Shown here: positions 1 through 64,000 of the stretch, one piece after another
Layout: the number at the start of each line of letters is the position of its first letter
How positions within the stretch are numbered: position 1 is the stretch's first letter
Sequence record: MH051335.1
Direction: 5' to 3' (one strand)
Origin: Escherichia phage vB_EcoM-Ro157lw
Length of the DNA: 64,000 bases
Translations under genes and position numbers: made by a program
The notes under the pieces: model-generated
What the model saw: only the letters and a program-made list of their open reading frames with translations
The model's database searches: none
What the model was told of the DNA's origin: nothing

Positions 1-135
1 ATTTTGAATTAATTTAAATTAATTTTTTCTACATCCTCATACTTATGTTAATTTATATATTTAACGTATTATCCGTAAGATATAAGTAAAAACAAAGACT
101 TGCGGCAATACGGATGATACGTCATGATACGCTTC
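1..135. repeat. AT-rich tract plus iteron-like decamer CGGATGATAC (111-120) with partial copies; inverted paralog of the element at 15866-15938
   Basis: Direct reading: 111-135 and flanks match the reverse complement of 15861-15885 (one mismatch over about 25 bp); shared AATTAATTTAAATTA-type AT tract. Confidence 0.5.
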
Positions 136-359
136 AACCAGCCAGCAGCGGCTAAGTCATTGATTTGCATAACACGCGGCGAAAGGGATGGATTTCTTTT
201 ATACGTATCAAACAGTACACCAAGCACCACGGTCCGCTATTCATTAAGCATTGTGATTTATGTACGTTTACAGCCAATTTGAACATCAATCTGCACTTGA
301 ATATAATGTTCAATCATTGTATAATTCACACTATTAATTTGCACTATGGGATTTGCACT

Positions 360-833
360 ATGAGTCAAGATTATGTAGCAATGCCTGAAGACTTTGAAGA
401 CCCGCGATTTGCAGAGCATAATCAGGCATTATTCGATGAGTTCATTGACCTTGTTATTCAGGGCCATGACATGCGCGCAGCTTTTGCACTAGTATTTGGC
501 ATGGAGGTTGCGACCGATAACTACACTGGCCAGCGAATCCTCTGCACGCAACGCAATCCGTACTACAAGATGCGCTACAAAAAGCGTATGGAAGAGATGC
601 CATTGAAGGAATTGTGGAGCGTAAAGAGTTCCATCCACAATTTAGTGAAGCTTGTGCGTGATCCAGAAGTCGCGGCATCAGCCAAGCTTAATGCCATTCG
701 TGAACTGAATATCATCTACGGCATTACGATGATTGATGAAAACGGCAATAGTAAAATGGGCCGTTCCATGGATGATTTCTACAAGGATTTTGGAGAGGCG
801 GCCAAAGAGGGTGAGCAATTCTCCCGCCACTAG
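360..833 (+). CDS. hypothetical protein (start uncertain; frame is open back to a TTG at 165)
   Basis: ORF track 165..833; first ATG-initiated stretch MSQDY at 360; region upstream is occupied by motif copies; no clear SD. Confidence 0.5.
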   Translation: MSQDYVAMPEDFEDPRFAEHNQALFDEFIDLVIQGHDMRAAFALVFGMEVATDNYTGQRILCTQRNPYYKMRYKKRMEEMPLKELWSVKSSIHNLVKLVRDPEVAASAKLNAIRELNIIYGITMIDENGNSKMGRSMDDFYKDFGEAAKEGEQFSRH

Positions 834-852
834 CCAATTTGCACTATAAAAC

Positions 853-886
853 GGCCCTAGAACACATTTTCTCCACTTCTAGGGCC
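853..886 (+). other. stem-loop (10-bp perfect stem GGCCCTAGAA/TTCTAGGGCC, 14-nt loop) downstream of CDS 360..833
   Basis: Inverted repeat read directly; no U-tract, so not a classic terminator. Confidence 0.4.
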
Positions 887-1261
887 ATCGGTAATACGAC
901 GGGGAAGGCTGCAACCATAAACGCGTTAGAAAGTGTATTATTATAAGTCATCTTTTAGTCACTTTACGTAACAATTTACGACCTTCAGCCGTCCAGTCGA
1001 ACGACTCCACCAGCAGATTTGCACTATAACCTAAGACGATGCGCCCTTTCTCGTTATCAACCCGCCAACAAGTCTCGAATAGCATTCGATTTGCACTATT
1101 AACTATCGCCGCAGCGCGCGTTGGGTAAGCGCAATTTGCACTATGGTCGTAAAGGGATAAGGTGCGACCACTTCCGATGGACAACGTAGCGATGAGAATA
1201 AGCGTATTCATAAGCCACCAATTTGCACTATGAAAAGCGACCCCGAAGGGCCGCCATTCGA

Positions 1262-1888
1262 TTAGATGATCTGGAAGGTGTAGGACTTGTTGCCGAACTC
1301 AAAGTTTAAGCGCCCAGCTTCCTTGAGCTTCATACGGAAGCGAATGTGCTTGCTATCCGGTAAGCCCAGCGCGGCGAACGCTACGCGGACTGATTTGAAC
1401 TCGCCTACACCCTCGACCATAACGGCGTTACGCGTGAGACGCTTTTGCGCCACTTCCTTGTTATCCCAACTTTTTGCAATACCTTCGCTATTCGAACGGC
1501 GATGGGAAGGACTGGCAATTTTATCCGCGCCAACCGGAGTATCATTCAGGCCGCTCTTGACGAATGCTTCATACTCTTCGTCGGTCATCGCGTCGAGTTC
1601 TTCCTGAGTCGGCTCGGCCTTTTTAACGACCGCACGCGCCTTATGCGTTTTTACATCGCTGGACACTTCCTCGCACGGCTTCGCGTCTGGAATGGGCGAT
1701 TCGTTGGACGGCTCATCGAGCGCGTTTAAGGACTCGATTAACGCGATGACGCGAGTCTCAGCGGTGCGACGGTCCGCAAACTTCTTAATCGGTTTTGAGC
1801 CGGAGTTAGCGTTATAGAACGCAACGAGGTCGGCGGTCTTAGTTGCGATAACGTCGCCGCTAGTAGAGAAACGATTCAAGCTAACCAT
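1262..1888 (-). CDS. hypothetical protein
   Basis: ORF track; ATG with AGGAG SD on minus strand; CpG-rich, CTG-poor codon usage; followed by a short UUCG-loop hairpin and T-run. Confidence 0.6.
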   Translation of the reverse strand: MVSLNRFSTSGDVIATKTADLVAFYNANSGSKPIKKFADRRTAETRVIALIESLNALDEPSNESPIPDAKPCEEVSSDVKTHKARAVVKKAEPTQEELDAMTDEEYEAFVKSGLNDTPVGADKIASPSHRRSNSEGIAKSWDNKEVAQKRLTRNAVMVEGVGEFKSVRVAFAALGLPDSKHIRFRMKLKEAGRLNFEFGNKSYTFQII

Positions 1889-2029
1889 AATAAACTCCTA
1901 GTTTGGGAGCGGCGTTAACGACCTATTCGCTAACTCATCCCGTCCCGATATGAGTACATTATAATATAGTGTAGAAAAAAGTAAAGCACTTTTTCGATAA
2001 AAATGCGATAAATTATTTTATCTTTTTTC

Positions 2030-2057
2030 TTTACTTCTTCGTACACTCGCGTATACT
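2030..2057 (+). promoter_or_regulatory. sigma70-like promoter TTTACT-N16-TATACT inside a conserved ~45-bp element
   Basis: Element CTTTACTT.TTCGTACACT...GTTTATATCGAGA repeated upstream of 2113 and 2523. Confidence 0.45.
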
Positions 2058-2112
2058 TGTTTATATCGAGACGGGCGATGGCCTTCCTTCTACTAGCATC
2101 GGGAGCTTTATT

Positions 2113-2415
2113 ATGACTACTTTAATCTCTTCCATCCTTACTTACGACGAAGACCGTTTAACCGTTCGCTCTCTTATCGCCGCCGTTAACGCGGAACTAG
2201 AATCCAGCGCCATTAAGGTCCGCGCGGTCGCCTTCGTCGGCCTCTCCTTCGACGAAATTAAATACGCCGAACGTAGCGCCATCCGCTTCGCGAAGACCGA
2301 CGACGAAGCCGTCACCCTTATCGAGACGGTTACGCCGCGCGACGAAGCGTTAATTATCGTCGAGTATATCGACGTAGAAGGCGATAATGCTTATAAATAT
2401 TTTATCGCAAAATAA
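2113..2415 (+). CDS. hypothetical small protein (acidic)
   Basis: ORF track; ATG with GGGAG SD; promoter-like element upstream. Confidence 0.6.
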   Translation: MTTLISSILTYDEDRLTVRSLIAAVNAELESSAIKVRAVAFVGLSFDEIKYAERSAIRFAKTDDEAVTLIETVTPRDEALIIVEYIDVEGDNAYKYFIAK

Positions 2416-2426
2416 CGAAAAAGTGC

Positions 2427-2455
2427 TTTACTTATTCGTACACTAAGACTATAAT
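2427..2455 (+). promoter_or_regulatory. sigma70-like promoter TTTACT-N17-TATAAT (second copy of the conserved element)
   Basis: Consensus -10 hexamer; leader contains an 8-bp stem hairpin at 2478-2498. Confidence 0.5.
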
Positions 2456-2522
2456 GTTTTATATCGAGAGGGGATGAGGTAGCGAATAGGTCGCTACCCT
2501 CCCGACTAACTAGGAGAATATT

Positions 2523-2813
2523 ATGATTACTTTATCCGCTATCCGTTCCGCTCGCGTCGAAACTTCCGAAAACTCTAACGTATTTGGCGAAACCTTAGAG
2601 AGCGTTTATCTCTCTAACGTAGACGCGATTATCGAGTCTATTTATGAGCCGATCAACTTTCTCGACCTTTACAAGTATCGCGACGAGGACATCGTATCCT
2701 ACCGCGTAACGATTAACGGCTTCGTCTATACGATTACCGAAATCGGCGGCGAATATATCGCTGTACCGCAACTCGGCGGCGAAGTAACTTACTTTAAAAT
2801 CGTAAGCCTTTAA
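2523..2813 (+). CDS. hypothetical small protein (acidic)
   Basis: ORF track; ATG with AGGAG SD. Confidence 0.65.
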   Translation: MITLSAIRSARVETSENSNVFGETLESVYLSNVDAIIESIYEPINFLDLYKYRDEDIVSYRVTINGFVYTITEIGGEYIAVPQLGGEVTYFKIVSL

Positions 2814-2824
2814 GGAGAAGAAAG

Positions 2825-3034
2825 ATGACTAATATGAATAACTCTCTTAACGCGCGCGCCCATCGCACCGCCGTAATCGATATGTTTCGCGAGCTTAAGG
2901 AATTATGCGATAATATGAACGCGATGTTATCCATCGGCGGCTGGGGATACGAAGAAGAAGTTAAATACGCGGTTATGCGTCGCCGTCGCGATAACGTCCT
3001 TGGGCAAATTAAACGCGCCGGATTATTCCTTTAA
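2825..3034 (+). CDS. hypothetical small protein
   Basis: ORF track; ATG with AGGAG SD. Confidence 0.6.
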   Translation: MTNMNNSLNARAHRTAVIDMFRELKELCDNMNAMLSIGGWGYEEEVKYAVMRRRRDNVLGQIKRAGLFL

Positions 3035-3060
3035 TTATAATCACCCACCGTTACTAATAG

Positions 3061-3082
3061 GCCGCGCTTAGTCGCGGCTTTT
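3061..3082 (+). terminator. intrinsic terminator (GCCGCG/CGCGGC stem, 6-nt loop, TTTT)
   Basis: Hairpin plus T-run 27 nt after the stop at 3034. Confidence 0.55.
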
Positions 3083-3204
3083 CTTCGTCCCTATCTCGAT
3101 GCGCTTCTCCTCGAAAACTCCTTTATCCTTCCCTTCTTCGTCGCATAATCTTCGTCGAGATGCGCCTTAGTTCGCATAACAGGTATTACGTTAAATGGAG
3201 AACA

Positions 3205-3278
3205 TCGCGTAAGTCGTTGTTTTATATAGACACCTATATCGGAACGTTAAGGCGGGTCGCGTAAGTCGTTGTTTTATA
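3205..3278 (+). repeat. 22-bp perfect direct repeat TCGCGTAAGTCGTTGTTTTATA x2 (3205-3226, 3257-3278)
   Basis: Direct reading, period 52 bp, non-coding region. Confidence 0.85.
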
Positions 3279-3402
3279 AAGGCGCAAAACTTTCCCTTCG
3301 TTCCGAACTAAAACGAGAAATATGCCGACCCTTCGCCCGAAAATAGTACGCATGCGAAATTACCGACATCTAGAATAATCCCCACCGATATTATTCTGCG
3401 CG

Positions 3403-3462
3403 CAATCATTCGCTTTCGAACTATTATGCTTCATATTATTATGCGTCGAATCATTCGCTTTC
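3403..3462 (+). repeat. 15-bp direct repeat (C/G)AATCATTCGCTTTC x2 (3403-3417, 3448-3462); adjacent 8-bp-stem hairpin at 3372-3397
   Basis: Direct reading, period 45 bp. Confidence 0.8.
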
Positions 3463-3555
3463 TAATTGTAACGCTGGAAACTGTAACGGCGATTGATTAT
3501 TGCGTTCGTGTGGTTTTTAGGGCATGGGTCTTTTGGTGCGTTTTGGTACTTGATG

Positions 3556-3668
3556 AAATTTGCAGTACACTAATCAAAATACGACACATTTGGCCCACTA
3601 ACTTTTCAAAGAAAAAGTCCTAGACAGTACCGTACTATTTTGTGCCCACAGTAAATTTGCAGTACACT
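3556..3668 (+). repeat. 16-bp perfect direct repeat AAATTTGCAGTACACT x2 (3556-3571, 3653-3668); shares the ATTTGCA core with the 337-1231 array
   Basis: Direct reading, period 97 bp. Confidence 0.85.
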
Positions 3669-3737
3669 CCTGCGCGGCAGGCAAAATAAAGGGCCGCCAC
3701 AGCGACCCACGATTCACGGTTAAATCAGCAACACCCA

Positions 3738-4133
3738 CTATTCACTCTTATGGGCATCACCAAAGCCATCCGCAATCTGACTGATCAATGATTCAATGGA
3801 CACAGTTTTACCAATTGATCGAGCGGTAATAGCAAGCATATTATCAATCAAACCATGATTAGACGCATATGGTCCAGGTTTTGAATCATCTTCAGGACAA
3901 CCAAAAAGCTGGTCGCGAAGACTTTCAAGAGAACGCTCAATATTTTCCAGCTTCTCTTCTAAATCGGATTGGCGACGTAAAACCCACGTTAAGTCGCGGT
4001 TGCCGACTTCCAATCCATCAGAATCGCAAGATGGAGCGTCAATTTTGATACTTCCACTAAAGGCCATTCCGCTGCCTTTAGTATATGTATTGTGAATAGA
4101 ATCATTTTTATTTGACATATCATTACCTTTCAT
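3738..4133 (-). CDS. hypothetical protein (alternative start at 4118 has the better SD)
   Basis: ORF track. Confidence 0.55.
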   Translation of the reverse strand: MKGNDMSNKNDSIHNTYTKGSGMAFSGSIKIDAPSCDSDGLEVGNRDLTWVLRRQSDLEEKLENIERSLESLRDQLFGCPEDDSKPGPYASNHGLIDNMLAITARSIGKTVSIESLISQIADGFGDAHKSE

Positions 4134-4213
4134 GAGGGTGATTAACTTGAATTATAATAAAGCCGCATAGCGCGACATTCAAATCGGTTTGTTAATTGTA
4201 ACGATTGGATTCA

Positions 4214-4408
4214 TCAATCGATACCAACTGAGCCGATGTGCTGAAAGAACTCTGAATAAACTTCCTTCCAGTATTTACGGGCTGCTTTCTGAGCCTGTCC
4301 TTTGCGCTTGAAGCTTTTACCTTGAAATATGAAGCGGTCTTTTGGTGCGTAATACTCCACCACACCTTCCAGCCATTGTAAGAACGCTACTGATTCATTT
4401 TTATTCAT
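4214..4408 (-). CDS. hypothetical small basic protein
   Basis: ORF track; ATG with GAGGT SD. Confidence 0.55.
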   Translation of the reverse strand: MNKNESVAFLQWLEGVVEYYAPKDRFIFQGKSFKRKGQAQKAARKYWKEVYSEFFQHIGSVGID

Positions 4409-4415
4409 ATTAACC

Positions 4416-4883
4416 TCAATATTTTAATAAGAAAGCGCCCAACCAACTCTCCTCAACCTCGCGGCCAGTAGCCACACGGTCGGTCTTTGCTATGGGCCTG
4501 GATTCGCCGCATGGCAATCCGTCTTGCAGTTGTGTACTATTGCCAATTCTCACCATGACCTTTCCATCAGGGTCGATATAAGCGCGACAACCCATTATTT
4601 CGAGTCGTTGTAGACACTGGCGAATCGTTTTCAGCCTTTCACCGGACCGGATAGAGCGCGGTCGCGACCTCTGACCGTTCTTATTCACTGTACGCTTGAA
4701 GACCGGAATCTCATTGGTGCGTTGCGCTTTCGGTCGGTAGTAGGCTTCCTCGCCAGGAGTCGCACCTGGTGTTAATTCTCGCTTGAGAGCCTTTTCAATA
4801 TCGATGATCATAATTATGCCGCTGCAGCGTAAACAATTGCATAAGCGATTCCAAACAGCGCGGCAATGCATACCGTGCCCCAA
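4416..4883 (-). CDS. hypothetical basic protein (start uncertain; TTG at 4883, ATG at 4871 or 4811)
   Basis: ORF track; no clear SD at any candidate start. Confidence 0.45.
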   Translation of the reverse strand: MGHGMHCRAVWNRLCNCLRCSGIIMIIDIEKALKRELTPGATPGEEAYYRPKAQRTNEIPVFKRTVNKNGQRSRPRSIRSGERLKTIRQCLQRLEIMGCRAYIDPDGKVMVRIGNSTQLQDGLPCGESRPIAKTDRVATGREVEESWLGAFLLKY

Positions 4884-4904
4884 AATGCAAAGCGTCGTGA
4901 CTCT

Positions 4905-5114
4905 TTATCCATTGTCCACCGCTCCAATATCCTTCAAGAACTTGTGCAAGTCGCCCTTCTTGTTAAGCTTTTGCATAGTTTTGATATCATCAAGTGATAT
5001 ACCTTGATCGCTTTGTTGTTTGTCAATGCAGACAATGCCGCCTTTCTTAGCCTTGATTGTCATGCCTTTGGCTTCAATACTTTTTACGAAATCGGACAAT
5101 AATTTAATTTCCAT
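4905..5114 (-). CDS. hypothetical protein
   Basis: ORF track; ATG overlaps upstream stop. Confidence 0.55.
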   Translation of the reverse strand: MEIKLLSDFVKSIEAKGMTIKAKKGGIVCIDKQQSDQGISLDDIKTMQKLNKKGDLHKFLKDIGAVDNG

Positions 5115-5395
5115 TAGAACCTTTCTCCAATATCCATAAAATTAAACACTAATTTGGCCATGTCATCTTGTGAAATCACGTTGTAGTGTTTAGGCAGATT
5201 GCTTTCTGACAATACTTTCTGGGCTTCTTCTGCTGTCTCAAACAAAGGGATACACCAATTAACTGCGTCGCCAGGATCATTGCTATCAACTTGTTTCAAG
5301 AAAACCAAGCGGTTGTCTTCAGGATCAATTCCGCAAATCACATATTTAGGCAGCGCCTTTGCTTTTTTGGCCTTATCGATGTCTTCAAATTTCAT
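5114..5395 (-). CDS. hypothetical protein (ATG at 5395 with GAGGTG SD; track extends to GTG at 5404)
   Basis: ORF track plus RBS inspection. Confidence 0.55.
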   Translation of the reverse strand: MKFEDIDKAKKAKALPKYVICGIDPEDNRLVFLKQVDSNDPGDAVNWCIPLFETAEEAQKVLSESNLPKHYNVISQDDMAKLVFNFMDIGERF

Positions 5396-5451
5396 TTCAT
5401 TCACCTCACTTGTTAACGTATAATGAGTATAACTTAATAGCGCATAAAGTA

Positions 5452-5471
5452 AAGGCGCTTTTCAGCGCCTT
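5452..5471 (-). terminator. hairpin terminator (8-bp stem AAGGCGCT/AGCGCCTT) downstream of the leftward tail-fiber gene
   Basis: Perfect inverted repeat 8 nt after the stop at 5479. Confidence 0.5.
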
Positions 5472-5478
5472 GAGTGAA

Positions 5479-7833
5479 TTATTTTGCTGATTTTAGCGCG
5501 GCTATCTCTGCCTTGAGTTCATCTATCTGATCCATCAATGCAAGAATAGCCTCGTGGTGCAGCGCCGCAGCCACTCCGTAAGTGTCGACTGATTTGATAT
5601 CCTCGACAATTGTGCCATCCTTTAGTTCCGTGTTTGAATATTTCAAAGTCTTTACTGCATCAGGGAATACGCCTTCTACGTCTTGGGCGATAAAGCCAAT
5701 TCCATTCGGTTTTTCTGATTTATCAAGACGCTCCCAAGTCACACCCTTGATCAACCTCATCTTCCCTAACGGGTCTGAAATCCTTTGAATGTTCGTCTTG
5801 ACCCTCTCATCAGACGTGCTAACCCAGTTCCCAGCACTGGCAGTCCCATCAGGGAAAAATCTGAAGTCAGCGGCTTGCCCTGCCCCGTTGTTGATTGATA
5901 TTTGCGCACGCTCTAAGGCTGTGCTGCCGCCGCGAACGCCGCCAAATGTATAGCTGCCATCATACCAATCTCCTGAAAAATATGACACATATCCAGGCGT
6001 TGATTGATTGAAGTTGACCATCCTCATGGCATTTCTTTCATGCGCTGAAACGCCTACTGAGTTCAACGGTTGCGCAACAAGGTCTTTTGGTCTGAGATAT
6101 GCATTAACAGTCAATGCGCCATCACTTCTCTGAGTCTCAATTTGCGTTATTGAGTCCGGGAAAGATAGTGCTCCATATTGGTTGAATGACCACTCTTGCA
6201 CACCATTTGAAACTATTGCTCCACATTCAGACGATGATCCATCAATCTTGCCGTATGCCTGCAAGAATGCTTGATACGCGATGTTCGTGCCAATCTTATA
6301 TTCAGATTTTACACTACCGCCTCTGACAAGCGTTCCGGTTGCAGGTTTTACTGCGTCGCCGTTGATAACGCTCCAAGACGTATTCGCGGCAACAAATCCA
6401 CCCGATGCACGAATCACCCAAACGCCTTCAAAGGCATTAGGTCGAACTTCATTTGCACCATCACGCCCATAAGCGCCATTGGAAAGGCTTGCATCAATGT
6501 TCAATCCGTTCCTATAGTTAAGGTTTGTTGCACCTCCGTCTGGACCAACTCTTAGGCCTGGAATAACAACAGGTGCTGGAACTATTGCCCCTGTCCCTGT
6601 GTTACCTGCCGTGTTATATTGCGTTGATATTGAAGTACCAATTGAACCGGTTATGTTTGGCGCTGCGTTTTGTCTTACGCGACCGTCAGAAGAAGACACT
6701 CCACCATCGCCTCGTCCAAATAAGCCTGGGATGGACCCCGCTTGGACACCGTTTCTGTCTGGTACGCGGAATGTTGTTGTTCCGTTGCCCAAAGAATATT
6801 TGCCGCGTTTTGCTGGGTCGGCAAGCCAGTCAGCATCGGCAATAGGGGAAAGCATTTGCGCATAAGCCCAAAGTTCAGGCCAGTCTGCACGATTTAACAA
6901 TTGTCCGTCAGAAACGACTTCATAAGGTTGAATATAAGCACGGCTGTCCCGTAAGTGGAAATCACCGACGCCATAGTTCATAACACCGTTCATGCTTGGG
7001 CCAACAGTTCCGGTGTTTACTAAGTTCTCAACCCAACGTTTAGTCGCGGCGTCATAATCATTTACAGGGTCGCCAGCAAGCGGAGTTGGGCCTATCGGTC
7101 GGATATTCAGCCATGCCTGCGCGTTATCACCTGATCCTGTGCCTCCCATCGAAGTAGGAACAATATTTTGATCAGCGACTTGCCCGAATCCAAAAGCGGA
7201 CTTCATCCCTTGGATGGTAGTTTGTCCTGTGCCGCCGTTGGCTACTGGGATGACAGATTCGCTGTTGTATATTTGCTCCCATCGACTCCAAACTCCATTT
7301 ACCGCGTTGTAAGTCCTTTGGTATGTAACATTGTTGTAGTATGTTGAGTATCTTTGTACACAACTTTCTATTGATGGTCCAGTTTTTAGAACTTCAAGGA
7401 CTCCTGCTTGTAAAACTGGGTAATTAAGAACAGGCTGAGCATCTGCATTGAAGTCTTGGAAATAATTTCCAAACCAAGAGCCTGTCAGAAAGTTGAGATT
7501 TATCCCAGAAGGAAGTTTGCCATAATTTCTTACAACCCCTGTTAAGGTCGCAGCAGTGTTACGAATGGAAAGCAGATCTCCAGTCGCCCATGCACGCGCT
7601 GCAGTCCCTTCCTGTGCACGCTGCACGGTCAGGACGTTCCCAACCACGGCTGTTACTGTGACGATTTCGAATTGAAGGCCTGTTGCAGCGTCAACGATTG
7701 TCGCCACTACGCTCTCGTTTGCGCCCAAGGTCGGAAAGTCCGACCCTGAGCGAATTGTGATTGTGGTGTCTGAAGTCGTCGTTGGTTGAGCCAGCGCGAC
7801 CTCAAAGTTGTTTTTGAATATTAGCCTTGGCAT
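5479..7833 (-). CDS. tail fiber protein with tail-collar domain and C-terminal intramolecular chaperone (peptidase S74-type)
   Basis: Collar-like motif LLNRADWPELWAYAQ...FRVPDRNG; C-terminal SDERVKTNI...GFIAQDVE plus terminal coiled coil typical of self-cleaving fiber chaperones; GAGGA SD. Confidence 0.75.
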   Translation of the reverse strand: MPRLIFKNNFEVALAQPTTTSDTTITIRSGSDFPTLGANESVVATIVDAATGLQFEIVTVTAVVGNVLTVQRAQEGTAARAWATGDLLSIRNTAATLTGVVRNYGKLPSGINLNFLTGSWFGNYFQDFNADAQPVLNYPVLQAGVLEVLKTGPSIESCVQRYSTYYNNVTYQRTYNAVNGVWSRWEQIYNSESVIPVANGGTGQTTIQGMKSAFGFGQVADQNIVPTSMGGTGSGDNAQAWLNIRPIGPTPLAGDPVNDYDAATKRWVENLVNTGTVGPSMNGVMNYGVGDFHLRDSRAYIQPYEVVSDGQLLNRADWPELWAYAQMLSPIADADWLADPAKRGKYSLGNGTTTFRVPDRNGVQAGSIPGLFGRGDGGVSSSDGRVRQNAAPNITGSIGTSISTQYNTAGNTGTGAIVPAPVVIPGLRVGPDGGATNLNYRNGLNIDASLSNGAYGRDGANEVRPNAFEGVWVIRASGGFVAANTSWSVINGDAVKPATGTLVRGGSVKSEYKIGTNIAYQAFLQAYGKIDGSSSECGAIVSNGVQEWSFNQYGALSFPDSITQIETQRSDGALTVNAYLRPKDLVAQPLNSVGVSAHERNAMRMVNFNQSTPGYVSYFSGDWYDGSYTFGGVRGGSTALERAQISINNGAGQAADFRFFPDGTASAGNWVSTSDERVKTNIQRISDPLGKMRLIKGVTWERLDKSEKPNGIGFIAQDVEGVFPDAVKTLKYSNTELKDGTIVEDIKSVDTYGVAAALHHEAILALMDQIDELKAEIAALKSAK

Positions 7834-7871
7834 TTTACGGTCCTCGTTTTGTCGACAACCGTATTATAACC

Positions 7872-8213
7872 TTAATTTCTTTTGAGAGGAATATGACGGT
7901 TGCTGTCATTATTTGGTTTAATAATGAGCATAAAAACGATTAGAAAGATGATGGCTGATATACTTAATTCAATCAGCGCCGCTTGAGATATGGATTGATC
8001 TTCATGATACTGCTTTTGCATTTCTGCTTTCTTCTGAGCGCAAACTTCAGGTGATATATAATCGCCTTTTGAGTTGCCATAATAAATCTCGCCATTCTCA
8101 GAAATAAGCCTGCCGCAAATATCCGTTTCAGCTTTTGCGCTTGAAATCATAATAACGGTGCCGATGATAGCGGCGATAGTCCAGATTAGCAGTTGTGATA
8201 AAGTATTGTTCAT
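7872..8213 (-). CDS. membrane protein (N- and C-terminal hydrophobic segments)
   Basis: ORF track; AGAGG SD. Confidence 0.55.
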   Translation of the reverse strand: MNNTLSQLLIWTIAAIIGTVIMISSAKAETDICGRLISENGEIYYGNSKGDYISPEVCAQKKAEMQKQYHEDQSISQAALIELSISAIIFLIVFMLIIKPNNDSNRHIPLKRN

Positions 8214-8408
8214 GATAACCTCTTTAATTCCCTTCCCATATCGGGAAGGGCAAATATTATTTTACGCGAAAGAATAGGCGCGTGCCACACAGCGAGTCCC
8301 AACGGCCCTCACCATCCCATATCGACCCAACACCAGCAGCGATTGGTCCAGCAGAATTGGCGGCATTGGCCCAGGCGAGTCGTTTAAGCTTCCAACTGCA
8401 CCAACGAT

Positions 8409-8642
8409 TCACAGTTCGCCTCCAGACTTCAAAATTAATCCCGCATAGATTATTGCCAGAGCTAAAGGCGCACCGTCGCCAGCCTCTCTATTCTCTTTGA
8501 TTTGAAGAGTATCTTTTAGGAATTGAAGCTGAACGTTGAATTCATTTTCAATTCCAAGCACTCCAGCTAATCCTTTTACAGAATCTGCATATGCCTTGTC
8601 TATCACTTCTTTTGGCACCGTTAAGGTTAATTCATTTGCCAT
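8409..8642 (-). CDS. hypothetical protein (ATG at 8642; track extends to TTG at 8660)
   Basis: ORF track. Confidence 0.5.
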   Translation of the reverse strand: MANELTLTVPKEVIDKAYADSVKGLAGVLGIENEFNVQLQFLKDTLQIKENREAGDGAPLALAIIYAGLILKSGGEL

Positions 8643-8853
8643 TTTCTTTCCACTCCACAAATGTACTGCTACTTGTTTCTCTATTTAGCAGGTATCTGCC
8701 GCGCATTCCACGAAGGCTGAATTCAACCGTCGATGGATTAGATTTTGAAAGCCACATCACTTGACCGTCGAACGGTCCGCCAACGCATGTGTATTTGGCC
8801 TTTGGCTCACTCCTTTTGGGCCTCTTTGCCCGCTCTTTGATTGATAGTCTCAT
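8632..8853 (-). CDS. hypothetical basic protein
   Basis: ORF track; AAGGTGA SD. Confidence 0.5.
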   Translation of the reverse strand: MRLSIKERAKRPKRSEPKAKYTCVGGPFDGQVMWLSKSNPSTVEFSLRGMRGRYLLNRETSSSTFVEWKENGK

Positions 8854-9068
8854 CAGTCTTCACCTTGAGATTCAAGACAAGTAAGAACAAGCCACGTCAT
8901 CGGAAGAATCAAAACCAGAGAAATAAGTGACCAAATGGACCAACACAAGATGACAGACTTGAATGTGTGAACGTCGCCAAACGCAGCAGTGAAACAAAAT
9001 CCCATTACGAAAGCAATCGCTGTGGAGTGATTATCAATGGCTTTGATGGCGCGGTCGATGAGTTTCAT
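8853..9068 (-). CDS. small membrane protein with two predicted TM segments (holin candidate, unproven)
   Basis: ORF track; GGAGGT SD; hydrophobic stretches. Confidence 0.5.
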   Translation of the reverse strand: MKLIDRAIKAIDNHSTAIAFVMGFCFTAAFGDVHTFKSVILCWSIWSLISLVLILPMTWLVLTCLESQGED

Positions 9069-9149
9069 ATTACCTCCGGTTTTGAGTTAATATGATTATA
9101 ATGCAGAATTTCAGAAAGGCAAACTTTTTGTGAATTTAAATTAAAAAAA

Positions 9150-9170
9150 TGGCCAGAAATAATCTGGCCA
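9150..9170 (-). terminator. minus-strand-oriented hairpin (7-bp stem, A7 before and A5 after on plus = U-tract on minus)
   Basis: TGGCCAG/CTGGCCA inverted repeat in the divergent region. Confidence 0.4.
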
Positions 9171-9246
9171 AAAAGATCACCCTTTATCCACTACTAAGCT
9201 GGAATCATAATTTTACTTGATATAGCTGTCTCAAGCAAACTATAAT

Positions 9247-10707
9247 ATGAATAAAATATTAACACATAATTGGAAAGTCATGTACCAGTTGAATCCTGCT
9301 TTAAGAGAAGTCTGGAAGACGAAAGCGCGATACAAAGTCATATACGGCGGTCGTGCATCTTCCAAATCGCACGATGCCGCTGGTTTTGCTATTTATTTGG
9401 CGGCAAACTTCAAATTAAAATTCCTTTGCGTTCGACAATTCCAGAACAAGATTTCTGAATCAGTATATACGCTATTAAAAGATAAAATAGAGATTTCTGA
9501 TTTTAAAGACGAGTTCAACTTATTAAAGAACTCTATTGAACACAAAAGAACAAAATCTGAATTTTTATTTTACGGTATCGCACGCAACGTTGACGAAATC
9601 AAATCAACAGAAGGTGTTGATGTTCTTTGGCTTGAAGAAGCGCATGCACTGACTGAAGAGCAATGGGACATCATTGAGCCGACAATTCGTAAGGAAGGGT
9701 CCGAAATATGGATCATATTTAACCCTGATGAAGAGGCTGATTTTGTCTACCAGAACTTTGTCATGCGACCGCCGAAGAATGCCATCGTTAAGAAGATTAA
9801 CTGGCAGGACAACCCATTCTTGTCGCAAACAATGCTGGATGTTATAGCTGGCATGTATGAGCGCGACCCGAAAAAGGCAGAACACGTTTATGGCGGAGTA
9901 CCGAAGACTGGCGGCGACAAGTCGGTCATCAACCGTGCATTTGTCAAGGCCGCGCTAAACCTCCACAAACACCCTACGCTGGGGTGGAGCTTGTCAGGGT
10001 CTAACCGTATAGGCTTCGACGTGGCGGACGACGGCGACGACTTAAACGCCACAGCGTTTGTCACAGGCAACGTATTACGTGGCATCAAGACATGGGAAGG
10101 TCTGGAAGATGAATTGCTTAAGTCCGCAAGCGGAGTTTGGAAAGACGCATTGACATTCGGCGCATCAATCACCTATGACGCCATCGGTGTTGGTGCATTT
10201 GCTGGTTCAAAATTTGATGAGCTTAATGAGTATGCAATCCATGAAAATCCAACATTCCCAAGAATCGAATTTAATGCGTTCAACGCGCAAGGTGCTGTTG
10301 ATGATCCTGATGACGTTTTCCTTGAGTTACCACACGTTGAAATACTCAATAAAGACCATTTCGCAAACATAAAAGCGCAAAAATGGACTGAGATTGCCGA
10401 ACGATTCAGAAAGACATATGAGTATGCGACAGGGCAAGCCGTATATCCGACCGATGAGTTGATTTCCATCGACACAGACGGCATCCCAGAACTTGGTATT
10501 CCCGCTTGGTCTGCCGAAGAAATTGAGACGTTTCTTTTTGAGATGTCAGCACCGCGCAAAGACACGTCTGTTCTTGGTAAGTTCAAAGTTGAATCGAAAA
10601 AAGATATGGCAAAGCGTGGAGTCAAATCGCCTAACAAAGCGGACGCAGCAATCATGGCATTGATGAAACCAATTGTTGCAGCATCCGGCTTCTTCTCTAA
10701 CCTTTAA
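9247..10707 (+). CDS. terL: terminase large subunit
   Basis: Deviant Walker A GGRASSKS, Walker B VDVLWLEEA; position ahead of portal. Confidence 0.8.
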   Translation: MNKILTHNWKVMYQLNPALREVWKTKARYKVIYGGRASSKSHDAAGFAIYLAANFKLKFLCVRQFQNKISESVYTLLKDKIEISDFKDEFNLLKNSIEHKRTKSEFLFYGIARNVDEIKSTEGVDVLWLEEAHALTEEQWDIIEPTIRKEGSEIWIIFNPDEEADFVYQNFVMRPPKNAIVKKINWQDNPFLSQTMLDVIAGMYERDPKKAEHVYGGVPKTGGDKSVINRAFVKAALNLHKHPTLGWSLSGSNRIGFDVADDGDDLNATAFVTGNVLRGIKTWEGLEDELLKSASGVWKDALTFGASITYDAIGVGAFAGSKFDELNEYAIHENPTFPRIEFNAFNAQGAVDDPDDVFLELPHVEILNKDHFANIKAQKWTEIAERFRKTYEYATGQAVYPTDELISIDTDGIPELGIPAWSAEEIETFLFEMSAPRKDTSVLGKFKVESKKDMAKRGVKSPNKADAAIMALMKPIVAASGFFSNL

Positions 10708-10710
10708 CAA

Positions 10711-10950
10711 TTAAAGCATTCCGTGCTGAAGGTCGAGCTTTCTTGCGGCAAACGACCTGGCACGGAATCGCTTACCCGCCCTTACTGCCTGTCGAATTTT
10801 CTTTTGCAAACACTTACGGTCAAAATCGTTGCGGTCGACGGCTTCGAGTAAATCGCGACGCAGTGCACCCAGTGTCGACTTATCGGAGACTTCGACGCCG
10901 AGCGCGGCTGCAACATCTTTCAAAACATCGAGTTCGGTTAAAGTTCTCAT
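10711..10950 (-). CDS. hypothetical protein with Rho-N/SAP-like N-terminus and basic tail
   Basis: ORF track; motif LTELDVLKDVAAALGV; AAGGGG SD. Confidence 0.5.
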   Translation of the reverse strand: MRTLTELDVLKDVAAALGVEVSDKSTLGALRRDLLEAVDRNDFDRKCLQKKIRQAVRAGKRFRARSFAARKLDLQHGML

Positions 10951-11363
10951 TTAATAATCCCCTTGATGTCTGATTCTGCCATGAAGATTGGAGTGCCGCC
11001 GCCAGGAACAATCGAGCGCGTAACTTTGTCAAACATATCGTTTTCTTCAACTTGAATACGATAAAATTTATTTTTGGATGAAGATGGGCACAATCCCATA
11101 AATTTGCCGATTCCGCGAACGCATTCATCTTCAAAGTATACTGTTTCACCTTGAATGGAGTCGATATTGTCTACTGGATAGACTTTGCGACCCAACAACC
11201 ACTCATCCAAAGTCGCCTGCAAGACGTTTCGCGCATCTAAAATCCACGGGTCAATAGTAGCACCTTCGTATCGCGCAGCAGTGGCCTTTGCCAGTTCTTC
11301 ATATTCGCATACGTTAACGACTTCGCCGTTGTGTAGGACGACAAATACAATTGTTGTGCTCAT
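10947..11363 (-). CDS. hypothetical protein
   Basis: ORF track; AGGAG SD; 4-bp overlap with downstream gene. Confidence 0.55.
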   Translation of the reverse strand: MSTTIVFVVLHNGEVVNVCEYEELAKATAARYEGATIDPWILDARNVLQATLDEWLLGRKVYPVDNIDSIQGETVYFEDECVRGIGKFMGLCPSSSKNKFYRIQVEENDMFDKVTRSIVPGGGTPIFMAESDIKGIIK

Positions 11364-11458
11364 TTCAATCTCCTTTCGTTTGGTTAACTAAAATATAACT
11401 CAAAATGATACAAAAGCAAAATATTTTATGAACTATTTATGATCACCATACATATCAT

Positions 11459-11487
11459 TTGCTTACAAACACATGAATATTTATAAT
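11459..11487 (+). promoter_or_regulatory. sigma70-like promoter TTGCTT-N17-TATAAT upstream of portal
   Basis: Hexamers read directly. Confidence 0.4.
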
Positions 11488-11525
11488 ATAGATTGATTCC
11501 CTTTCACTGTCAGGTGGCGTTAACA

Positions 11526-13901
11526 ATGAAAATTCTTGGCATAAAACTCTGGGAGAAGACGCAACCAGAAGCCGAACCAGCGGAGATGCCGCCAGGCGAC
11601 CCATTGGCACCGTTTGAACGCCTTGAAAGGCGCGGCAGCGGTCAACGCTGGGAAAAGACTGAAAGCAATCGACCGACCTTTAAAACGGTTGATGACTTCC
11701 CTTTATATGAGCCTGATATTAATGGCGATGGTGTTGCAATCATAAAAGGTCGTTCAGTCGATTCCGCAACAGTATCCAAAAAGGTTATGGATAATGCCTT
11801 AAAGAACATCAGTTCAGAAGGGCAAGTCAACCCATACACAGTACCTATTCAACTTCAAAACTGGTATTTGTCACAGTCATTCATCGGCTATCAAGCTTGC
11901 GCAATTATAGCGCAGCACTGGCTGGTGAACAAGGCTTGTTCCATGGTAGGCCGCGATGCGGTCCGTAAAGGCTGGGAAGTTAAATCCAGTTCTGAGTCAG
12001 AATTGTCAGTACAAGCCAGCGAACGCCTAAAGCAAATTGATAAAGAATTTAATATCAAAGAGCACTTAGTTGAAGCCGAACGATTCAAAAATATTTTTGG
12101 TATCCGCGTCATCATATTTGATGTGCGTAGCGATGACCCAGAATATTACAGCAAGCCTTTTAACATTGATGGTGTGACAAAGGGGTCTTATAAGGGAATC
12201 ATTCAGGTTGACCCTTATTGGATGATGCCATTTTTGACGTCTGAAAACACCGCCGACCCTGCATCACAGCACTTCTATGATCCAGAATACTGGGTGATCA
12301 GTGGACAACGTTATCATCGAAGTCACCTCATCATCTTGCGCAATGATGAGCCAGCTGATATTCTCAAGCCAACTTATATTTACGGCGGCATTCCTCTGAC
12401 TCAGCAGATTTATGAACGCATCTATGCCGCTGAACGTACCGCTAACGAAGCGCCATTGCTGGCGATGTCCAAGCGTACAACCACGCTGCGGACCGACGTT
12501 GACAAGGCTATTGCCAATGAGCGGTCTTTTGCAGAACGTCTGATGATGTGGATCAAGTACCGCGACAACTATGCAGTCAAAGTGCTTGGCCAAAAAGAAG
12601 AGATGGACCAGTTTGACATCAACTTGTCAGACTTCGACAGCATCATCATGAACCAGTACCAGCTTGTGGCCGCAATCGCAAAAGTTCCGTCGACCAAACT
12701 GCTTGGGACTTCGCCAAAAGGCTTTAACGCCACTGGTGAATTCGAGATGGTCAGCTATCACGAAGAGTTGGAAACGTGCCAGCAGCATGACCTGACAAAA
12801 ATTCTCGACCGCCATTACAAAATCCTTCTCAAATCAGAAGGGGTGGATGTCGATGTTAAGGTTGCATGGGAACCAGTTGGCTCACTTACTGCTACTCAAC
12901 TTGCAGAAATCAATGATAAGCGAGCCAACACTGGCAAAACTCTTATTGATGCTGGCGTCATTTCTCCTGATGAAGAGCGCGACCGCATCAAAGACGACAA
13001 AAACAGCGGCTACAACCGTCTGCCGGAAGACGCAGCAGAAGAAACCCCAGGGATGTCTCCAGAGAATATGGCATTGCTTGGCAAGTCTGCTGGTGAAGTC
13101 CTGCAAGGTAAGGCCGATATTGAACAGGCGAAAGCTGATGTCGTTAAGATGGGCGGCCAGTTCTATAGCGAAACAGGTATTATGCCAGAGGGTGCCGCGC
13201 GTGGTGAGTTGGCGGAAAACCCTGACAAGGCGCCTGTCGAAATCAACATGGACGATACCGATGATGAATCAAGCCATCAGGTTGATGTCCTAACGCAGTT
13301 GAAAGAAGGGCTGGAGGGTATTGCGGATTACTACCTGAAAGAAGGTCAGGATGTGGATTTTGACCCTCAAAAAGATTCACGGTCGGTGCAACCGTCTACC
13401 CTTCCAAGCGTTAAAGGACACGTCGTCAACTTACGCCACAACGTGGGTAAAATGGACGCAGCATCATTACCTAAGATGAAGTTGCACGGAATGATTCTTG
13501 GCATTGAGAATCCGCGAAACAGCATTCGTAGAGGAAACAGCCTTGACGGTGAATGGGCCGTGAAGATGCCGCACCACTACGGATTCATCAAGGGCACCAA
13601 GGGCGCAGACGGTGATGAAGTCGACTGCTTTGTGGGTCCAAATCTGAAGTCGCCGAAAGTCTTTATCGTGAACCAAAACGATAACTACTCTGGCGAGTTT
13701 GATGAACACAAGTGTATGCTTGGATTCGATTCAGCAGAAGAAGCGAAAGAAGCTTATCAAGCATCATTTGGTAACGGTTGGAACGGATTCGACTCAATCC
13801 ACGAATTAGATGTGAACTCATTCAAGGAGTGGTTGAAGGGTGATTGCTCTCAAGCATACGGAGCACTCAATAATCCTACTAATTCACCGAAGCAAGGTTG
13901 A
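11526..13901 (+). CDS. portal protein with ~250-aa C-terminal extension
   Basis: Position between terminase and MuF-like gene; portal-like N-terminal two-thirds; ATG at 11526 with AGGTGG SD (track extends to TTG 11493). Confidence 0.65.
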   Translation: MKILGIKLWEKTQPEAEPAEMPPGDPLAPFERLERRGSGQRWEKTESNRPTFKTVDDFPLYEPDINGDGVAIIKGRSVDSATVSKKVMDNALKNISSEGQVNPYTVPIQLQNWYLSQSFIGYQACAIIAQHWLVNKACSMVGRDAVRKGWEVKSSSESELSVQASERLKQIDKEFNIKEHLVEAERFKNIFGIRVIIFDVRSDDPEYYSKPFNIDGVTKGSYKGIIQVDPYWMMPFLTSENTADPASQHFYDPEYWVISGQRYHRSHLIILRNDEPADILKPTYIYGGIPLTQQIYERIYAAERTANEAPLLAMSKRTTTLRTDVDKAIANERSFAERLMMWIKYRDNYAVKVLGQKEEMDQFDINLSDFDSIIMNQYQLVAAIAKVPSTKLLGTSPKGFNATGEFEMVSYHEELETCQQHDLTKILDRHYKILLKSEGVDVDVKVAWEPVGSLTATQLAEINDKRANTGKTLIDAGVISPDEERDRIKDDKNSGYNRLPEDAAEETPGMSPENMALLGKSAGEVLQGKADIEQAKADVVKMGGQFYSETGIMPEGAARGELAENPDKAPVEINMDDTDDESSHQVDVLTQLKEGLEGIADYYLKEGQDVDFDPQKDSRSVQPSTLPSVKGHVVNLRHNVGKMDAASLPKMKLHGMILGIENPRNSIRRGNSLDGEWAVKMPHHYGFIKGTKGADGDEVDCFVGPNLKSPKVFIVNQNDNYSGEFDEHKCMLGFDSAEEAKEAYQASFGNGWNGFDSIHELDVNSFKEWLKGDCSQAYGALNNPTNSPKQG
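13476..13898 (+). other. inorganic-pyrophosphatase-like segment within the portal C-terminal extension
   Basis: KMPHHYGFIKGTKGADGDEVDCFV matches the family-I pyrophosphatase signature D-[SGDN]-D-[PE]-[LIVMF]-D-[LIVMGAC] and the preceding YPxNYGxI..T pattern (recalled, not searched). Confidence 0.4.
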
Positions 13902-13902
13902 T

Positions 13903-14754
13903 ATGGCTTTTAAAGCTTCGAAAAAACGTGAACGCCGCTCACCCGATAGAATCGGGCGCGGCAGTCCGATAATCCCATCAAACGCTATTGCGATGGCCTA
14001 CCGTCGTGAGATGAAAGGTCTTTGCTATGCGATGATTGATGACTATCAGGCAGGAATTTCAGAGTGGCTTGAAAAGAAGCAGGTGCAGAAGTTCTTTGCG
14101 CAAGACTCTGCTGATTCAACATTCCAAACTCTTATGAAACGTCTGCAGCTGAAATGGGCAAAGGCGTTTGCTCGTGTTGGGTCGAAGATTGCCGCTGATT
14201 TTATCAAGTCGGTTGAAAAGGGTGCTACTTCTGCTACATTCGCCAGCCTTAAGTCCGCAGGCATAGAAGCGCCAAAGGCCACATATAACAAATTCGTTGA
14301 GAACACTCTTAGAACAAGCGAGACGTTTAACACGACTCTAGTGACTAAGGTCGGCGAGGATATTCACAACAGAGTGTACGAAGCAGTCATGCTTTCGCTG
14401 ACTTCGCCCGACCCAGCCCAGCAAGGCACGTCAGGCATTCAGGCGGCGCTGCGAAACGTAAAACACTTCTCTGCAAAGAGAGTCGACTTAATCGCTAAAG
14501 ACCAGACAAGCAAATTGTATTGCGTTCTAAGCGATGAAAGGATGCGCCAGAATGGAGTTGAAGAATTTGAATGGGCGCACTCAGGAGCAGGAAAGGAGCC
14601 GCGAATCTCTCATGAACACGTCGACGGAATGAGATTTAAACTTGATGACAAGCGCCTATGGGAAGTTGGCGGAGAATTGAAGTTCAAAAAGGGTGACATC
14701 GGTCCTCCTGGATGGGCAATACACTGCAAGTGCAGGAAAATACCAATCATTTGA
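13903..14754 (+). CDS. head morphogenesis protein (MuF / SPP1 gp7-like)
   Basis: Position directly after portal; ATG at 13903. Confidence 0.55.
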   Translation: MAFKASKKRERRSPDRIGRGSPIIPSNAIAMAYRREMKGLCYAMIDDYQAGISEWLEKKQVQKFFAQDSADSTFQTLMKRLQLKWAKAFARVGSKIAADFIKSVEKGATSATFASLKSAGIEAPKATYNKFVENTLRTSETFNTTLVTKVGEDIHNRVYEAVMLSLTSPDPAQQGTSGIQAALRNVKHFSAKRVDLIAKDQTSKLYCVLSDERMRQNGVEEFEWAHSGAGKEPRISHEHVDGMRFKLDDKRLWEVGGELKFKKGDIGPPGWAIHCKCRKIPII

Positions 14755-14761
14755 GGTCATT

Positions 14762-15682
14762 ATGACGATACCAATCAGCACGTTTCCTATATCTGGACAA
14801 ACGCCAGTATTACCTGCTGTATATGCGAACGGTTTGGCGATTGTTTCAGAATTTACATCCGATAAAAATTTGATTGTTCCATTGAGTCCGCCATTGGCAT
14901 CTGGATACAATTCAGTCGGCCAATTCTTTATGATCGGTAATGATGGCGATTCTACCAGCAAGCCGAATCTGACACTTTCAGTTCCCAAAATGGACATAAC
15001 AGACGTGCAGACTGGTTTAACTGCATCTACAATCACCATCGCTTTTGGAGAAGCGGTGATTATAGGCATGGAGTCTGGAGGGTCCAAGAATGCTGTCGCC
15101 GTTAAGGTAGTCAAATCCAGCGGCAACCAATACACGTTACCAGCGGCAACGGCTTCTGTTCTCGGCGGCGTCAAGATAGGAAGTGGCATAAGTGTTGCAG
15201 GTGACGGTACAATTAGTGTTACTCAATACTCGTTACCGATTGCATCAGCATCAACCTTGGGTGGCGTAAAAGTAGGAACGACACTATCAATTGATGGTTC
15301 TGGCGTCCTTAATGCTGCTGCAAGCACTGTGCAGAACGCAAGCAACAGCGTAAGCAATCCTCCGACAACTCTGGTGAATCTGGCAACCTTAAACCTGCCT
15401 GCAGGGAAATGGCTTGTGACAGCAAGTCAGTTGACTGTCGCGACAGAAGGAGTTCAAGCGAATACCGGAATTACAGTAAAATTGTCAACAAGTAATTCAG
15501 ATATTACGGATGATGCATTCACGATGTCTGCTGGCATTCGGGCTGCAGGTCGTTTCGGCGGCAATATTCCAACAAAGATAATTACTCTTGCCGCGCCTGG
15601 CAACGTGTATCTAAACTATCAATGCACAGACGCATTGACATCTACCGTTTACGGACAGATCACCGCAATTAAGTTGAACTAA
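14762..15682 (+). CDS. fiber-like protein with tandem ~25-aa repeats
   Basis: Repeats ATASVLGGVKIGSGISVAGDGTISV / ASASTLGGVKVGTTLSIDGSGVL; ATG at 14762 with GAGGT SD. Confidence 0.55.
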   Translation: MTIPISTFPISGQTPVLPAVYANGLAIVSEFTSDKNLIVPLSPPLASGYNSVGQFFMIGNDGDSTSKPNLTLSVPKMDITDVQTGLTASTITIAFGEAVIIGMESGGSKNAVAVKVVKSSGNQYTLPAATASVLGGVKIGSGISVAGDGTISVTQYSLPIASASTLGGVKVGTTLSIDGSGVLNAAASTVQNASNSVSNPPTTLVNLATLNLPAGKWLVTASQLTVATEGVQANTGITVKLSTSNSDITDDAFTMSAGIRAAGRFGGNIPTKIITLAAPGNVYLNYQCTDALTSTVYGQITAIKLN

Positions 15683-15692
15683 AGAGGAAGTT

Positions 15693-15830
15693 ATGCAAAA
15701 GATTATTCAGTCACGTTACGTTAAAGTGCGAAATATTAATTGCAACTCTTTGCTTTCTTGGAAATGGGCTGTTTACGACTCGATGCTGATTGGCGTTTTA
15801 GTTGCTGGAGTGCTTTTTAATATTCACTGA
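15693..15830 (+). CDS. small hypothetical membrane peptide (45 aa); below ORF-track size cutoff
   Basis: ATG with AAGAGGA SD; hydrophobic C-terminus MLIGVLVAGVLF. Confidence 0.4.
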   Translation: MQKIIQSRYVKVRNINCNSLLSWKWAVYDSMLIGVLVAGVLFNIH

Positions 15831-15865
15831 ATCGCCTGGCAATGGATTGCCGCAGGATTTTACGC

Positions 15866-16136
15866 GTATAATGACGTATCATCCGTATCAAGTAAGTAGT
15901 TGTTTTCAAAAGAATCTTACGGATGATACGGATGATACGCGTTGCCGCGATAATTTATAGGAATTCAAATAAATTAATTTAAAATTATATATCTAATTTA
16001 ATTTTATTTTTTTATAAACTCTTATATATGAAAAGTATCCGTATCATCCGTATCATCCGTAGCACACCAGTGATAGCGCGGCTTATACACCGATACGGAT
16101 AAAAATACGCCTCATTTTATCCGTATCATCCGTATC
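15866..16136. repeat. iteron-like region: GTATCATCCG at 15876, 16041, 16050, 16123; inverted tandem CGGATGATAC at 15920 and 15929; ~90-bp AT-rich tract at 15951-16040
   Basis: Direct reading; coordinates anchored to ORF-track boundaries. Confidence 0.85.
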
Positions 16137-16194
16137 ACACTAATTAAGGCGCGGCTATATCGGTTGTTATACATATTCAAACCATAATTATTGT

Positions 16195-16223
16195 TTGCCT
16201 AAGTTTTTTTCATTAGATATAAT
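16195..16223 (+). promoter_or_regulatory. sigma70-like promoter TTGCCT-N17-TATAAT upstream of the scaffold/capsid genes
   Basis: Hexamers read directly, just after the iteron region. Confidence 0.4.
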
Positions 16224-16246
16224 ACACAATACTTATTTGAGGGTGG

Positions 16247-17665
16247 ATGCGAATGCAAACGGCACGCGAAATTGACAAAAATGGATTCTTGACGATTGTG
16301 GGTTGTCCCATTTCGTCATTTGGCATTTTTGATTATTCTGCAGGTCAGGTTGGACTTGATGGTGATCCGAATCGCATCGTAAAAGTTTATCGCCCAGAGT
16401 CAGCGGTGAAAGACCCCGAAGCGATAGATTCATTCAAAAATATCCCTTTCATCGACAATCACGAAATGCTTTCTGGATTCGAAGGTGATGAGGATAACAC
16501 AGCACCCGAAGAGTATGGCGTTGATGGCGTTCTGACTGGCAATGTTTATTATGACAAGCCATGGATGCGCGGCGACCTTAAAGTTTTTAGCCGTCGTCTG
16601 AAGAAGGCCATCGATTCTGGAAAGGTTGACTTGTCTTTGGGCTATGACTGTGAATTCATCATACAGTCTGGAGAGTTTGACGGGCAGCCGTATGAAGTGG
16701 TACAGACAACTCTTCGCGGCAACCACATTGCTCTCGTGGACGTTGGTCGAGTACCAGGTGCACGGGTGCTGGATGGTCGTTGCTTTGACCATCTTTGTTT
16801 GACGACTGTAACACCATCCAACGAGGATTTAGACATGCCAAAACCGTTAAAAGGTAAAGCGCGTGATAATGCTGTTGAACAGCTGAAATCACTGATCCCT
16901 GCGCTCGAACAATTTCTGAATGAAGAGAGCACCGAAGCTGCTCATCAGGACGAAGTTGAAGTGAAAGCAGAAGAGAAGGATTCAACCGAAGAACGTGAAG
17001 AAGTGATGGTTGATCCAGAAGTCAAAGCAGAAGCTGAAGAGACTCCAGAAGGTGAAGAGAAGTTTGAAGTTGAAACTGAATCTCACGCTGGCGGCGAGCT
17101 TCCGCAACTGATCAGCCAAATCGAAGCACTTATTGCAAAACTGAAAGGTGGCGCGGTAGGTGATGAAGAAGAAGTTGAAGCCGAAGTCAAAGACGAAGAA
17201 GTTGAAGTCAAGGCTGAAGATGTATCACCTTGCGACAAAGCTGAAGATGTGGTTAGCGGCCTGCAAAACAGCAACGTAAAGGGGGCTTCGGTCGAAAAAG
17301 ATGACAAACCGACAAAAGCGGCGAAAGCGTCGCCAGGTCCAGCAAAAGGGGAACACTCAATGGCATCTGATTCAGCAGTTGCTGCTTTCTACGCTGATTC
17401 TGCTCGTAAGAATAGCCTCTACCAGCGCCTGTCTAAAGTTGTTGGTGCCTTTGATCATGCAACTATGGACTCCAAGTCCGTAGCGAAATATGGCGCTAAA
17501 AAGTTAGGCTTGAAGTGCGTTGATGGTGCTGAGTTTGACGTGGTGGATAATTATCTGCGCGGCGTTGAACACGGTCAAAAACAGCGTGTAGTCGCAAAAC
17601 AAAAGGCCGCTGCGGATTCTGCAGCAACTGACGAAGCATTTGAAGCTTGGTTGAAAGGGGAATAA
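16247..17665 (+). CDS. capsid scaffolding protein (N-terminal domain possibly prohead-protease-like; acidic central region)
   Basis: Position before capsid gene; E-rich low-complexity centre. Confidence 0.5.
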   Translation: MRMQTAREIDKNGFLTIVGCPISSFGIFDYSAGQVGLDGDPNRIVKVYRPESAVKDPEAIDSFKNIPFIDNHEMLSGFEGDEDNTAPEEYGVDGVLTGNVYYDKPWMRGDLKVFSRRLKKAIDSGKVDLSLGYDCEFIIQSGEFDGQPYEVVQTTLRGNHIALVDVGRVPGARVLDGRCFDHLCLTTVTPSNEDLDMPKPLKGKARDNAVEQLKSLIPALEQFLNEESTEAAHQDEVEVKAEEKDSTEEREEVMVDPEVKAEAEETPEGEEKFEVETESHAGGELPQLISQIEALIAKLKGGAVGDEEEVEAEVKDEEVEVKAEDVSPCDKAEDVVSGLQNSNVKGASVEKDDKPTKAAKASPGPAKGEHSMASDSAVAAFYADSARKNSLYQRLSKVVGAFDHATMDSKSVAKYGAKKLGLKCVDGAEFDVVDNYLRGVEHGQKQRVVAKQKAAADSAATDEAFEAWLKGE

Positions 17666-17667
17666 AC

Positions 17668-18285
17668 ATGACTTTCCAAACTAGTGTAGGCCGTCAATAT
17701 ACAACTGGCTTTCCTGGCGACATCGTTCGCGACGGCCCACAGCGTGGGAAGCCAGGCCGAATTGCCAACGCTAACGAAGGCGCAAACGTAAACGCCATCA
17801 GCCGTGTGTTCGGTTTTAAGACTGACGTATCCTTAATGGGTACTGGTCAAACCAAAACTTTGGGCGCGCAGGACTTTGAAGTTGAGCTGGGCGGCACTAA
17901 CTACTACGGCATCCTCGGCAATAGCAAGCGTTACGCGCTGTATGGCAACTCTACTGGTCCTTTGGGTGCCAGCATGGTTCTGCCTCAATATAGCGAAGGC
18001 GAGTTCTATGATATGTGCACGGGCCTCGTAGTTGAAGTATTCAACCCAAGCACCAGTCCGCAGACGCTTAACTATGGCGACCTGCTTGCTTATGTACCTA
18101 AAGGCATTTCCAGCGGTAACAACCCGAACAACTTGCCTATTGGTGCAATTATCGCCTATACTGGCTCATTGCCAACTGGCATGGTTGCCATCCCAGGCGG
18201 TATTGTGATTGACCCGACGACTATTGCCCTTTCCGGCCCAAGCGTCCAGTCTTCCACTTATACCATTGTACAATTGACTCGTTAA
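17668..18285 (+). CDS. hypothetical head protein (decoration candidate)
   Basis: ATG at 17668 with AAAGGGG SD; between scaffold and capsid genes. Confidence 0.5.
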   Translation: MTFQTSVGRQYTTGFPGDIVRDGPQRGKPGRIANANEGANVNAISRVFGFKTDVSLMGTGQTKTLGAQDFEVELGGTNYYGILGNSKRYALYGNSTGPLGASMVLPQYSEGEFYDMCTGLVVEVFNPSTSPQTLNYGDLLAYVPKGISSGNNPNNLPIGAIIAYTGSLPTGMVAIPGGIVIDPTTIALSGPSVQSSTYTIVQLTR

Positions 18286-18299
18286 TAGGCAGGTGAATA

Positions 18300-19439
18300 A
18301 TGACTCGCATTAGCCAAACACACTCTCGCCTCCCAGCGAGCAAGGTGCGCCCTTTTGATATGCAATCCGTGACCGACGCGGCTGTTTCCCAGCTTGCGCG
18401 TATCGGTATTGTGTTTGATTCCGCGATTGTGCGTGATCAGATTGAGCACTTAAACCGTGCAGGCGCTTTCCGCGTAGGTGACGCCGCATTTACTGCGCCG
18501 CAGACCACGCCATCAATCCCGACCCCGCTGCAGTTCCTGCAACAGTGGCTGCCTGGCTTCGTCAAAATCATGACCGCTGCCCGTAAAATTGACGAGCTGG
18601 TTGGTATTGACACCGTTGGTCAGTGGGAAGATGCAGAAATCGTTCAGGGCATCGTTGAACCAGCTGGCACCGCAGTTGAATATGGTGATTTCACCTCTAT
18701 TCCTCTGGCAAGCTGGAACGTGAACTTTGAACGCCGTTCCATCGTTCGCGGTGAAATGGGCATGGCAGTCGGCATGCTGGAAGAAGGCCGCGCGTCTGCG
18801 ATGCGTCTGAACTCTGCAGAGACCAAGCGCCAGCAGGCTGCTGTATCTCTGGAAATCATGCGTAACGCAATCGGCTTCTATGGTTGGTATAACGGGAACA
18901 ACCGCACGTTCGGCTTCCTGAATGATCCAAACCTGCCAGCGGCAATGACTTCAAACACCACTTCCGGCTGGGCTACTGCGACCTTCCAACAGGTGACTGC
19001 AGACATCCGTTTGATGGTTCGTCAAATCCGTGTCAACTCTCAGGACCAGATTGATCCAGAGAAGGTTGATATGACTCTGGCGCTGCCGACCAACTCTATT
19101 GATTGGCTGTCAAACACCACCGACTTCGGTATTTCTGTACGTGACTGGATCACCCAGACTTATCCGAAGATGAAGATCAAATCCGCACCGGAACTCAACG
19201 GCGCACTTGGCAGTGACCCGACTTTCCTGAACGTGGCATATCTGTACGCTGATCACATCGATTCCTCAATTGATGGCTCAAGCGATGATGGTTCCGTATT
19301 CAGTCAGCTGGTCCAGACTAAGTTTATGACTCTGGGCGTTGAGAAACGCGCTAAGAGCTACGTTGAAGACTACGCAAACGCAACAGCAGGCGTTCTGCTC
19401 AAGCGTCCTTTCGCAGTCGTCCGTATGACTGGTATCTAA
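18300..19439 (+). CDS. major capsid protein
   Basis: Position, size 379 aa, AGGTGA SD, strong hairpin downstream. Confidence 0.55.
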
Positions 19440-19464
19440 TTGCTGTGATTACACAGTAAAACAC

Positions 19465-19494
19465 ATGGGGCGTGGTCGAAAGGCTTCGCCCCAT
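19465..19494 (+). terminator. stem-loop after capsid gene (8-bp stem ATGGGGCG/CGCCCCAT)
   Basis: Inverted repeat 26 nt after stop; weak U-tract. Confidence 0.4.
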
Positions 19495-19554
19495 ATCAAT
19501 AGACCTCAAGGGCTGTAGGGGCTTATCTGAGGCTTATATAAATAGGACTACAAA

Positions 19555-20019
19555 ATGCCAAAATACATCGTTTCAACTATGTCTATGTCAGTCAACTACA
19601 CTTTCTATACGGAAGTGAAAGAAAACCCGAATGCAAAAGCTGGTTCAGGCGCTCTTCCAAATATTCGCAAACAGATTCTGATCAAGGGCGGTGCTGGTCT
19701 TACTTCGGCAACTTCCGGCTTTGGTGAAATGGCAAAAGGCGCTGATGGTGCACCTTTGTGGACTCCTGAAGGAATCGTCACCGTTGTAAGCGATGCTGAT
19801 TTTGAACATTTAAAAGATCATCACGTATTCAAGCAGCACCTTGAAAAAGGTCTGGTTAAAGTGGTTAACCACGACATCGTTGGCAATCATAAAGCTGTCG
19901 CTAAAGAAGTGCGCGGCATGTCAGATGACCCGTTCGCACCTATGACGCGTGAGACGGCTGACAAGCGCATCAAGGTTAAATTGAGCGGCGAACAAGAAGA
20001 TGATTTGTTCCGCGTTTAA
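19555..20019 (+). CDS. hypothetical structural protein
   Basis: ORF track; AGGA SD. Confidence 0.55.
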   Translation: MPKYIVSTMSMSVNYTFYTEVKENPNAKAGSGALPNIRKQILIKGGAGLTSATSGFGEMAKGADGAPLWTPEGIVTVVSDADFEHLKDHHVFKQHLEKGLVKVVNHDIVGNHKAVAKEVRGMSDDPFAPMTRETADKRIKVKLSGEQEDDLFRV

Positions 20020-20033
20020 ATAAGGTGAATGCC

Positions 20034-20489
20034 ATGTCATTAGATTACGAAAAGTTCAGAATAAAATTTCCACAGTTTGCTGATCAGGTAAAATTCCCTG
20101 ACACAATGCTTCAAGTATTCTATGACATGGCATGTGAATTTATTGAATCACAAGACAGTCCTTGTCGTGTTTTAAATGGCAGTAAATTGGAGCTGGCATT
20201 GGAATATATGACGGCTCATCTTTTATGCATAGCCACAGACCAACAGGTGTCTGTGTCTTCTGGTGACGGAGTTGAACAAGGCGGCTTCGTGACTGGTGCA
20301 ACAATCGGTGACATCACCGTGAATAAGGTAGCGCCGCCTGCAAGTGATGGTTGGGAATACTGGCTTTCAAGCACTCCTTATGGCATGGCGCTTTGGGCGC
20401 TTCTGCAAGCACTGGCTGTCGGCGGCTTGTCGTTTGGCGGTCTTCCAGAGCGCGAAGGATTTCGTAAAATTGGTGGGGTATTCTGGTGA
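20034..20489 (+). CDS. hypothetical structural protein (head-tail joining region)
   Basis: ATG at 20034 with AAGGTGA SD. Confidence 0.55.
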   Translation: MSLDYEKFRIKFPQFADQVKFPDTMLQVFYDMACEFIESQDSPCRVLNGSKLELALEYMTAHLLCIATDQQVSVSSGDGVEQGGFVTGATIGDITVNKVAPPASDGWEYWLSSTPYGMALWALLQALAVGGLSFGGLPEREGFRKIGGVFW

Positions 20490-20872
20490 GGATTCCTGGC
20501 GTGAACTTATATCGAGTTGCGACAAAGGTCATCGGTCGCCAACCGATTCAATATTACATGTACAAGGGGCGCACTCTTGATAAAATGCGCAACTACGTTA
20601 CCACTTATGAAGAACCAATCACGCTACTTGCTTCGGTGCAGGCTGTTCTTCGAAATCAATACGTCGAGCTTGGATTGGAGCTTCAAAAGAACTATGTCAA
20701 AATCTGGGTAGACAAAGACATTGTTGACCTTGACCGCGACGCTTCCGGCGACTATTTTGTGTTTGGTGGGAAAACGTATAAAATGGAAGATGAAACGACA
20801 TGGTTTGACCAAGATGGTTGGACGACTTGCCTTGCCGTGGAAATAAAACAAAGCTTTCCAGTGTCTACTTGA
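20486..20872 (+). CDS. hypothetical structural protein
   Basis: ORF track; GTG start overlapping upstream stop. Confidence 0.5.
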   Translation: MRIPGVNLYRVATKVIGRQPIQYYMYKGRTLDKMRNYVTTYEEPITLLASVQAVLRNQYVELGLELQKNYVKIWVDKDIVDLDRDASGDYFVFGGKTYKMEDETTWFDQDGWTTCLAVEIKQSFPVST

Positions 20873-20879
20873 GGTGTAT

Positions 20880-21455
20880 ATGACAGATGTCGACCTGATT
20901 GACATGCTGGCAACGCGAATTGAAGAAGGTCTGGCGGCGTATAGTCGTGCAGACCTTTCTGCTGTTCCGGTCCAGAAAAAGTATCAACCGACTCAACAGG
21001 GTATTCCGACTGGTGACCAAATTTGGTTTAACCTTTTATTCTCAGTTCCGTTTGGATGGTCCATGAGGAAAAGTGAATTTGTCAATGATGAGTCTCAATT
21101 TGTAAACGGAAAATTCAAAGATATTGAAGATCAAATATACGCTACACGTTTTCAAATCAGCGGCTTATTTCCAGAAGTTCCTGGCAATCCAGAAAAGCCT
21201 ACTGCTAATGACGTATTGACTTATTTGGCAAGATTCATAACTCATAAAGCGAATTTGAGGGATTGGTTCAAAAAGCATCAGGCATCAGTATATCGAATCG
21301 ACATGAATAATAATGAAAAGTTTTATGATGACATGTCGCAATTTGAATCATTCCCTTCTTTTGATTTGGTAATACTTCACAGAAACGCAATTTCAATTGA
21401 TACTCCTGCTGTTGCAAGAGCTGTTAATAATGATTTGGGTGATATTCCGGTGTAA
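20880..21455 (+). CDS. hypothetical structural protein
   Basis: ATG at 20880 with GAGGTG SD. Confidence 0.55.
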   Translation: MTDVDLIDMLATRIEEGLAAYSRADLSAVPVQKKYQPTQQGIPTGDQIWFNLLFSVPFGWSMRKSEFVNDESQFVNGKFKDIEDQIYATRFQISGLFPEVPGNPEKPTANDVLTYLARFITHKANLRDWFKKHQASVYRIDMNNNEKFYDDMSQFESFPSFDLVILHRNAISIDTPAVARAVNNDLGDIPV

Positions 21456-21456
21456 T

Positions 21457-21942
21457 ATGACAAAATCAAAAATGATAGAAAAACAGATTAAGGCGCTTCA
21501 GTCTATGAAGGGTCTTACTGTTGAGGCAGGATGGTTTGATTCTACCAGATACCCTTCAGAAACTGGTGGAGAAGGAATACTGGTGTCAGAAGTCGCGCGG
21601 CTTAACGAGTTTGGTCACATAGCCGTTTTGAACTTTGGACAAGGCCCAGTCAGGGTAGAAGTGCCACCCAGACCATTCATGAGATATGCCTATGAATTAT
21701 TCGTTAGTGAGCGCAGTGAAATAGAGAATAAAATTGCTAAAAAGATTTTTTCCGGTAAAATAGACGCTAGACAGGCATTGGGTCAAATTGGGCTTGCGAT
21801 GGAAGCAAAGATTGTCGAATCAATTAAAAACGGACCGTGGCAACCAAATGCCAGATATACTGTACGTGTGAAGGGATTCGACAAGCCTTTGATTCACACT
21901 AGCCTCATGTGGCAATCTGTCAGCAGCCAAGTCATTAAATAA
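21457..21942 (+). CDS. hypothetical structural protein (tail completion candidate)
   Basis: ATG at 21457. Confidence 0.5.
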   Translation: MTKSKMIEKQIKALQSMKGLTVEAGWFDSTRYPSETGGEGILVSEVARLNEFGHIAVLNFGQGPVRVEVPPRPFMRYAYELFVSERSEIENKIAKKIFSGKIDARQALGQIGLAMEAKIVESIKNGPWQPNARYTVRVKGFDKPLIHTSLMWQSVSSQVIK

Positions 21943-21954
21943 GAGGACACCGAC

Positions 21955-23493
21955 GTGATCAGTCAATCTCGTTATATTAAAATTGTATCAGGGGTCGGAG
22001 CAGGCGCGGCTGTTGCAGTTCGCAAACTGTCGCTTCGCGTCATGACTTCTAATACAGTTCTGCCGCCGGGCATTGTAGCAGAATTTTCAACGGCTGATGC
22101 TGTTGGATCATATTTCGGTTATTCTTCCGAAGAATATAAGCGCGCAGCATTATATTTTGGATTCATCAGCAAGCAAATTAACTCGCCTGATTCAATCAGC
22201 TTCTCGCGTATTGTTTCAACTGCGATTCCAGCAATGGTAATCGGTGATACTGAGCCTAAAGTGCTTGCTACGTTTCAAGCATTCACTGGCGCTATTTTAA
22301 GCATCACTTATGATGGCACAGACTACCTGACTGACGCAATTAACCTTTCAGCGGCAACAAGTCTGGCGAATGTGGCTGAACTTCTGGAAACGGCAATCAA
22401 TACTAAATTTGCAGCAGAAGGTGGCACGTCGGTGCCTGCACTTGCTGATGCAGAAGTGTATTGGAACGCTAATACTCAGCAGTTCACGCTGGAAGCAGCG
22501 CCGTCGACCGCTGGCGCAGGCAACCTGTCTATCAACGTCACAGGCCAACCGACCGACCCGTCTCAAGCATTGGGTTGGACCACCACTGGCACCGTAACCG
22601 TTGCAGGCCAGGGCGTTTCAAGTCCGGTAGAAGCAATCGCAGCATCTGTGGAAATCTCCAACAACTTCGGCTCATTCCTTTTTGCTGGGGCTGACCGAAC
22701 TCTGGAAGAAATTACCGCTGTGGCAGCGTGGAATCATTCGCAGAATAATATGTACATGTATTTATTCTCGACTTCGTTCGCTAATATCGGGTCATACTAC
22801 ACCGCTCTGAAAGGGTACTCAGGCGTTGGCATGATGATTCGCGCCACTAACCTTGCAAACGATTACATCGACCAAGCGCCTGCTGAAATCCTCGCGGCGA
22901 CGAACTATAATACTGTGAATGCGACTCAAAACTACATGTATTATCAGTTTGATACTCGCAACGTGACTGTTTCAACTGACTCTCGCGCAGATACTGCTGA
23001 TCAAAATCGTGCTAACTACATCGGTGCAACTCAGCAGGCCGGACAAACCTTGGCATTCTTCCAGCGCGGCGTATTGATGGGCGGGTCTACCGCAGCAGTT
23101 GACATGAATACTTATGCCAACGAGATGTGGCTTAAATCTGCTATCACTTCTCAGCTGTTCAGCATGTTCTTGAATCTTGGTCGCGTGCCTGCAAACGAAG
23201 AAGGTAAAGCGACTGTACAAGCCATGATTCAAGTTGCTGTTGACAATGCGAAGGTTAACGGCACCATCTCTGTTGGCAAGGCGCTGACTGAGATTCAGAA
23301 ACAATACATCACGCAAACTTCCGGTGACAACACTGCTTGGCGGCAGGTTGAAACTATCGGTTACTGGCTGACTGTAGATTTTGATACTGAAACCACTTCC
23401 GATGGGCGCACCGAATACTATGCAACATACACGCTAATCTACTCTAAAGATGATGCTGTGCGTCGCGTTGAAGGTCGTGACGTCCTTATCTAA
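21955..23493 (+). CDS. tail sheath protein
   Basis: 512 aa, directly upstream of tube-like genes; GTG start with AAGAGGA SD. Confidence 0.5.
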   Translation: MISQSRYIKIVSGVGAGAAVAVRKLSLRVMTSNTVLPPGIVAEFSTADAVGSYFGYSSEEYKRAALYFGFISKQINSPDSISFSRIVSTAIPAMVIGDTEPKVLATFQAFTGAILSITYDGTDYLTDAINLSAATSLANVAELLETAINTKFAAEGGTSVPALADAEVYWNANTQQFTLEAAPSTAGAGNLSINVTGQPTDPSQALGWTTTGTVTVAGQGVSSPVEAIAASVEISNNFGSFLFAGADRTLEEITAVAAWNHSQNNMYMYLFSTSFANIGSYYTALKGYSGVGMMIRATNLANDYIDQAPAEILAATNYNTVNATQNYMYYQFDTRNVTVSTDSRADTADQNRANYIGATQQAGQTLAFFQRGVLMGGSTAAVDMNTYANEMWLKSAITSQLFSMFLNLGRVPANEEGKATVQAMIQVAVDNAKVNGTISVGKALTEIQKQYITQTSGDNTAWRQVETIGYWLTVDFDTETTSDGRTEYYATYTLIYSKDDAVRRVEGRDVLI

Positions 23494-23540
23494 ATAATTG
23501 CCGCCGTAACTGGCGGCCATCTCTCTGAGAGGAATCTGTA

Positions 23541-24008
23541 ATGATTAACGTTTCCGGTTTTGGCGCTTCGATTCGTTTAGTGGCATCAAACACTTTTCCA
23601 AATGGTGTAACTCTTTCTGATTTCGCAGATGATGCTGATCCGATTGACGCGCCTGATCTTCAAATCTCTGAAGCCGCAATGGGGTTGAACGGTGACCTGG
23701 TAGTCTGGAACCGTGCCAACCCTCTTGAAGTAGGCGTCAACATCATCCCTACTTCTGAAAGCGATGTAAACTTAGATGTTCTGGCAGCGGCTAACCGTGT
23801 AGGCAAGCGCAAGAACTCTGCGAAAGACGTGATCACCCTTATTCTGACCTACCCTTCTGGCATGGTCATCACACTGAACAAGGGAACTTTGACGACTGGT
23901 TCAGTGATTCCTGGCATCCAGTCTCAGGGTCGTGTAAAAACACGTCAATATCGCTTTAAGTTTGAGAACGTAGTCAAAACTGGCGTGAGCAACCAAGAGA
24001 TTTTATAA
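23541..24008 (+). CDS. tail tube protein
   Basis: 155 aa after sheath; paralog of 24959..25456. Confidence 0.5.
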   Translation: MINVSGFGASIRLVASNTFPNGVTLSDFADDADPIDAPDLQISEAAMGLNGDLVVWNRANPLEVGVNIIPTSESDVNLDVLAAANRVGKRKNSAKDVITLILTYPSGMVITLNKGTLTTGSVIPGIQSQGRVKTRQYRFKFENVVKTGVSNQEIL

Positions 24009-24337
24009 TGTATCAAATACCACTTGACAGCGTACCTAACCAGAATATCAGCTTTAACGTTGACGGTGCTTATTGGCAGCTGCACATATTCGCCGCAATT
24101 GAGCACATGTGCGCAGATGTTTACCGCAATGGCGAATTGTTGATTCAGGGGGTACGTTGTTTTGGTGGTATACCAATGGTGCCTTATAAATATCTCATGA
24201 TTGGGTACGGCAACTTTATTTTTGACAGCGTACCCGATTATGAGCATTTTAACTCTGGCGGCTGTAATTTATATTACATGTCAGAATCTGAGTTGGCTGA
24301 ATTCCAGAAAACTGCTGAAGCGGAGTTTGCAATTTGA
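24008..24337 (+). CDS. hypothetical tail protein
   Basis: ORF track. Confidence 0.5.
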   Translation: MYQIPLDSVPNQNISFNVDGAYWQLHIFAAIEHMCADVYRNGELLIQGVRCFGGIPMVPYKYLMIGYGNFIFDSVPDYEHFNSGGCNLYYMSESELAEFQKTAEAEFAI

Positions 24338-24690
24338 CAACTCTAACGATTGAAGTTAATGATAACAATGACCTGTTTCTGCCTGATGGAAGAAATTTGA
24401 ATATTCTGTCAGGAGAAAAGGCCATGGTACAAGTTATCAAGGCGGCGCATCAAATGCGACTTGGTGAAGACTTGTACGATGTTGAAAACGGAGTCGATTA
24501 TTTAGGCACTGTTTTCAAATCGCCCGTTGATGAAGACGGTGCGAGAAAGTCGATTGCAGATGCTATTCTGAAGAAAGCAGACGTTGCCGGAATCGACTCA
24601 TTGACTGTCACCATCCAAAACGGTATTCTTGGATTCACCGCTGAAGTGGTGACTATTTATGGCGAACGTATAAAGGTGAGTAATCAATAA
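24334..24690 (+). CDS. hypothetical tail protein (TTG start)
   Basis: ORF track. Confidence 0.45.
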   Translation: MTTLTIEVNDNNDLFLPDGRNLNILSGEKAMVQVIKAAHQMRLGEDLYDVENGVDYLGTVFKSPVDEDGARKSIADAILKKADVAGIDSLTVTIQNGILGFTAEVVTIYGERIKVSNQ

Positions 24691-24956
24691 TGGCACAAGT
24701 AATTCATTTTGCTAATGGCGTCATGAAATTTGGCGAAAAATTTGAAGACGCATCGGAATTATTCAAAAAGACTTCAAACCCTGTTGCGGAGAAGAAAGAA
24801 CAGGTTGAAGAGAAGGCAGTAGAATCGAAAGTTGATTTTGATTCAATGAGCGTCTCTGAATTGAAGGCTTATGCAAAGGAACATGAGATTGACATCAAAG
24901 GTCTTTCTTATAAGGATGAAATTCTTGCAGCAGTTAAATCTGCATCTGCGGAGTAA
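24690..24956 (+). CDS. hypothetical small acidic protein
   Basis: ORF track; AAGGTGAG SD. Confidence 0.5.
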   Translation: MAQVIHFANGVMKFGEKFEDASELFKKTSNPVAEKKEQVEEKAVESKVDFDSMSVSELKAYAKEHEIDIKGLSYKDEILAAVKSASAE

Positions 24957-24958
24957 AC

Positions 24959-25456
24959 ATGGTCAATATTAGTGGATTTGGCACAAGCATTAGAATTGTC
25001 GCTCTCCAATCTTTTCCTGTTGGGCTGAATATCAGTTCTTTGTCTGATGACCAGGATTCGCTAATTATTGAGGAAGTTGAATCAGTAGGCTATCAACTTA
25101 CTTATGACGGCGGCATTTGTATTTATGACAAGGCCGCCGTCGTTCGCGTATCCATTGCAGTGATCCCAAACACTGAAGACGACATAAACCTAAAGCTTTT
25201 GCTTTCCGCTCGTAAAGGCGGATTCAAGTGGCTTCCTATACAGGATGTCACATCAATGCTTATTACATATCCTGATGGCGGCAGAGTAGCATTTTCGAAC
25301 GGGACCATAATCAGCGGTCCGCTTGGCGACTCCATTGAGCAATCCGGTCGTCGTAAGACAAACAGATATACATTTGTGTTTGCCAGCTACGGCGGCGCAC
25401 AGAGCACATCACAAATTGCAAAAGGCGTGGTGCAGAGCATATTGGGGTCAATTTAA
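24959..25456 (+). CDS. tail tube protein paralog
   Basis: N-terminus MVNISGFGTSIRIVA versus MINVSGFGASIRLVA in 23541..24008; similar length and conserved blocks. Confidence 0.5.
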   Translation: MVNISGFGTSIRIVALQSFPVGLNISSLSDDQDSLIIEEVESVGYQLTYDGGICIYDKAAVVRVSIAVIPNTEDDINLKLLLSARKGGFKWLPIQDVTSMLITYPDGGRVAFSNGTIISGPLGDSIEQSGRRKTNRYTFVFASYGGAQSTSQIAKGVVQSILGSI

Positions 25457-25989
25457 TGGCTATCGATTTATTGTCATATAGTCTTTCCAACAGAAGCTTC
25501 ACAATAAGAAGCTTCAACCTTGGGGAAGTGTCAACGCTTGGTTGGGCGATTGTTAACGTTAAAATAAGACTCCAAGCAAAGATATTCAAGAACCAAAGGG
25601 AGGATGGAAGCTATATTGTCGATGGCAGGGTCAAAATGCCTAGAATATTGACTGTGACTGTAATAGCACAGACAAAAAGCGCGTCCGAAGCAATCGCAAA
25701 GATGCTGCAAAATAGGTCCACTATATACACAATAAATTCTCGTGGGCTAATATTTGAACGTATGGTGCTGCAAAATAACAATTTCAGCCAAGATGCTGAC
25801 AATATAACTTCACAACCCATACAACTGGTCTTCCACGAGATATTAACACAGCAGGATGTGTCTATTCAAACAGCGCAAGCAGCCGACTCCACTGTCATTG
25901 AGCGCGGCATCGCTTATATAAAAGAGACTACTGCCAGCGTCACTGGCGTTGCAACAAAGGTGATGAATGGCATCAAGGGGATGCTCTGA
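25456..25989 (+). CDS. hypothetical tail protein
   Basis: ORF track. Confidence 0.5.
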   Translation: MAIDLLSYSLSNRSFTIRSFNLGEVSTLGWAIVNVKIRLQAKIFKNQREDGSYIVDGRVKMPRILTVTVIAQTKSASEAIAKMLQNRSTIYTINSRGLIFERMVLQNNNFSQDADNITSQPIQLVFHEILTQQDVSIQTAQAADSTVIERGIAYIKETTASVTGVATKVMNGIKGML

Positions 25990-26549
25990 TGGACTTTGTT
26001 TCGATTCTGCTTTCTGGTCAATCTCTGACCATAACGAATGAGTCGACAGGGCTTCCTGTCTGGACAAGGCTTTCTCCAGTGTCTGCAGAAATAACATCAC
26101 CAGCAGAAACTACTCAATTTCCACTTGCTGGAACGGCGATGCAGGTGGTGGAAGTATCAAGCACATCCTCAGTAAGTAATTTACAGGCGGCAAAAGTAAT
26201 AATGCCAGCGCACATGGCGCTAAACGTAATTTGCAACGACCAATCGACTATTGAAAACATAATTAATACATTCGACAATGATGAAGTCACATTTTCAATA
26301 ACTTCTCGAAGCATAATTGCAAGCAAAATGTCGATGTCTGATGTCGAAATAACTCAGTCAGAAGAAAACCTGAATGGAGTCTCAATTGTAATAACATTTG
26401 AACAGACGTCATTTAGTATTCAAGGAAGCTTTGACCCTAAACAGTCCGCAGATGAATCGTCAAATGGCGTGGCTATTAAAGAGCCAGTCAGTTTGACTAC
26501 AACTGTGAGTTCGTTATATAATAAAATAAAATCAACAGTAGGAATATAA
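25989..26549 (+). CDS. hypothetical tail protein
   Basis: ORF track. Confidence 0.5.
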   Translation: MDFVSILLSGQSLTITNESTGLPVWTRLSPVSAEITSPAETTQFPLAGTAMQVVEVSSTSSVSNLQAAKVIMPAHMALNVICNDQSTIENIINTFDNDEVTFSITSRSIIASKMSMSDVEITQSEENLNGVSIVITFEQTSFSIQGSFDPKQSADESSNGVAIKEPVSLTTTVSSLYNKIKSTVGI

Positions 26550-26550
26550 A

Positions 26551-26967
26551 ATGAAGATCACCAATAAACAAACCGGTCGTAAAGTAGAAATTAAAATCAG
26601 CAAAATGACTGCGATGGAAGGCTGGAACATCCAGCGCCGATTTATCGAATTTGCAATGTCAAAAGACCCTGCATTCCGTTCAGAATACACAATGGAAGTA
26701 TTAAGCTTTGCAAAGGTTGAACTTGATGTCGGGCAAGAAATTCCGCTGAGCACTGGCGCACTTATTGACAACCATCTTGGCGACTGGGAAAACTTGAAAT
26801 TGGTTTTCGAAGCGGTGTTGATGGAAAACGGAATCAACCCAGAGACTCACGCTGAACGTGAAGGATACTGGGAACAAGCCGGCGGCGAAATGGCTGCAGC
26901 ATTTATTGGCGAATCGATGCGATTAATCGCGCCATTCCTCAGCGGCGAGACTCCAAACAAGGGGTAA
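26551..26967 (+). CDS. tail assembly chaperone candidate
   Basis: Immediately upstream of tape measure gene; AGGAA SD. Confidence 0.4.
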   Translation: MKITNKQTGRKVEIKISKMTAMEGWNIQRRFIEFAMSKDPAFRSEYTMEVLSFAKVELDVGQEIPLSTGALIDNHLGDWENLKLVFEAVLMENGINPETHAEREGYWEQAGGEMAAAFIGESMRLIAPFLSGETPNKG

Positions 26968-26970
26968 ACT

Positions 26971-29151
26971 GTGTCTGACTCATTAGAAAAATTTGTTCTT
27001 CAATATACGGTGGACTTGAAAGAGTCCATCAATCGTCTTGAGCAATTGCAAGATAAGGTTGATCAGACAAATAAAAAGGCAAAGGCCGCTGGTAAGGACT
27101 TCACCGGAGCATTCAAAGATGTGTTTGGTGAGCTGAAGCCTCTCACAGCTGAACTGGGGTCCATTGACGGAATCCTTGCGCGGCTTACTTACCGCTTTGC
27201 CGCGCTCGTTCCTGTTGTCGCAGGATTGGCCGTCGTCGTCAAATCCATTGTTGATGTTCGAAAAGAATATGAAGCGCAAAGGAAGCTGGGATTTGAAGCA
27301 GGTCTTTCACCAATTGGCGTGGAGCAATTACAGCGACAATTGAATGAAAGTTCAGGTGGCATTCTTGGTGCGCAGGGGTCAAGGGATTTGATCAGCAAAG
27401 CTTCTAATCTCGCATTCAACGCATACACCAACCCAGATGTGATGAACAAGGACAACTTGTTACTGAACAAGATGGGCACTAGTCCTTTCAACAGTAACGG
27501 CGGCATCAAAGACACAAACCAGCTTCTTGATGAAATTGGCACAAAGCTGAGAAGTGTGAATGAGCAAACCGCTCGTGCTATTGGTGCTCTGGCAGGTTTT
27601 ACCGCCGATGAAGTCCGTGCGCTTCGTGAGCGAAATCAATCAGTCAAAGAAAGCACCCGTATAAGCGACGAAGAAACCGCGAAGCTGCAAAGACAGCAGG
27701 CCGCTCTTGAAACGATACGAAACAGCATGGGCCAAATTCAAGAAGACTGGCGACGCATTGAACTGGTAATCGGTGAGAACGTGATGCCTGCATTCTCGAC
27801 GCTTGTCAGCAAAACCGCCGATACAGTCGAAGGATTCCAGATGATGTTCCAAAGAATGTCTGATGGATGGTCCGAATTTGTCGACAATTTCATTGCTGAC
27901 TTGAAGCACCCGTTTGATAAACAGGCGGCTGTCAACGAGCGCCACGAGCGTGCCGTTGACAGATGGATCACTCAGATGGCTGACGGCGATGTGAAACGCC
28001 AGAGGAATCAGGAGCAAAACGCGGCTGAACAACGTTCTGCGCAAGCACTTTTCACTCGCGATATAAACCTGTTTTCAAGCGCCGTTTCAACCTTTGCTGG
28101 TGTTATTGATGAGCGACAAGCGTGGGCTGCATGGGCTGGTGAGATAGGACGAAGCGCAGGCCAATCCGCAATGCCTGGCACGCCAGCACTAAGCACTGGT
28201 GCGACCGTAGGCAACAACTTGGGGTCAGGAAATCCGACTGCATATGACTCAATCTATGAGGAAGCCTCCAAGCGTTATGGAATCCCTGTTGCGATGATGA
28301 AGGCCGTCACAGAAGTCGAATCTGGATTCAACCCTAATGCCGTAAGCGGAGCAGGCGCGACCGGACTGATGCAAATAATGCCTTCCAACTTCAAGGGACT
28401 TGGTATCACAGACGGTAATGACCCAAGACAAAACATTATGGGCGGCGCTCAACTTCTCAAGGAATATTTAACTGCTGCCAATGGCGATTGGAATCTTGCA
28501 CTGACTATGTATCACGGCGGATATGACCGCAGCGGATGGGGAAAGAACACCCGTGCATACCCTGGCAAGGTGATGGCCGCTCTCGAACGACAGGCGAATG
28601 GAGAATACGCCACGGGAGCGCCGCAAGGTGCACCAGTTACTCCAGTGCTTAGCGGTAGCGGAGTAGAAGCGCCAAAAGGCAGCTACGCTCCAGTACAGGG
28701 CCAATCCCGCCAAACGGTGCAATACAGACAGTTGCAAGAAGCAATTGCAGGATACCTAAACGTGCCAGTTGAGCAGCTGATGCAAGGACAAGTCAACAAA
28801 GGTGATATTGACTTTGCTCAAACTTACCTTAAACTTGGAACGCAAAGGGATTATATTAAAAACATGCAGCTGGCTTCAACTCCAGGTGTAAGGCCGAACA
28901 TTCAGGCCGAAGCCATGAAGAATGCTCGTCTCGCGGCATTCCAGCTTGAAGCATTCCAGAAATACGGCGGCGACCTTTCCGCGAATAGTCGACCTGGTGG
29001 GCGTGATATTACTATGGGTCAGAAAAACGTTGTCATCAACGTCAACGGCGCTCAAGACCCAAGAAGCACGGCGATTGAGACTAAGCGTGTGCTTGAACAA
29101 GATGATATCAACGACATAAACAACCTTACTGCTACACCTTTGAAGTGGTGA
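26971..29151 (+). CDS. tail tape measure protein with C-terminal lytic transglycosylase domain
   Basis: Transglycosylase motifs AMMKAVTEVESGFNPNAVSGAGATGLMQIMPS; coiled-coil N-terminal half; GTG start with AAGGGG SD. Confidence 0.65.
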   Translation: MSDSLEKFVLQYTVDLKESINRLEQLQDKVDQTNKKAKAAGKDFTGAFKDVFGELKPLTAELGSIDGILARLTYRFAALVPVVAGLAVVVKSIVDVRKEYEAQRKLGFEAGLSPIGVEQLQRQLNESSGGILGAQGSRDLISKASNLAFNAYTNPDVMNKDNLLLNKMGTSPFNSNGGIKDTNQLLDEIGTKLRSVNEQTARAIGALAGFTADEVRALRERNQSVKESTRISDEETAKLQRQQAALETIRNSMGQIQEDWRRIELVIGENVMPAFSTLVSKTADTVEGFQMMFQRMSDGWSEFVDNFIADLKHPFDKQAAVNERHERAVDRWITQMADGDVKRQRNQEQNAAEQRSAQALFTRDINLFSSAVSTFAGVIDERQAWAAWAGEIGRSAGQSAMPGTPALSTGATVGNNLGSGNPTAYDSIYEEASKRYGIPVAMMKAVTEVESGFNPNAVSGAGATGLMQIMPSNFKGLGITDGNDPRQNIMGGAQLLKEYLTAANGDWNLALTMYHGGYDRSGWGKNTRAYPGKVMAALERQANGEYATGAPQGAPVTPVLSGSGVEAPKGSYAPVQGQSRQTVQYRQLQEAIAGYLNVPVEQLMQGQVNKGDIDFAQTYLKLGTQRDYIKNMQLASTPGVRPNIQAEAMKNARLAAFQLEAFQKYGGDLSANSRPGGRDITMGQKNVVINVNGAQDPRSTAIETKRVLEQDDINDINNLTATPLKW

Positions 29152-29155
29152 TAAT

Positions 29156-30028
29156 TTGAAAAAGAGAATCCTTAAGGTCACCTTATCTATGCCGGATGGC
29201 ACAAGCCAAGTTCTTGATGAAGGATTGATGCTCAGATGCCGAATCAAAAAGGCAGCACTTTCCGTTCAGAATAAGGCCACGATTGAAGTCGCAGGATTAA
29301 CAGGGTACTTGAGAGAGTACCTGCTTTCCAACTTCACGGCATTCAACAAACGTCTGCGTGATCAAGGTCAGTTGGCGGCGAACTACGTTAATGTGACTAT
29401 TGAAGCTGGATACAGAGAAGGGAGCGTAATCAGCAGCAACTTGGTATACAAGGGACAGGTGACTACGGTGGAGATAACAGCGCCGCCGCCGAATATCGTC
29501 ATCAGAATCACGTGTTATACAAACCAAATAAACAGAACGAAGTTCATAACTCAAGCCGCGCCATCCAACCCGACTTTCAAAGAGTTTGTGGAATGGTCTG
29601 CAAAGCAAATGGACATTGATACTGTTATTTGCGACACGTCGATTAACAATCAGCGCCTTGTAAACCCAGGAAGAACGACATATGTTGCTGCTGCGCTGCT
29701 GCTTGAGATCCAGAACTATCAACGCAACTCCATCGCGGCATACATTGATGACGATACGTTAATTGTTAAGGATAAAGACAAAATTCTAAATCCAGACCAG
29801 ATTACGGTCATTGAGGAATTTGTCGGAATACCGATGTGGAACGAGTGGGGTGCAGACTTCACTTGTATGTATAACGCAGATTTGAAGCTTGCACAAGGTG
29901 TTAAATTCAAATCAGTCTTAAACCCAAGCTTGAACGACACCACATTTGTCATCATGCAACTTGAATATGATTTAGCGAGTCGTGATGACATATTTACGGT
30001 GACGGGCGGCGTTGCACCATCGGCATAA
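29156..30028 (+). CDS. baseplate/distal tail protein
   Basis: Position after tape measure; TTG start (alternative ATG at 29189). Confidence 0.45.
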   Translation: MKKRILKVTLSMPDGTSQVLDEGLMLRCRIKKAALSVQNKATIEVAGLTGYLREYLLSNFTAFNKRLRDQGQLAANYVNVTIEAGYREGSVISSNLVYKGQVTTVEITAPPPNIVIRITCYTNQINRTKFITQAAPSNPTFKEFVEWSAKQMDIDTVICDTSINNQRLVNPGRTTYVAAALLLEIQNYQRNSIAAYIDDDTLIVKDKDKILNPDQITVIEEFVGIPMWNEWGADFTCMYNADLKLAQGVKFKSVLNPSLNDTTFVIMQLEYDLASRDDIFTVTGGVAPSA

Positions 30029-30030
30029 AT

Positions 30031-30552
30031 ATGAGAAAGAATAAAATAATCGACTTGTTTGGCGTAACTTATGAAATTCATCAATTCAGCGCAATAGATG
30101 CATTTGAAATGGTCGATGACATAAGTATATTAACCCCACTTGAATTATTGAGTGAATGTTATGTAATAAAATACGACGGGTCCAAAGTAAGGCTTAATTC
30201 TGAAAAAGTAATTAGTGAAGAAGTGAAAAGTATTCCTAATCACTTGCCGCCTAATCTTGTGTTGAAAGTGTTAATGGAAGCCGTTAAAAAGCACAACTTT
30301 GGATTCCTTAGCGATTGGAAAAGCACCAAAATTCCAAATAGATTCTTGGCGGATGCACCGACAGTAGAGCCTAATTATCTTGAGCCAATGGTTGCAAGTC
30401 TAATAAATAACGGCCTTGCATCTTTAAAGGAGTTGGAAGAATACTATTCACTGCGTGATGCATTTGCTATGTTTGATGGTTTAATAGCAAAATCACTTAA
30501 TGAAGCCTACTCAAACGAAGCTGCCATTAAAGAATCAAAGTCAAATCGCTAA
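30031..30552 (+). CDS. hypothetical baseplate protein
   Basis: ORF track. Confidence 0.5.
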   Translation: MRKNKIIDLFGVTYEIHQFSAIDAFEMVDDISILTPLELLSECYVIKYDGSKVRLNSEKVISEEVKSIPNHLPPNLVLKVLMEAVKKHNFGFLSDWKSTKIPNRFLADAPTVEPNYLEPMVASLINNGLASLKELEEYYSLRDAFAMFDGLIAKSLNEAYSNEAAIKESKSNR

Positions 30553-30556
30553 AATA

Positions 30557-30611
30557 TTGCTTATAGACTCCTTATAGATTATAATTTGTTGATCAGATAT
30601 AAGGAGTCTAT
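30557..30611 (+). promoter_or_regulatory. promoter TTGCTT-N17-TATAAT (30557-30585) overlapped by a 13-bp perfect inverted repeat ATAGACTCCTTAT / ATAAGGAGTCTAT (30563-30575, 30599-30611) whose right arm contains the SD and first A of the ATG
   Basis: Direct reading. Confidence 0.5.
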
Positions 30612-31338
30612 GATGGCAGAAAAGTTAACCCAACTTACAAGCCCCAACCAAACTGACAAATCAAGTATGTTTGCCGCGCTTCAGGGAATGCTGGACCGTG
30701 GCAAGTATACCACTGATGGCATGATTCCTGCGCAAGTAATATCTTATGACCGCAAGAAAAATTTAGCAGTCATAAAACCTGTTATTCATTTCGTAAGTCT
30801 TGATGATAAGCCAGTGGAGCGTCAACCTTTGGTGTCAATTCCGGTACTGGCAATCGGCGGCGGCGGATTCGTGATCAACTTCCCTTTGAAGGAAGGCGAC
30901 TTGGGCTGGATATTCGCTGGCGACCGCGAGTTGTCGACATTCCTTGAAGAATTGAAGCCGACCGCGCCTACCAATGGCCGTGTAAAAACTTTCGCTGATG
31001 GACTGTTCATACCGGATGTATTCCGAAAATACACCATAAGCGGAGAGGATGCAGGGTCAATGGTAATTCAATCCCTCAGCGGCGCTGTGAGAATTGCACT
31101 AAGCGATGACTCAATAAACATAACTGCGTCTTCTGGAGTAAACGTCAAGACCCCGATAACCACTATCGATCAACAACTGATAGTAAATGGAAAGGCAACA
31201 TTCAATGGTGGGATAGAAGGCAAAGAAGGAACGACGGCAACGCTTCCGACTGGCACAACGGTCGGCGGCATTGATGTATCCACTCACGGGCATATCGGTA
31301 ACGGGCCTGGAAACAGAACTGGGAATATGATAGAATGA
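30610..31338 (+). CDS. baseplate central spike protein (gpV/gp5-like)
   Basis: Spike-like size and a C-terminal His-rich tip (VSTHGHIG); ATG at 30610 with AAGGAG SD. Confidence 0.45.
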   Translation: MMAEKLTQLTSPNQTDKSSMFAALQGMLDRGKYTTDGMIPAQVISYDRKKNLAVIKPVIHFVSLDDKPVERQPLVSIPVLAIGGGGFVINFPLKEGDLGWIFAGDRELSTFLEELKPTAPTNGRVKTFADGLFIPDVFRKYTISGEDAGSMVIQSLSGAVRIALSDDSINITASSGVNVKTPITTIDQQLIVNGKATFNGGIEGKEGTTATLPTGTTVGGIDVSTHGHIGNGPGNRTGNMIE

Positions 31339-32606
31339 GTGCACAATATTCTTACATAGTAAGCACTGGTGTGATCACCATTGACACGGCAGATTTATTG
31401 GCTGATGTTCAAGGTGAATGGATTGAGTCTTTAGGGGTCGGGCTTGATGTTGATGCTTCGACGCCGCAAGGCACGCTAATCGCAACAGAGACGTTGGCAA
31501 GAACTTCAGTGATGAAGAATAATGCCGAATTGGGAAGTCTCATCAACCCTAACTACTCATATGGAGTATACCTTGATGCAATCGCGGCGCTTCTTGGCAT
31601 CGAGCGCACAAAGAATGTAAGCACAATGTTGAAAGGTGTGACTGCAGAGGGAACGCCGCTGCTGGAAATTCCTGCTGGAAGTCTTCTTACTGATTCAAAT
31701 GGTACATACTGGTATGTGCTGGAAGACGTTCAAATCACTTCGACTGGCAAGACAAGCAACATGACTCTTGCGTCAAAAGATTATGGCTCATTTACCGTTG
31801 CGCCTGATGAAGAGTTTACAGTGGTGCAAGGTTATGACGTCATCGGATGGTCAAGAACGTATTCAACATCAGCAACGACGACCGTGCCAGGCACCCAATA
31901 CATGGGCGACGGAGCATTAAAGGCCGCTCGCGTTAAGCGTCTTTACCAGCAGGGCATCGCATCACTTGGTGCCATCCGCGCTCGCGCCATGTCTGTCGAC
32001 GGTGTAGAGTCTGTGATGGTCGTGGAGAATGACACAGGAGCGCCTGGAACGGTGCGCGGCATTACCTTCTCAACGCCTAACGGTGTTTGGGTATGCGCAA
32101 GCGGAACATTTGACAAGCAAGTGTTTGCGGAGACGATATTCAAGGCGAAGATGGGTGGTCAACCTTGGGACTTTGGCGCTACTAATCAAGGAAATCCGGT
32201 AAACTCGCCTGATGGAATCGAAGTGGTCGATGCAGAATCACAGTTGTCTTATTTCGTCAAATTTAACACTGCAGTGATATATGATTTGTATGTTGACATA
32301 ACCGTTTCAAGAGGAACGGCGACCGCTGATGCAGAGTCCATTATTGCCGCTGTACTAAATTACGGAAATGGCAATTTTAACGGTGAGCAGGGATATACAG
32401 TAGGCCAATCTCAATCTTCTTTTGAAATTGCTTCGGCAGTATCCTGCGAATATCCAGGACTTTATATCAAAGATTGCAAAATTGCAGCAGTTAAAAGCGG
32501 ACAGGCAGCGCCAACTTATCCTTCCGATTATGGCAGCGAGTGGATTGCCAATCCTTGGGACAAGGCCAATACTATGCGCGGCTTCATCAACGTTAAATTT
32601 GTGTGA
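31335..32606 (+). CDS. baseplate wedge protein (gpJ-like by position)
   Basis: ORF track; ATGA overlap with upstream gene. Confidence 0.4.
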   Translation: MSAQYSYIVSTGVITIDTADLLADVQGEWIESLGVGLDVDASTPQGTLIATETLARTSVMKNNAELGSLINPNYSYGVYLDAIAALLGIERTKNVSTMLKGVTAEGTPLLEIPAGSLLTDSNGTYWYVLEDVQITSTGKTSNMTLASKDYGSFTVAPDEEFTVVQGYDVIGWSRTYSTSATTTVPGTQYMGDGALKAARVKRLYQQGIASLGAIRARAMSVDGVESVMVVENDTGAPGTVRGITFSTPNGVWVCASGTFDKQVFAETIFKAKMGGQPWDFGATNQGNPVNSPDGIEVVDAESQLSYFVKFNTAVIYDLYVDITVSRGTATADAESIIAAVLNYGNGNFNGEQGYTVGQSQSSFEIASAVSCEYPGLYIKDCKIAAVKSGQAAPTYPSDYGSEWIANPWDKANTMRGFINVKFV

Positions 32607-32612
32607 GGAACT

Positions 32613-35351
32613 ATGCAAAAGTTTGACACAAACCTGTTGCAAAACCTTAAGTGGATGCAGAACAACGCGCCAAACATCACATCTTTGGTTCAGAAGAAGA
32701 GTGATTGGTATGAGCGATATCAAGATCAGTTTTGGATTGACTGGTACAAAAACATATTCAACATTGATACTTGTGATGCAATGGGCATCTATATTTGGTG
32801 CGACATCCTATGCATACCAAGAGACTTTGTTGACTTAAGTAACTATGAGCACAACTGGGCATTCGGGCCAACACGCGACAACTTTGAAGGGCCGGACAAT
32901 ATCGGCGGCAACTTCTTTGGTGCTGGCGGAAAGGTTGTGAAAAACATTGAAGAAGCGCGCATCCTTCTGAAGCTTCGTTATCTGACGCTTACAAGTGATG
33001 GCCGCATCGAAAGCATCAACCGTATGCTTAAGTGGATTTTTAACCGTGGGGAAGCTTGGGATTACTCTTCATCCAGATACGCATATGTGACAGACAATAC
33101 TCAAGGCGCGGTGTCTTCTTCTGAATCAACAAACGGTTCATTCCTTCTGTATGACTGGCAGGGGTCGACTGAGATTCAGCACGATTATAAACAAATTCTT
33201 TTGAGTCACGGCAACAACGCAGGACTTACCATAAGTGGGGTGGCAGGGACTGTTTCGCGAATGGCACACCCAGACTGGTATTCATGGGGTAATGGCTCCG
33301 GCGCTGGTATTGTCGGCGGTGATACGCGCCAATATGGCGGCCCTGACTATTACGGCCAACTGTGTGGTGATTACCCAGGAGAGGCCATAGAGAATTTCGC
33401 CAACGCAGTACGGGTCATCAAGACCGCTTCCAGCGGCGAGCCTGTGTATTCTTTGGCCAGTAATCCAAGCGCCCAATCTATTGCGCTTCCTTCTCAGGCT
33501 GGTGTCAATGTTTGCTATAGCTTCTACATAAAAGTGCTTTCTGAAAACGTGGCTTCTGTTTCCGTAACAGAGAACAGTGATGCATCGAGTAATGGAAAAC
33601 TTTTCGACCCAGTGACTGGGCAGTTCAACCTTGACTCTTCTTTGAGTTATTTCATCACAGGCAAGTTCGACGGTGTGAGAAGGGAATCAAACCGTGGTGG
33701 CATCAAGGCAATCGGCGGCGATTGGTACAGAATCTGGATTGTAGAACAAACTGCGAACGCGACAGCTGGGGTAAACACAAGCTTTTCAATTGAGTTGAAA
33801 GCAACTGCCGCTGGATCAACTCAGACTCGCGAATTGCCTGAAGGGTCTGATGCGCTTCTTTTTGGATACTCAATTTGTGTTTGCGACCCTGTTCAGAATC
33901 CTAATGGGCCTGAGCCTTATTTCTATGGGACTCAAAATCCGCCTGCAGATGGCACAGCAATTTTGTCTGTTACGGCAGGAACGCTCAACAACATTTCTTG
34001 CGCAAACGGTCCGTTGACGACAAGAAATGGCGTGGTGGGCGAGTCATTTATGCAGCCTGGGTCATCACTTGCGTACTCTGGTTCAATCGGCGGCTACCCG
34101 TACCCAGGAAACGCCACTCTAATCGCAGAAACAGACGGAATCAGACGCTCATGGAACGTTAGCCGATTGGACGGAGTACCGCCGCCGCCGACCGCTGACT
34201 ATTACATGGAATATGTCATCGGGCCTTATTTCGCCAACAACTTGTCTGATAACTTTAAGACGCTAGTTGGCGACAGGAATGAAGGATTCTTGCCAGCCAA
34301 TGCCGGAATACGTTGGCAGCTTTACCAAGAAGTCGCAGACTTATCCGATATTGATTTGACTGTCAGCAACATAACAGACACGCGAGTAGGATTCGAAACG
34401 GAAGGTGTCGCATGGATTAACACTGACGGGATCATCAGAGTTGGCGGCATAAACGAGTGGCCGTTGAACAACTTTAATGGTGTTATAAGACAGCTTGAAT
34501 CTCTGAAAGGTGTGAACCAAGTCATCGACGGCGCACTTGTCAACGACTATTCAATCTCAAAAGCTTCAAGAGATGACTTTGGTCGTGAAATTCCACGCGC
34601 GGCAATCACTAACTACTGGCGATACACACAGCCCAATGACGGCACATCTTTTGGCAATATCGTCAAGGACGGAGCTAACACGGTAACGGCGACGCCAATC
34701 AGCGGTGTGCCCAACCAGTTCCCATCATTCAAGCTTTCCGCTACAATAGGGACTGTGCCAGCGTCCGGTTATGCACGCGCTGTACTTGCTACTAAATACA
34801 CTGGCACCTTGACTGGTCCTTTGTCATTTATCGCAATAGTTAAAAACAACACGGTAAACGGTCAAAAACTTTTCGTAACCGTACCGGATGGTATGGGCGG
34901 CTATATCCCTAAATTCTACAGCATAGGCGCAGGTGATTTGCAACGTATCGAAATTGACCTTGCTGCTGAGATTGTTGCAGGAACGACTTGGGATGGTTCG
35001 ACAGGTGGAATCAGCATTGGTTTGATATCAGGGAAAGACTTGCCGACCGAAGTTGGTACGACTCTTGAACTTGATATTTTAAGCTTGATGCTTGTTTCTG
35101 GTAATACGATGAATGCGCTTGCGATTTCAACAAGCGAAGACTTTACAAAGAAAACTGCAACTTCTATATACATCAAAAACCCAGGGTCACTGGCGACTGG
35201 AGTTCAATTGATAGCTTCGAATGGGGATGTTGTAGCGACAGTAAACTTTCCAAGAAGTGCTGCTGGCGGTTATGTTTCAAGCATGAATATAACTGACTTA
35301 ACTGGTGATTGGGCATCAACCCTTTTATCAAAAATTAAATACATCGTGTAG
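32613..35351 (+). CDS. large baseplate/tail fiber protein
   Basis: 912 aa; GAGGA SD; position in tail module. Confidence 0.5.
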   Translation: MQKFDTNLLQNLKWMQNNAPNITSLVQKKSDWYERYQDQFWIDWYKNIFNIDTCDAMGIYIWCDILCIPRDFVDLSNYEHNWAFGPTRDNFEGPDNIGGNFFGAGGKVVKNIEEARILLKLRYLTLTSDGRIESINRMLKWIFNRGEAWDYSSSRYAYVTDNTQGAVSSSESTNGSFLLYDWQGSTEIQHDYKQILLSHGNNAGLTISGVAGTVSRMAHPDWYSWGNGSGAGIVGGDTRQYGGPDYYGQLCGDYPGEAIENFANAVRVIKTASSGEPVYSLASNPSAQSIALPSQAGVNVCYSFYIKVLSENVASVSVTENSDASSNGKLFDPVTGQFNLDSSLSYFITGKFDGVRRESNRGGIKAIGGDWYRIWIVEQTANATAGVNTSFSIELKATAAGSTQTRELPEGSDALLFGYSICVCDPVQNPNGPEPYFYGTQNPPADGTAILSVTAGTLNNISCANGPLTTRNGVVGESFMQPGSSLAYSGSIGGYPYPGNATLIAETDGIRRSWNVSRLDGVPPPPTADYYMEYVIGPYFANNLSDNFKTLVGDRNEGFLPANAGIRWQLYQEVADLSDIDLTVSNITDTRVGFETEGVAWINTDGIIRVGGINEWPLNNFNGVIRQLESLKGVNQVIDGALVNDYSISKASRDDFGREIPRAAITNYWRYTQPNDGTSFGNIVKDGANTVTATPISGVPNQFPSFKLSATIGTVPASGYARAVLATKYTGTLTGPLSFIAIVKNNTVNGQKLFVTVPDGMGGYIPKFYSIGAGDLQRIEIDLAAEIVAGTTWDGSTGGISIGLISGKDLPTEVGTTLELDILSLMLVSGNTMNALAISTSEDFTKKTATSIYIKNPGSLATGVQLIASNGDVVATVNFPRSAAGGYVSSMNITDLTGDWASTLLSKIKYIV

Positions 35352-35361
35352 AGGAACGGCA

Positions 35362-37149
35362 ATGCCAACACTTATTAACAGACCTTTCGCGCAAAGCGGT
35401 GATGTATCCGTGGTGCCGGATGCAAGCCCAAGCGGTTATGTAAACTTCCAGCGCGGCTACACCCCTGACTATGCGCTTGCTCTGGAGGCCGGAAACGTCG
35501 CCGCGAAAGCTGTTGAGCGCGAATCGATGAACTGGTTGCTGAATTTGATTACAGACAACCTTATGTTTATTCAAGATCATGGTGCTCAACAATATTTCTC
35601 TTCTGACTTGAAGCCGGATGGATACCCGAAAAATGCCATTGTTGTCAGCAACTCTGGAACGCCTTCAGCGCCTGAGTGGCGCATCTTTCAAAGCGTGGTC
35701 GACGGCAACACAAGCGCCGTACCAGCTAACGGAGAAACGGAATCTTGGCAGGAATTAACGCTGCCCAGCGAAGCGCGAAAATACATTCCGATGCCTGCCG
35801 GAGGCGATGCGCAAAACCCGTACTTCGTTCGCGGATTGATTTCAAGCTTTGTGGACTTCGATAATATTACGACTTCCACAACTATCGTCATTCAATCCGA
35901 TGCCGTCGCCGCTCTGTGCTCTAACATCCCGAATGCGGTTGGCGCGACGAAGGTTGCAGGTCGCCTTCAGGTTTGCGCTTGGCAGGTCGATGCGCAAACC
36001 TTTGCCTTGCAGCAATATACATCAATGAATGGCTATTTGTTTACCCGCTCTTACACTTCTGGTGCTTGGAGTGCTTGGATTCAAAATGCCACTGTTCAAG
36101 ACGTGCAAATTGGAACGCCGAATCTTGCATCAGGTAAAGGAGCGCAAGACATAATCCTTACCGTCCCAGCAGGTTATTCATGGCCTCCGTCAGCAGGTAG
36201 TCGCCTGACAATCGTCAATGATGTAACGACTACCGGACCTGTCACCGTGACCATTGGTGTAAACAAAGTTGCCGTTCTTGGATTCGACGGCGGCGAGTTG
36301 CCAGCTGGCGCTATCGTAGGCTTGCTGCCATTCACCATCATTTATGACGGCACTGTTTGGCGTCTCCTTCAGGCGTTTGGCGCGGCGCAAATCGGCGTTG
36401 ATGCTACTGAGGCGCAACAGTTTGTTACAAAGCGCCAACTCGATGCTTTGGCTGCGAAATTGATCACTATGGGCGACGTATTCGAAGTCGGTGAGACTCG
36501 ATTCCTCACCAACGGAACAGACCCGAATACTAAACTGGGCGCTTACGGCCAGGTATGGACACGACTTCCTGATAACATGGTCATCAGAACATCTGGCACG
36601 GCGCGAAACGGTCTTGCCACTGGCGGCGCGGACTCTGTTACTCTCACCGCTGCAATGCTTCCTCTCCACAATCACAGCGTGAACATTACCACGCGACAAA
36701 GTGGTCCATGGTCTAATACCACTGGAGATGCTGGAAATCACAACCACACAGGTGATACAAGTCAAAACGGTGCTCACGTGCATGGAATGGATACGGCAGG
36801 CAACCATCACCATGACAGCAGCTGGGGTGAAGCCAATACTAGCGATGCGCGGTACGGCGTTTATGATGGGACACACAACAACTTCGGAAGTCGCAAAGGC
36901 GGCGACTGGGATAACTACAAATACAACACTTCGACTAACGGCAACCACGTCCATAATATTCAATCTTCTGGATCACACACCCATGGGTTGAATATAAATT
37001 ACGCTGGCAATCACAGCCACAGTTATACCCTTCCCGCTCACACTCATGATGTGGTCGGTAACACTGGCGATGCAGGACAGTCGGTGCCAACGGCTGTTGC
37101 GACTTTGCCGCGATACGTTGTTTTGAATGGCTGGTACAGAAGCGCATAA
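35362..37149 (+). CDS. tail fiber protein with His-x-His repeat tip domain
   Basis: Repeated HNH/HVH/HTH/HSH motifs in the C-terminal third, as in lambda Stf and T4 gp37-type tips; GAGGAA SD. Confidence 0.6.
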   Translation: MPTLINRPFAQSGDVSVVPDASPSGYVNFQRGYTPDYALALEAGNVAAKAVERESMNWLLNLITDNLMFIQDHGAQQYFSSDLKPDGYPKNAIVVSNSGTPSAPEWRIFQSVVDGNTSAVPANGETESWQELTLPSEARKYIPMPAGGDAQNPYFVRGLISSFVDFDNITTSTTIVIQSDAVAALCSNIPNAVGATKVAGRLQVCAWQVDAQTFALQQYTSMNGYLFTRSYTSGAWSAWIQNATVQDVQIGTPNLASGKGAQDIILTVPAGYSWPPSAGSRLTIVNDVTTTGPVTVTIGVNKVAVLGFDGGELPAGAIVGLLPFTIIYDGTVWRLLQAFGAAQIGVDATEAQQFVTKRQLDALAAKLITMGDVFEVGETRFLTNGTDPNTKLGAYGQVWTRLPDNMVIRTSGTARNGLATGGADSVTLTAAMLPLHNHSVNITTRQSGPWSNTTGDAGNHNHTGDTSQNGAHVHGMDTAGNHHHDSSWGEANTSDARYGVYDGTHNNFGSRKGGDWDNYKYNTSTNGNHVHNIQSSGSHTHGLNINYAGNHSHSYTLPAHTHDVVGNTGDAGQSVPTAVATLPRYVVLNGWYRSA

Positions 37150-37157
37150 GGTGATTT

Positions 37158-37802
37158 ATGATTAACGCAAACGTAATATCTAAAGGGACCGGATGCAGCA
37201 TGGATGTTGCAGAGAAATGGGTGGACCCTTTCAAGCAGGCTTGTGAGCACTACGGAATCAAAAGCAAGAGTGCCATCGCGGCATTCCTTGCAAACGTAGG
37301 AGTAGAGACAGGCAGCTTGAAAACATTTGTGGAAAATCTCAACTACTCTGCACAGGGTCTTGCCAACACGTGGCCTAGTCGTTACAGCGTCAACGGTCGC
37401 TCTGGAAGTTCCCCGAACTCATTGGCCCTGTCGATTGCCCGTAAACCAATGGAAATCGCCAATAATACATATGCAAACCGCATGGGAAATGGTTCGGTAG
37501 CATCTGGCGACGGCTGGAAGTACCGTGGCCGTGGTGCCATTCAGCTGACTGGCAAGGCGAACTATGCGGAATATACGCGCCAATCAGGCTATGATGCGTT
37601 GAACAATCCTGATATTCTGACTGAACCAAAATACATTGCCGACAGCGCGGCATGGTTCTTTAAGAATAGCGGTTGTATCCCTCTTGCGGATGCAGGAAAT
37701 TTTGATTCAACCGTTAAGCGAATTAACGGGGCCGCGCCGAACGCAGCAAACCACGGTGAGTTGCGAAGAAAGCGTTACAAAGATGCACTAGCAGTTATGT
37801 AA
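37158..37802 (+). CDS. endolysin, glycoside hydrolase family 19 (chitinase-like lysozyme)
   Basis: Motif YRGRGAIQLTGKANY typical of GH19 catalytic core. Confidence 0.7.
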   Translation: MINANVISKGTGCSMDVAEKWVDPFKQACEHYGIKSKSAIAAFLANVGVETGSLKTFVENLNYSAQGLANTWPSRYSVNGRSGSSPNSLALSIARKPMEIANNTYANRMGNGSVASGDGWKYRGRGAIQLTGKANYAEYTRQSGYDALNNPDILTEPKYIADSAAWFFKNSGCIPLADAGNFDSTVKRINGAAPNAANHGELRRKRYKDALAVM

Positions 37803-37805
37803 GAA

Positions 37806-37825
37806 AAAGGCCCATATGGGCCTTT
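37806..37825. terminator. bidirectional hairpin terminator (AAAGGCCC/GGGCCTTT, loop ATAT) between convergent genes
   Basis: Perfect 8-bp stem flanked by A-run and T-run. Confidence 0.6.
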
Positions 37826-37827
37826 GT

Positions 37828-38040
37828 TTATTTTACGGCTTCAACTTGGACGGGCGGAGCGGAACTTGTATCAATGTCTGGCAAGTCGAAGTAATACCCC
37901 GCCATACCAATCACACCCACAATCGCGGCCCGTGCCACCTTGCTGCTAATTGACTCCCCAATAAGCTTTACCAACAGGGATAAGATTTGAGACGTCAAAG
38001 CCTTTTTCAGCCTTTTGTTTTCTTCCAAATCTTTCTGCAT
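37828..38040 (-). CDS. small protein with C-terminal TM segment (ATG at 38040; track extends to TTG 38058)
   Basis: ORF track; GGGTGG SD. Confidence 0.45.
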   Translation of the reverse strand: MQKDLEENKRLKKALTSQILSLLVKLIGESISSKVARAAIVGVIGMAGYYFDLPDIDTSSAPPVQVEAVK

Positions 38041-38054
38041 AACTACCACCCATG

Positions 38055-38597
38055 TCAACGCACTTCCTGTGTCTTAACATTACCTGAAGCATCTCTCAAG
38101 GGCAGTGGATAGTAGGCCATTTGGTAGTCTGATACGCCTTCAATGTGATAAAACACGATTACGTCTTTGCTGTTGATGAGCATGTTAACGACATCTGATT
38201 TATCTTCTGGAGTGAGTATTAGTGCGCCGCCTGTCCTGCTGTCTACTGCAACAGGGTATGTCTTGTCGACAAGGCCGCTGTCCAATGTATTATACCTGAC
38301 AACGATTTCAGGGGCATCAACTTTTGCCATTGACATTCCGAACACAAACGACACTACTTGTCGACCGCGATCATTCATTACGCACATCTTTTCTTTGTCA
38401 AATCTTTCTTTTATTACGTCGTATTTGTTCCAGCAGAACTCAAAGGATTGCCCATTGTTGAAATATCTTGTCAAAACTTTTGCACTTCCATTCGGCGGCG
38501 TAAACATATTTTCAGCCGATGCAGTCTTGGTGAAGAATATAACTGTCAGCATAGCCATGATGATGATCAAAACAATCTTTAATTTGTTCGCTTTCAT
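38055..38597 (-). CDS. secreted/periplasmic protein (N-terminal signal peptide)
   Basis: Signal-like N-terminus MKANKLKIVLIIIMAMLTVIFFTKTASA; AAGGTGA SD. Confidence 0.55.
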   Translation of the reverse strand: MKANKLKIVLIIIMAMLTVIFFTKTASAENMFTPPNGSAKVLTRYFNNGQSFEFCWNKYDVIKERFDKEKMCVMNDRGRQVVSFVFGMSMAKVDAPEIVVRYNTLDSGLVDKTYPVAVDSRTGGALILTPEDKSDVVNMLINSKDVIVFYHIEGVSDYQMAYYPLPLRDASGNVKTQEVR

Positions 38598-38678
38598 TAT
38601 AATTCACCTTTTGATTATGAATATTAATAGTATAGGCTCAAGGTTTTGAAAGTAAATACGCCGAAAGTAAATAAAAGA

Positions 38679-38700
38679 AAAGCCGGAAATTTCCGGCTTT
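38679..38700. terminator. 22-bp perfect palindrome AAAGCCGGAAATTTCCGGCTTT, bidirectional terminator-like
   Basis: Direct reading downstream of ligase gene. Confidence 0.55.
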
Positions 38701-38772
38701 ATGTATACACTGTATATTAAATTCTAGAAAACAGCGCGATAGATTATACGCACCAATTATTTATCCAGTGTG

Positions 38773-39747
38773 TTAAAAATACTCCATATCGGTGATATCA
38801 CGGAAGCACTTATACAAGGCAGAGCGCGGCACGTCAACTATGCCAAAGTTAAAGAATTTATATGTCAGATACTTGTTTCGATAATTCTCGCGATTCTCCC
38901 AAAGCATTTTTCTCTCTGCCATAGGCATTGAACCAGCGGAGACGCGGAAGGGAATCATTTCACCTTTCTCATCAACATATTTTGGATTGACAACCACAAA
39001 TGATCCAAGGTATCCTTTTGCAACTAAGCCTTCAGCCTCTTTCGAACGCTTAGTGCGACCCAGCTCATCAATGAATGCTTCGTTGTTGTTCTCCATCATC
39101 TCAACGAAGTCTATGATCAGTCCTTCTTCATCGGTCCACGGCTTGTCCTTCCACACATCACGTGACTTTGGCGTCGCGCGGCCATGCTTGTATTTGCCCG
39201 TCCAAGACTTGCCATACAAGCCTTCATAGCCAAGCTGGTCTGCTTCGATTTGCATCGCCGCGTACTGTTCCATATTTTCGATGTTTCGATATTCGAGAGC
39301 GCGAAGGAATGGGCGTCGACCATGGTTGATGAGGTGCTGATTGACTTCAGCAACTCTAGCGCGATAGTTTGCATAACGTTTTTCAAAAGGCAAATCAGGG
39401 TCGCTGAAGTCATCAAACACCCACCATGTAAAGTTAGTGATTGCATCAGTGTTCATGCATGCAGTATAGGCCTGTTGCATGACGTTCTTGTCGTTCGGAT
39501 TGCCGTCAATTAGCTCTCCATCAAGGCCGTGAATCAATTCACCCAAAAAGAGGAACTCTTTCTTGATTTGAATGTTGCGCAACGCCATGCCGGACGTGCC
39601 CATTGGCAAATTGTCATATGCCATCGCGCGTATGCCATCGACCTTGAATGACAGTCCGCAAGGCAGCGGCACATCTTCGCCGCGCTCGATGATTTGTTTA
39701 CGCTGGCACCCTTTCATTGGTTTTAATGCTTTGATTTCTCCTGCCAT
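38773..39747 (-). CDS. ATP-dependent DNA ligase (small phage type)
   Basis: Motif I KVDGIR, motif III LDGELI, EGLYGK/EGLVAK motifs; ATG at 39747 (track extends to GTG 39750). Confidence 0.65.
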   Translation of the reverse strand: MAGEIKALKPMKGCQRKQIIERGEDVPLPCGLSFKVDGIRAMAYDNLPMGTSGMALRNIQIKKEFLFLGELIHGLDGELIDGNPNDKNVMQQAYTACMNTDAITNFTWWVFDDFSDPDLPFEKRYANYRARVAEVNQHLINHGRRPFLRALEYRNIENMEQYAAMQIEADQLGYEGLYGKSWTGKYKHGRATPKSRDVWKDKPWTDEEGLIIDFVEMMENNNEAFIDELGRTKRSKEAEGLVAKGYLGSFVVVNPKYVDEKGEMIPFRVSAGSMPMAERKMLWENRENYRNKYLTYKFFNFGIVDVPRSALYKCFRDITDMEYF

Positions 39748-40340
39748 CACTCAAACTCCTTATTCATCACTTGTTCCATTGCATAGGCGTAAGCCTGATC
39801 AGTCGATTTGATAAACGTTCCGTTGTACATCACTCCTTTACGGTCCTTGATGTCTTCATAGGCGGCTTGAGCGCAATCAGACAGTCGAAGTCCATAATCA
39901 TGCGCTACGCCGGAAAGATAATCGACTGCGGCCATGATGGTGACATCAATATCCATACTCTGATTTTTAGCAATGGCGTCACCAAGCCGTCCGAGAGTCT
40001 TTGCCAAGCGAAGGATAAACGAGTGAGGGTGGGCACCTTTGTCAGCGCAACCGCCGCCGTTGATGTCTTCGATTTTTGCACCATTTTGCGCGGCAAGAAT
40101 AGTTAACACAACAAGGCAATCGCCGATGTCATCCTTGATTGCGGCTTGTAAATCACAGATGGCCTGCTCTGTATATCCGATTTCAGGGTCAAAGAACACA
40201 AGGTCATGTAATTGATCAATGTGGTCGGTCAACTCCCCAAACTCGCTAATAAGCTTCGGGTATTGGTCCTTAAGGTCGCAGCCTTGGATGATGTTACGGT
40301 CAGAAGCCCACTGGCGAATGTTTGCATAAATCTGGTTCAT
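39747..40340 (-). CDS. MazG-like nucleotide pyrophosphohydrolase (tentative)
   Basis: Acidic helical motifs ISEFGELTD and DDIGDCLVVLTILA; AAAGGA SD. Confidence 0.4.
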   Translation of the reverse strand: MNQIYANIRQWASDRNIIQGCDLKDQYPKLISEFGELTDHIDQLHDLVFFDPEIGYTEQAICDLQAAIKDDIGDCLVVLTILAAQNGAKIEDINGGGCADKGAHPHSFILRLAKTLGRLGDAIAKNQSMDIDVTIMAAVDYLSGVAHDYGLRLSDCAQAAYEDIKDRKGVMYNGTFIKSTDQAYAYAMEQVMNKEFE

Positions 40341-40855
40341 TTATTTTCCTTTGATGCATTGAATTGATCGATTTTAATTTTAGCCTGATTATAAGTATCA
40401 ATCAAGCTATTAACCTTCTCTTTTAATCGGTTTGTTTCTGCGGCGAACTGAACAAGAAAACTGACATCTTCTTCTGATAGTCCACAGTTTCCTTCTGGGA
40501 TAGAGAGGCGTCCAGTGGTCGCAGAGTCGGGCATACTCCTGAGTAATTCACGGGAGCAGCTGAGTTGCTCGCGCAGCTTGATATTCCCAGACTTGTAACG
40601 AGCAATAGTGTCATCAGCAACCAGTTGCGCTTCCTGGCGACCCTTCTCATATGCCGATGCCGATTCAACCTGTAAAGATGCAATTTGCTCTTCGAGTGCA
40701 TTTATCTTGTCCTTACGCTCATTGAGCGATGTCAGATATTGATTATCCTTGGCCAGTGATGCGTTGGTTTGCTGAAGGTCTTCAACGTATGATCCAGCGG
40801 CGAACGCGCCAACAAGGGCCAGAATCTTCAGAAGCGGCACAATTCTTTCTATCAT
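40337..40855 (-). CDS. i-spanin (Rz-like)
   Basis: N-terminal TM then long coiled coil; contains an embedded lipoprotein ORF in another frame. Confidence 0.5.
   Translation of the reverse strand: MIERIVPLLKILALVGAFAAGSYVEDLQQTNASLAKDNQYLTSLNERKDKINALEEQIASLQVESASAYEKGRQEAQLVADDTIARYKSGNIKLREQLSCSRELLRSMPDSATTGRLSIPEGNCGLSEEDVSFLVQFAAETNRLKEKVNSLIDTYNQAKIKIDQFNASKENK
40423..40650 (-). CDS. o-spanin (Rz1-like lipoprotein) embedded in the i-spanin gene
   Basis: Alternate-frame ORF: MRRVARKRNWLLMTLLLVTSLGISS then Cys (lipobox-like ISSC); mature part has Pro and a second Cys. Confidence 0.45.
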   Translation of the reverse strand: MRRVARKRNWLLMTLLLVTSLGISSCASNSAAPVNYSGVCPTLRPLDASLSQKETVDYQKKMSVFLFSSPQKQTD

Positions 40856-40912
40856 GATGCACCAGATAAATAAAAGGCCGCCAATCGGCAGCCTTGTTGA
40901 TTTGATTGTCGA

Positions 40913-41773
40913 TTAAAACTCTTCTGCGTCGGTCGGAGTTTCATTAACAGGGCCAGCGGCACCGCTTGCTTCTTCCTGCTTGCTGCGGTCAATGTTAACG
41001 TTGCCGCCAACTACATCGTTGTGGAATGCTTTGGCGACTTCATACAGACCTTTGTCCTGCACCAGACCTTCCAGCTCAAACTTCAGAACTGACCAGGTGT
41101 TGCCATCTTTAGACTGAGACGCAGTACCCATGCGAACGATGTTCATGAAGGTCGGCGGAGTTTTCAGGCCCTGCGGAGTCTGAACTTTCTTCTGCTGCAG
41201 AGCGGTCATCAGCATGCGAGACGGCTTGATCATGGAAGAAGTCAGAGACAGCATTGCGCTACCAAATTCACCAGTTTCTTCGTTCAACAGGATCACAAAG
41301 TGGTTACGTGTATCTGCGTAGTAAGGTGATTTCTTCTCGTGCACCTTGCCGTTTTCGTCTGGCACAAACACCTTACCGTTGATTTCAACAGCGCGGCCTG
41401 CTGCGACTTCTGCATCAACGTGCTCTTTGGTGAATTCACCTTTAAAGCCTTTATCGTCGGACTCGCGACCGCCCCAAAGGATGAAGGTGCGTTTGAATGC
41501 GCAAGGGATGATCTGCACACCTTTCTTGCCGTCATACAATTCACCAGTAACGGTGTTGTACAACATACCAGCTTTTGCGCCAGGAACGTGTTTTGGATCA
41601 TCTTCGTCGACCATCGGAGACATCTTTTGCAGTACGACGATAAAAGGAATGGCATAAGCGTCGGCATCGGCACCTTCAAAGCCAGCGCCAAAATCGGTCA
41701 TGTCGACAAAATCAGCCATAGCGGACATCTGGGTGTTTTTCACTGCAACTTCGGTAGTTTCTTTCTTAGACAT
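40913..41773 (-). CDS. hypothetical protein with acidic C-terminal tail ending in Phe (SSB-like feature)
   Basis: C-terminus ETPTDAEEF. Confidence 0.4.
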   Translation of the reverse strand: MSKKETTEVAVKNTQMSAMADFVDMTDFGAGFEGADADAYAIPFIVVLQKMSPMVDEDDPKHVPGAKAGMLYNTVTGELYDGKKGVQIIPCAFKRTFILWGGRESDDKGFKGEFTKEHVDAEVAAGRAVEINGKVFVPDENGKVHEKKSPYYADTRNHFVILLNEETGEFGSAMLSLTSSMIKPSRMLMTALQQKKVQTPQGLKTPPTFMNIVRMGTASQSKDGNTWSVLKFELEGLVQDKGLYEVAKAFHNDVVGGNVNIDRSKQEEASGAAGPVNETPTDAEEF

Positions 41774-41832
41774 TTGATGTTTTCCTATAGTATCAAGTTT
41801 CGTGGCAACCTGATTTCAAGATAAAGGTTAAA

Positions 41833-42390
41833 TTACTTTTTGCTTTTAGGCAAGGTTATTTTAGCTTCTTTATACTCAAAAACGCTAATATCTTCACTAA
41901 CTGGATTACCCGCTTCCAGCTGTTCTTTTACAAATGACTTCAGTGTAGCAGAGTGAACGCCTTGTTTCAACGTGGCTTCAACACCATCTTCACGCAGCGC
42001 GGCAACAATCTCTTGCGCTTGCTCGATTTCTTCGCGACCGAACTCAGCCGTGACGCTGGACTTGATCAAGCCGCCGTAACCGTTGTTGACAAGCCAATCG
42101 AATACCTTCAATTCATTTTCTTTCTTGATTGAAGCATTGACTTTTGACTCGACCTTGATTTTGGTCTTGTCTTCAAGCTTGATTTCGGACACGCCAAGCT
42201 CATCCATGACGCCAGGAAGCAGAACAGTTTTGATTTCACTGATGCGCTGCTTTTGCATATCAGCTTCATCTTCAAGCTCTGTCAAAGCTTCTTGGCGCTC
42301 TGCCAATTCCGATACTAAGCGCGCAAGGCGCTCTTGGATGCTCTCAGGAGCGACCTGCGGCAAATCATCTTCCCAATTAATATTGCTCAT
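41833..42390 (-). CDS. hypothetical coiled-coil protein
   Basis: ORF track. Confidence 0.55.
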   Translation of the reverse strand: MSNINWEDDLPQVAPESIQERLARLVSELAERQEALTELEDEADMQKQRISEIKTVLLPGVMDELGVSEIKLEDKTKIKVESKVNASIKKENELKVFDWLVNNGYGGLIKSSVTAEFGREEIEQAQEIVAALREDGVEATLKQGVHSATLKSFVKEQLEAGNPVSEDISVFEYKEAKITLPKSKK

Positions 42391-42650
42391 ATTTTACCTT
42401 CTTGCATTAGCCCTTCAACACGGGTCATTTGATAACGTTCAGGTTTCCAAGCCGCCAAAGCCTTCTCAGCGCCTTTTAAGGTTTTATATGCCTTGATGCC
42501 AGGCATAATAACGGTATTCACCCCAGCACCGTTGCCATAATCAAACTCTTTTACAACGCGGAACATGCCGTCAATTTCTTTGACCAAAAGACGTTTGAAC
42601 GCGATTGCGCCAGTAGCTTCATTTTTGTAACGTTCAAGGATGCGTACCAT
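42387..42650 (-). CDS. hypothetical protein
   Basis: ORF track; AGAGGA SD. Confidence 0.55.
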   Translation of the reverse strand: MVRILERYKNEATGAIAFKRLLVKEIDGMFRVVKEFDYGNGAGVNTVIMPGIKAYKTLKGAEKALAAWKPERYQMTRVEGLMQEGKI

Positions 42651-42724
42651 TTTGTATTCCTCTATTTCGTTTCGATGAAGTAATTATGACTCATCTTCCG
42701 TGACAAGTCAAATTATTTTTGATA

Positions 42725-44248
42725 TTAATTCATCTTTTTGCCGTCGAGGATGTGATCAGCAAGCATTGACTTCATACTGAGTGAACGCTGAATTTCTTCG
42801 TCGATGGTATCAACACCAATAAAATCAACATACAACACGCTTGATTTGGTGCCGATGCGGTGATTTCGGTCTTCGGATTGCTTGCGCAACTCGTTATCGT
42901 AGTTGCAAGAATAATAAATTGCCAAGTCGGCGGCGGTAAGCGTGATGCCGATGCCTGCCGCTGCAGCGTGGCAAACCAAGACTTGCGTTCCGCCGTTCTC
43001 GACTGTATTCTTCTGGAAGTCATCAATTAAGAACTCTCGCTGCTCTTTGGACGTTTCACCATTGTATACACCAGTGACCACGCCTTCAGACTCAAGCCAG
43101 TCCTTAATCTGGTTCATCTCTTCCTTAAAGATGGCCCAAACGATGAATTTGCGCTCTGGGTCGTCTTCCAGCACACCTTCCACATAATCCTTAAAGGCCG
43201 TGAATCGTGGGTTGTCTTCCATGTAGACCATCTCATCATACACCTTAACAAAGCCGGATGTAACCTGCTTCATCTTAGTGCGAGACGCGATCATCTCAAA
43301 CTTGACGTTTTCTTCTTCGCCCTTGTATTCCATCAAATAGTTGTACTCATTCTTGAGTTCATCGTAAACATCACGTTGTTTAGGCGACAACTCGAAGTCG
43401 ATAAACTTGTACACCTTCTCTGGAAGGTCCGGCAAGTATTCCGCTTTTGTCGCACGAAAATAGTGCGGTTCCATCAGCCGGATAAGCTTGTCAAGGTTTT
43501 TGTACATCGGTCGACCAAACTGGTCTTTGCGCGGCACTTGCGGAATCCCATAACCATTGCCGCCGATTTTCTTGAGGATGGCTTGCATCTCTGGGTCGTG
43601 CGCTTCAAGTAGCACTGTAAATTCAGAGTTAAAGGCACGGAATGATTTGGTGCCGAGCAATCCTGCTTCAAGGAAGTGGTATTGCATGTAAATATCCGCA
43701 GGCGAGCGCGGCAACGGCGTGCCAGAAAGGATTCGACGGGCCTTTGCCAGCCGTCCCAATTCCACAACCTTGATGGAGCGTTTGGCTGTGTTATTCTTGA
43801 TGCGCGTTGATTCGTCGATGATCATCAGGCAGCGGTACTTCTTCAAGACCGACTCGATGTGTTGATAACCGACTGGTGTGTTGACAGTATCGATGTTGAA
43901 TGAGAAGATGCGCGCAGGCACTTCGCCTTCGGGGTAGTGATCAGCAAACATCTTCTCCCAAAGCGCCTTGCCCTTTTTAGTTTTCATCTTATCGTTGCCG
44001 CACCAGTAGTGCCCAATCCACTTGATGGAAAGGTGCTCTGGCGCTTCACGACGAATCCAGTTTGAGTGGACCCCGTTTGGAGCGATGACGACCATGGCGT
44101 CGAAAGCGCCAGCGGTGAAGTGCTTTTCAAACTCTGCCAAAGCGGTCCAAGTTTTACCAAGACCCTGTTCCATGAAATAGGCAAAGTATTTTCTGCGGCC
44201 TGCTTTATCAAGCGCCAGAAGCTGGTGGCGCATCCCTTGTGTTTTCAT
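42725..44248 (-). CDS. SNF2-family helicase
   Basis: DExx box MIIDESTRIKN, motif III ILSGTPL, motif VI QSEDRNHRIG. Confidence 0.8.
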   Translation of the reverse strand: MKTQGMRHQLLALDKAGRRKYFAYFMEQGLGKTWTALAEFEKHFTAGAFDAMVVIAPNGVHSNWIRREAPEHLSIKWIGHYWCGNDKMKTKKGKALWEKMFADHYPEGEVPARIFSFNIDTVNTPVGYQHIESVLKKYRCLMIIDESTRIKNNTAKRSIKVVELGRLAKARRILSGTPLPRSPADIYMQYHFLEAGLLGTKSFRAFNSEFTVLLEAHDPEMQAILKKIGGNGYGIPQVPRKDQFGRPMYKNLDKLIRLMEPHYFRATKAEYLPDLPEKVYKFIDFELSPKQRDVYDELKNEYNYLMEYKGEEENVKFEMIASRTKMKQVTSGFVKVYDEMVYMEDNPRFTAFKDYVEGVLEDDPERKFIVWAIFKEEMNQIKDWLESEGVVTGVYNGETSKEQREFLIDDFQKNTVENGGTQVLVCHAAAAGIGITLTAADLAIYYSCNYDNELRKQSEDRNHRIGTKSSVLYVDFIGVDTIDEEIQRSLSMKSMLADHILDGKKMN

Positions 44249-44667
44249 GACAATTCCTCTAAATACTTGATGATGTGATGGATGGACCCGCTCGCGGCGA
44301 CCATATCCAAAATCTCACCCTTAGTATATTCTTTTAATCGCAATGAAGGGTGAACTAAATAATAAGCCTTTTCAGAATCTACCTTCAGCAGCACAAATGA
44401 CGAGAACTTCCAATCATTCCAAGAAGTCAAAAAGCTTTGTTGGCCTTTCTCAAATGCACTTTTAAAAGGAAGAGTGGTGGCCCTTGCAGGCCACGATTCA
44501 AAAAACTTCATTTCAAGCCAAAAGCCGCGCCCTTTCCGGTTGGTGCCGATTACATCCGGCACACCATCACCCGTCATGGATTCGATTCTTTGAAGCTTCA
44601 GTACTGATTCTGAATGCTTCTTCAAAGGAACGAAAATGTATTTTTGTTCACGGTTATTTGTTGCCAT
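44245..44667 (-). CDS. VRR-NUC domain nuclease
   Basis: PD-(D/E)xK-type motif GVPDVIG...WLEMK; paired with SNF2 helicase. Confidence 0.6.
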   Translation of the reverse strand: MATNNREQKYIFVPLKKHSESVLKLQRIESMTGDGVPDVIGTNRKGRGFWLEMKFFESWPARATTLPFKSAFEKGQQSFLTSWNDWKFSSFVLLKVDSEKAYYLVHPSLRLKEYTKGEILDMVAASGSIHHIIKYLEELS

Positions 44668-45310
44668 CTGGATACACCTGTTTGATCACGTCGACTATAA
44701 ACATGTCAATGCCTTCAAGCTTTCGACCTTTCATCAGGAAGAATGCACCGTTCCCGACGTTCTCTGCAATGTATTTCCCGTATTTCTGGAACTTCTCTGG
44801 ACGAATCCTGAAGCGCATTGGCGAGTCGGTCGAGTCGTCCTTGCACATAAGGTCGATGAACTGAGTTTCAAGCTTGTTTCCATACTGATCAAACTCTGCG
44901 TAGCGGCCATCGGCCTGAAGACCCTTTTTAAGCTTGCCGTGCTTTGTATAAATGCCGCGCTCAAGACGTTTACGGATGCGTGTTGCTTCGTTCTCGTCAG
45001 CCAGCACTTTCTTGGTCAACTTGCCGATTACTATTGCACGCTCGTCATCGCCGACTTCCTTCATCTGACGTATTGAAGCACCGGAAGTAACGCCAATCAG
45101 ATAGGGGTCATTATACGCCCAGCCAAACTTGGTGTGCATCTCTGTAAGGTCGCCGTATTTGACTTCAGCATTGGCCAATGCATCCTTTTGTTTTTGCGTT
45201 AAGGTTCCGGCTTCACGTGCTTCGATGTACTTCATCGCTTTCACCATTCCGTACCCTTTAGCGTTCATGATGCCGCCAATTAGCTTTCCGTTAGCGATTG
45301 GCCAATGCAT
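44654..45310 (-). pseudogene. C-terminal fragment of the DnaE-like polymerase, separated from the main ORF by a frameshifting 127-bp tandem duplication
   Basis: N-terminus repeats the last 42 aa of ORF 45291..47678 (IANGKLIGGIMNAKGYGMVKAMKYIEAREAGTLTQKQKDALAN); no usable SD at its ATG. Confidence 0.65.
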
Positions 45311-45424
45311 CCTTTTGTTTTTGCGTTAAGGTTCCGGCTTCACGTGCTTCGATGTACTTCATCGCTTTCACCATTCCGTACCCTTTAGCGTTCATGATGC
45401 CGCCAATTAGCTTTCCGTTAGCGA
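45171..45424. repeat. perfect tandem direct duplication, 2 x 127 bp (45171-45297 and 45298-45424)
   Basis: Identical copies read directly; consistent with the ORF-track break. Confidence 0.9.
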
Positions 45425-47678
45425 TGGTCCAGTTCATTGAAGAGTGATCAGGGTCGATTGGCACATAATCCACGCCTTCCTTTGCAAGTTCACGTAATAT
45501 CGCAATCGTCTGGTCTTCGTCCTTGGCAGCGCGTAAGCAAGCAGCGGCAAATTCCAACGGATAGTGTCGTTTAAGCCACAAGGTCCAGTAGGTCACGACC
45601 GCGTATGATACGGAGTGTGACTTGTTAAATCCCCATGACCCGAACGTCGCCATTGCTTGCCAAAGCTTTCTTGCATCAGCTTCCGGTACGCCGTTATTTA
45701 TTGCGCCTGCAACGAAGTCTTCGCCAAGCTTGTTAAAGTATTCCTCACCCTTACGGCCTGACATCGCCTTACGTACAGCGGATGTCTTCGCCCAGTCAAA
45801 TGAACCAATCTCTTTAACCACGGCCATGATTTGCTCTTGGTAAAGAAACACGCCGTAAGTCTCTTTTAAGTACGGCTCAAGCTGCGGCACGTCGTACTCA
45901 ATCGGCGCACGTCCTGCCGCGCGTTCGATGTATTTCTGGGCCATACCGGATGACAACGGGCCAGGTCGGCCAAGTGCTGTCAGGTTATCGATTTTGTTAA
46001 AGTTATCAACGTGCACAAAGTTGGTTACTGAGCGTACAGCGTCGCCTTCGAACTGGAAGATTCCTGACATCTTATTTTCGTTAAGGATGTCAAGGACGCT
46101 TTGATCATTGAGCTTGATTCCGTACAGTGTTTCAGCATCTATCACGCCAGTATCAGAAATGATGCCGAGGGTACGAAGGCCCAATGCATCAAGCTTCAAA
46201 AGGTTAAGGTATTCGCTGTCAGGCTTATCAATTTGTGCAATCCCTTCCGCCGTTACCGTACAGTAATCAGAGATTGGATCATTACACACGATGATTCCCG
46301 CTGCGTGAACGCCAGTGTGGGAAGGGTGAATTTCAAGGTCACCCATGCATCGCGCGGCATCAGGATATTTAGCCACAAACTCTTGGCCCGTGGTCGTTGT
46401 TGCAAAGGTGTCCTCCAGGCCGTGGCCATAACGGGCGTCACCGGATGAGTATTCAAGCAATGCGTTTTTAATGTTGGCCGTTTCGTGATATCCAATGTTG
46501 AATTTCTTACCAACCTGAGCCATTACTGAGTTGGCCTTAAGCGTGTTGATGTTGCCAAGCTTTGCAACGTTCATTTCGCCGTATTTTTCTTTAAGGTAAT
46601 CAAACACCATATAGCGTTTGGTATCCTCAAAGTCAATATCAATATCAGGAAGGTCTGCGCGGCTTACGTCAATGAATCGGGCAAACAGTAGCTTATACGG
46701 GATTGGGTCAACTTCCGTGATGCCGAGGCAATAACAAACCAGTGAACCAGCCGATGAGCCGCGAGCGGGTCCGACGAGCATTTTTGTTTTTGCGAATCGT
46801 ACAAGGTCCGCTACCACCAGAAAGTATGAGTCGAAATCTTTCAGCTGAATCTGGTGAATCTCTTCGTTGAATCGGTCCTCATATTCCTGAGTCCATTCTT
46901 TGATGTGGCCTGCCTTAAGGCGGTACTCCATCCCCTCACGAGCAAGCTTTACCATGTCACCAGCAAGGTGGATAATCGGTGCCTTGCGCAGCTTCAGGTC
47001 AAGTCCCACGATTCCGTTTGCAATGTCAACTGCATTGGCCGTTGCTTGATTCAACTCATCTTCGGTCAATATTCCTTTAAGCTGTTTGCGCAAGTCTTCC
47101 GCGTCAACGATACAGTGCGGCTTGACCGTGTCGCGCACTTCCCAAGCATAAGCAAAGTCAACGTGCTCAGGTGAAGGCATGTGGTTGTATCCGGTTAAAA
47201 CCAGCGGCCTTCCGTTGCTGCGGTGAGCCAATACCTGGCGCTTGGCCAAAAGGAACGATGATGGGTTGACGTCTATATAATCGTAGTCCTCTGGCCGCAG
47301 CAACTCCACGGCCCCGCCACAGAATTTAACGACGCCATCGAGCGCCCCGAACTCTGCACGGGTCAGTCCGCCGCGCTGTGTTGCAAGCGTGGTCGCGTTG
47401 TAAAAGGATTTCAGGTCAAGCGCCAATATCCAAGCCTTCGGTTTGAATCCCTTTTTCGGGTCCGCATCAGGGTCGATGATTGGAATTTCCATGCCGAACA
47501 TAGGCTTAATATCATTTTTCTGGCACTCCTTTTCCCATCGAACGTGACCCCATGTATTGTTATCAACTAATGCCGCGACTTCGCAGCCCAACTCTTTGAG
47601 CCGTGCTATAATTTCAGGATGCCGTCCATATACTTCTTTGAACGTGTAACCGCTGCGAACTCTCAATTGTGGAAACAT
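45291..47678 (-). CDS. dnaE: DNA polymerase III alpha-like (DnaE, C-family) catalytic subunit, interrupted at its 3' end
   Basis: Motifs GPARGSSAGSLVCYCLGITEVDP, GIFQFEG, FNKSHSVSYA; PHP-like N-terminus. Confidence 0.8.
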   Translation of the reverse strand: MFPQLRVRSGYTFKEVYGRHPEIIARLKELGCEVAALVDNNTWGHVRWEKECQKNDIKPMFGMEIPIIDPDADPKKGFKPKAWILALDLKSFYNATTLATQRGGLTRAEFGALDGVVKFCGGAVELLRPEDYDYIDVNPSSFLLAKRQVLAHRSNGRPLVLTGYNHMPSPEHVDFAYAWEVRDTVKPHCIVDAEDLRKQLKGILTEDELNQATANAVDIANGIVGLDLKLRKAPIIHLAGDMVKLAREGMEYRLKAGHIKEWTQEYEDRFNEEIHQIQLKDFDSYFLVVADLVRFAKTKMLVGPARGSSAGSLVCYCLGITEVDPIPYKLLFARFIDVSRADLPDIDIDFEDTKRYMVFDYLKEKYGEMNVAKLGNINTLKANSVMAQVGKKFNIGYHETANIKNALLEYSSGDARYGHGLEDTFATTTTGQEFVAKYPDAARCMGDLEIHPSHTGVHAAGIIVCNDPISDYCTVTAEGIAQIDKPDSEYLNLLKLDALGLRTLGIISDTGVIDAETLYGIKLNDQSVLDILNENKMSGIFQFEGDAVRSVTNFVHVDNFNKIDNLTALGRPGPLSSGMAQKYIERAAGRAPIEYDVPQLEPYLKETYGVFLYQEQIMAVVKEIGSFDWAKTSAVRKAMSGRKGEEYFNKLGEDFVAGAINNGVPEADARKLWQAMATFGSWGFNKSHSVSYAVVTYWTLWLKRHYPLEFAAACLRAAKDEDQTIAILRELAKEGVDYVPIDPDHSSMNWTIANGKLIGGIMNAKGYGMVKAMKYIEAREAGTLTQKQKDALANR

Positions 47679-48220
47679 TATTTACTCCAGATGTCATATA
47701 CGCCAATTTGTTGGCAGACTTTGTGCAGTAATATTACGTCGTCTAATGCACGGTGCTTCTGTTCATATTTTCCGAAATATAATTCATACAGCTCTTGAAG
47801 CTTAACTCTTCGGCCAAAAATAGGCAAGGTTTGCTCGACTGTACAAATGTTTATTTCTGGAAAATTAACATCACCAAGTGTAAGACCTTCGCGCTGTAAT
47901 GCATAATCAAGGATGTTCTTATCGAATGCATGGTTGTGCGCGATAGTGGCATCAGTCTTCTTGAAGATGTCTTTTAGTTGCGGAACGAAATGAATAAAGG
48001 GTGGATTGCACTCAAGGTCTTCATTGGTTAATCCGGTAATCTTTGTGATGATTTCTTCAATCACAATTTCAGGATTAATTATGAACTCGAACGTTTCAAG
48101 AATCTCTTTGCCGTCCGTCAACAGGCCTGCAAATTCAATAGGGCGCGGCTGCATCCCAAGCGGTGCTTTCGGGTGCACGGTTAATCCGGTTGTTTCGAAG
48201 TCATAAGGGAGAAATAACAC
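47678..48220 (-). CDS. DnaQ-like 3'-5' proofreading exonuclease
   Basis: Exo I YDFETTGL, Exo II AHNHAFD, Exo III HRALDD; GTG start with AGGAGG SD. Confidence 0.8.
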   Translation of the reverse strand: MLFLPYDFETTGLTVHPKAPLGMQPRPIEFAGLLTDGKEILETFEFIINPEIVIEEIITKITGLTNEDLECNPPFIHFVPQLKDIFKKTDATIAHNHAFDKNILDYALQREGLTLGDVNFPEINICTVEQTLPIFGRRVKLQELYELYFGKYEQKHRALDDVILLHKVCQQIGVYDIWSK

Positions 48221-48273
48221 ATTGGCCTCCTACAAAAGGCCGCCCATTAGGACGGCCACAGATTCAAGATTCG

Positions 48274-48825
48274 TTATGCAGTGTACGGAGTACCATCTTG
48301 ATTCAACCGCACGATGAACTTAAGGTCGACGCCGATGATTTCACGCGTATCAAAGATCACATAGTTGTAACGACGCTGACCAGCAATATTTGGGTTGGTG
48401 TGAGAGTCAGTTACAACTTCCTGCGCAACCTGAATGCCTTCTTCTTTAAAGAACTTGCGCCATTCAGCGAGTTCAGCGGCAGTCACGTGCATACCAAGAT
48501 GGCTAACCTGATTGTCGTGTGCATCAATATATTCGATGTTTTCGTTAATCCAGTTGCGACCTTTCGTGTAGTCAAGAATTTCAAGTTCAAGAGGCTTACC
48601 AGCGCCGCCATCGGTGCCGTTGCCAGCTTGATAGTTGAAGCGCAAGTCAGCTTCGTTGGTGCAATCGCCGCGCTGACCTTTAAAGTCATCAGCTTCAAAT
48701 ACGCGACCAGTAGCAACAACATGATCATGGAACCATTCTGTCAGGCCGATTTTAGCCAGAAAATCCTGTGCGCGCTGAGCATCTGGAATTGACAGGGCGA
48801 TTTGTTCAATTTTAAAGTGTGGCAT
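48274..48825 (-). CDS. VOC/glyoxalase-fold protein (tentative)
   Basis: N-terminal pattern KIEQIALSIPDAQRAQDFLAKIGL. Confidence 0.35.
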   Translation of the reverse strand: MPHFKIEQIALSIPDAQRAQDFLAKIGLTEWFHDHVVATGRVFEADDFKGQRGDCTNEADLRFNYQAGNGTDGGAGKPLELEILDYTKGRNWINENIEYIDAHDNQVSHLGMHVTAAELAEWRKFFKEEGIQVAQEVVTDSHTNPNIAGQRRYNYVIFDTREIIGVDLKFIVRLNQDGTPYTA

Positions 48826-48845
48826 TTTGTTTCCTTAATTAAATA

Positions 48846-49016
48846 TTATTGATTAATTACTGTGTTGCCTTCGATGGAATAAGTCTCAATGGAACCGACG
48901 CGCTCGTGGTTAATCTTTGCGTTTTCGATTCTTATTACTTCAAATCCAACGCCTTCTTGATCAATCTTCACTTCTGCCACGTCGCCAATCACTTCTACAA
49001 CAACTTTGATAGTCAT
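48846..49016 (-). CDS. small hypothetical protein (56 aa); below ORF-track size cutoff
   Basis: ATG 3 nt downstream of SDR stop; GGGAAA SD-like. Confidence 0.35.
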   Translation of the reverse strand: MTIKVVVEVIGDVAEVKIDQEGVGFEVIRIENAKINHERVGSIETYSIEGNTVINQ

Positions 49017-49019
49017 GAT

Positions 49020-49703
49020 TTATTTCCCAAATGGAATATCAGTACCAGACATAAAGCGCCATGCGCCCGTAATTAAGATATGGCGAATGAAGTCAGCAAT
49101 TACTTGCGGCTCAGTCTCCAATCCGTTCATCAATGCCTTTTTCTGGTATTCAGCGGCATACTCAGGAGTCCAGCCGCGAGTCGCGCAAACAGCATCTTCA
49201 ATCTGTTTGGACATGCCAGTACCACGTAGCTTGTTAGGACTAATAGAGAATACCGTGATCCCGTATTTAGGCGTAAGCTCGTGAGCCATCTGCTTGCTAA
49301 TCATAAGCGCAGCAGCCTTGGATGCATTATAACACAAGCTGGACGTCATAGGAATATGCGCAGCATTAGAAACGATATTGATCACAAAACCTTTGTTGTC
49401 GATAAGACTTTTCAGCGCGGCCTGAGTCGTGTTGACGAAAGAGAAGGCGTTGGTGTGCATAACGCGATTGAACTCTTCGTAGTTAACATCTTCGAACCAG
49501 TTGTTGGAGTTGACGCCAGCGCAGTTGATCAAGCCTTCTACGTCGTATTGAGAGAGAAGCTCTTTCATCTGTTTCGCGTTACGGATGTCATAGCCGTTCT
49601 CCAAATCAATACCGACAACTTCATGACCGTAAGCGCCAAGGGTGTCAAAAATGGATTTACCAAGACCGGAATTGCAGCCAGTTACAACAATTACTTTTTT
49701 CAT
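49020..49703 (-). CDS. short-chain dehydrogenase/reductase (SDR)
   Basis: TGxxxGxG (VTGCNSGLGKS), NCAG, YNASK catalytic motif. Confidence 0.7.
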   Translation of the reverse strand: MKKVIVVTGCNSGLGKSIFDTLGAYGHEVVGIDLENGYDIRNAKQMKELLSQYDVEGLINCAGVNSNNWFEDVNYEEFNRVMHTNAFSFVNTTQAALKSLIDNKGFVINIVSNAAHIPMTSSLCYNASKAAALMISKQMAHELTPKYGITVFSISPNKLRGTGMSKQIEDAVCATRGWTPEYAAEYQKKALMNGLETEPQVIADFIRHILITGAWRFMSGTDIPFGK

Positions 49704-49724
49704 TTATTTATCCTTTTTGGACTT

Positions 49725-49758
49725 CGTTTCGATGAGATAAATATAACTCATCGAAACG
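49725..49758 (-). promoter_or_regulatory. 12-bp perfect inverted repeat CGTTTCGATGAG / CTCATCGAAACG with 10-bp spacer in the SDR gene leader
   Basis: Direct reading; 13-mer TTCGTTTCGATGA also at 42666-42678. Confidence 0.5.
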
Positions 49759-49768
49759 CACAAGTAAA

Positions 49769-50641
49769 CTATTTATTGAAATTAATATTATGGGTGTTAA
49801 CAAGACGTTCACACATGGCGCTGTAAACACCATCATCGTGTATAGAGTCTTCGTGCTTCAGGCCGCTGATTGCGAAGCGTGTAAGCTTGACAATCTTAAG
49901 CTCGAACAGATGCCACATGTGGTAGTCTTCCGGCGTTTTCAACGTCACGCCATTAGGGAAAAGCACTTGCATAACCTGACCTACCATCACAGCGTTATCG
50001 CCATAGACAGCGTTGCGCTCACGGAAGGTTGCTGCCATTGCATCAAGAATATCGGCGGCAGTTGCCGGAGATTGTTCAACTTCCACAGCCTTAGTCTCTT
50101 CTTGCCCTGTTGCGCTTGGATCAATTGCTAATTGTTGCACCACTTCACCTGCCTTGCAAAGATTAAATGTAAAAGCGATTTTATTTTGAGCAACGGAATT
50201 ATAATACAATGCTTCATCTTGCATCCGCGCGAGTACGTCTTGTCGGTCGTCGAATACATTGATGATTCGATAATCGCCGTGCCGCAATGCGTGCGATAGC
50301 CATGCAGATTTCATAATAGTTGATGGACGTTTGTCGCCATAGTCTCTCATCTTGATTGTAAATTCATCAAAAGGAAAAACATTATCCAGACGTTCAAAAG
50401 TCACTTGTCTGTATTTTTCTGGCCTTGCAGTCCAATATTCAACCGCCTCACCGCGAAGAGATGCCGACTCTACTGCTGATGCAATGTGAGGATAGAACTG
50501 ATCATAACCAATACCGCTGTGATAGTCATCATAGTCTGACGACGGACCTGCCACCTTTATGCGGTCTAAGCGCCAACGGTCATCAAACAGCGTTCCGTCA
50601 AGGTCGAATACATTTAAGATTTCGCTGTTTTTAATGCTCAT
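49769..50641 (-). CDS. HAD-superfamily phosphatase-like protein with extra C-terminal domain
   Basis: Motif I VFDLDGTLFD and later DD motif. Confidence 0.55.
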   Translation of the reverse strand: MSIKNSEILNVFDLDGTLFDDRWRLDRIKVAGPSSDYDDYHSGIGYDQFYPHIASAVESASLRGEAVEYWTARPEKYRQVTFERLDNVFPFDEFTIKMRDYGDKRPSTIMKSAWLSHALRHGDYRIINVFDDRQDVLARMQDEALYYNSVAQNKIAFTFNLCKAGEVVQQLAIDPSATGQEETKAVEVEQSPATAADILDAMAATFRERNAVYGDNAVMVGQVMQVLFPNGVTLKTPEDYHMWHLFELKIVKLTRFAISGLKHEDSIHDDGVYSAMCERLVNTHNINFNK

Positions 50642-51468
50642 CCTTTTGATACTCCATCTTTAGCAACTGGATTGTTGGTGATTGGCATCGCACTCCAAAA
50701 CTGGATGCGCAACTCTTCTTGCTGTGCCGTGGTATCCATCCAATCACGATACCAAGGGCAATGGGCTTTGCCATGACGAGGAAACGCGCATTTACCCATA
50801 CCGATGCATTGCGGCTGTAATAATGGATTTGCCCACGGGTGCACCTTGAGGACTTCCGCAACCATTGCGCGGAATACTTCTTGATACTCGCCTTGAGTGC
50901 GCGTGCACAAGCGGTTTGACGCCATCTGCTGCAGCGTGCGCAAGTTGAACTTTGCCATGATATGCGTTTGCATATTAGAAGGCAACACGGCACGTGCATC
51001 TTGAATCTCTGCGCCAGCCGCGCGAAGCTCTTGATACAAAGCATCGATAGTCGCCATCGCATCATCCCACTTCTCTGCTAAGTATTGCTTTTGAAGTAAA
51101 GATTGGTGCTCTTCATCAGTCCCAAACGCTTCACATTGATCAATCAACTCTGGATTTTGGTGTGAGAATGCCTTCGGACGAATCGCATCAAATGCAGACG
51201 ACTCCTGAGCGCGGCTGGTACGTTCTTGATATGCGCCTGTGCGTGTGCGCACCATCTGATGGGTCATGTTCTTTGAAACATCGGTGATGTCAAAGATATA
51301 GTCCACAAAGTCAAAAGGCGACTTGATTGTATCAAGCATGTAGCGCCAGTGCTCTTGCTTCTCTGATTCCGTCATCTCAGAGACAGGCTTGCCAGTCATG
51401 CGCGTGTTCTTTGTTTCCAGCAAAAGGTCAAGTGCATCTTGGGTGTATCGAATTAATTTAACTTTCAT
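50638..51468 (-). CDS. ThyX-like flavin-dependent thymidylate synthase homolog (divergent RTR in place of RHR)
   Basis: VRTRTGAYQERTSR aligns to the ThyX RHRxxxxxxxS region. Confidence 0.5.
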   Translation of the reverse strand: MKVKLIRYTQDALDLLLETKNTRMTGKPVSEMTESEKQEHWRYMLDTIKSPFDFVDYIFDITDVSKNMTHQMVRTRTGAYQERTSRAQESSAFDAIRPKAFSHQNPELIDQCEAFGTDEEHQSLLQKQYLAEKWDDAMATIDALYQELRAAGAEIQDARAVLPSNMQTHIMAKFNLRTLQQMASNRLCTRTQGEYQEVFRAMVAEVLKVHPWANPLLQPQCIGMGKCAFPRHGKAHCPWYRDWMDTTAQQEELRIQFWSAMPITNNPVAKDGVSKG

Positions 51469-51481
51469 TTTAATTATCCTA

Positions 51482-51928
51482 TTAACGGTAGTTCACTAGT
51501 TGCTGATCACCAGAGAAGGTGCAATGATAAACAAATTGTGCATTATAAAGCAACTGAAAACTTTTCTTTGGTTCACTATTAGCACTCATCGATGTGAATA
51601 CTTCTGCACCGGAACGGTTTTCACCGATTAAGTTGACAAAGCCGCCAGTTGTGCGAGGTTGAACGAAAGTGAAACGTTGCATCCACGGAGTCCGGTTGAC
51701 ACCTTTTCCGGTGAATCCTTGAATCTGAATATTCAGACCTTCTTGCTCATTCACACCGATGTAAGTGGTAATCTTCGCACCAGTCGTTGCTGCGGTCTTA
51801 CCGTCCATCGCTTCGCAATCATAAACAGCGATTGAATCGGAAGTACGGATGGCAGCTTCAGTCGCTTCCATATACATGGTGCCGAGAATAGCAGTTGCGG
51901 CAAGCGCGATTCCAGTGATTCGTTTCAT
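51482..51928 (-). CDS. secreted protein (signal peptide, two Cys)
   Basis: N-terminus MKRITGIALAATAILG. Confidence 0.5.
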   Translation of the reverse strand: MKRITGIALAATAILGTMYMEATEAAIRTSDSIAVYDCEAMDGKTAATTGAKITTYIGVNEQEGLNIQIQGFTGKGVNRTPWMQRFTFVQPRTTGGFVNLIGENRSGAEVFTSMSANSEPKKSFQLLYNAQFVYHCTFSGDQQLVNYR

Positions 51929-51993
51929 TTTCGTTTCCTCTATGAGTTCTGCTTCAATGATTAAAGTATACGCCCATTGAAGCAGAAAGCAAA

Positions 51994-52989
51994 TTATTTA
52001 TTAGCAATATAAGCAAATTTTTGATAGTTATTTGCTTTGATGAGTTTTTCAACTTCAACAAGATCATGAGCGACGTCATCAAGCAAAATGTTTCGCCAGG
52101 TAGCAAATCGACCGACACTAAACACGTTCAAATCCATAGTCAGCTGCAGGAGTAAGGCGTGTCGCAAGTCTTTCGGAATGTCGACAATCTTTCCATATTT
52201 CTGGTCGACCTTTTCAACTTCTTCAAGAGCGATGTCACTCCATGAGAGGCCAAATGCCGTCAGCACCTCGTCGACTTCTGCGCGCAGCTTGATGTCACGG
52301 TAACGAGTGATGCCGCCAGCGGCTTCAACTGCAGCTTCACTTACGCTGACCAAAGGAATTGTTTCAATGATAAGCGTGTCACCAGTAATTGATGCGCGGT
52401 AAGTTCTGACGGAGTAGTCAGGGAAGTAAATTGTCTGATACAAATCACACTTACGTTTAATCTTAAAGCGGTAAACACGAATGTTTGCTTTATCAAATGA
52501 GAAATCAAGCTTTTGATCAATCCCAGCCAGCTTCATCATGACTGGCAGCGGCGACGTGTTGATGATTGGCGTCTCGCTATAGCCGCAAAGAGTATCAACC
52601 GGAGTATTAAAGAATATGCGGTCACCCAGTTTGTCGACAAGCTGATCATAAAAGTCATCAGGCGCAATATAACGCGTTGCAGTCTTAAGATTCATGATTG
52701 AACGGCTGCCAAACTGATTGGTGACCTTCATGGAATACATATTGGCAAGGTTGATTGGGCAATGGTCGTGGTAGTAGTTGCCGCGAAAATACACAGCCTT
52801 GTCAACTGTCACTGCCTTAAAAGGGATTCCGGTAATACGGCTTACTTCTTCGCCACGGAAGCGTAGCAGCGCCTTGTGCTGTTGCGCTCGCTCCCCTGCT
52901 TCGTACACAACAGAGTTCGGGAAGTGACACGCTGTGATAAGTCCTGCCAATCCGCCGCCGATAATCATTACAGGTTGTTTCATGTTCAT
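51994..52989 (-). CDS. FAD/NAD(P)-binding oxidoreductase (possibly UDP-galactopyranose-mutase-like)
   Basis: N-terminal GxGxxG MIIGGGLAGL; C-terminal GRFATW motif. Confidence 0.5.
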   Translation of the reverse strand: MNMKQPVMIIGGGLAGLITACHFPNSVVYEAGERAQQHKALLRFRGEEVSRITGIPFKAVTVDKAVYFRGNYYHDHCPINLANMYSMKVTNQFGSRSIMNLKTATRYIAPDDFYDQLVDKLGDRIFFNTPVDTLCGYSETPIINTSPLPVMMKLAGIDQKLDFSFDKANIRVYRFKIKRKCDLYQTIYFPDYSVRTYRASITGDTLIIETIPLVSVSEAAVEAAGGITRYRDIKLRAEVDEVLTAFGLSWSDIALEEVEKVDQKYGKIVDIPKDLRHALLLQLTMDLNVFSVGRFATWRNILLDDVAHDLVEVEKLIKANNYQKFAYIANK

Positions 52990-53121
52990 TTGTCCTTTGT
53001 GGGTGATATGAGAAGTATAATAGCTAAATTATTTTACAGCAACAAGTCATTTTATTTAGTACAGATGAAAAAAGACCCACAACAAGTGTGGGTCAATTAC
53101 CGCTGCATAACCGTCCTAAGG

Positions 53122-53967
53122 TTATTCCGCTTGATCACCGTCTTCGGCATCTTCGTTGGATTCAACATCGACAAACTCGATGTGGCCCATCTCTTCCAGC
53201 TTGCTCAGGTAGGAGCGAACGGAAGCGCCAAACAGTTGATCTTTAACTTTTTCGCCCAGCTCATCGATAGACTGCGCCACGCCAACTTCGCCTTCTTTGA
53301 TCGCCGCCAGAACGCGTCCACGGGTGGAATGCTCTTGCGGCTGGCTCAGGCCATTGCCAGTGTAGATGAAGTGGGTTGCTTTTGCGCGACGCTGACCGTT
53401 TGCCTTTTTAGCAGCCTTACGTTCTGCGATGGCTTTGCGACGTTCTTCAGCTTCTTTCTTACGCTGTTCTTTCTGCTTTTCTGCAGCTTCTTTAGCCGCA
53501 ATCTTAGCAGCTTCACGCTCTGCCTTGCGTTTCGCTTTAGCTTCTTCTTTGGCCTTCTCTTTTTCGGCCTTCGCTGCAGCACGGGCTTGATCACGCTCTG
53601 CTTTCTTAGCAGCAGCTTGTTCAGCTTTCAGGCGCTTGGCTTCTTCTTTGGCCTTTGCCTTTTCGATTTCTTTTGCTGCTTTAGCGGCTTCACGCTCTGC
53701 TTTCTTAGCAGCTGCTTTTTCTGCACGCTCTTTGGCTTTCTTCGCTGCTTCTTCAGCACGTTTCTGTGCTTTCTCATCAGCGGCCTGCTTGCGTTTCAGT
53801 GCAGCTTCTTCACGCTTGGCTTGTTTTTCCTGCTCACGCTTCTGGCGTTTTTCTTCGGCTTCTTTCTTTTTAGCCAGGCGTTTTTCTTCAGCCACGCGAC
53901 GACGTTCTGCTGCAGCTGCTTGTTTTTCTTCTTTAGATAATACTTTGATTGCTTCGGCCATATTCAC
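53122..53967 (-). CDS. Lys/Glu/Ala-rich charged-helix protein with C-terminal globular domain
   Basis: ~190 aa of KAE-rich low-complexity sequence; AAGGA SD; same strand as all neighbours. Confidence 0.6.
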   Translation of the reverse strand: MNMAEAIKVLSKEEKQAAAAERRRVAEEKRLAKKKEAEEKRQKREQEKQAKREEAALKRKQAADEKAQKRAEEAAKKAKERAEKAAAKKAEREAAKAAKEIEKAKAKEEAKRLKAEQAAAKKAERDQARAAAKAEKEKAKEEAKAKRKAEREAAKIAAKEAAEKQKEQRKKEAEERRKAIAERKAAKKANGQRRAKATHFIYTGNGLSQPQEHSTRGRVLAAIKEGEVGVAQSIDELGEKVKDQLFGASVRSYLSKLEEMGHIEFVDVESNEDAEDGDQAE

Positions 53968-54120
53968 AGTCCTTAAATAAATTAGTTTATTTTATATTCC
54001 CCGTTTGGGATAACTTAATTATGCCTTCAGTCGCCGCCAGTAGCAACTAAAAACTCTGGCGGCAATGCCACTTTAATTAAACTGATTTTCAGTTTTATTT
54101 TTCGTAAATTTACGTCAACA

Positions 54121-55305
54121 TTAACGCGCTTTCAAATCACGGTACACAGTCAGATTCTTCTTAGCGCGGGTAATAGCTGTATACATCATCTTGGCATACG
54201 GAACGCCGCGCAAGATTTCTTCCAGCACGCACACATTGTCCCACTCGCTGCCTTGAGATTTGTGCACCGTTATGACATAGCCATAGTCCATTCCTCCAAC
54301 AGCGCGTTGGGCCTCTTTGCGCACTTCCTGATCAGTAGAGAAGGAAAGAGGATTTATCTTAACCTTTATATCTTTGCCATCGGTAAGCGAGCGCAAATTT
54401 ACATACATTATTTCATTGGACTCATCTTCATCCCTTTCAAAGTCCGGTACTGGCTCATAACTAATAACAATCCCTTGCTCGCCATTACAGAATCCTGGAC
54501 CGTGTTGGTTGAATGTACAAATAACTTTCTCGCCGATTCCTGGCATTGGCGTTATACGTCCGCTCACTTGTCGCAATAATGAATTCCATTTATCTTTAGT
54601 GCTATTATATGAGCAAATAATTTGATCATCTTCGCCCATGAATTTCTTCAGTGCGGTAACGCGCGGCGATTCAGCCAACACCTTTACGTCATCGTATTCA
54701 CGCGGAGGAAGTCGGTTGCCCTGTCGCACGAAGAAGGAAGCGCGGATTATGTTGGACTCTTTTCCCTGCCGCATGATTTCGGTTAACAGTACGTCAACGG
54801 CATCTTCAGTAAAGTAGGCGGCGGCTTTTACCGGAGGGACTTGCCCAATGTCGCCTAATGCCAGCACAGGGATGCGGTGATCAAGAAGGCGCTCTGTGTC
54901 CCACTCGCCAACCATTGAAGCTTCATCAAGGACTACAAGATGCGGCTTTTCGTCCAGCTTTGACTTTCTCGAAAATATTGGCTCATTGTCGTCATTTACG
55001 CCGCGAACGTTATAGATGAACTGGTGAAGGGTCTTCGCGCCACGACACCCTTTCTGCTTCAATCGGCTGGCGGCCTTTCCGGTCGGCGCAATATAAATGG
55101 CACCGTACTCACCGACACAACGGCGCACAATCTCACGCGCAATAGAGGTTTTACCTGTTCCTGCATAGCCAGCGATGAAAAACACGCGCTTCGTCGTTTT
55201 ACCGTCCTGCAATCGCTTGTACCATGCAACGGCCTTTTCGATGGCATCAATCTGTTGCGCGTTAAACTGAATCGCTGGCTCATTATTAAATTCTGGAATG
55301 TTCAT
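54121..55305 (-). CDS. Dda/RecD-like SF1 DNA helicase
   Basis: Walker A GYAGTGKT, Walker B VVLDEASMV, VHKSQGSEWDNV. Confidence 0.75.
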   Translation of the reverse strand: MNIPEFNNEPAIQFNAQQIDAIEKAVAWYKRLQDGKTTKRVFFIAGYAGTGKTSIAREIVRRCVGEYGAIYIAPTGKAASRLKQKGCRGAKTLHQFIYNVRGVNDDNEPIFSRKSKLDEKPHLVVLDEASMVGEWDTERLLDHRIPVLALGDIGQVPPVKAAAYFTEDAVDVLLTEIMRQGKESNIIRASFFVRQGNRLPPREYDDVKVLAESPRVTALKKFMGEDDQIICSYNSTKDKWNSLLRQVSGRITPMPGIGEKVICTFNQHGPGFCNGEQGIVISYEPVPDFERDEDESNEIMYVNLRSLTDGKDIKVKINPLSFSTDQEVRKEAQRAVGGMDYGYVITVHKSQGSEWDNVCVLEEILRGVPYAKMMYTAITRAKKNLTVYRDLKAR

Positions 55306-55631
55306 TATAACTCCACTACGCTTTCAAGGTCCAGATATACTGGAATAAAATGGCAATCTTCTTTTCGTTCAAACATCTCACCGTCAACGTGACTGAAGAA
55401 AACAGTCGTGTTTGGTATCTTCCACCCTTGCTCGTCTCGCACCAGGTACGCCATGGATTCAACAGGGATGTAAAGCGATACCGGATTTGCGGCAAAGATG
55501 AATTTGATTCTGTCTGGTTGACCCAGGAATCGCATAATTGTAAGACTTGAATTCAGTCTTGTATTAAGGAAGGACTCAACGATGCCGACGTGTGTTGCAC
55601 GTTCGCGTTGCTTCGTATCTTTTTCGTTCAT
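55305..55631 (-). CDS. hypothetical protein
   Basis: ORF track. Confidence 0.55.
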   Translation of the reverse strand: MNEKDTKQRERATHVGIVESFLNTRLNSSLTIMRFLGQPDRIKFIFAANPVSLYIPVESMAYLVRDEQGWKIPNTTVFFSHVDGEMFERKEDCHFIPVYLDLESVVEL

Positions 55632-55669
55632 TTCAGGCGACCTTTGTTAGTGCGGAAATATTTTTTGAT

Positions 55670-55698
55670 AGTATAATTGCAGATATAGTATAAAGCAA
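55670..55698 (-). promoter_or_regulatory. leftward sigma70-like promoter TTGCTT-N17-TATACT
   Basis: Hexamers read on the minus strand, ~30 nt upstream of the 55631 start. Confidence 0.4.
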
Positions 55699-55734
55699 AG
55701 TAAATCGAAATTGTGAACTAAATGGTAAATATTG

Positions 55735-55762
55735 TTGACTTTGCATCACTCAATATTATACT
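55735..55762 (+). promoter_or_regulatory. rightward sigma70-like promoter TTGACT-N16-TATACT
   Basis: Near-consensus hexamers upstream of 55792. Confidence 0.5.
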
Positions 55763-55791
55763 GCAGGTATTGATCACCGAAGGAAAGAAAG

Positions 55792-56874
55792 ATGGCTAGT
55801 TTAAGAGAAGAAGCAAAAATAATCGAAGAGTTTTTGACGGAACTCCAAAGAGGCATTCCAGAAGATGAACGCGTCATGACCGTGTTTGCGCCTGAAGCAA
55901 CGGTGCAGACCGACGAGCGCGGCAAAAAGATTAACAGCAGCTTCTGGCCTAAGCCTTGGAAGCTTGGCAAGCCGCTGATGCAACATCAGAACGGTTACGC
56001 CTGCATAAGTTCAATGCGTAAGTCTCCCAACCCAAAGACAGGCGAGATGCGATACTGGCGCACGGAATCGGCTTTCGGTCATGGCATGGCGATGATGGTC
56101 GACGACATCGGACACGGTAAAGGGTCAAAGGGCGATTTAGATTTGGAGTTCTTTTTCGAGCGCCTAAAACCAACCGTCATCGTCGAGACTTCGCCGAACA
56201 ACCATCAGCTGTGGTACTTCTTTAAAGAACCGATTGACCATCTTATTCAGTTCAAAGCATTCCTTGGGTCTTTCGTAAACATGGTACTCAAGAAGGGCGG
56301 CGACAACACGATTAAAGACGTGACGCGCGTGGGCCGTGTTCCTGGGTGCATCAACAACAAGCGTGTGACTCACGACGGCCCCTATAAATATGTCGATGAG
56401 AACGGCGACCCGTTCCGCTGCCGACTTGTCCATGCAGACTATTCCTTGCGCTACACAATCGAAGAGATTTGCCAAGCCTTCGGTTTCCACGTCGTTATGC
56501 CGCAAAAGCGTGAAATTCAAATCGACGTTGACGAATACAAATATGACGCTGTTTGGTATAAGATAGCCCAGCAAATCCTTGCGCGCAATAAGATGGGCGA
56601 AGGGTCAGATGGCGATGTGGTTGAAAACATGTCAGGTAAATGTCGCATCATCTGTCCTTGGGGTGAAGAGCACACCAACGGCGACCCATACGGCGCTTAT
56701 TTTCGCGGCCCAATCCCTGGCGCTGAACATGAATTCGTTTTCGGTTGCGCTCACGACTGTCACCGGAAAGGGGAAGGCAAGAAAGGATGGACCGCTTTTG
56801 TTGAAGCAGTAGTCATGCCTTATATTGAGAATCAACTTGATATGATAAATCGTCGCGCAGGTGGCATAAAATAG
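55792..56874 (+). CDS. primase-polymerase-like replication protein with Cys/His zinc-binding C-terminus (tentative)
   Basis: Acidic VDDIG and SPNNHQLWYF motifs; CPWGEEH...CAHDCH cluster; AAGGAAAG SD. Confidence 0.4.
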   Translation: MASLREEAKIIEEFLTELQRGIPEDERVMTVFAPEATVQTDERGKKINSSFWPKPWKLGKPLMQHQNGYACISSMRKSPNPKTGEMRYWRTESAFGHGMAMMVDDIGHGKGSKGDLDLEFFFERLKPTVIVETSPNNHQLWYFFKEPIDHLIQFKAFLGSFVNMVLKKGGDNTIKDVTRVGRVPGCINNKRVTHDGPYKYVDENGDPFRCRLVHADYSLRYTIEEICQAFGFHVVMPQKREIQIDVDEYKYDAVWYKIAQQILARNKMGEGSDGDVVENMSGKCRIICPWGEEHTNGDPYGAYFRGPIPGAEHEFVFGCAHDCHRKGEGKKGWTAFVEAVVMPYIENQLDMINRRAGGIK

Positions 56875-56875
56875 T

Positions 56876-56903
56876 TTGCTTTTATTTTTCTAGCAACTAT
56901 AAT
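56876..56903 (+). promoter_or_regulatory. sigma70-like promoter TTGCTT-N16-TATAAT
   Basis: Hexamers read directly. Confidence 0.4.
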
Positions 56904-56932
56904 CATTTTATGAACTGAAGCAGAGGTTATTT

Positions 56933-57079
56933 ATGCAAAGCGAAGAATTGAACATCGAGCTTGAAGGTCTGTTAAATTCGTTAGAACCTAAGCACGTAGA
57001 GCTTCCCACCCTTGAAGGTGTCATGGCTCACCACCAATCGGCTGCGGCCAAACAATACTCTGAATTTGTTAAGGAATAA
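56933..57079 (+). CDS. small hypothetical protein (48 aa); below ORF-track size cutoff
   Basis: ATG with AGAGG SD. Confidence 0.35.
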   Translation: MQSEELNIELEGLLNSLEPKHVELPTLEGVMAHHQSAAAKQYSEFVKE

Positions 57080-57081
57080 AA

Positions 57082-57372
57082 ATGAACGAACCAAAAATGA
57101 TGACCACTGAAGAAGCGCAAAAACTTCGCGTGGAGAACGAGCTGAAGCTTGTCAATGAAATTCTTCCTCTGTTTAAAGGCTATGCGGTTGAAGAAGTTGT
57201 TGGCGCAATCCTTAATGTTTCGACTCACGTGGCGATGAATCTGAATGCAGAGCGTTTCAATACTTTGCTGACGATTAACAACTTCACTGTCAGTGCAACG
57301 TTTACCGTTGAGCCAGTGAATTTTGAAGAAGCTGCAGCCGCGATTCAACAACGGCGAGATCAAGAGGTGTAG
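57082..57372 (+). CDS. hypothetical protein
   Basis: ORF track. Confidence 0.55.
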   Translation: MNEPKMMTTEEAQKLRVENELKLVNEILPLFKGYAVEEVVGAILNVSTHVAMNLNAERFNTLLTINNFTVSATFTVEPVNFEEAAAAIQQRRDQEV

Positions 57373-57373
57373 C

Positions 57374-57637
57374 ATGGGTGCTTTCCGCAACGAGTTTGTT
57401 TGGAACGTCACAAGCAGTCTTTCGACTTGTCCTAACTGTGCAAGCGATGTGATCAAGGTGCGGCAGCATCGCAATGCAGAGGAAGGTGCCTGGGAGGACG
57501 GCGACCTTGTAGAGTGCCAGTGTTGCTCTCACGAAGGCGTGGTGGAGCTTTACGCCGGAGAAGGTTGTCCACCAGCAGAACGTACAGCACGCGTTGAATG
57601 GGATGCGACAGACTCCATCGGTGATCCTCAACAGTAA
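57374..57637 (+). CDS. small Cys-rich (zinc-ribbon-like) protein
   Basis: CPNC...CQCC pattern; ATG at 57374 with GAGGTG SD. Confidence 0.5.
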   Translation: MGAFRNEFVWNVTSSLSTCPNCASDVIKVRQHRNAEEGAWEDGDLVECQCCSHEGVVELYAGEGCPPAERTARVEWDATDSIGDPQQ

Positions 57638-57649
57638 ATTTAGGTATAG

Positions 57650-57760
57650 ATGCATATGAAAGCCGTAAAGAAATACACATTAATCATTTCCCTTGTTATC
57701 ATCCTGGGGCTATTATATGTATTGGATATGGCATATTATTTGGCAGGGGTGAGTAAATGA
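57650..57760 (+). CDS. small hydrophobic peptide (36 aa, single TM); holin or membrane modulator candidate
   Basis: AGGT SD; hydrophobic core LIISLVIILGLLYVL; ATGA overlap with next gene. Confidence 0.3.
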   Translation: MHMKAVKKYTLIISLVIILGLLYVLDMAYYLAGVSK

Positions 57761-58047
57761 ATATTGTAATTCTTTATGGTGAGAATATCAGCGATGACGA
57801 CATCGAAGTTGCCGTTGATGTTTACGGTATCGATGAGGTGAAACGTGTTGAAGAAATTAATGGCTCAAATCTTAATGAGATTGCCAAAGAAGCTGGTTGC
57901 CCTTCGGAAGAGATTCTGGTGGTTACTAACGATGACCTGTCTTCTATGGATTGTTTGCGCCGCATCTTCACCGATTGCCAATACCTTCATTCTGTTCAGT
58001 CAGTAAACAAATTGAGAAAGGCATACGCTGACCAATTTCCTTGCTGA
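57757..58047 (+). CDS. hypothetical protein
   Basis: ORF track; GGGGTGAG SD. Confidence 0.55.
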   Translation: MNIVILYGENISDDDIEVAVDVYGIDEVKRVEEINGSNLNEIAKEAGCPSEEILVVTNDDLSSMDCLRRIFTDCQYLHSVQSVNKLRKAYADQFPC

Positions 58048-58097
58048 TAGTTCACCAGTTATATTGCTTTAAACTGAGTTTTACTATATTAATATAC

Positions 58098-58117
58098 AAC
58101 GCCAGATTTCTGGCGTT
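58098..58117 (+). terminator. intrinsic terminator (AACGCCAG/CTGGCGTT, loop ATTT, T-rich tail)
   Basis: Direct reading. Confidence 0.55.
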
Positions 58118-58183
58118 TATTTACCGCACCCTGAAAGGATATATCCATGCAACAATATAACAAAGCCGTATCAGGAGGATTAA

Positions 58184-59854
58184 ATGTCAATTGAACATGA
58201 CAATCTTCCAGAGGATACAGGTGATGAATTTGGTGCAATCTTTGACGAAATTCAAGACGCTGGTGTTTCAGAAGAGATGCAAGCGGCAGAGCAGCAAGGC
58301 ACCAGAGCTAAAATCAGCCTCCAGCATAAGGCTGTTGAGAAAGATGCAGAGCGCATGGAGTGCTACGGTGAAGAAGACTTGGTTGAAAGAGCACGTTTGC
58401 TCGCCTCACTTCAGGTAATCAAGTTCCCTCACTACAAACCGACGAAAGATGATTTTGTTCTTCAGGCGGACCGGACGAGTGACATGAACCGTTATGCGGT
58501 TTTCGACGCGTTGTTTGATAAGGGAAGCGGCATTGTCCCATTCCCTCACAAAGATACTTTTCGTGGACGCTTAGTCGACCATCGCGGCGAAACATTCACC
58601 GACCGGACGTTGGAAGTCACAGAGATAGTTGCCGCTGTAGACGCAGCAGGTCTGTCCAACCCAAACTCACGTCAGGTCGCTCAATCCTATAAGGAATGGG
58701 CTATGCGTTATCAGCGCGACGACCTGATGGACTTCTTCTACAAGAAGCTGCCTGAATGGGACGGTACTGCGCGCATTGAAAAATACCTTATCGAGCTATT
58801 CCGACCGTTCGATACAGAGTTAAACCGACAAATCGGTGTGTATTTTTGGCTATCGCTCTATAACCGCCTGACCAATCCTGGCTGTCAAGCGCCAATCTCC
58901 ATTGCGCTCATCGGCGGCCAGAACGCAGGGAAGAGTTATTTTAGTAAGCTGCTTTGCGAAGCTATTATGAACGACCGCCACGCAACACCGATTCCGTTGA
59001 ACTTGGCCGCGCAGAACTTCAACCCGTTCTTGCGAGCTATTACGGGTCGCTCAATTATCGCGAACGTTGGTGAGATGACAGGCTTTAAAAAGGCCGACAT
59101 CGAAAACATGAAAGCATTCCTGACTAAGACGGAAGATGACCTGGACTTCAAATTTGAAGATACGCAGGTTAAACCACGCCAGTGGATTGCTATCATGGAC
59201 GGCAACGAATACGCAGGCATGCAGCGTGACGATACGGGCAACCGTCGTGTGTATCCTATCTTTGTTGGCCAACTCGCCGACAAGGACGGGCAACCGAACT
59301 GGTCGAAAGACTTCCAAGCTGACCTTTCCACTTTGAAAGAAGACGTTTGGCAACTGATGGCTGAGTGTGCTGCGTGGATGGAGAAGCACGGCGAAGCAGG
59401 TTACAACGCGTTTGTCGGTGAAACATCTCGCATGCTTACTGAGTTCAGCAAGAACGAAATGGAACGCGCTCGCGGCGTTATCCGTGATGAGATGGTCGAC
59501 AACGACCTTGTTGAAGTCGTCATCACCGCGCCTTATGACCGACATCACAGCGGACGCTGGCACATCACCAGTGGTGCAATCGCTATGGGATTCAGAGCTA
59601 AGTGCGGCAAGTCGCCTTTCTCACGTACCCTTGCGCCGCACATGTCGAAGCTTGGATTTGAGCCTGCAACCTATCGCAACCAGCGTGGCTACTTTACGCC
59701 GCTGATTAAGAATGAAGCAGGGGAATACATTTCTGACTTGATGACTATCTTAGCGTATCTTATCCGCGACGAGTCTGACCCTGAAGATATTGAATTCTTG
59801 AAGAAGGTTATTGAACGCAAACGTTCTTTAGGAAGAGATAAGGATGAATTCTGA
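58184..59854 (+). CDS. VirE/D5-like P-loop NTPase (primase-helicase C-terminal type)
   Basis: Walker A GGQNAGKS; AGGAGG SD. Confidence 0.5.
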   Translation: MSIEHDNLPEDTGDEFGAIFDEIQDAGVSEEMQAAEQQGTRAKISLQHKAVEKDAERMECYGEEDLVERARLLASLQVIKFPHYKPTKDDFVLQADRTSDMNRYAVFDALFDKGSGIVPFPHKDTFRGRLVDHRGETFTDRTLEVTEIVAAVDAAGLSNPNSRQVAQSYKEWAMRYQRDDLMDFFYKKLPEWDGTARIEKYLIELFRPFDTELNRQIGVYFWLSLYNRLTNPGCQAPISIALIGGQNAGKSYFSKLLCEAIMNDRHATPIPLNLAAQNFNPFLRAITGRSIIANVGEMTGFKKADIENMKAFLTKTEDDLDFKFEDTQVKPRQWIAIMDGNEYAGMQRDDTGNRRVYPIFVGQLADKDGQPNWSKDFQADLSTLKEDVWQLMAECAAWMEKHGEAGYNAFVGETSRMLTEFSKNEMERARGVIRDEMVDNDLVEVVITAPYDRHHSGRWHITSGAIAMGFRAKCGKSPFSRTLAPHMSKLGFEPATYRNQRGYFTPLIKNEAGEYISDLMTILAYLIRDESDPEDIEFLKKVIERKRSLGRDKDEF

Positions 59855-60501
59855 TGAATAAAGCAATCAACATCGCTAAATTCTTTCAACATCTTGGTGA
59901 ACTGAACAAAGAGAGTGACGTTCACGGAGAAGAAATGAACCGGATGATTTCAACCGTGTTGCGTGGTTTTGGTTACGATAAGGACTCCATCAACTGTAAG
60001 CGCACGAAGCTTGTCGATGAGACATACCTTTACTATGTTGAATTGCGCGTAGGCAAAGATTTGATGATCATCGACCCAAAACTGGAAGGGGCGCACTGCT
60101 TTGGTGCTCACCCTCGTGCGAGTGAATTCAAGGGTCGCGGTCGCAACCGACTCCAGAAGCTTGATGATGCAGGCGACCTGAACATCTCGATGTTCCTCAA
60201 AGAGTTCCTTGCTCTGCCGAAGGTTGCATCTTCAACGGGCCGTGATGACCTGTGCAAGATTGGATTCAGAACTAAAGATTTGCGCAATGCGCTACGCAAG
60301 AAGGGATTTGTGCCTTCTTATGATAACGTCGCCGCGCTGATGGCTTCCATGGAGGAAGCTGAAGCAATGGACAAGGTGCGCGGCTATTTCCTGAATACAG
60401 GCTACACAATGTATGAGTGGCACACCAAAGGATTGACGGTCGCCGACTTCATCTATTCATTAGAGCAGAAGTATGTACGCAATATGCAGGCCACAGGATA
60501 A
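59854..60501 (+). CDS. hypothetical protein
   Basis: ORF track. Confidence 0.55.
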   Translation: MNKAINIAKFFQHLGELNKESDVHGEEMNRMISTVLRGFGYDKDSINCKRTKLVDETYLYYVELRVGKDLMIIDPKLEGAHCFGAHPRASEFKGRGRNRLQKLDDAGDLNISMFLKEFLALPKVASSTGRDDLCKIGFRTKDLRNALRKKGFVPSYDNVAALMASMEEAEAMDKVRGYFLNTGYTMYEWHTKGLTVADFIYSLEQKYVRNMQATG

Positions 60502-60540
60502 TTATCATCAAAATATTTGCTTTTCTGACGAGGTGATATT

Positions 60541-60765
60541 ATGATTAATTTAGACAGGATTGAGTTAGCACTTAGTACCTTAATCAAATATTACCAGTTT
60601 GCTTTTAAGGCTAGTTTGTTTGGCTTGTTCAATCCTCATCAAGCAGCAAAGGCGCGAAGCAATGCAAACCGTCTTCGCTGTGCTGGTATAGTCATCCACG
60701 ACCGGATATTGACAGAGGGTAGATTCAGCCATGAATACACAAGGGAGAATAACAAAGCAACGTAG
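60541..60765 (+). CDS. hypothetical protein
   Basis: ORF track; GAGGTGA SD. Confidence 0.5.
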   Translation: MINLDRIELALSTLIKYYQFAFKASLFGLFNPHQAAKARSNANRLRCAGIVIHDRILTEGRFSHEYTRENNKAT

Positions 60766-60940
60766 AGCTTTACAAGTTCTCATCCACTACCTGACACGCC
60801 TTTATCCAACGGCGCACGAGCAGAATCCATCAACGGGTCACCTGTTTAAGCGCCGTAACCTTTCGTTGAAAACATTCGCTTTAATCCAATACGACCGCTA
60901 CCTGGACGGGCGCTACTGCGGCCCGAAGGACTCACTATGA
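60731..60940 (+). CDS. hypothetical basic protein (overlaps upstream gene by 35 bp)
   Basis: ORF track; ATG with GAGGGT SD. Confidence 0.4.
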   Translation: MNTQGRITKQRRALQVLIHYLTRLYPTAHEQNPSTGHLFKRRNLSLKTFALIQYDRYLDGRYCGPKDSL

Positions 60941-61215
60941 TTACTACATACAAAGTGTTCTTTGTCAAGTGCACGTCATCGATTGATGACCAGTTTACTG
61001 CTGGAAAGAATTATCCCGTGATTTCTGAGTCAAGAATAGATATAATCTTGAACGATCATGAAATCTATGAGCCGATGCCAGCGACTGCGTTTGATGTTAT
61101 CGGTCACGTTCGGATTAAGACGAATGTTGAAACGATGCATGACCCGTTGTTCAAGAAGCAAATTAAGAATGCCATGCAGGACTTTTGCGCGGCTATGTTT
61201 AAATACTATAAGTGA
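60937..61215 (+). CDS. hypothetical protein
   Basis: ORF track. Confidence 0.5.
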   Translation: MITTYKVFFVKCTSSIDDQFTAGKNYPVISESRIDIILNDHEIYEPMPATAFDVIGHVRIKTNVETMHDPLFKKQIKNAMQDFCAAMFKYYK

Positions 61216-61222
61216 GTTGAAG

Positions 61223-61444
61223 ATGAGAAAGAAAACTCTTAAGGCTGGGGACCGCATCCGTTGGATGTCAGGACAGAATATGCGCGCAGGCACCATCCTT
61301 GAGCTGGATCAATACCTTACTGATTCGCGTGGTCGCAATCACTATCGCGTTCGAATCGATACGGTAAAAGAAGATGACAAGTCAATTGTTGGTGAAGTGG
61401 TCATCGTTACTCCACATCAAATTAAGGCGGCTTGTGAAGCATGA
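61223..61444 (+). CDS. hypothetical protein (ATG at 61223; track ORF extends upstream into previous gene)
   Basis: ORF track plus start inspection. Confidence 0.5.
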   Translation: MRKKTLKAGDRIRWMSGQNMRAGTILELDQYLTDSRGRNHYRVRIDTVKEDDKSIVGEVVIVTPHQIKAACEA

Positions 61445-61704
61445 ACAGCAAATTCGGAATCAAAGATAAATGCCAATTACTTTTTGAAATGAGAGTTGCT
61501 GAGAAAGAGCGTTTAGATTTTGAAGCAGAATTGAGAGAAGAGGAAGAGATGAATAAATTTCAGTTCAACGATAAAAAGATCAGTAAAGCAGACGCAATCA
61601 AGCAGCTTCGCCGCGTACTTGAAGCCAGCGGCCATACGAAAGAGCGTGCACGCGTCCTGGCCAAAGAACATTATAAACGTTTTGTGTCACAAATCAGAGG
61701 TTAA
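61441..61704 (+). CDS. hypothetical protein
   Basis: ORF track. Confidence 0.5.
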   Translation: MNSKFGIKDKCQLLFEMRVAEKERLDFEAELREEEEMNKFQFNDKKISKADAIKQLRRVLEASGHTKERARVLAKEHYKRFVSQIRG

Positions 61705-61706
61705 TT

Positions 61707-62198
61707 ATGATCATCCATCGCCCTTTAATGTTAAACAGAGAAGAGTGTGAAGAAATTTTACACGCATTGAGACGTGCAGAGGCAGATGTCAACATTCGTG
61801 TAAAGGTAAGAAACTTTATCATGAATGAGTTTAAAAGTGATGATGTTGGCTATGCCATCGATGAATTACTGAAGCGAAACGTCAAGGGTGCAACAAGACC
61901 TATTCACCATCAATCACGTTGCGTAAGAGTTCCTATTCAAACTTATGTTGATAAAAAGCCGCGCCTTAAGCCAATTGACATATTTGACATCAAGAACGGC
62001 GACTCAATCATAAGCAAGGACGCGGAAGAGGGCGCAATTCCTATTAATGGCCGGGTGATTTACGTGTCGCACGATGCTGACCAGACTTTAATTCAATGGG
62101 TAAGGTTTGATAAAACTGCCGGCGGCAAGTATCGCTACTATGGCGATGAGCGATTCACCACTAAATTCTATAAGGTACTCGATCATGGCTCATGTTAA
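61707..62198 (+). CDS. hypothetical protein
   Basis: ORF track; AGAGG SD. Confidence 0.55.
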   Translation: MIIHRPLMLNREECEEILHALRRAEADVNIRVKVRNFIMNEFKSDDVGYAIDELLKRNVKGATRPIHHQSRCVRVPIQTYVDKKPRLKPIDIFDIKNGDSIISKDAEEGAIPINGRVIYVSHDADQTLIQWVRFDKTAGGKYRYYGDERFTTKFYKVLDHGSC

Positions 62199-62532
62199 AG
62201 ATGAAACGCTGTATGGCGCAGAGATTAAGAAGCGCGTGCGTGAGATGGCTGAAGGCGGTACGTTGATACCGTCGCGAGTCCGTTGCGACCACGTGATTGG
62301 CGTATCCGGTACGAAGGAGATGGGTGTGTTGGTAAAAGACATTCGCGTTGGGGATGTCATGGTCATCGACCGACAAGCGCGAGTCGTTATCCAGGTGCAA
62401 CCGAACGATGATGAAGGATGTGTCCTATTGAAGCTGAAGAAGCTTTCATCCAGCCCAGCAAAAGCCGTCATCAAGAAGGTCTGGCCCGAAGGATTACGCA
62501 AACTCATTCGTCGACCCGTGGAAAATGTATAA
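62185..62532 (+). CDS. hypothetical protein
   Basis: ATG at 62185 with AAGGT SD. Confidence 0.5.
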   Translation: MAHVKDETLYGAEIKKRVREMAEGGTLIPSRVRCDHVIGVSGTKEMGVLVKDIRVGDVMVIDRQARVVIQVQPNDDEGCVLLKLKKLSSSPAKAVIKKVWPEGLRKLIRRPVENV

Positions 62533-62768
62533 TGGAAGATTATATCAATGCGATGTACATGGCATTCTATGTCGTGCAGCTTCCCAATGGCGCGGTATTT
62601 TATGGCGAGTACACCTTTGACGTTCAATATGACGTCTCAGAGCGTACAGTGTTAACAAGGGAGTTGATTGCGGACCTTAAGGACGACATCAAGCGCGTCG
62701 CGCGGCAGCAGTTCAATTTGGATGACACCGTAATTGTTCGCATCACCGGAATAACAGAGGTGCAGTGA
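62532..62768 (+). CDS. hypothetical protein
   Basis: ATG at 62532. Confidence 0.5.
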   Translation: MEDYINAMYMAFYVVQLPNGAVFYGEYTFDVQYDVSERTVLTRELIADLKDDIKRVARQQFNLDDTVIVRITGITEVQ

Positions 62769-63097
62769 TGACCCGTGATCAGATACTCGCCGCGCATGAG
62801 CGTGAAAAGGTTAAAGATATTTGTAAAAGGCACAGATTATTTGCTGACTCTTACGTCTTCTTAAAGTCCTGCATCAAGCAAAACGCAAGGATGGATAACA
62901 CCGTATTGACATTCAACCTTTTGTCTAACGGAGCAAAGCTTGATGCGATATGCGGATGCAGAATTGCCAGCAATAACTTCGCCCAAAGAGAGAGGAAAGA
63001 TGCATTCATCTACCGATTCTCTTACCGGATTGGAGACACAAAGATAACAAGGACAAGGCACGAGATAGAGATTGACCTACTCCACTATGTAAAATGA
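62768..63097 (+). CDS. hypothetical protein
   Basis: ATG at 62768 with AGAGGTG SD. Confidence 0.5.
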   Translation: MTRDQILAAHEREKVKDICKRHRLFADSYVFLKSCIKQNARMDNTVLTFNLLSNGAKLDAICGCRIASNNFAQRERKDAFIYRFSYRIGDTKITRTRHEIEIDLLHYVK

Positions 63098-63182
63098 ATA
63101 TCAAAAAGGTGAGCTAAATGCTTGCCTTTTCTTTTATCAATACTTATACTCTTTTCATCAAGACTGACAAGCGAGGTGAATT

Positions 63183-63500
63183 ATGATTTACTTAGGCATC
63201 GACAAGGAACAAGACGAGCGGTTAGGAAGCGTGTTAAACTTAGACTTGAACACAGCTGTACACACCAAGCCTTGGCCAGAGGCGCACCCCGACGTAGTTG
63301 TACCCGTTGCACCTTGGGCGCGTTACGTTGCCATTGACGATAACGGCCTTGTCCATTGTTATTCAGAAAGGCCAACGTATTTCGAGCTTCACCGCGAATG
63401 GCTGATGACTGGATGGGCAAAGGTGCGCTGCTGCGGCGAAGTCGGTCTGGAAGGATGGGGATTCAAGGCTAGTGAATCGTGTGTCGAGGTGCAATTATGA
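63183..63500 (+). CDS. hypothetical protein
   Basis: ORF track; GAGGTGA SD. Confidence 0.55.
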   Translation: MIYLGIDKEQDERLGSVLNLDLNTAVHTKPWPEAHPDVVVPVAPWARYVAIDDNGLVHCYSERPTYFELHREWLMTGWAKVRCCGEVGLEGWGFKASESCVEVQL

Positions 63501-63715
63501 ATGCCGCGCTGGGTAAGTTGTCTTTTAACAAGCGCAATGAGTTGCGCATGGTGTCTCGTTTTCAGTTTTTATTAAATGCTATGTCAAGCGTTGCCATAAC
63601 AATGCTTCGCGCCGATTGCCCTGCTGAAAAGCGTGAGACTTTATTTGAACGTCATAAACAATTACAAAAGGCTGCGTTTAAGCTGCAGCAATACGCTATG
63701 GAGTATGCAAAATGA
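63497..63715 (+). CDS. hypothetical protein
   Basis: ATG at 63497 with GAGGTG SD. Confidence 0.5.
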   Translation: MNAALGKLSFNKRNELRMVSRFQFLLNAMSSVAITMLRADCPAEKRETLFERHKQLQKAAFKLQQYAMEYAK

Positions 63716-63996
63716 AGGTGCAACGCTGCCCACATTGCTTGTTAACTATGCGACTTCCTGTTGAAGAATATTTACATCACGTTAATGTTTGTGAAGCTAA
63801 TCCTGAAAATTCGACGCGTTACTATTATCACTATCACGCAGAAGCGGAAGATGGATCAGGCGCAACAGGAATCGTTACCACGAAAGAAATGGTTATCACC
63901 AAAAAGGCGTATGAAAGCCTGCTGGATACAATAAAGGAAGTATCTGGAAAAGAAATAATCTGCATCAAATCTTTGTCTTTCTTACACGAGGTGTAA
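63712..63996 (+). CDS. hypothetical Cys/His-containing protein
   Basis: ORF track. Confidence 0.5.
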   Translation: MKVQRCPHCLLTMRLPVEEYLHHVNVCEANPENSTRYYYHYHAEAEDGSGATGIVTTKEMVITKKAYESLLDTIKEVSGKEIICIKSLSFLHEV

Positions 63997-64000
63997 AATG

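What the first reader, a model, noticed from the sequence alone, without database searches (positions are those of the whole stretch)
14762..15682. Fiber-like repeat protein inside the head module
Tandem ~25-aa repeats (LGGVKxG...DG.G...) typical of fiber shafts occur in a gene between the MuF-like and scaffold genes, suggesting a head fiber or decoration protein rather than a tail component.
Basis: partly seen in the sequence, partly recalled or inferred. Interest (0 to 1): 0.3.

Follow-up and report, generated by a model that had tools for sequence, protein, structure and literature searches.

The report
Short virion fibre beside MuF gene
This gene of an E. coli Wifcevirus phage encodes a short fibre-like protein that published proteomics already found in purified virions; calling it a head fibre is plausible but unproven, because only a common fibre-shaft motif links it to the phi29 head fibre.

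Summary
The window is a Wifcevirus (about 99% identical to E. coli phage vB_EcoM_WFH). The finding is exactly one CDS, 14762-15682 (+), 306 aa, starting 8 nt after the MuF gene. The repeat is real, but there are two copies of a 32-aa unit (aa 124-155 and 156-187), not a run of ~25-aa units. Orthologues carry 3 or about 4 copies.

The unit (YxLPxAxxxxLGGVKxG…DGxIS) is a widespread phage fibre-shaft module. phi29 head fibre gp8.5 has one copy, which is the only reason Pfam "Phage_head_fibr" matches. The gp8.5 capsid-binding base and helical shaft are absent.

The protein has three parts: an all-beta N-terminal domain, the two repeats, and a C-terminal domain that tentatively resembles TNF-like lectin knobs. 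N-domain relatives were found only in PB1/E217-like myoviruses. In 7 of 8 informative phage contexts they sit in this MuF-to-protease/scaffold slot, with different distal parts.

Published mass spectrometry of CsCl-purified vB_Eco4M-7 and ECML-117 detected the orthologues.

Head versus tail attachment is unresolved. Databases already annotate this gene variously as head fiber, tail fiber or tail connector. Verdict: a real, ordinary accessory virion fibre of modest interest.

The parts
14753..14756 (+). GAGG ribosome-binding site, 5 nt upstream of the ATG and overlapping the MuF stop codon (TGA, 14752-14754)
   Evidence: Sequence read directly. The gene starts 8 nt after the MuF stop, so it is most likely co-transcribed with the portal and MuF genes.
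14762..15682 (+). Complete CDS of the fibre-like protein, 306 aa, about 30.9 kDa. Orthologue of WFH gp023, vB_Eco4M-7 gp38 and ECML-117 gp36.
   Evidence: ORF list. It is 96-99% identical in 28 Wifcevirus records. Locus tags were checked. The orthologues were detected by mass spectrometry in purified virions.
14762..15118 (+). N-terminal all-beta domain (aa 1-119), the presumed virion-anchoring domain. It defines a small family found only in PB1/E217-like myoviruses.
   Evidence: The profile search of 1.84 billion representatives gave 15 hits. The AF2 model has pLDDT 81.6 and pTM 0.75. Foldseek's best PDB match is the Pa223 capsid spike (E 4.7e-4), followed by the KP1 baseplate, T4 gp9/gp10 and CBA120 TSP4. 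This is the only such domain in the window.
15131..15226 (+). Shaft repeat copy 1 (aa 124-155): YTLPAATASVLGGVKIGSGISVAGDGTISVTQ
   Evidence: It matches phi29 gp8.5 residues 232-248 and Pfam PF11133 positions 213-258.
15227..15322 (+). Shaft repeat copy 2 (aa 156-187): YSLPIASASTLGGVKVGTTLSIDGSGVLNAAA
   Evidence: Orthologues P0002 and P0003 carry 3 and about 4 copies.
15323..15679 (+). C-terminal beta domain (aa 188-306), the presumed distal knob. It tentatively has a TNF-like/C1q-like jelly-roll fold.
   Evidence: The full-length AF2 model gives pLDDT 50-70 for this part. Foldseek hits to the BC2L-C N-terminal lectin, the PLTL lectin and BclA/BxpB/ExsF appear with the full model but not with the N-domain alone. 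At sequence level the domain is found only in Wifcevirus-like phages.

Best explanation
The gene encodes a short accessory fibre of the Wifcevirus virion, probably a homotrimer. It has three parts.
- An N-terminal all-beta domain (aa 1-119) anchors it to the particle.
- Two 32-aa beta-structured shaft repeats (aa 124-187) form a very short stalk.
- A C-terminal jelly-roll knob (aa 188-306), tentatively similar to TNF-like lectins, is the distal end.

It is made late, together with portal and MuF. It belongs to a family of fibres that PB1/E217-like myoviruses encode in the slot between MuF and the protease/scaffold gene. Members share the N-terminal anchor and have different distal parts.

The most likely site is the capsid surface, that is a head fibre or spike comparable in size and layout to Pa223 gp52. 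There it would act as a dispensable, conserved adhesin that holds the particle near the cell surface, not as the host-range-determining receptor-binding protein.

Shown: gene, repeat, domain layout, family and synteny, presence in virion preparations, purifying selection.
Inferred: trimer, capsid site, adhesin role.
My confidence is about 0.85 that it is a virion fibre and about 0.5 that it is head-mounted. The figure given below is for the whole statement.
For: - Virion presence: vB_Eco4M-7 gp38 (30.9 kDa, 8 peptides, 72.9% coverage, third-highest score of 33 proteins) and ECML-117 gp36 (3 peptides, 15.7% coverage) were found in CsCl-purified particles. Orthology was confirmed by locus tags.
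- Fibre nature: over 1000 proteins share the repeat unit. In the 132 sequences fetched from the searches, 122 carry 1-8 copies at a modal spacing of 33 aa, with many different terminal domains. Copy number varies among orthologues (2, 3, about 4), as expected for a shaft.
- Anchor plus variable tip: the N-domain profile finds relatives of 182-647 aa whose C-terminal parts differ.
- Context: relatives lie directly after MuF in L003, L008/L009, L010 (two tandem paralogues), L012, L027, L028 and L030.
- Not a tail-fibre relative within this phage: no other ORF of the window has the N-domain or the repeat.
- Accessory: PB1 and MyoSmar have only two tiny ORFs in the slot, and the E217 capsid carries only the cement trimer.
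- Conserved, not diversifying: across 9 Wifcevirus genes, 148 codon columns vary only synonymously and 28 vary in amino acid. Against a distant relative the fibre is 51% identical, like the cement protein (53%) and MuF (60%). The T-shaped tail-fibre receptor-binding domains of the genus, by contrast, vary widely (PMC11990801).
- Best PDB fold match of the N-domain is a capsid spike (9ny6_C). Pa223 gp52 is a 295-aa trimer with an anchor, a beta stalk and a TNF-fold knob at capsid 3-folds.
Against: - No direct localisation exists. TEM descriptions of Wifceviruses mention no head fibres.
- Similarity to the phi29 head fibre is confined to one 17-residue motif. The gp8.5 capsid-binding base is not detectable.
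- The next-best fold matches of the N-domain are baseplate or tail-fibre attachment proteins: the KP1 baseplate, T4 gp9/gp10 and the CBA120 TSP4 N-terminus. In BFVD it resembles many generic fibre domains.
- The Pa223 match may be to that protein's TNF-fold knob and not to its capsid anchor; the aligned region is not reported.
- Gene position is weak evidence. The Wifcevirus T-shaped tail fibre is also encoded away from the tail module, and one N-domain relative sits upstream of the terminase gene.
- The mass spectrometry samples also contained non-structural proteins (helicase, glyoxalase), and the protein scores do not track copy number.
- The C-domain fold rests on a model with pLDDT 50-70 built from 5 sequences.
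- Three distant family members carry Sec-type signal peptides, which fits poorly with a purely virion-bound family.
Confidence: 0.5

Rival explanations
1. It is a tail-, baseplate- or neck-attached accessory short fibre or whisker that merely happens to be encoded in the head gene cluster.
For: - The repeat unit is most often found in proteins with tail-fibre or baseplate domains: PF07880 gp9/gp10, PF13884, PF12571, the phiRSL1 long tail fibre and cyanophage tail fibres.
- Fold matches of the N-domain include T4 gp9, T4 gp10, the CBA120 TSP4 N-terminus and KP1 baseplate chains.
- BASEL, F13, AV128 and EC150 annotate the gene as tail fiber, tail protein or tail connector.
- In this genus the major T-shaped tail fibre gene is also outside the tail module.
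Against: - Those fold matches are weak (E 0.003-0.1) and involve a generic jelly-roll or beta-sandwich.
- The N-domain is not shared with any tail protein of the window.
- The gene keeps its place next to MuF in seven divergent PB1-like phages.
- The E217/Pa193-type tail is otherwise conserved in relatives that lack the gene.
- The study of Wifcevirus host recognition describes two tail fibres and does not include this protein.
- The database annotations appear to be automated; the only matches this protein gives to family libraries fall on the shared motif region.
Confidence: 0.33
2. It is not a stable virion component. It could be a late protein that co-purifies, for example an assembly factor, or a cell-surface or exported lectin-like protein as the signal peptides of distant relatives suggest.
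For: - The mass spectrometry samples also contained clearly non-structural phage proteins: DNA helicase, a glyoxalase-family protein and lytic enzymes.
- Three distant N-domain relatives have Sec-type signal peptides with good ribosome-binding sites.
- Coverage in ECML-117 was low: 3 peptides, 15.7%.
Against: - The window protein and its close orthologues have no hydrophobic N-terminus.
- Coverage was 72.9% with the third-highest score in vB_Eco4M-7, and the protein was detected in two independent phages.
- The domain layout of anchor, shaft repeats and knob is that of a structural fibre.
- Strong purifying selection and co-inheritance with the head genes.
Confidence: 0.1
3. It is a true member of the phi29 gp8.5 head-fibre family, as the Pfam and RefSeq label implies, binding the capsid the same way.
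For: Pfam PF11133 scores above its gathering threshold (30.7 against 24.6 bits). PDB chains of gp8.5 are the only significant sequence hits (E about 6e-4). WFH and CWP003 records say 'head fiber protein'.
Against: - The match covers only profile positions 213-258 of 277, that is the YSLPAATxxTLGGVK motif.
- A profile of the N-domain against full-length gp8.5 gives probability 0.1%.
- No helices are predicted, whereas gp8.5 is described in the title of Xiang and Rossmann (2011), seen in the reference list, as having a supercoiled helix-turn-helix shaft.
- Hundreds of unrelated fibre proteins get the same Pfam label through this motif.
Confidence: 0.04

Closest known systems
Bacillus phage phi29 head fibre gp8.5 (Pfam PF11133; PDB 3QC7, 6QVK)
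   Same: Both share the YxLPAATxxxLGGVKxG motif (gp8.5 residues 232-248). Both are small virion fibre proteins of about 280-306 aa encoded among head genes.
   Different: gp8.5 has one copy of the motif and this protein has two full 32-aa units. The gp8.5 N-terminal capsid-binding base and helix-turn-helix shaft have no counterpart. This protein is all-beta and has a separate C-terminal domain.
Pseudomonas phage Pa223 capsid spike gp52 (PDB 9NY6)
   Same: It is the best PDB fold match of the N-domain (E 4.7e-4, TMq 0.54). Size is similar (295 against 306 aa), and so is the layout: an attachment part, a beta stalk and a jelly-roll (TNF-fold) knob. Its authors propose an accessory adhesin role.
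   Different: There is no sequence similarity. Pa223 anchors through a 40-residue N-terminal arm and has a globular triple beta-helix, not LGGVK repeats. It belongs to a podovirus with a T=7 capsid. Which part of gp52 aligned is unknown, and the location of the Wifcevirus protein is not shown.
The widespread 31-36-aa 'LPxAxxxxLGGVK' fibre-shaft repeat proteins of phages (for example the phiRSL1 long tail fibre distal subunit and cyanophage ACG-2014i tail fibre)
   Same: The repeat unit is the same, with 55-62% identity over the two units and more than 1000 database relatives.
   Different: Those proteins usually have 3-8 or more copies and different N- and C-terminal domains, often tail or baseplate ones. 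This protein has only two copies and has terminal domains private to PB1-like phages.
TNF-like / C1q-like trimeric knobs (BC2L-C N-terminal lectin 2WQ4, PLTL lectin 9IB7, BclA 3TYJ, BxpB, ExsF)
   Same: The C-terminal domain of the full-length model matches these folds (E 3e-4 to 6e-3, TMt about 0.4-0.59). They are trimeric distal knobs, and several are glycan-binding.
   Different: Sequence identity is only 10-18%. The model confidence for this domain is low (pLDDT 50-70). Ligand-binding residues were not examined, and neither trimerisation nor sugar binding has been shown.

Membership tests
phi29 gp8.5 head fibre family (Pfam PF11133 Phage_head_fibr) | N-terminal capsid-binding base domain homologous to gp8.5 residues about 1-110 | tested here: not met
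   The Pfam match covers only profile positions 213-258 of 277. hhalign of the 13-sequence N-domain profile against gp8.5 gives probability 0.1%. BLASTP finds nothing outside the motif.
phi29 gp8.5 head fibre family (Pfam PF11133 Phage_head_fibr) | Supercoiled helix-turn-helix shaft | tested here: not met
   Both AF2 models contain no helix of 4 or more residues. No sequence match falls in the middle part of gp8.5, upstream of residue 200. The description of the shaft is taken from the title of Xiang and Rossmann (2011), seen in the reference list; the paper itself could not be read.
phi29 gp8.5 head fibre family (Pfam PF11133 Phage_head_fibr) | C-terminal YSLPAATxxTLGGVKxG motif | tested here: met
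   Both repeat units align to gp8.5 residues 232-248. The Pfam score is 30.7 bits against a gathering score of 24.6.
phi29 gp8.5 head fibre family (Pfam PF11133 Phage_head_fibr) | Located on the capsid surface | not testable with these tools
   This needs cryo-EM or labelling. Only presence in purified virions is documented (PMC7048862).
LPxAxxxxLGGVK fibre-shaft repeat proteins | Tandem units of about 31-36 aa carrying the motif | tested here: met
   Two units at 32-aa spacing. A unit HMM built from 300 foreign units gives i-E 7.6e-17 and 2.8e-15. The modal spacing in the family is 33 aa.
MuF-adjacent fibre family of PB1/E217-like myoviruses (defined here by the N-domain) | Homologous N-terminal domain (Y21, N23, F31, N60, D63, P68 and G96 invariant or nearly so) | tested here: met
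   A profile built from the close orthologues alone finds P0069 (E 4.7e-10), P0121 (4.6e-9) and 7 further single-stretch relatives among 1.84 billion representatives. Alignment A4.
MuF-adjacent fibre family of PB1/E217-like myoviruses (defined here by the N-domain) | Encoded between the MuF gene and the Pa193_gp24-type protease/scaffold gene | tested here: met
   The window and L003, L008/L009, L010, L012, L027, L028 and L030. The one exception is L007, where the relative lies upstream of the terminase gene.
TNF-like / C1q-like trimeric knob | Jelly-roll fold of the C-terminal domain | tested here: inconclusive
   Foldseek hits have probability 1.0 and TMt 0.55-0.59 to BC2L-C-N, but pLDDT for this domain is 50-70. 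Assignment of the hits to the C-domain is by exclusion. There is no sequence support.
TNF-like / C1q-like trimeric knob | Homotrimer | not testable with these tools
   Only monomer predictions were available.
Tail fibre / baseplate-attached fibre (T4 gp9/gp10-type attachment) | Attachment domain homologous to known baseplate adaptors or to the phage's own tail fibres | tested here: inconclusive
   Weak fold matches to the KP1 baseplate (E 2.7e-3), T4 gp9 (E 0.057), TSP4 (0.086) and gp10 (0.11). No Pfam gp9/gp10 hit. No other window ORF has the N-domain.

The most novel reading that the evidence does not exclude
The N-domain defines an undescribed class of fibres encoded in the head gene cluster of PB1/E217-like myoviruses. 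These fibres would be capsid-mounted adhesins with a conserved anchor and interchangeable distal modules. The Wifcevirus version would carry a lectin-like TNF-fold knob that binds a conserved surface glycan and pre-concentrates virions before the tail fibres engage. The Sec signal peptides on some members would then point to a second, exported use of the same scaffold.
Probability: 0.3. Interest if true: 0.5.

Novelty: new member of a known kind. Interest (0 to 1): 0.3.

Why it matters
Wifceviruses are candidate biocontrol and detection phages for E. coli O157 and are relatives of the therapeutic Pbunaviruses. Public records label this gene inconsistently as head fiber, tail fiber, tail connector or hypothetical.

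Three points are useful for annotation and engineering. The 'head fiber' label rests on a promiscuous shaft motif. The protein is nonetheless a real virion component with a private anchor domain. It is conserved, so it is unlikely to be a host-range determinant.

If it is capsid-mounted and dispensable, its C-terminus would be an attractive display or tagging site. It would also add to the few known capsid fibres that assist adsorption.

Tried and rejected
- DNA-level tandem repeat: none in the gene. The two units are 55% identical at DNA level.
- More than two repeat copies: rejected.
- Homology of the N-domain to the phi29 gp8.5 base: rejected.
- Sequence-level relatives of either terminal domain among solved structures: none. 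The best hits were PrgB (E 0.098) and UvrB (E 1.7), both noise.
- A solved structure with several copies of the repeat: none. Only the single gp8.5 copy was found.
- Two word-indexed searches with the C-domain, as alignment A3 and as a single sequence, returned nothing. They missed even the known orthologues, so I treat them as failed searches and not as evidence of absence.
- IMG/VR scans with the C- and N-domain profiles recovered only Wifceviruses. The 13-sequence N-domain alignment was too divergent for that tool.
- Using mass spectrometry protein scores as a copy-number proxy to argue for a capsid site: rejected. The low-copy tail fibre scores highest and the major capsid protein scores low.
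- Literature on Wifcevirus morphology, the synthetic vB_Eco4M-7 tagging study (gp38 was not among its 20 targets), and the E217, P7-1 and 7-7-1 structure papers gave no localisation.
- The phi29 fibre structure paper is not held.
- The reverse-strand ORF 14656-15189 is disregarded, because the homologues and the mass spectrometry data support the + strand gene.

Full report
**Identity of the window and the gene.** The region is about 99% identical to Escherichia phage vB_EcoM_WFH and 94-99% identical to 27 other Wifcevirus records. The finding's coordinates are exactly one CDS, 14762-15682 on the + strand, encoding 306 aa. A GAGG ribosome-binding site overlaps the stop codon of the preceding MuF-like gene.

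The neighbours are, in order:
- large terminase, 9247-10707
- a portal fused to an InPase domain, 11493-13901
- MuF, 13900-14754
- this gene
- a 45-aa ORF, 15693-15830
- a 416-bp intergenic gap
- the DUF2213/Pa193_gp24-type protease/scaffold gene, 16247-17665
- an E217 gp24-like cement protein, 17668-18285
- the major capsid protein, 18300-19439

Public records call the orthologue by various names: 'head fiber protein' (WFH RefSeq, CWP003), 'tail fiber protein' (BASEL Bas98-101), 'tail protein' (F13), 'tail connector protein' (AV128, EC150) or hypothetical.

**The observation.** The repeat exists and is not chance. The best ungapped self-match has offset 32 and score 97, against a maximum of 57 in 500 shuffles (mean 35.8, sd 4.7).

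The description needs correcting. There are two copies of a 32-aa unit (aa 124-155 and 156-187; window 15131-15322), with 15 of 32 residues identical. No further copy exists. At the DNA level the units are only 55% identical, and Tandem Repeats Finder sees nothing.

Three more distant full-length orthologues from metagenomes (51-58% identity) have 2, 3 and about 4 units, while their N- and C-terminal domains align throughout. That is how a modular shaft behaves.

**What the repeat is.** The unit YxLPxAxxxxLGGVKxGxxxxxxxDGxIS is a very common phage fibre module. More than 1000 database proteins match through it. In the 132 sequences fetched from the searches, 122 carry 1-8 copies, with a modal spacing of 33 aa. 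Their other domains are diverse and often tail-related: PF07880 gp9/gp10, PF13884, PF12571, the phiRSL1 long tail fibre and cyanophage tail fibres.

phi29 head fibre gp8.5 has one copy, at residues 232-248. This alone produces the Pfam PF11133 hit (profile positions 213-258 of 277; 30.7 bits against a gathering score of 24.6) and the only significant PDB sequence hits, 3QC7 and 6QVK.

The N-terminal base of gp8.5 shows no similarity to this protein (hhalign probability 0.1%). No helical shaft is predicted. The protein is therefore not a member of the gp8.5 family in any sense beyond the shared motif. No solved structure contains several copies of the unit.

**Domain anatomy.** The full-length AlphaFold2 model was built from 5 sequences. 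It is confident for aa 1-119 (pLDDT about 80), poor for the repeats (below 40, as expected for a monomer model of a trimeric shaft) and moderate for aa 188-306 (50-70). Everything is predicted as beta structure.

A model of the N-domain alone, built from 13 sequences, reached pLDDT 81.6 and pTM 0.75. Its PDB fold matches are:
- the Pa223 capsid spike, 9NY6 (E 4.7e-4, TMq 0.54)
- KP1 baseplate chains (E 2.7e-3 and 3.1e-2)
- T4 gp9 (E 0.057)
- the CBA120 TSP4 N-terminus (E 0.086)
- T4 gp10 (E 0.11)

In BFVD it resembles 159 mostly fibre-type phage proteins. It is a generic beta-sandwich or jelly-roll of trimeric fibres and does not indicate a virion location.

With the full-length model, Foldseek also found TNF-like lectins (BC2L-C N-terminal domain, PLTL) and C1q/TNF-like knobs (BclA, BxpB, ExsF). 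These are absent from the N-domain-only hit list, so by exclusion they belong to the C-terminal domain. This assignment is tentative because of the low model confidence.

**A family tied to the MuF slot.** A profile of the N-domain, searched against 1.84 billion representative proteins, found only 15 hits. The full-length single-stretch relatives (182-647 aa) have unrelated C-terminal parts.

Every relative on a long enough contig comes from a 68-74 kb PB1/E217-like myovirus genome. These genomes have a portal-InPase fusion, MuF, Pa193_gp24, a cement protein and E217 gp27-32-like genes. In seven phage contexts the relative lies directly after MuF and before the protease/scaffold gene: L003, L008/L009, L010 (with a second tandem paralogue), L012, L027, L028 and L030. 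In one context (L007) it lies just upstream of the terminase gene.

PB1 and Serratia phage MyoSmar have only two tiny ORFs in the slot, and the E217 capsid carries only the cement trimer. The fibre is therefore an accessory addition to this virion type. Within the window, no other ORF has the N-domain or the repeat, tail fibres included.

**Virion presence.** Necel et al. (Sci Rep 2020, PMC7048862) analysed CsCl-purified vB_Eco4M-7 and ECML-117 by LC-MS/MS.
- vB_Eco4M-7_38: 30.9 kDa, 8 peptides, 72.9% coverage, score 3353.7, the third highest of 33 proteins.
- PI34_gp36: 30.8 kDa, 3 peptides, 15.7% coverage.

Both were listed as 'unknown protein'. I confirmed from the GenBank records that these locus tags are the orthologues, 96-99% identical.

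Two caveats apply. The same samples contained some non-structural proteins. The scores also do not follow copy number: the tail fibre scores highest and the major capsid protein scores low.

**Evolutionary behaviour.** Among nine Wifcevirus genes, 148 codon columns vary only synonymously and 28 vary in amino acid: 6 of 119 in the N-domain, 8 of 68 in the repeats and 14 of 119 in the C-domain.

Against the distant relative L003 the fibre is 51% identical. That is similar to the cement protein (53%), the protease/scaffold (58%) and MuF (60%). The C-domain is at least as conserved as the N-domain among the distant orthologues.

This is vertical inheritance under purifying selection. It contrasts with the T-shaped tail fibre of the genus, whose receptor-binding domains 'vary a lot' and are exchanged horizontally (PMC11990801). 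The protein is thus unlikely to be the host-range determinant.

**Interpretation.** The best reading is a short, probably trimeric, accessory virion fibre with an anchor domain, a two-unit stalk and a jelly-roll knob. A capsid site (head fibre or spike) is the single most likely location. The arguments for it are:
- the strict association with the portal-MuF-scaffold cluster across divergent relatives
- the gene's presence or absence in phages that otherwise share the same tail
- the lack of any link to the phage's own tail proteins
- conservation similar to the cement protein
- the resemblance in size and layout to the Pa223 capsid spike, whose authors propose an adsorption-assisting role

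This is inference, not demonstration. The arguments against are:
- the fold is shared with baseplate adaptors
- the motif is commoner in tail fibres
- Wifceviruses already keep one genuine tail fibre gene outside the tail module
- no micrograph description mentions head fibres

I put about 0.85 on 'virion fibre', about 0.5 on 'head-mounted' and about 0.33 on 'tail, neck or baseplate-mounted'.

**An unexplained point.** Three distant N-domain relatives (P0121, P0123 and P0124, the last with a corrected start) begin with classical Sec-type signal peptides preceded by strong ribosome-binding sites. The Wifcevirus protein has none. An export signal on a gene in a myovirus head module is unexpected. 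It leaves open that part of this family is not virion-bound, or is used in two ways.

**Novelty and score.** The gene is in public records, is already labelled 'head fiber' in some of them, and has been detected in virions. The repeat is a known, widespread fibre motif.

What this analysis adds:
- the corrected repeat description
- the demonstration that the head-fibre label rests on a promiscuous motif
- the definition of the N-domain family and its MuF-adjacent slot
- the evidence for conservation, as opposed to diversification

I class it as a new member of a known kind, a short virion fibre, of modest interest (0.3).

Noticed in passing
window 15831-16246 (intergenic gap upstream of the protease/scaffold gene): There are multiple copies of ATCCGTATC and its complement GATACGGAT (around 15871-15880, 15917-15940, 16036-16062, 16091-16100 and 16118-16139). 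They are arranged as opposed sets flanking an ~80-bp very AT-rich core (15950-16030), followed by a sigma-70-like promoter, TTGCCT-17-TATAAT, at 16195-16223. No Rfam family matches. PB1 and MyoSmar have a comparable ~450-550-bp gap at the same place. The pattern looks like iteron-type binding sites for a regulator of the late head operon.
   Followed up: partly
L010 7948-9840 (P0121); L027 8001-9635 (P0123); L028 about 7974-9800 (P0124): Three distant relatives of the N-domain, also encoded right after MuF in PB1-like phages, start with classical Sec-type signal peptides: MLKFVRALFANALLFAATFVVAQ, MKRLYLFFILIAFSVFFSPIHGNVFAQ and MKRFFRLVAMLVIASASTAWAQ. Each is preceded by a strong ribosome-binding site. 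This is odd for a virion protein.
   Followed up: partly
window 11493-13901 (+): The portal protein (Phage_portal_3, aa 133-479) carries a C-terminal inorganic-pyrophosphatase-like domain (PF18823 InPase, aa 660-782, E 3e-46). The fusion is conserved in the metagenomic PB1-like relatives examined and in MyoSmar.
   Followed up: no
window 15693-15830 (+): A 45-aa ORF follows the fibre gene directly, with its own ribosome-binding site. It is annotated in vB_Eco4M-7 as having a transmembrane domain and is conserved in position in all Wifceviruses. PB1 and MyoSmar have ORFs of similar size (46 and 49 aa) at the same place. A terminator-like hairpin lies within its 3' end, at 15792-15814.
   Followed up: no
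L001 1-72 (WFH gp013, record 5685-8009, - strand), upstream of the terminase region: The large T-shaped tail fibre gene of Wifceviruses (the orthologue of vB_Eco4M-7 gp27, shown to be the best tag site) lies outside the tail module, about 1.4 kb upstream of the terminase gene on the opposite strand. In this genus, gene position is therefore a poor guide to where a fibre sits on the virion.
   Followed up: partly
L008 3716-9388: One metagenomic PB1-like phage has three large fibre-like genes in the MuF-to-scaffold slot: 1073 aa with a weak YadA_head hit, 405 aa with the N-domain and several LGGVK-type repeats, and 402 aa. The slot seems to be a hot spot for fibre or adhesin cargo.
   Followed up: no

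What the first reader, a model, noticed from the sequence alone, without database searches (positions are those of the whole stretch)
30557..30611. Promoter overlapped by a 13-bp perfect inverted repeat that includes the ribosome-binding site of the baseplate spike gene
ATAGACTCCTTAT (30563-30575) and ATAAGGAGTCTAT (30599-30611) are exact reverse complements. The left arm lies in the spacer of a TTGCTT-N17-TATAAT promoter; the right arm covers the SD and start codon of gene 30610..31338. This could be an operator for a dimeric regulator or, in read-through transcripts, an SD-sequestering hairpin.
Basis: seen in the sequence. Interest (0 to 1): 0.4.

Follow-up and report, generated by a model that had tools for sequence, protein, structure and literature searches.

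The report
Promoter nested in a ribosome-site-masking hairpin
Just before a phage baseplate-spike gene, a conserved promoter sits inside a stem-loop that would hide the gene's ribosome-binding site on long read-through RNAs but not on the promoter's own RNA. This trick is known from phage T4 and appears not to have been described in this phage group.

Summary
The window is a Wifcevirus-type E. coli myovirus. It has a perfect 14-nt inverted repeat (30563-30576 / 30598-30611, 21-nt loop), expected 0.01-0.04 times per window. The 5' arm fills the spacer of TTGCTT-N17-TATAAT. The 3' arm covers the SD AAGGAG and reaches the start codon, most likely ATG 30613.

The promoter belongs to a class recurring in this genome (6 hits vs 0.2 expected). 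The spacer is almost invariant in 28 relatives.

In 26 related lineages that have a spacer before the spike gene, an exact TATAAT lies 20-35 nt before the start in 15 (0.5 expected). Fifteen have an unusually stable fold (z below -2), which in 14 of the 15 covers the ribosome-binding site or start codon. Arm sequences differ between lineages but stay complementary: 9 double compensatory changes in two clades, G.U-only changes in a third. The sense strand folds better than the antisense (p=0.004). Arm spacing varies from 21 to 37 bp.

This favours an mRNA hairpin over a protein operator. Predicted SD accessibility is 0.001 in read-through RNA and about 0.8 from the internal promoter. The logic matches T4 genes e, soc, 49 and I-TevI, but with a sigma-70-type promoter inside a late structural operon. 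No transcript data exist, so the mechanism is inferred. It is a new member of a known kind, of moderate interest.

The parts
30031..30552 (+). Upstream gene (173 aa, PHROG 4774, function unknown, weak tail-assembly-chaperone similarity). Its stop codon TAA is at 30550-30552.
   Evidence: Its Eco4M-7 orthologue gp59 is not in the virion proteome list, whereas gp60 is.
30521..30527 (+). CTGCCAT, the optional outer helix partner of ATGGCAG (30613-30619). It would also bury the second ATG when no ribosome is on the upstream gene.
   Evidence: I3; read-through fold. It lies inside the 199-nt invariant stretch.
30557..30562 (+). -35-like hexamer TTGCTT.
   Evidence: TTGCNT-N16-18-TATAAT: 6 hits vs 0.2 expected. 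A TT-initial hexamer lies exactly 17 nt from TATAAT in 9 enterobacterial lineages.
30563..30576 (+). 5' arm (anti-SD strand) ATAGACTCCTTATA, occupying the promoter spacer. It extends to 30561 as RNA.
30577..30597 (+). 21-nt loop holding the -10 box and the predicted transcription start. Two of the three substitutions seen in this spacer among 28 relatives fall here (30591, 30596).
30580..30585 (+). -10 box TATAAT.
   Evidence: An exact TATAAT lies 20-35 nt before the spike start in 15 of 26 lineages vs 0.51 expected.
30591..30593 (+). Predicted transcription start, 6-8 nt after the -10 box. This is inferred and not mapped.
   Evidence: Inference from sigma-70 promoter geometry; used.
30598..30611 (+). 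3' arm TATAAGGAGTCTAT containing the SD AAGGAG (30601-30606) and the first ATG (30610). It extends to 30613 as RNA.
30613..31338 (+). Baseplate central spike gene (241 aa from the second ATG; Gp138_N domain). Its stop overlaps the start of the baseplate-J gene (31335).

Best explanation
The 57-nt spacer holds a host-type (sigma-70-like) internal promoter, TTGCTT-N17-TATAAT, nested inside an mRNA stem-loop.

**Read-through RNA.** Transcripts that enter from the upstream structural genes carry both arms. They fold into a 14-16 bp hairpin of about -23 kcal/mol. This buries the Shine-Dalgarno sequence and start region of the spike gene, so ribosomes cannot initiate there.

**Promoter RNA.** Transcripts that start at the internal promoter begin in the loop, at about 30591-30593. 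They lack the 5' arm, so their ribosome-binding site is open and the spike is translated. The downstream baseplate genes are probably translated with it, because the next gene overlaps the spike stop codon.

**Consequence.** The element would work as a translational insulator. Expression of the spike module would be set by its own promoter and not by read-through.

**Shown here:** the repeat, its rarity, the conservation of the -10 box, the recurrence of the hairpin with compensatory changes, and the predicted accessibility switch.

**Inferred:** that the promoter fires, where it starts, that read-through transcripts exist, and that translation is blocked on them.
For: **In the window**
- A perfect 14-nt repeat is expected 0.01-0.04 times per window.
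- It is by far the strongest stem over any ribosome-binding site here: 16 bp with 15 Watson-Crick pairs, against 10 bp for the next best.
- TTGCNT-N16-18-TATAAT occurs 6 times vs 0.2 expected, and 5 of the 6 are intergenic and face a gene.
- No convincing intrinsic terminator lies on the + strand between 22 kb and the element. The strong terminator is at 37806-37825.

**Within Wifcevirus**
- The longest invariant stretch in 5.7 kb of six genomes is 199 nt (30482-30680), centred on the spacer, against a mean of 8.2 variable sites per 60 nt.
- Twenty-two of 28 records are identical over 111 nt.
- The only substitutions in the spacer are two in the loop and one at the loop end of the stem.

**Across relatives**
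- In 26 lineages with a 34-76 nt spacer, an exact TATAAT lies 20-35 nt before the start in 15, vs 0.51 expected.
- The fold z-score is below -2 in 15 of 26.
- In hairpin lineages the 5' arm lies at or before the -10 box, and the predicted start falls in the loop or the 3' arm.

**Base-pairing is what is selected**
- Kyle vs PA1: 4 pairs changed on both sides, 92.9% of cells paired vs 32-57% when the partners are slid.
- PCSE1, L112 and L007: 5 pairs changed on both sides, 90.5% paired.
- Hera vs MyoSmar: all 3 substitutions within the structure keep pairing through G.U.

**RNA of the sense strand**
- The sense strand is more stable than the antisense in 13 of 15 lineages, Wilcoxon p=0.004.
- Internal non-Watson-Crick positions are T.G three times and A.C never.

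**Accessibility switch**
- In the window, SD P(unpaired) is 0.001 in read-through RNA and 0.74-0.81 from the predicted start.
- Over 14 hairpin lineages the mean rises from 0.20 to 0.54, in 14 of 14, p=1e-4. No-hairpin lineages give 0.44 vs 0.50.

**Precedent**
- T4 e, soc, 49 and I-TevI use exactly this logic (PMC3014915, section 29).
Against: - No transcript mapping, reporter or ribosome data exist for this phage group. Promoter activity, transcription start and read-through are all inferred.
- The upstream genes are themselves late structural genes. The T4 rationale of silencing an early read-through of a late gene does not transfer directly, and the biological pay-off is unclear.
- The hairpin is not universal. 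Eleven of 26 spacer-bearing lineages lack it. L099 and L111, close relatives of the hairpin-bearing L029 and L053, keep the TATAAT but lack the 5'-arm complementarity. It is therefore dispensable.
- The spacer is short. A hairpin placed around the -10 box will tend to reach the ribosome-binding site for geometric reasons alone.
- The lineages are phylogenetically related, so the counts and p-values overstate independence.
- Each covariation count rests on only 2-3 sequences.
- The -35 hexamer is weak (3 of 6).
Confidence: 0.6

Rival explanations
1. The sense-strand RNA hairpin is real, but its main job is not to block initiation. It could be an RNase III or other processing site that separates the upstream and downstream cistrons. 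It could be a 3'-end stabiliser for the upstream message. It could also be a pause or attenuation signal.
For: - In the window the 16-bp stem plus a 5-bp upper helix gives about 21 bp with a small bulge, close to the size of an RNase III substrate.
- Intercistronic hairpins follow other genes in the same block, at 19470-19500 and 23500-23517.
- The covariation evidence supports any RNA-level role equally.
Against: - Most relatives have stems of only 8-13 bp, too short for RNase III.
- No U-tract follows the stem, and the terminator scan did not list it.
- A stabiliser or processing site does not require the 3' arm to be the SD and start, or the -10 box to lie between the arms, yet that is the recurring layout.
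Confidence: 0.2
2. The inverted repeat is a DNA operator. A dimeric phage or host regulator binds the two arms that flank the -10 box and start site, and represses or activates the promoter.
For: - A perfect palindrome straddles the -10 box and +1, a classic operator position.
- The spacer is almost invariant in 28 Wifcevirus genomes.
- Palindromic half-sites would also co-vary.
Against: - The arms are unrelated in sequence between lineages and differ in length, from 8 to 18 bp.
- The centre-to-centre distance ranges from 21 to 37 bp, and is 25 vs 32 bp within the single genus Kylevirus. That changes the helical phase.
- Several helices are held by G.U pairs, which are mismatches in DNA.
- The sense strand folds better than the antisense.
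- The arm motif occurs nowhere else in the genome.
- The constant feature of the 3' arm is that it is the ribosome-binding site.
Confidence: 0.08
3. There is no regulatory function. The repeat is a by-product, for example of AT-rich palindromic sequence around ATTATAAT, of recombination, or of a DNA-level cruciform. Conservation within Wifcevirus would then reflect recent common ancestry or recombinational homogenisation.
For: - The hairpin is missing from 11 of 26 spacer-bearing lineages, including close relatives of hairpin-bearing ones.
- In Myosmarvirus part of the stem is the near-palindromic TATTATAATA.
Against: - The chance expectation is 0.01-0.04 per window.
- The layout recurs with different sequences in at least 14 lineages with z from -2.4 to -6.9.
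- There are nine double compensatory changes.
- The spacer is the least variable 199 nt of a 5.7-kb region that otherwise varies at 8 sites per 60 nt.
Confidence: 0.07

Closest known systems
Phage T4 genes e (lysozyme), soc, 49 and I-TevI: a late promoter nested in a hairpin that occludes the ribosome-binding site (PMC3014915, section 29)
   Same: - An upstream sequence pairs with the SD and/or AUG on long read-through transcripts.
- A promoter lies in the DNA that encodes the 5' strand, so its own transcript lacks that strand and is translated.
- The structure is conserved in related phages although the sequences differ.
   Different: - The promoter here is sigma-70-like (TTGCTT-N17-TATAAT), not the T4 late TATAAATA that depends on gp55 and gp33.
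- The phage group is unrelated to T4 (Wifcevirus and its PB1-related relatives).
- The regulated gene is a baseplate spike inside a co-oriented late structural operon, not a late gene embedded in early transcription.
- No experimental support exists here.
IS10/Tn10 'fold-back inhibition' of transposase translation on externally initiated transcripts (from my own knowledge: Davis, Simons and Kleckner 1985)
   Same: - Read-through RNA from outside carries a sequence complementary to the ribosome-binding site and is translationally silent.
- The element's own promoter starts inside the repeat and yields translatable RNA.
- The effect is insulation from external transcription.
   Different: - That system is an insertion sequence protecting itself from fortuitous activation. 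Here the element is an internal boundary in a phage morphogenesis operon.
- There is no sequence relationship.
Aeromonas phage Aeh1 mobE hairpin that sequesters the ribosome-binding site (Gibb and Edgell 2009, listed in PMC3014915)
   Same: [quoted passage not shown]
   Different: - That gene is a homing endonuclease embedded in another gene.
- I did not read that paper, so its details were not compared.
PeSL promoter-terminator cassettes of T4-like phages (PMC2839356, PMC4122927)
   Same: A short intergenic cassette that combines a sigma-70-like promoter with a stem-loop.
   Different: - PeSLs are multi-copy conserved motifs in hyperplastic early regions.
- Their stem-loop acts as a terminator and the cassettes mediate recombination.
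- This element is single-copy, its stem encloses the promoter, it has no U-tract, and its 3' arm is the ribosome-binding site.
Palindromic operators of dimeric repressors overlapping a promoter
   Same: An inverted repeat straddling the -10 box and +1.
   Different: Arm sequence, length and spacing are not conserved among relatives, and pairing tolerates G.U.

Membership tests
Nested-promoter / ribosome-binding-site-occluding hairpin (T4 e, soc, 49, I-TevI design; 'fold-back inhibition') | The SD and/or start codon is base-paired with an upstream segment in the long transcript. | tested here: met
   A 14-16 bp helix joins 30561-30576 and 30598-30613. SD P(unpaired) is 0.001 in read-through contexts.
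Nested-promoter / ribosome-binding-site-occluding hairpin (T4 e, soc, 49, I-TevI design; 'fold-back inhibition') | A promoter is placed so that its transcript starts after the 5' strand of the helix. | tested here: met
   This holds at the level of sequence prediction only. The -10 box is at 30580-30585, so the start is expected at about 30591-30593, in the loop. The layout is the same in all hairpin-bearing relatives. The -10 box is conserved, and the promoter class recurs in the genome.
Nested-promoter / ribosome-binding-site-occluding hairpin (T4 e, soc, 49, I-TevI design; 'fold-back inhibition') | The transcription start is mapped inside the structure. | not testable with these tools
   No 5'-end or RNA-seq data for Wifcevirus were found.
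Nested-promoter / ribosome-binding-site-occluding hairpin (T4 e, soc, 49, I-TevI design; 'fold-back inhibition') | Upstream-initiated transcripts read through into the gene. | tested here: inconclusive
   The genes are co-oriented and tightly packed from 16247 onwards. No convincing intrinsic terminator lies on the + strand between 22 kb and 30.5 kb. There are no RNA data.
Nested-promoter / ribosome-binding-site-occluding hairpin (T4 e, soc, 49, I-TevI design; 'fold-back inhibition') | Translation from the long transcript is reduced, and is relieved by disrupting the 5' strand. | not testable with these tools
   This needs reporter fusions or toeprinting. Only predicted accessibilities are available.
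Nested-promoter / ribosome-binding-site-occluding hairpin (T4 e, soc, 49, I-TevI design; 'fold-back inhibition') | The structure is maintained by compensatory change in relatives. | tested here: met
   There are 4 double changes in Kyle vs PA1, 5 in PCSE1/L112/L007, and 3 G.U-type single changes in Hera vs MyoSmar.
T4-type late promoter elements specifically | A TATAAATA late promoter recognised by gp55/gp33-modified polymerase. | tested here: not met
   The box is TATAAT with a -35-like hexamer at 17 nt. The phage is a PB1-related myovirus, not T4-like.
Palindromic operator of a dimeric DNA-binding regulator | Half-site sequence and spacing are conserved among phages sharing the system. | tested here: not met
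   The arms are unrelated between lineages. Centre-to-centre distance ranges from 21 to 37 bp, and is 25 vs 32 bp within Kylevirus.
Palindromic operator of a dimeric DNA-binding regulator | A cognate regulator protein binds the site. | not tested
   No candidate regulator was sought. Binding cannot be tested with these tools.
Intrinsic (Rho-independent) terminator | A G+C-rich stem with a short loop, followed by a U-tract. | tested here: not met
   It is not listed by the terminator scan. The loop is 21 nt, the stem is A+T-rich, and the following sequence is GATGGCAGAAAAG.
PeSL promoter-terminator cassettes | A multi-copy conserved cassette dispersed through the genome. | tested here: not met
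   The arm motif has no other copy with 2 mismatches or fewer in the window. See for the PeSL definition.
Any curated RNA family (Rfam 15) | A match to a covariance model. | tested here: not met
   There are no matches with E at most 1 in 30300-30900 on either strand.
RNase III processing site | About two helical turns of double-stranded RNA, and cleavage that depends on rnc. | tested here: inconclusive
   The window has 16+5 bp with a bulge, but relatives have only 8-13 bp. Cleavage cannot be tested here.

The most novel reading that the evidence does not exclude
A sizeable group of PB1-related myoviruses of enterobacteria and other proteobacteria (Wifcevirus, Kylevirus, Myosmarvirus, PCSE1-like phages and several uncultured lineages) has independently arrived at, and repeatedly re-tuned, the T4-style 'promoter inside a ribosome-site-masking hairpin'. 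Here it uses a host sigma-70-type promoter. Its role would be to split the late morphogenesis operon into two translationally insulated units, so that spike, wedge and fiber production is set only by the internal promoter. That would make this design a general, convergent solution for dosing or timing baseplate components, and not a T4 peculiarity.
Probability: 0.35. Interest if true: 0.55.

Novelty: new member of a known kind. Interest (0 to 1): 0.4.

Why it matters
If confirmed, the nested-promoter and occluding-hairpin logic is not a T4 curiosity tied to its special late promoters. It would be a convergent design that also works with ordinary host-type promoters and inside a late structural operon.

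It would give a concrete regulatory handle on Wifcevirus, a poorly studied group of fast-replicating E. coli O157 and Shigella phages now available in the BASEL collection. It also matters for engineering: inserting payloads, or refactoring the genome around the spike gene, would break the element.

The natural variants make the idea easy to test. Eco4M-7 has a shortened stem, and L099 and L111 lack the 5'-arm complementarity.

Tried and rejected
- **More copies of the arm.** I searched the window for further copies of the arm motif with up to 3 mismatches. Only chance-level hits turned up, so it is not a dispersed repeat or a multi-site operator.
- **Generic scans.** The generic promoter and terminator scan lists neither the promoter (the -35 hexamer matches only 3 of 6) nor any terminator at the site.
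- **Rfam.** A permissive scan of 30300-30900 gave nothing.
- **PB1-like phages and more distant relatives.** In the Pseudomonas PB1-like phages and most distant relatives the spike gene overlaps or abuts the upstream gene (gap of 8 nt or less). No comparable element exists there, so they are uninformative.
- **Translational coupling.** I considered melting of the stem by ribosomes terminating at 30552. The stop codon is 8-10 nt before the base of the stem, so at most the lowest few pairs could be opened. The stop-to-stem distance also varies from about 7 to 22 nt among lineages. I rejected this as the main mechanism.
- **Cruciform or supercoiling sensor.** I considered this but could not test it. 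The 21-nt loop and the G.U-dependent helices in relatives argue against a DNA structure.
- **A genome-wide habit.** I asked whether the phage uses occluding hairpins generally. It does not: the next best stem over a ribosome-binding site has 10 bp and sits mostly at doubtful internal ORF starts.
- **Transcript data.** Literature searches for Wifcevirus or Eco4M-7 transcript data found none. The ONT-cappable-seq study of the PB1-like phage 14-1 does not bear on the question, because that genus lacks the spacer.
- **Failed call.** One literature query failed on a term that was too short and was repeated.

Full report
**What is in the sequence**

The window is a Wifcevirus-type E. coli myovirus: 28 phage records match 29000-33000 at 90-99% identity. 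Between the stop codon of a 173-aa gene (30031-30552, PHROG 4774, function unknown) and the baseplate spike gene lies a 57-60 nt spacer.

The reported inverted repeat is there and is one base longer per arm than stated. The arms are ATAGACTCCTTATA (30563-30576) and TATAAGGAGTCTAT (30598-30611), perfectly complementary, with 21 nt between them. As RNA the helix extends to 16 bp through a U.G and a U-A pair.

Perfect repeats of at least 14 nt with a loop of at most 60 nt are expected 0.014 times (analytic) to 0.04 times (shuffles) per window, and two are present. The other one belongs to an unrelated repeat array near 15.9 kb.

TTGCTT (30557-30562), a 17-nt spacer and TATAAT (30580-30585) are as described. 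The -35 hexamer matches TTGACA at only 3 of 6 positions, which is why the generic scan missed it.

The 3' arm contains the SD AAGGAG (30601-30606) and the first of two ATGs (30610, 30613). The second has the better spacing, is the start used in every record I inspected that annotates this gene, and fits the N-termini of homologues. The gene therefore probably starts at 30613.

**Is the promoter credible?**

Two lines of evidence say yes.

First, TTGCNT-N16-18-TATAAT occurs six times in the window against 0.2 expected. Five of the six lie in intergenic DNA facing a gene: 9095-9122 (-), 11459-11487 (+), 16195-16223 (+, at the head of the structural gene block), 56876-56903 (+), and this one.

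Second, I collected phages and uncultured viral contigs whose spike protein is 35-58% identical. In 26 lineages that have a 34-76 nt spacer before the spike gene, an exact TATAAT lies 20-35 nt upstream of the start codon in 15, against 0.51 expected from shuffles. Most of the rest have 5-of-6 variants at the same place.

In the nine enterobacterial lineages a TT-initial hexamer sits exactly 17 nt upstream of that box. It is TTGCTT in the window; TTTACT in Kyle, PA1, Hera and MyoSmar; TTTATT in PCSE1 and L112; TTTATC in L007; and TTGTAT in L020. Lineages in which the spike gene overlaps the upstream gene, including the Pseudomonas PB1-like phages, have nothing comparable.

**Is the hairpin more than a coincidence?**

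Within Wifcevirus the spacer is the most conserved part of the region. Across six genomes that average 8.2 variable sites per 60 nt, the longest invariant stretch in 5.7 kb is 199 nt (30482-30680), centred on the spacer. Twenty-two of 28 records are identical over 111 nt. The only substitutions in the spacer are two in the loop (30591, 30596) and one at the loop-proximal end of the stem (30599, in Eco4M-7), which still leaves 12 perfect pairs.

Across the 26 spacer-bearing lineages, 15 have an unusually stable fold, with z from -2.4 to -6.9. [quoted passage not shown] The arm sequences are unrelated between lineages. Examples are TCTCTCCCGGTG/CACCGGGAGAGA in L007, ACCTCTTACAGTA/TACTGTAAGAGGT in Kyle, and AGCCATCCGT/ACGGATGGCT in L029.

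Where sequences are close enough to align, complementarity is kept by paired changes:
- Kyle vs PA1 (same genus): 4 pairs changed on both sides, 92.9% of cells paired, against 32-57% when the 3' partners are slid.
- PCSE1, L112 and L007: 5 pairs changed on both sides, 90.5% paired.
- Hera vs MyoSmar: all three substitutions within the structure (two in the main stem, one in the small upper helix) keep pairing through G.U.

Each of these counts rests on only two or three sequences, and the lineages are related. They are therefore indicative and not statistically rigorous.

**RNA or DNA?**

Four observations favour a structure in the sense-strand RNA over a protein-binding palindrome:
1. Helices tolerate G.U, which is a mismatch in duplex DNA. 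Internal non-Watson-Crick positions are T.G three times and A.C never.
2. The sense strand folds more stably than the antisense in 13 of 15 hairpin lineages (Wilcoxon p=0.004).
3. Arm length (8-18 bp) and centre-to-centre distance (21-37 bp) vary. The distance is 25 bp in Kyle and 32 bp in PA1, within one genus. This changes the helical phase that a dimeric protein would need.
4. The constant property of the 3' arm is that it is the ribosome-binding site, and the arm motif occurs nowhere else in the genome.

**How it most likely works**

The 5' arm occupies the promoter spacer, the one part of a promoter whose sequence is free to evolve. The expected start, 6-8 nt after the -10 box (30591-30593), lies in the loop.

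A transcript coming from upstream therefore contains both arms. The hairpin alone is -23.2 kcal/mol, and the SD has P(unpaired)=0.001. An outer helix, CTGCCAT (30521-30527) with ATGGCAG (30613-30619), can also bury the second ATG. A transcript from the internal promoter lacks the 5' arm, and its SD has P(unpaired)=0.74-0.81.

The same calculation across 14 hairpin lineages raises mean accessibility of the ribosome-binding site from 0.20 to 0.54 in 14 of 14 cases (p=1e-4). Lineages without the hairpin show 0.44 vs 0.50. In every hairpin lineage the predicted start lies in the loop or the 3' arm.

Read-through is plausible because the genes from 16247 onward are co-oriented and tightly packed. 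No convincing intrinsic terminator precedes the element on the + strand, and the strong terminator lies at 37806-37825.

The next gene (baseplate J, 31335) overlaps the spike stop codon. The block may therefore extend to the downstream module, making the element a translational insulator between the tube, tape-measure and hub genes and the spike, wedge and fiber genes. That last step is inference.

**What remains uncertain**

Nothing here was measured. No transcript start, RNA-seq or reporter data exist for this genus.

The biological pay-off is unclear, because the upstream genes are also late genes. The hairpin is also dispensable in evolution. Eleven of 26 spacer-bearing lineages lack it. 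L099 and L111 keep the TATAAT, but they lack the 5'-arm complementarity that is present in their close relatives L029 and L053.

An RNA-level role other than occlusion (processing, stabilisation of the upstream message, pausing) is the main rival. It is weakened by the short stems in most relatives, by the absence of a U-tract, and by the recurrent coincidence of the 3' arm with the ribosome-binding site.

**Comparison with what is known**

The logic is that of phage T4 genes e, soc, 49 and I-TevI. There the SD and/or AUG are sequestered in early read-through transcripts. A late promoter lies in the DNA that encodes the 5' strand, so late transcripts are translated. For gene e the effect is about 100-fold (PMC3014915, section 29). 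IS10 'fold-back inhibition' is another analogue, which I cite from my own knowledge only.

The differences are these:
- The promoter is sigma-70-like and not TATAAATA.
- The phage group is unrelated to T4; it is distantly related to Pbunavirus.
- The context is inside a late structural operon.

It is not a PeSL cassette, because those are multi-copy terminator-promoter units and this is single-copy. It is not an intrinsic terminator, and it matches no Rfam family.

**Verdict**

This is a new member of a known kind of regulatory design, apparently not described in this phage group. It is well supported by comparative evidence but unverified experimentally. Interest is 0.4.

Noticed in passing
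window 15857-16140 (within the 565-nt gap 15683-16246): A dense array of the 9-nt unit ATCCGTATC / GATACGGAT in both orientations, including a 22-nt perfect inverted repeat (15918-15939 / 16040-16061) and 16-nt direct repeats. It flanks a very A+T-rich core (about 15945-16030). It lies just upstream of the promoter-like TTGCCT-N17-TATAAT (16195-16223) and the first gene of the + strand structural block. It looks like an iteron or operator array, or a replication origin.
   Followed up: partly
window 9095-9122 (-), 11459-11487 (+), 16195-16223 (+), 56876-56903 (+); also 22149-22176 (-), inside a gene: A recurring promoter class TTGCYT-N16-17-TATAAT, with 6 hits against 0.2 expected. Five of the six are intergenic and face a gene, including the head of the structural module.
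   Followed up: partly
window 19440-19554: The intergenic region after gene 18300-19439 has a G+C-rich hairpin (CATGGGGCG...CGCCCCAT) without a U-tract. It is followed by TATAAATA, which is identical to the T4 late-promoter box, about 12 nt before ATG 19555.
   Followed up: no
window 49725-49758 and 51947-51987: Perfect 12-bp and 13-bp inverted repeats in short gaps between minus-strand genes. Each lies about 20 nt upstream of the next start codon. They may be intercistronic hairpins or terminators.
   Followed up: no
window 37806-37825: A strong bidirectional terminator-like hairpin, AAAGGCCCATATGGGCCTTT, with T-runs, at the end of the + strand structural block where it meets the minus-strand genes.
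   Followed up: no
L029 2365-2400; L099 940-975; L111 1100-1160: In L029 the TATAAT lies only 6 nt before the spike ATG, which suggests a leaderless mRNA, and a 10-bp stem covers the ATG. Its close relative L099, and L111 (a relative of L053), keep the TATAAT but lack the 5'-arm complementarity. These are natural arm-loss variants.
   Followed up: partly
window 279-325: Two overlapping strong promoter-like sites (TTGAAC-N17-TATAAT and TTGAAT-N17-TATAAT) are followed by three copies of TTTGCACTAT-like repeats.
   Followed up: no
window 30482-30680: The invariant stretch among six Wifcevirus genomes extends about 70 nt into each flanking coding region, further than the hairpin and promoter need. 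It includes the possible outer helix 30521-30527 / 30613-19 and a second imperfect inverted repeat, 30472-30489 / 30522-30539.
   Followed up: partly

What the first reader, a model, noticed from the sequence alone, without database searches (positions are those of the whole stretch)
40337..40855. Embedded Rz/Rz1-type spanin pair far from the endolysin; holin not identified
A lipoprotein ORF (signal peptide ending ...LGISS-C) is fully embedded in another frame inside a TM-plus-coiled-coil gene, the classic embedded spanin architecture. It lies in the replication module, about 2.5 kb from and on the opposite strand to the GH19 endolysin (37158..37802). No canonical holin is adjacent to either; candidates are the small TM proteins at 37828..38040, 8853..9068 and 57650..57760.
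Basis: partly seen in the sequence, partly recalled or inferred. Interest (0 to 1): 0.35.

Follow-up and report, generated by a model that had tools for sequence, protein, structure and literature searches.

The report
Known embedded spanin pair, Wifcevirus phage
This is a real but already catalogued pair of overlapping phage genes (an Rz/Rz1-type spanin) that breaks the bacterial outer membrane at the end of infection; it is ordinary apart from lying away from the cell-wall enzyme gene, and the phage's holin is still unidentified.

Summary
The window is a Wifcevirus, a PB1-like E. coli myophage 96-98% identical to RCIP0363, EC150, Mansfield and ECML-117. ORF 40337..40855(-) encodes a 172-aa protein with an N-terminal TMD and a helical periplasmic domain (PHROG "Rz-like spanin", E 9e-27). 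Embedded in its +1 frame, 40423..40701(-) encodes a lipoprotein (…LGISS|C, Ala at +2).

Distant Rz homologues (PY54, LIET2, Mica) carry a homologous lipoprotein at the same embedded position (42-47% identity, both Cys conserved). That profile matches lambda Rz1 (hhalign 93.5%).

It is already known. Kongari et al. 2018 list the ECML-117 pair (98.8% identical i-spanin, identical signal peptide) as an embedded two-component spanin, and GenBank Mansfield and Bas98-101 annotate i-spanin/o-spanin.

It lies 2.5 kb from, and convergent with, the GH19 endolysin, which has no SAR or signal sequence. No holin family matched.

Added here:
- Candidate 37828..38040 is the syntenic orthologue of Pantoea phage PA1-LRP, reported to permeabilise membranes and help the homologous endolysin.
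- 8853..9068 (71 aa, 2 TMD) is the most holin-like ORF by topology.
- 57650..57760 is unlikely.
- Related genera hold a phrog_1544 membrane protein in this slot instead of Rz/Rz1.

The parts
40337..40855 (-). i-spanin (Rz-like) CDS, 172 aa. Type II inner-membrane protein with a helical periplasmic domain and Cys100/Cys123. Its TGA stop overlaps the ATG of the MazG-like gene (ATGA).
   Evidence: ORF. phrog_1327 Rz-like spanin, E 9e-27. tblastn to PY54 Rz 1e-14, LIET2 1e-12, Mica i-spanin 2e-6. AF2 helices. Cys100 is invariant in the alignment with lambda Rz. Junction sequence.
40787..40843 (-). Codons 5-23 of the i-spanin: the N-terminal transmembrane segment IVPLLKILALVGAFAAGSY.
   Evidence: Best 17-aa KD 2.14 at residue 5. 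KD19 1.80. Kongari supplement: N-terminal non-periplasmic segment (with the TMD) 24 aa, periplasmic domain 148 aa, for the 98.8%-identical ECML-117 protein.
40423..40701 (-). Embedded o-spanin (Rz1-like) ORF in the +1 frame, 92 aa from the first ATG. The start chosen by Kongari et al. is the ATG at 40650 (75 aa). Either start gives the same 50-aa mature lipoprotein.
   Evidence: ORF and frame. Open in 13 genomes. 42-47% identical to the embedded o-spanins of LIET2, PY54 and Mica (41-48% in the alignment that includes lambda). hhalign against lambda Rz1: probability 93.5%, E 2.3e-7. GenBank 92-aa form; Kongari 75-aa form.
40573..40584 (-). Lipobox codons I-S-S-C (Cys43 of the 92-aa form). The residues after the Cys are Ala-Ser, so no Asp at +2, which predicts outer-membrane sorting.
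   Evidence: Regex and sequence. Cys invariant, with an I>M variant in 2 of 13 genomes. The signal peptide is identical to the ECML-117 entry (lipobox column GISS) in the census.
40426..40575 (-). Mature o-spanin, 50 aa: CASNSAAPVNYSGVCPTLRPLDASLSQKETVDYQKKMSVFLFSSPQKQTD. It has a second Cys (Cys57) and a conserved ...ETxDYQxxMSxFLF motif.
   Evidence: Alignments A1 and A4. Cys57 is invariant in 13 genomes.
40874..40895 (-). Intrinsic-terminator hairpin (9 bp stem, then TTATTTAT) that ends 18 nt before the i-spanin ATG. The same element precedes the equivalent slot in the other PB1-like genera.
   Evidence: Terminator scan. RNAfold -15.9 kcal/mol here, with comparable hairpins in E215, PA1 and Hera. 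Annotated as a terminator in Mansfield.
40860..40863 (-). Putative Shine-Dalgarno GGTG for the i-spanin.
   Evidence: Sequence. The same element is marked in the Kongari supplement (ggccttttatttatctGGTgcatc).
40710..40715 (-). TAAGGA, a good Shine-Dalgarno 8 nt upstream of the first ATG of the embedded ORF. It supports the 92-aa start.
   Evidence: Upstream sequences of all candidate starts. An RBS is annotated there in Mansfield.
37158..37802 (+). GH19 endolysin, 214 aa, the last gene of the rightward structural operon. It has no N-terminal SAR or signal sequence, so it needs a release factor.
   Evidence: PF00182, 32.2 bits; phrog_181, 8e-70. N-terminal 60 aa: KD19 maximum 1.15, no apolar run of 12 or more. 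The PA1-Lys homologue is reported to lack a TMD or signal.
37806..37825 (.). Bidirectional terminator hairpin between the convergent endolysin and the small LRP-like gene.
   Evidence: Terminator scan. Annotated on both strands in Mansfield.
37828..38040 (-). 70-aa protein (phrog_5165), the syntenic orthologue of Pantoea phage PA1-LRP and a candidate endolysin-release or membrane-damaging factor. It is not a canonical holin: its only apolar run is 14 residues.
   Evidence: phrog_5165, 3.4e-8. tblastn to Kyle 6e-11 and PA1 7e-4. The PA1 ORF L024 5983..6204 begins MVRRR and ends QKVEQQK, matching the published LRP primers, and sits next to the endolysin. Alignment A5. Hydropathy.
8853..9068 (-). 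71-aa, 2-TMD protein found only in Wifcevirus. Topologically it is the most holin-like ORF (class II-like), though it has an acidic C-terminus.
   Evidence: TM scan. Found only in the 28 Wifcevirus records. No family hit.
7872..8213 (-). 113-aa Wifcevirus-only membrane protein: a signal-like N-terminal TMD, a ~55-aa loop with 2 Cys, a C-terminal TMD and a basic tail.
   Evidence: TM scan. Wifcevirus-only. It lies in the same leftward gene string as the 784-aa tail-fibre-like ORF 5479..7833.

Best explanation
This is a functional two-component spanin of the lambda Rz/Rz1 kind, in the fully embedded architecture, belonging to a Wifcevirus (a PB1-like E. coli myophage).

Shown by sequence:
- The outer gene encodes a type II inner-membrane protein: an N-terminal TMD, then about 148 periplasmic residues forming two long helical regions joined by a linker, with two periplasmic Cys.
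- The +1-frame inner gene encodes a signal-peptidase-II lipoprotein with Ala at +2. The mature product is 50 aa and has one further Cys.

Inferred from the lambda paradigm (my own knowledge of the Young-lab work on Rz/Rz1; only the Kongari 2018 census was read here):
1. Rz1 is lipidated and sorted by Lol to the inner leaflet of the outer membrane.
2. The C-termini of Rz and Rz1 bind, so the complex spans the periplasm through the murein mesh.
3. Homotypic intermolecular disulfides stabilise dimers.
4. Once the GH19 endolysin has destroyed the peptidoglycan, the complexes are free to cluster and collapse. This fuses the inner and outer membranes and removes the last barrier to release.

Expression (inferred):
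- The pair is not in a lysis cassette. It is the first cistron after a conserved terminator in the leftward MazG-ligase string.
- It is translationally coupled to MazG through an ATGA overlap.
- It is probably made by terminator read-through or from an unrecognised phage promoter. Early synthesis would be harmless, because spanins are inert until the wall is degraded. T4 PseT.3/PseT.2 likewise lie away from the holin and endolysin genes.

Origin:
- The pair most likely came by horizontal transfer from an Rz/Rz1 cassette of an enterobacterial phage. PY54 and LIET2 are the nearest relatives.
- It went into a backbone slot that in sister genera holds an unrelated membrane protein (phrog_1544).
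For: - PHROG Rz-like spanin, E 9e-27, for the outer protein; weak Rz-like spanin hits (phrog_4306, phrog_1275, phrog_11621) for the inner one.
- Homologues in the canonical holin-endolysin-Rz/Rz1 cassettes of PY54 and Mica.
- Four of five aligned homologues match Pfam PF03245.
- The embedded lipoprotein is conserved at the same position in all four lineages, at 42-47% identity.
- The o-spanin profile against lambda Rz1 gives hhalign probability 93.5%, E 2.3e-7.
- Rz Cys100 aligns with the first periplasmic Cys of lambda Rz.
- TMD, lipobox and +2 residue. Helical model.
- The ORF is intact, with Cys invariant, in 13 genomes.
- Chance control: 52 of 5000.
- Prior curation as a spanin pair: Kongari 2018 tables and supplement and GenBank MK903282 and PQ850631.
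- No PB1-type u-spanin homologue and no other credible lipoprotein ORF in the window.
Against: - No experiment exists for this protein pair; everything rests on sequence and homology.
- The window's Rz does not itself reach any Pfam hit (PF03245 absent at E<=1).
- The Rz profile against lambda Rz is weak (hhalign probability 24%, E 8e-4).
- The mature o-spanin has only 4 Pro in 50 residues (counted by eye from the translation); lambda Rz1 has a much higher proline content.
- Within Wifcevirus the overlap region is not markedly less variable than the non-overlapped parts: 0.070 against 0.083-0.104 variable sites per nt. Several changes are non-synonymous in the Rz1 frame, so close-range selection evidence is weak.
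- The position behind a terminator, in a replication-gene string, is atypical, and expression timing is unknown.
- The translation start of the o-spanin is unresolved (92 or 75 aa).
Confidence: 0.9

Rival explanations
1. Only the outer gene is functional. The embedded lipoprotein-like ORF is a fortuitous open frame in a biased coiled-coil gene, and outer-membrane disruption is done by something else.
For: An alternative-frame ORF of 75 codons or more arises in 1449 of 5000 synonymous resamplings, so length alone means little. Many intra-genus substitutions are non-synonymous in the inner frame. There is no Pfam Rz1 hit.
Against: A lipoprotein signal arises in only 52 of 5000 resamplings. The inner protein is 42-47% identical to embedded o-spanins in Rz genes whose own identity is 27-31%, with both Cys and the ETxD(Y/F)Q..M..FLF motif conserved. 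hhalign against lambda Rz1 gives 93.5%. The frame is never interrupted in 13 genomes.
Confidence: 0.03
2. The pair is a spanin by descent but no longer acts in lysis. Sitting with MazG and ligase behind a terminator, it is a poorly expressed relic or has been co-opted, for example for superinfection exclusion or envelope remodelling.
For: The location is non-canonical and a strong terminator lies 18 nt upstream. No sigma-70-like promoter was found between the terminator and the start. Related genera keep a different membrane protein in this slot.
Against: Rz is under clear purifying selection: 16 of 22 variable sites in its non-overlapped parts are synonymous. All functional motifs are retained. 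No alternative spanin is detectable in the window. T4 shows that spanins need not be linked to the holin or endolysin. The ATGA coupling to MazG argues that the cistron is translated.
Confidence: 0.06
3. On the holin sub-question, the missing holin function is supplied by the 70-aa LRP orthologue (37828..38040) next to the endolysin. It would be a non-canonical membrane-active protein rather than a TMD holin.
For: It is the syntenic orthologue of PA1-LRP. When expressed in E. coli, PA1-LRP reduced growth, released beta-galactosidase and enhanced killing by the homologous GH19 endolysin (PMC11538084). It is conserved next to the endolysin in Wifcevirus, Kylevirus, Pbunavirus and Myosmarvirus. 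There is a faint phrog_6384 holin hit, E 0.094.
Against: The apolar run is only 14 residues and KD19 is 1.34. The PA1 effects were modest, measured over 6-24 h of overexpression or as fusions, and no interaction with the endolysin was found. The Pbunavirus orthologue is even less hydrophobic. Pbunavirus also has a separate 3-TMD holin-like protein, gp82. The Wifcevirus-specific 2-TMD protein at 8853..9068 fits holin topology better.
Confidence: 0.3

Closest known systems
Escherichia phage ECML-117 embedded i-spanin/o-spanin (Kongari et al. 2018, BMC Bioinformatics 19:326; 'singleton' families EIS/EOS), with the GenBank features CPT_Mansfield_057/058 and Bas101_0037/0038
   Same: The same genes in the same genus. 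The i-spanin is 98.8% identical. The o-spanin signal peptide MRRVARKRNWLLMTLLLVTSLGISS is identical, as are the 50-aa mature length, the embedded +1 architecture and the genome position.
   Different: A few substitutions (Rz V108M, R132S; Rz1 R78K, D81V, R90Q relative to ECML-117). GenBank calls a 92-aa o-spanin and the census a 75-aa one.
Yersinia phage PY54 ORF63 (Rz) with its embedded Rz1; Pantoea phage LIET2 gp065; Burkholderia phage Mica i-/o-spanin
   Same: These are the nearest homologues outside the genus: i-spanin 27-31%, o-spanin 42-47% identity. They share the TMD, the G-N-x-(R/K)-L-x5-C motif, the embedded +1 lipoprotein at the same position and the second Cys. They match Pfam PF03245.
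   Different: In PY54 and Mica the pair is the last unit of a holin-endolysin-spanin cassette. Here it is detached, 2.5 kb from a convergent GH19 endolysin and among replication genes.
Lambda Rz/Rz1 (the prototype embedded two-component spanin)
   Same: The architecture and the +1 embedding are the same. So is the cysteine pattern: two periplasmic Cys in Rz and one in mature Rz1. The o-spanin is homologous (hhalign 93.5%) and shares the C-x-x-P...(L/I)MQ...D(W/F/Y)Q motif.
   Different: i-spanin similarity is marginal (17% identity; hhalign probability 24%). The mature o-spanin is longer (50 against 40 aa) and has far fewer prolines. The pair is not adjacent to S and R equivalents.
T4 PseT.3/PseT.2 spanins
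   Same: A precedent for spanin genes lying away from the holin and endolysin genes in a virulent myophage (Kongari 2018, Fig. 8 legend).
   Different: The T4 genes are in the 'separated' architecture, not embedded, and are an unrelated sequence family.
PB1-family unimolecular spanin (AWAC lipobox) of Pbunavirus, e.g. E215 gp79
   Same: It does the same job in the closest sister genus on the same genome backbone.
   Different: It is a single protein with a lipobox and a C-terminal TMD, encoded between terminase and portal. It has no homologue in this window. The spanin type and locus are therefore non-orthologous between the sister genera.

Membership tests
Two-component spanin, embedded architecture (Rz/Rz1 type) | The i-spanin has a single N-terminal TMD (type II, N-in/C-out). 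| tested here: met
   Residues 5-23 are hydrophobic (KD17 2.14; KD19 1.80) and there is no other TMD. The census gives an N-terminal non-periplasmic segment of 24 aa for the ECML-117 orthologue. Topology itself was not predicted with a dedicated tool.
Two-component spanin, embedded architecture (Rz/Rz1 type) | The periplasmic domain of the i-spanin is predominantly alpha-helical or coiled-coil, with a linker. | tested here: met
   AF2 DSSP: H5-88, H94-114, linker 115-127, H128-170; pLDDT 70-86 over residues 31-170. The Kongari supplement gives 62.8% helix and one coiled coil at 25-77 for ECML-117.
Two-component spanin, embedded architecture (Rz/Rz1 type) | The o-spanin has a signal-peptidase-II signal with a lipobox Cys and no Lol-avoidance Asp at +2. 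| tested here: met
   A basic n-region, the h-region LLMTLLLVTSLG, the lipobox ISS|C and then Ala-Ser. No LipoP or SignalP was available here. The identical signal peptide is recorded in the census with a 25-aa signal sequence and lipobox GISS.
Two-component spanin, embedded architecture (Rz/Rz1 type) | The o-spanin gene lies entirely within the i-spanin gene in the +1 frame. | tested here: met
   40423..40701 lies inside 40337..40855 with frame offset 1. The arrangement is the same in PY54, LIET2, Mica and lambda.
Two-component spanin, embedded architecture (Rz/Rz1 type) | Periplasmic cysteines are available for homotypic intermolecular disulfides. | tested here: met
   Rz C100 and C123, and Rz1 C57, are invariant in 13 genomes. 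C100 is an invariant alignment column that includes lambda Rz. Disulfide formation itself is not testable here.
Two-component spanin, embedded architecture (Rz/Rz1 type) | Function: required for outer-membrane disruption; complements lambda RzRz1 nonsense mutants. | not testable with these tools
   This needs genetics. No published test of a Wifcevirus spanin was found.
Pfam PF03245 Phage_lysis (bacteriophage Rz lysis protein) | The sequence scores above the family threshold. | tested here: not met
   No PF03245 hit for the window protein even at E<=1. Its homologues LIET2, PY54 and Mica, and lambda Rz, do match (4 of 5). It is therefore a divergent relative reachable only transitively (tblastn to PY54, 1e-14).
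Lambda Rz1 family (o-spanin) | Detectable sequence homology to lambda Rz1. | tested here: met
   hmmscan of the single sequence finds nothing. The 4-sequence profile aligns to lambda Rz1 over 54 columns with probability 93.5%, E 2.3e-7.
Holin (considered for 37828..38040, 8853..9068, 7872..8213 and 57650..57760) | A small protein with at least one true TMD and a charged, usually basic, C-terminal tail, encoded with late genes, that triggers membrane permeabilisation. | tested here: inconclusive
   - 37828..38040: 14-aa apolar run only, KD19 1.34.
- 8853..9068: 2 TMD but an acidic tail (-3).
- 7872..8213: 2 TMD and a basic tail (+2), but a ~55-aa loop.
- 57650..57760: 36 aa, 1 TMD, in the early-gene region.
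No holin family hit better than E 0.09. Function is not testable here.
Unimolecular spanin (T1 gp11 / PB1 type) | [quoted passage not shown] | tested here: not met
   The window has no ORF with both features. There is no homologue of E215 gp79 (tblastn E<=1) and no AWAC lipobox in a real ORF.

The most novel reading that the evidence does not exclude
The spanin pair itself is not new. The most novel reading left open concerns its slot.

A backbone position is conserved across PB1-like genera: gp34-like gene, terminator hairpin, gene X, then a MazG-like gene that overlaps or directly abuts X.
- In Wifcevirus, X is Rz/Rz1.
- In Pbunavirus, Kylevirus and Myosmarvirus, X is a ~201-aa phrog_1544 membrane protein with a glycine-zipper N-terminus, a coiled coil and two C-terminal TMDs.

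This could mean that phrog_1544 is an unrecognised lysis protein, either a holin or a new envelope disruptor, which the Rz/Rz1 cassette displaced. Wifcevirus endolysin release would then depend on non-canonical factors: the PA1-LRP orthologue and/or the genus-specific 2-TMD proteins.
Probability: 0.2. Interest if true: 0.45.

Novelty: already known. Interest (0 to 1): 0.12.

Why it matters
For the spanin pair the result only confirms existing annotation. It is useful as quality control, because several GenBank records of this genus still label both genes 'hypothetical protein', and the two curated sources disagree on the o-spanin start codon.

The wider point is modest but real. Within one conserved myophage backbone the lysis functions are scattered and non-orthologous between sister genera:
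- an embedded two-component spanin here, against a unimolecular spanin at a different locus in Pbunavirus;
- no recognised spanin in the Myosmarvirus phage MTx (its authors), and none found in the Kylevirus phage Kyle by a crude scan.

The holin of the whole group is still unassigned. That gives a short, concrete candidate list for anyone engineering these therapeutic or biocontrol phages or their endolysins.

Tried and rejected
- **The search for related loci with the 5-sequence Rz alignment.** The single-protein scan of IMG/VR returned only near-identical Wifcevirus contigs plus one weak 31% hit, so distant diversity had to come from the phage GenBank collection.
- **Pfam, NCBIfam and PHROG scans of all small membrane ORFs.** None gave a usable holin assignment.
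- **A PB1-type u-spanin or the Pbunavirus 3-TMD holin-like gp82 in this phage.** There are no homologues. The terminase-portal interval that houses them in E215 holds only two soluble small genes here.
- **ORF 41833..42390 as a u-spanin.** I checked it because the JJ01 paper labels the equivalent 621-nt gene 'U-spanin'. It is a Pam3 gp33-like DUF7307 protein with no signal or TMD, so that label is probably a misannotation. The equivalence with JJ01 ORF85 rests on gene size and order only.
- **A SAR endolysin.** Rejected on hydropathy.
- **Intra-genus substitution analysis as a test of dual-frame selection.** It was uninformative at 96-100% identity.
- **Literature searches for Wifcevirus lysis genes.** They found no experimental work.
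Full report
**Identity of the window.** Megablast of 36500..42000 finds 28 full-length matches at 91-98% identity. All are Wifcevirus E. coli/Shigella myophages (RCIP0363, EC150, Mansfield, ECML-117, WFH, FEC19, Bas98-101), with weaker partial matches to Pseudomonas Pbunavirus phages. The Mansfield announcement describes the group as PB1-like.

**The observation.**
- The outer ORF 40337..40855(-) is 172 aa. The inner ORF 40423..40701(-) is 92 aa, in the +1 frame and wholly contained.
- The outer protein has one hydrophobic segment (residues 5-23). A single-sequence AF2 model makes it helical throughout: H5-88, H94-114, a 115-127 linker and H128-170, with mean pLDDT 71.
- The inner protein has a basic n-region, the hydrophobic core LLMTLLLVTSLG, the lipobox I-S-S-C and Ala-Ser after the Cys.
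- The endolysin at 37158..37802(+) is GH19 and lies 2,535 bp away on the other strand.
- The intervening and flanking genes are a MazG-like pyrophosphatase, an ATP-dependent ligase, a Pam3 gp34-like protein, helicases and the polymerase.

Every factual element of the finding is therefore confirmed.

**Is the embedded ORF more than chance?**
- Length alone is not informative. In 1449 of 5000 synonymous resamplings of the outer gene, an alternative-frame ORF of at least 75 codons appears. Only 52 of 5000 carry anything resembling a lipoprotein signal.
- It is the only credible lipoprotein ORF in 64 kb.
- The decisive evidence is comparative. tblastn with the outer protein finds, beyond the genus, the Rz genes of Yersinia phage PY54 (1e-14), Pantoea phage LIET2 (1e-12) and Burkholderia phage Mica (2e-6).
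- Each of these has, in the +1 frame and at the same relative position (lipobox at codon ~91-99 of that frame), a lipoprotein ORF.
- Those lipoproteins are 42-47% identical to the window's and share the lipobox Cys, a second Cys followed by Pro, and an ETxD(Y/F)Q..M..FLF motif. The host Rz proteins are only 27-31% identical.
- The 4-sequence o-spanin profile aligns to lambda Rz1 with hhalign probability 93.5%, E 2.3e-7.
- For the i-spanin the link to lambda is weak directly (probability 24%). However, LIET2, PY54, Mica and lambda Rz all match Pfam PF03245, whereas the window protein does not. It is thus a divergent relative reached transitively, and PHROG assigns it to Rz-like spanins at 9e-27.
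- In 13 Wifcevirus genomes the inner frame is never interrupted, and Cys43, Cys57, Rz Cys100 and Rz Cys123 are invariant. The substitution pattern at this short evolutionary distance does not by itself demonstrate dual-frame constraint.

**Already known.**
- Kongari et al. 2018 list ECML-117 among the embedded two-component spanins, as a singleton i-spanin and a singleton o-spanin family.
- It also gives a 'not annotated/putative o-spanin' at 45462..45689: 75 aa, a 25-aa signal MRRVARKRNWLLMTLLLVTSLGISS and a 50-aa mature protein.
- That signal peptide is identical to the window's, and the i-spanin is 98.8% identical.
- GenBank MK903282 (Mansfield) annotates i-spanin and o-spanin with RBSs and an upstream terminator. 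Bas98-101 annotate 'Rz-like spanin' and 'o-spanin'.
- The curated sources differ only on the o-spanin start. GenBank uses the first ATG (40701 here), which has a good TAAGGA Shine-Dalgarno 8 nt upstream. The census uses the ATG at 40650, which gives a conventional 25-aa signal but has no obvious SD. Both give the same mature lipoprotein.

**Mechanism.**
- By homology with lambda (my own knowledge of the published lambda work, plus the Kongari review text read here), Rz is anchored in the inner membrane and Rz1 is lipid-anchored in the outer membrane.
- Their C-termini associate across the periplasm, and disulfide-linked dimers form.
- After the endolysin degrades the murein, the complexes fuse the two membranes.
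- The sequence prerequisites are shown here. The function is inferred.

**Genomic setting and expression.**
- A 9-bp-stem intrinsic terminator (40874..40895, minus strand) ends 18 nt before the Rz ATG. The next good terminator follows the ligase (38679..38700). A bidirectional hairpin (37806..37825) separates the leftward genes from the convergent endolysin.
- No sigma-70-like promoter lies between the terminator and Rz.
- The Rz stop overlaps the MazG start (ATGA).
- I infer expression by read-through or from an unrecognised phage promoter, together with replication genes. Linkage to the holin and endolysin is not a requirement: the T4 spanins are likewise unlinked from t and e.

**The slot.**
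- In Pbunavirus E215, Myosmarvirus Hera and Kylevirus PA1/Kyle the gene order is preserved: helicase, gp33-like, gp34-like, hairpin, X, MazG-like, ligase, ..., small protein, convergent GH19 endolysin.
- The hairpin is preserved too, and in Hera it is nearly identical in sequence.
- In those genera X is a ~201-aa phrog_1544 protein with a glycine-rich N-terminus, a coiled coil and two C-terminal TMDs. This is the 'PA1-LVP' of the PA1 paper, judged from its primer.
- The window has no phrog_1544 homologue, so Rz/Rz1 replaces that gene in a conserved backbone.
- The Pbunavirus u-spanin with the AWAC lipobox described by Kongari et al. is E215 gp79. It lies between terminase and portal, next to a 3-TMD holin-like gp82. 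Neither has a homologue here, and that interval is reduced to two small soluble genes.
- The MTx (Myosmarvirus) authors could not identify a holin or spanin. My crude scan finds no spanin in Kyle.

**Holin.**
- No family search identifies one, and none is annotated in the Mansfield region read here or in the whole Bas101 record.
- The endolysin lacks any SAR or signal segment, so a release factor is needed.
- *Candidate 37828..38040.* It belongs to phrog_5165 and is conserved next to the endolysin in all four genera. It is the syntenic orthologue of PA1-LRP: the PA1 ORF at L024 5983..6204 matches the published primers. PA1-LRP reduced growth, released beta-galactosidase and enhanced killing by the homologous endolysin on overexpression. 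Its apolar stretch is only 14 residues, so it is not a canonical holin.
- *Candidate 8853..9068.* It has two TMDs in 71 aa (class II-like) but an acidic tail. Like Rz/Rz1, it is confined to Wifcevirus.
It has two TMDs and a basic tail and is also genus-specific. Both this ORF and 8853..9068 lie in a leftward string with a 784-aa tail-fibre-like gene, which suggests late expression (an inference).
- *Candidate 57650..57760.* It is a 36-aa single-TMD ORF among small early-region genes and is the least likely.

**Verdict.** This is a real, correctly interpreted and already catalogued embedded Rz/Rz1-type spanin. Interest is low. The only leads of any novelty are peripheral: the slot exchange with phrog_1544, and the LRP orthologue as a possible non-canonical endolysin-release factor.

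Noticed in passing
window 40337..40912; L009 5733..6397; L010 5871..6545; L024 2991..3659: The slot between the gp34-like gene, with its conserved terminator hairpin, and the MazG-like gene holds Rz/Rz1 in Wifcevirus. In Pbunavirus E215, Myosmarvirus Hera and Kylevirus PA1 it holds an unrelated ~201-aa phrog_1544 membrane protein (Gly-zipper N-terminus, coiled coil, 2 C-terminal TMDs; function unknown). The window has no phrog_1544 homologue.
   Followed up: partly
window 37828..38040 (-); L024 5983..6204: The 70-aa gene convergent with the endolysin is the syntenic orthologue of Pantoea phage PA1-LRP (52% identity over residues 2-53). PA1-LRP is reported to damage membranes and to enhance killing by the homologous GH19 endolysin (PMC11538084). 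Orthologues also sit next to the endolysin in Pbunavirus and Myosmarvirus.
   Followed up: yes
window 38055..38597 (-): A 180-aa protein with a cleavable-looking signal peptide (…TKTASA|EN) lies between the ligase terminator and the LRP-like gene. Counterparts occupy the same place in PA1 (L024 5407..5967, 186 aa) and Hera gp72, the latter supported only by a weak tblastn match (21% identity, E 0.002). It has no family assignment and is possibly a periplasmic or envelope protein co-expressed with LRP.
   Followed up: partly
window 7872..8213 (-) and 8853..9068 (-): Two membrane proteins are found only in the 28 Wifcevirus records: one of 113 aa (signal-like TMD, 2-Cys loop, C-terminal TMD, basic tail) and one of 71 aa (2 TMD). 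They lie in the leftward gene string that also contains the 784-aa tail-fibre-like ORF 5479..7833, divergent from the terminase gene.
   Followed up: partly
window 41833..42390 (-); L009 4127..4747: The gene that the JJ01 Pbunavirus paper labels 'U-spanin' (ORF85, 621 nt) corresponds, by size and gene order, to a Pam3 gp33-like DUF7307 protein with no signal peptide or TMD. The true AWAC-lipobox u-spanin is E215 gp79 (L012 7094..7492, minus strand), so the label is probably a propagated misannotation.
   Followed up: partly
window 40650 vs 40701 (-): Curated sources disagree on the o-spanin start. GenBank Mansfield and Bas101 use the first ATG (92 aa, preceded by TAAGGA). Kongari et al. use the internal ATG (75 aa, conventional 25-aa signal, no clear SD). 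The mature product is unaffected.
   Followed up: yes
L025 12875..13420 (-) (Pantoea phage Kyle gp027): The only lipoprotein-signal ORF found in phage Kyle (MKKAIALLSLALAGC|S…) is annotated 'protease' and lies in the terminase-portal interval, the same region that houses the u-spanin and holin-like genes in Pbunavirus. It was not examined further.
   Followed up: no
window 40337..40855 homologues in GenBank: Several records of the genus still label the i-spanin 'hypothetical protein', with no separate o-spanin feature in those read here: RCIP0363, RCIP0319, EC150, AV128, ECO71P1, vB_Eco4M-7, WFH and WFC originals. CWP003 has no feature there at all.
   Followed up: no
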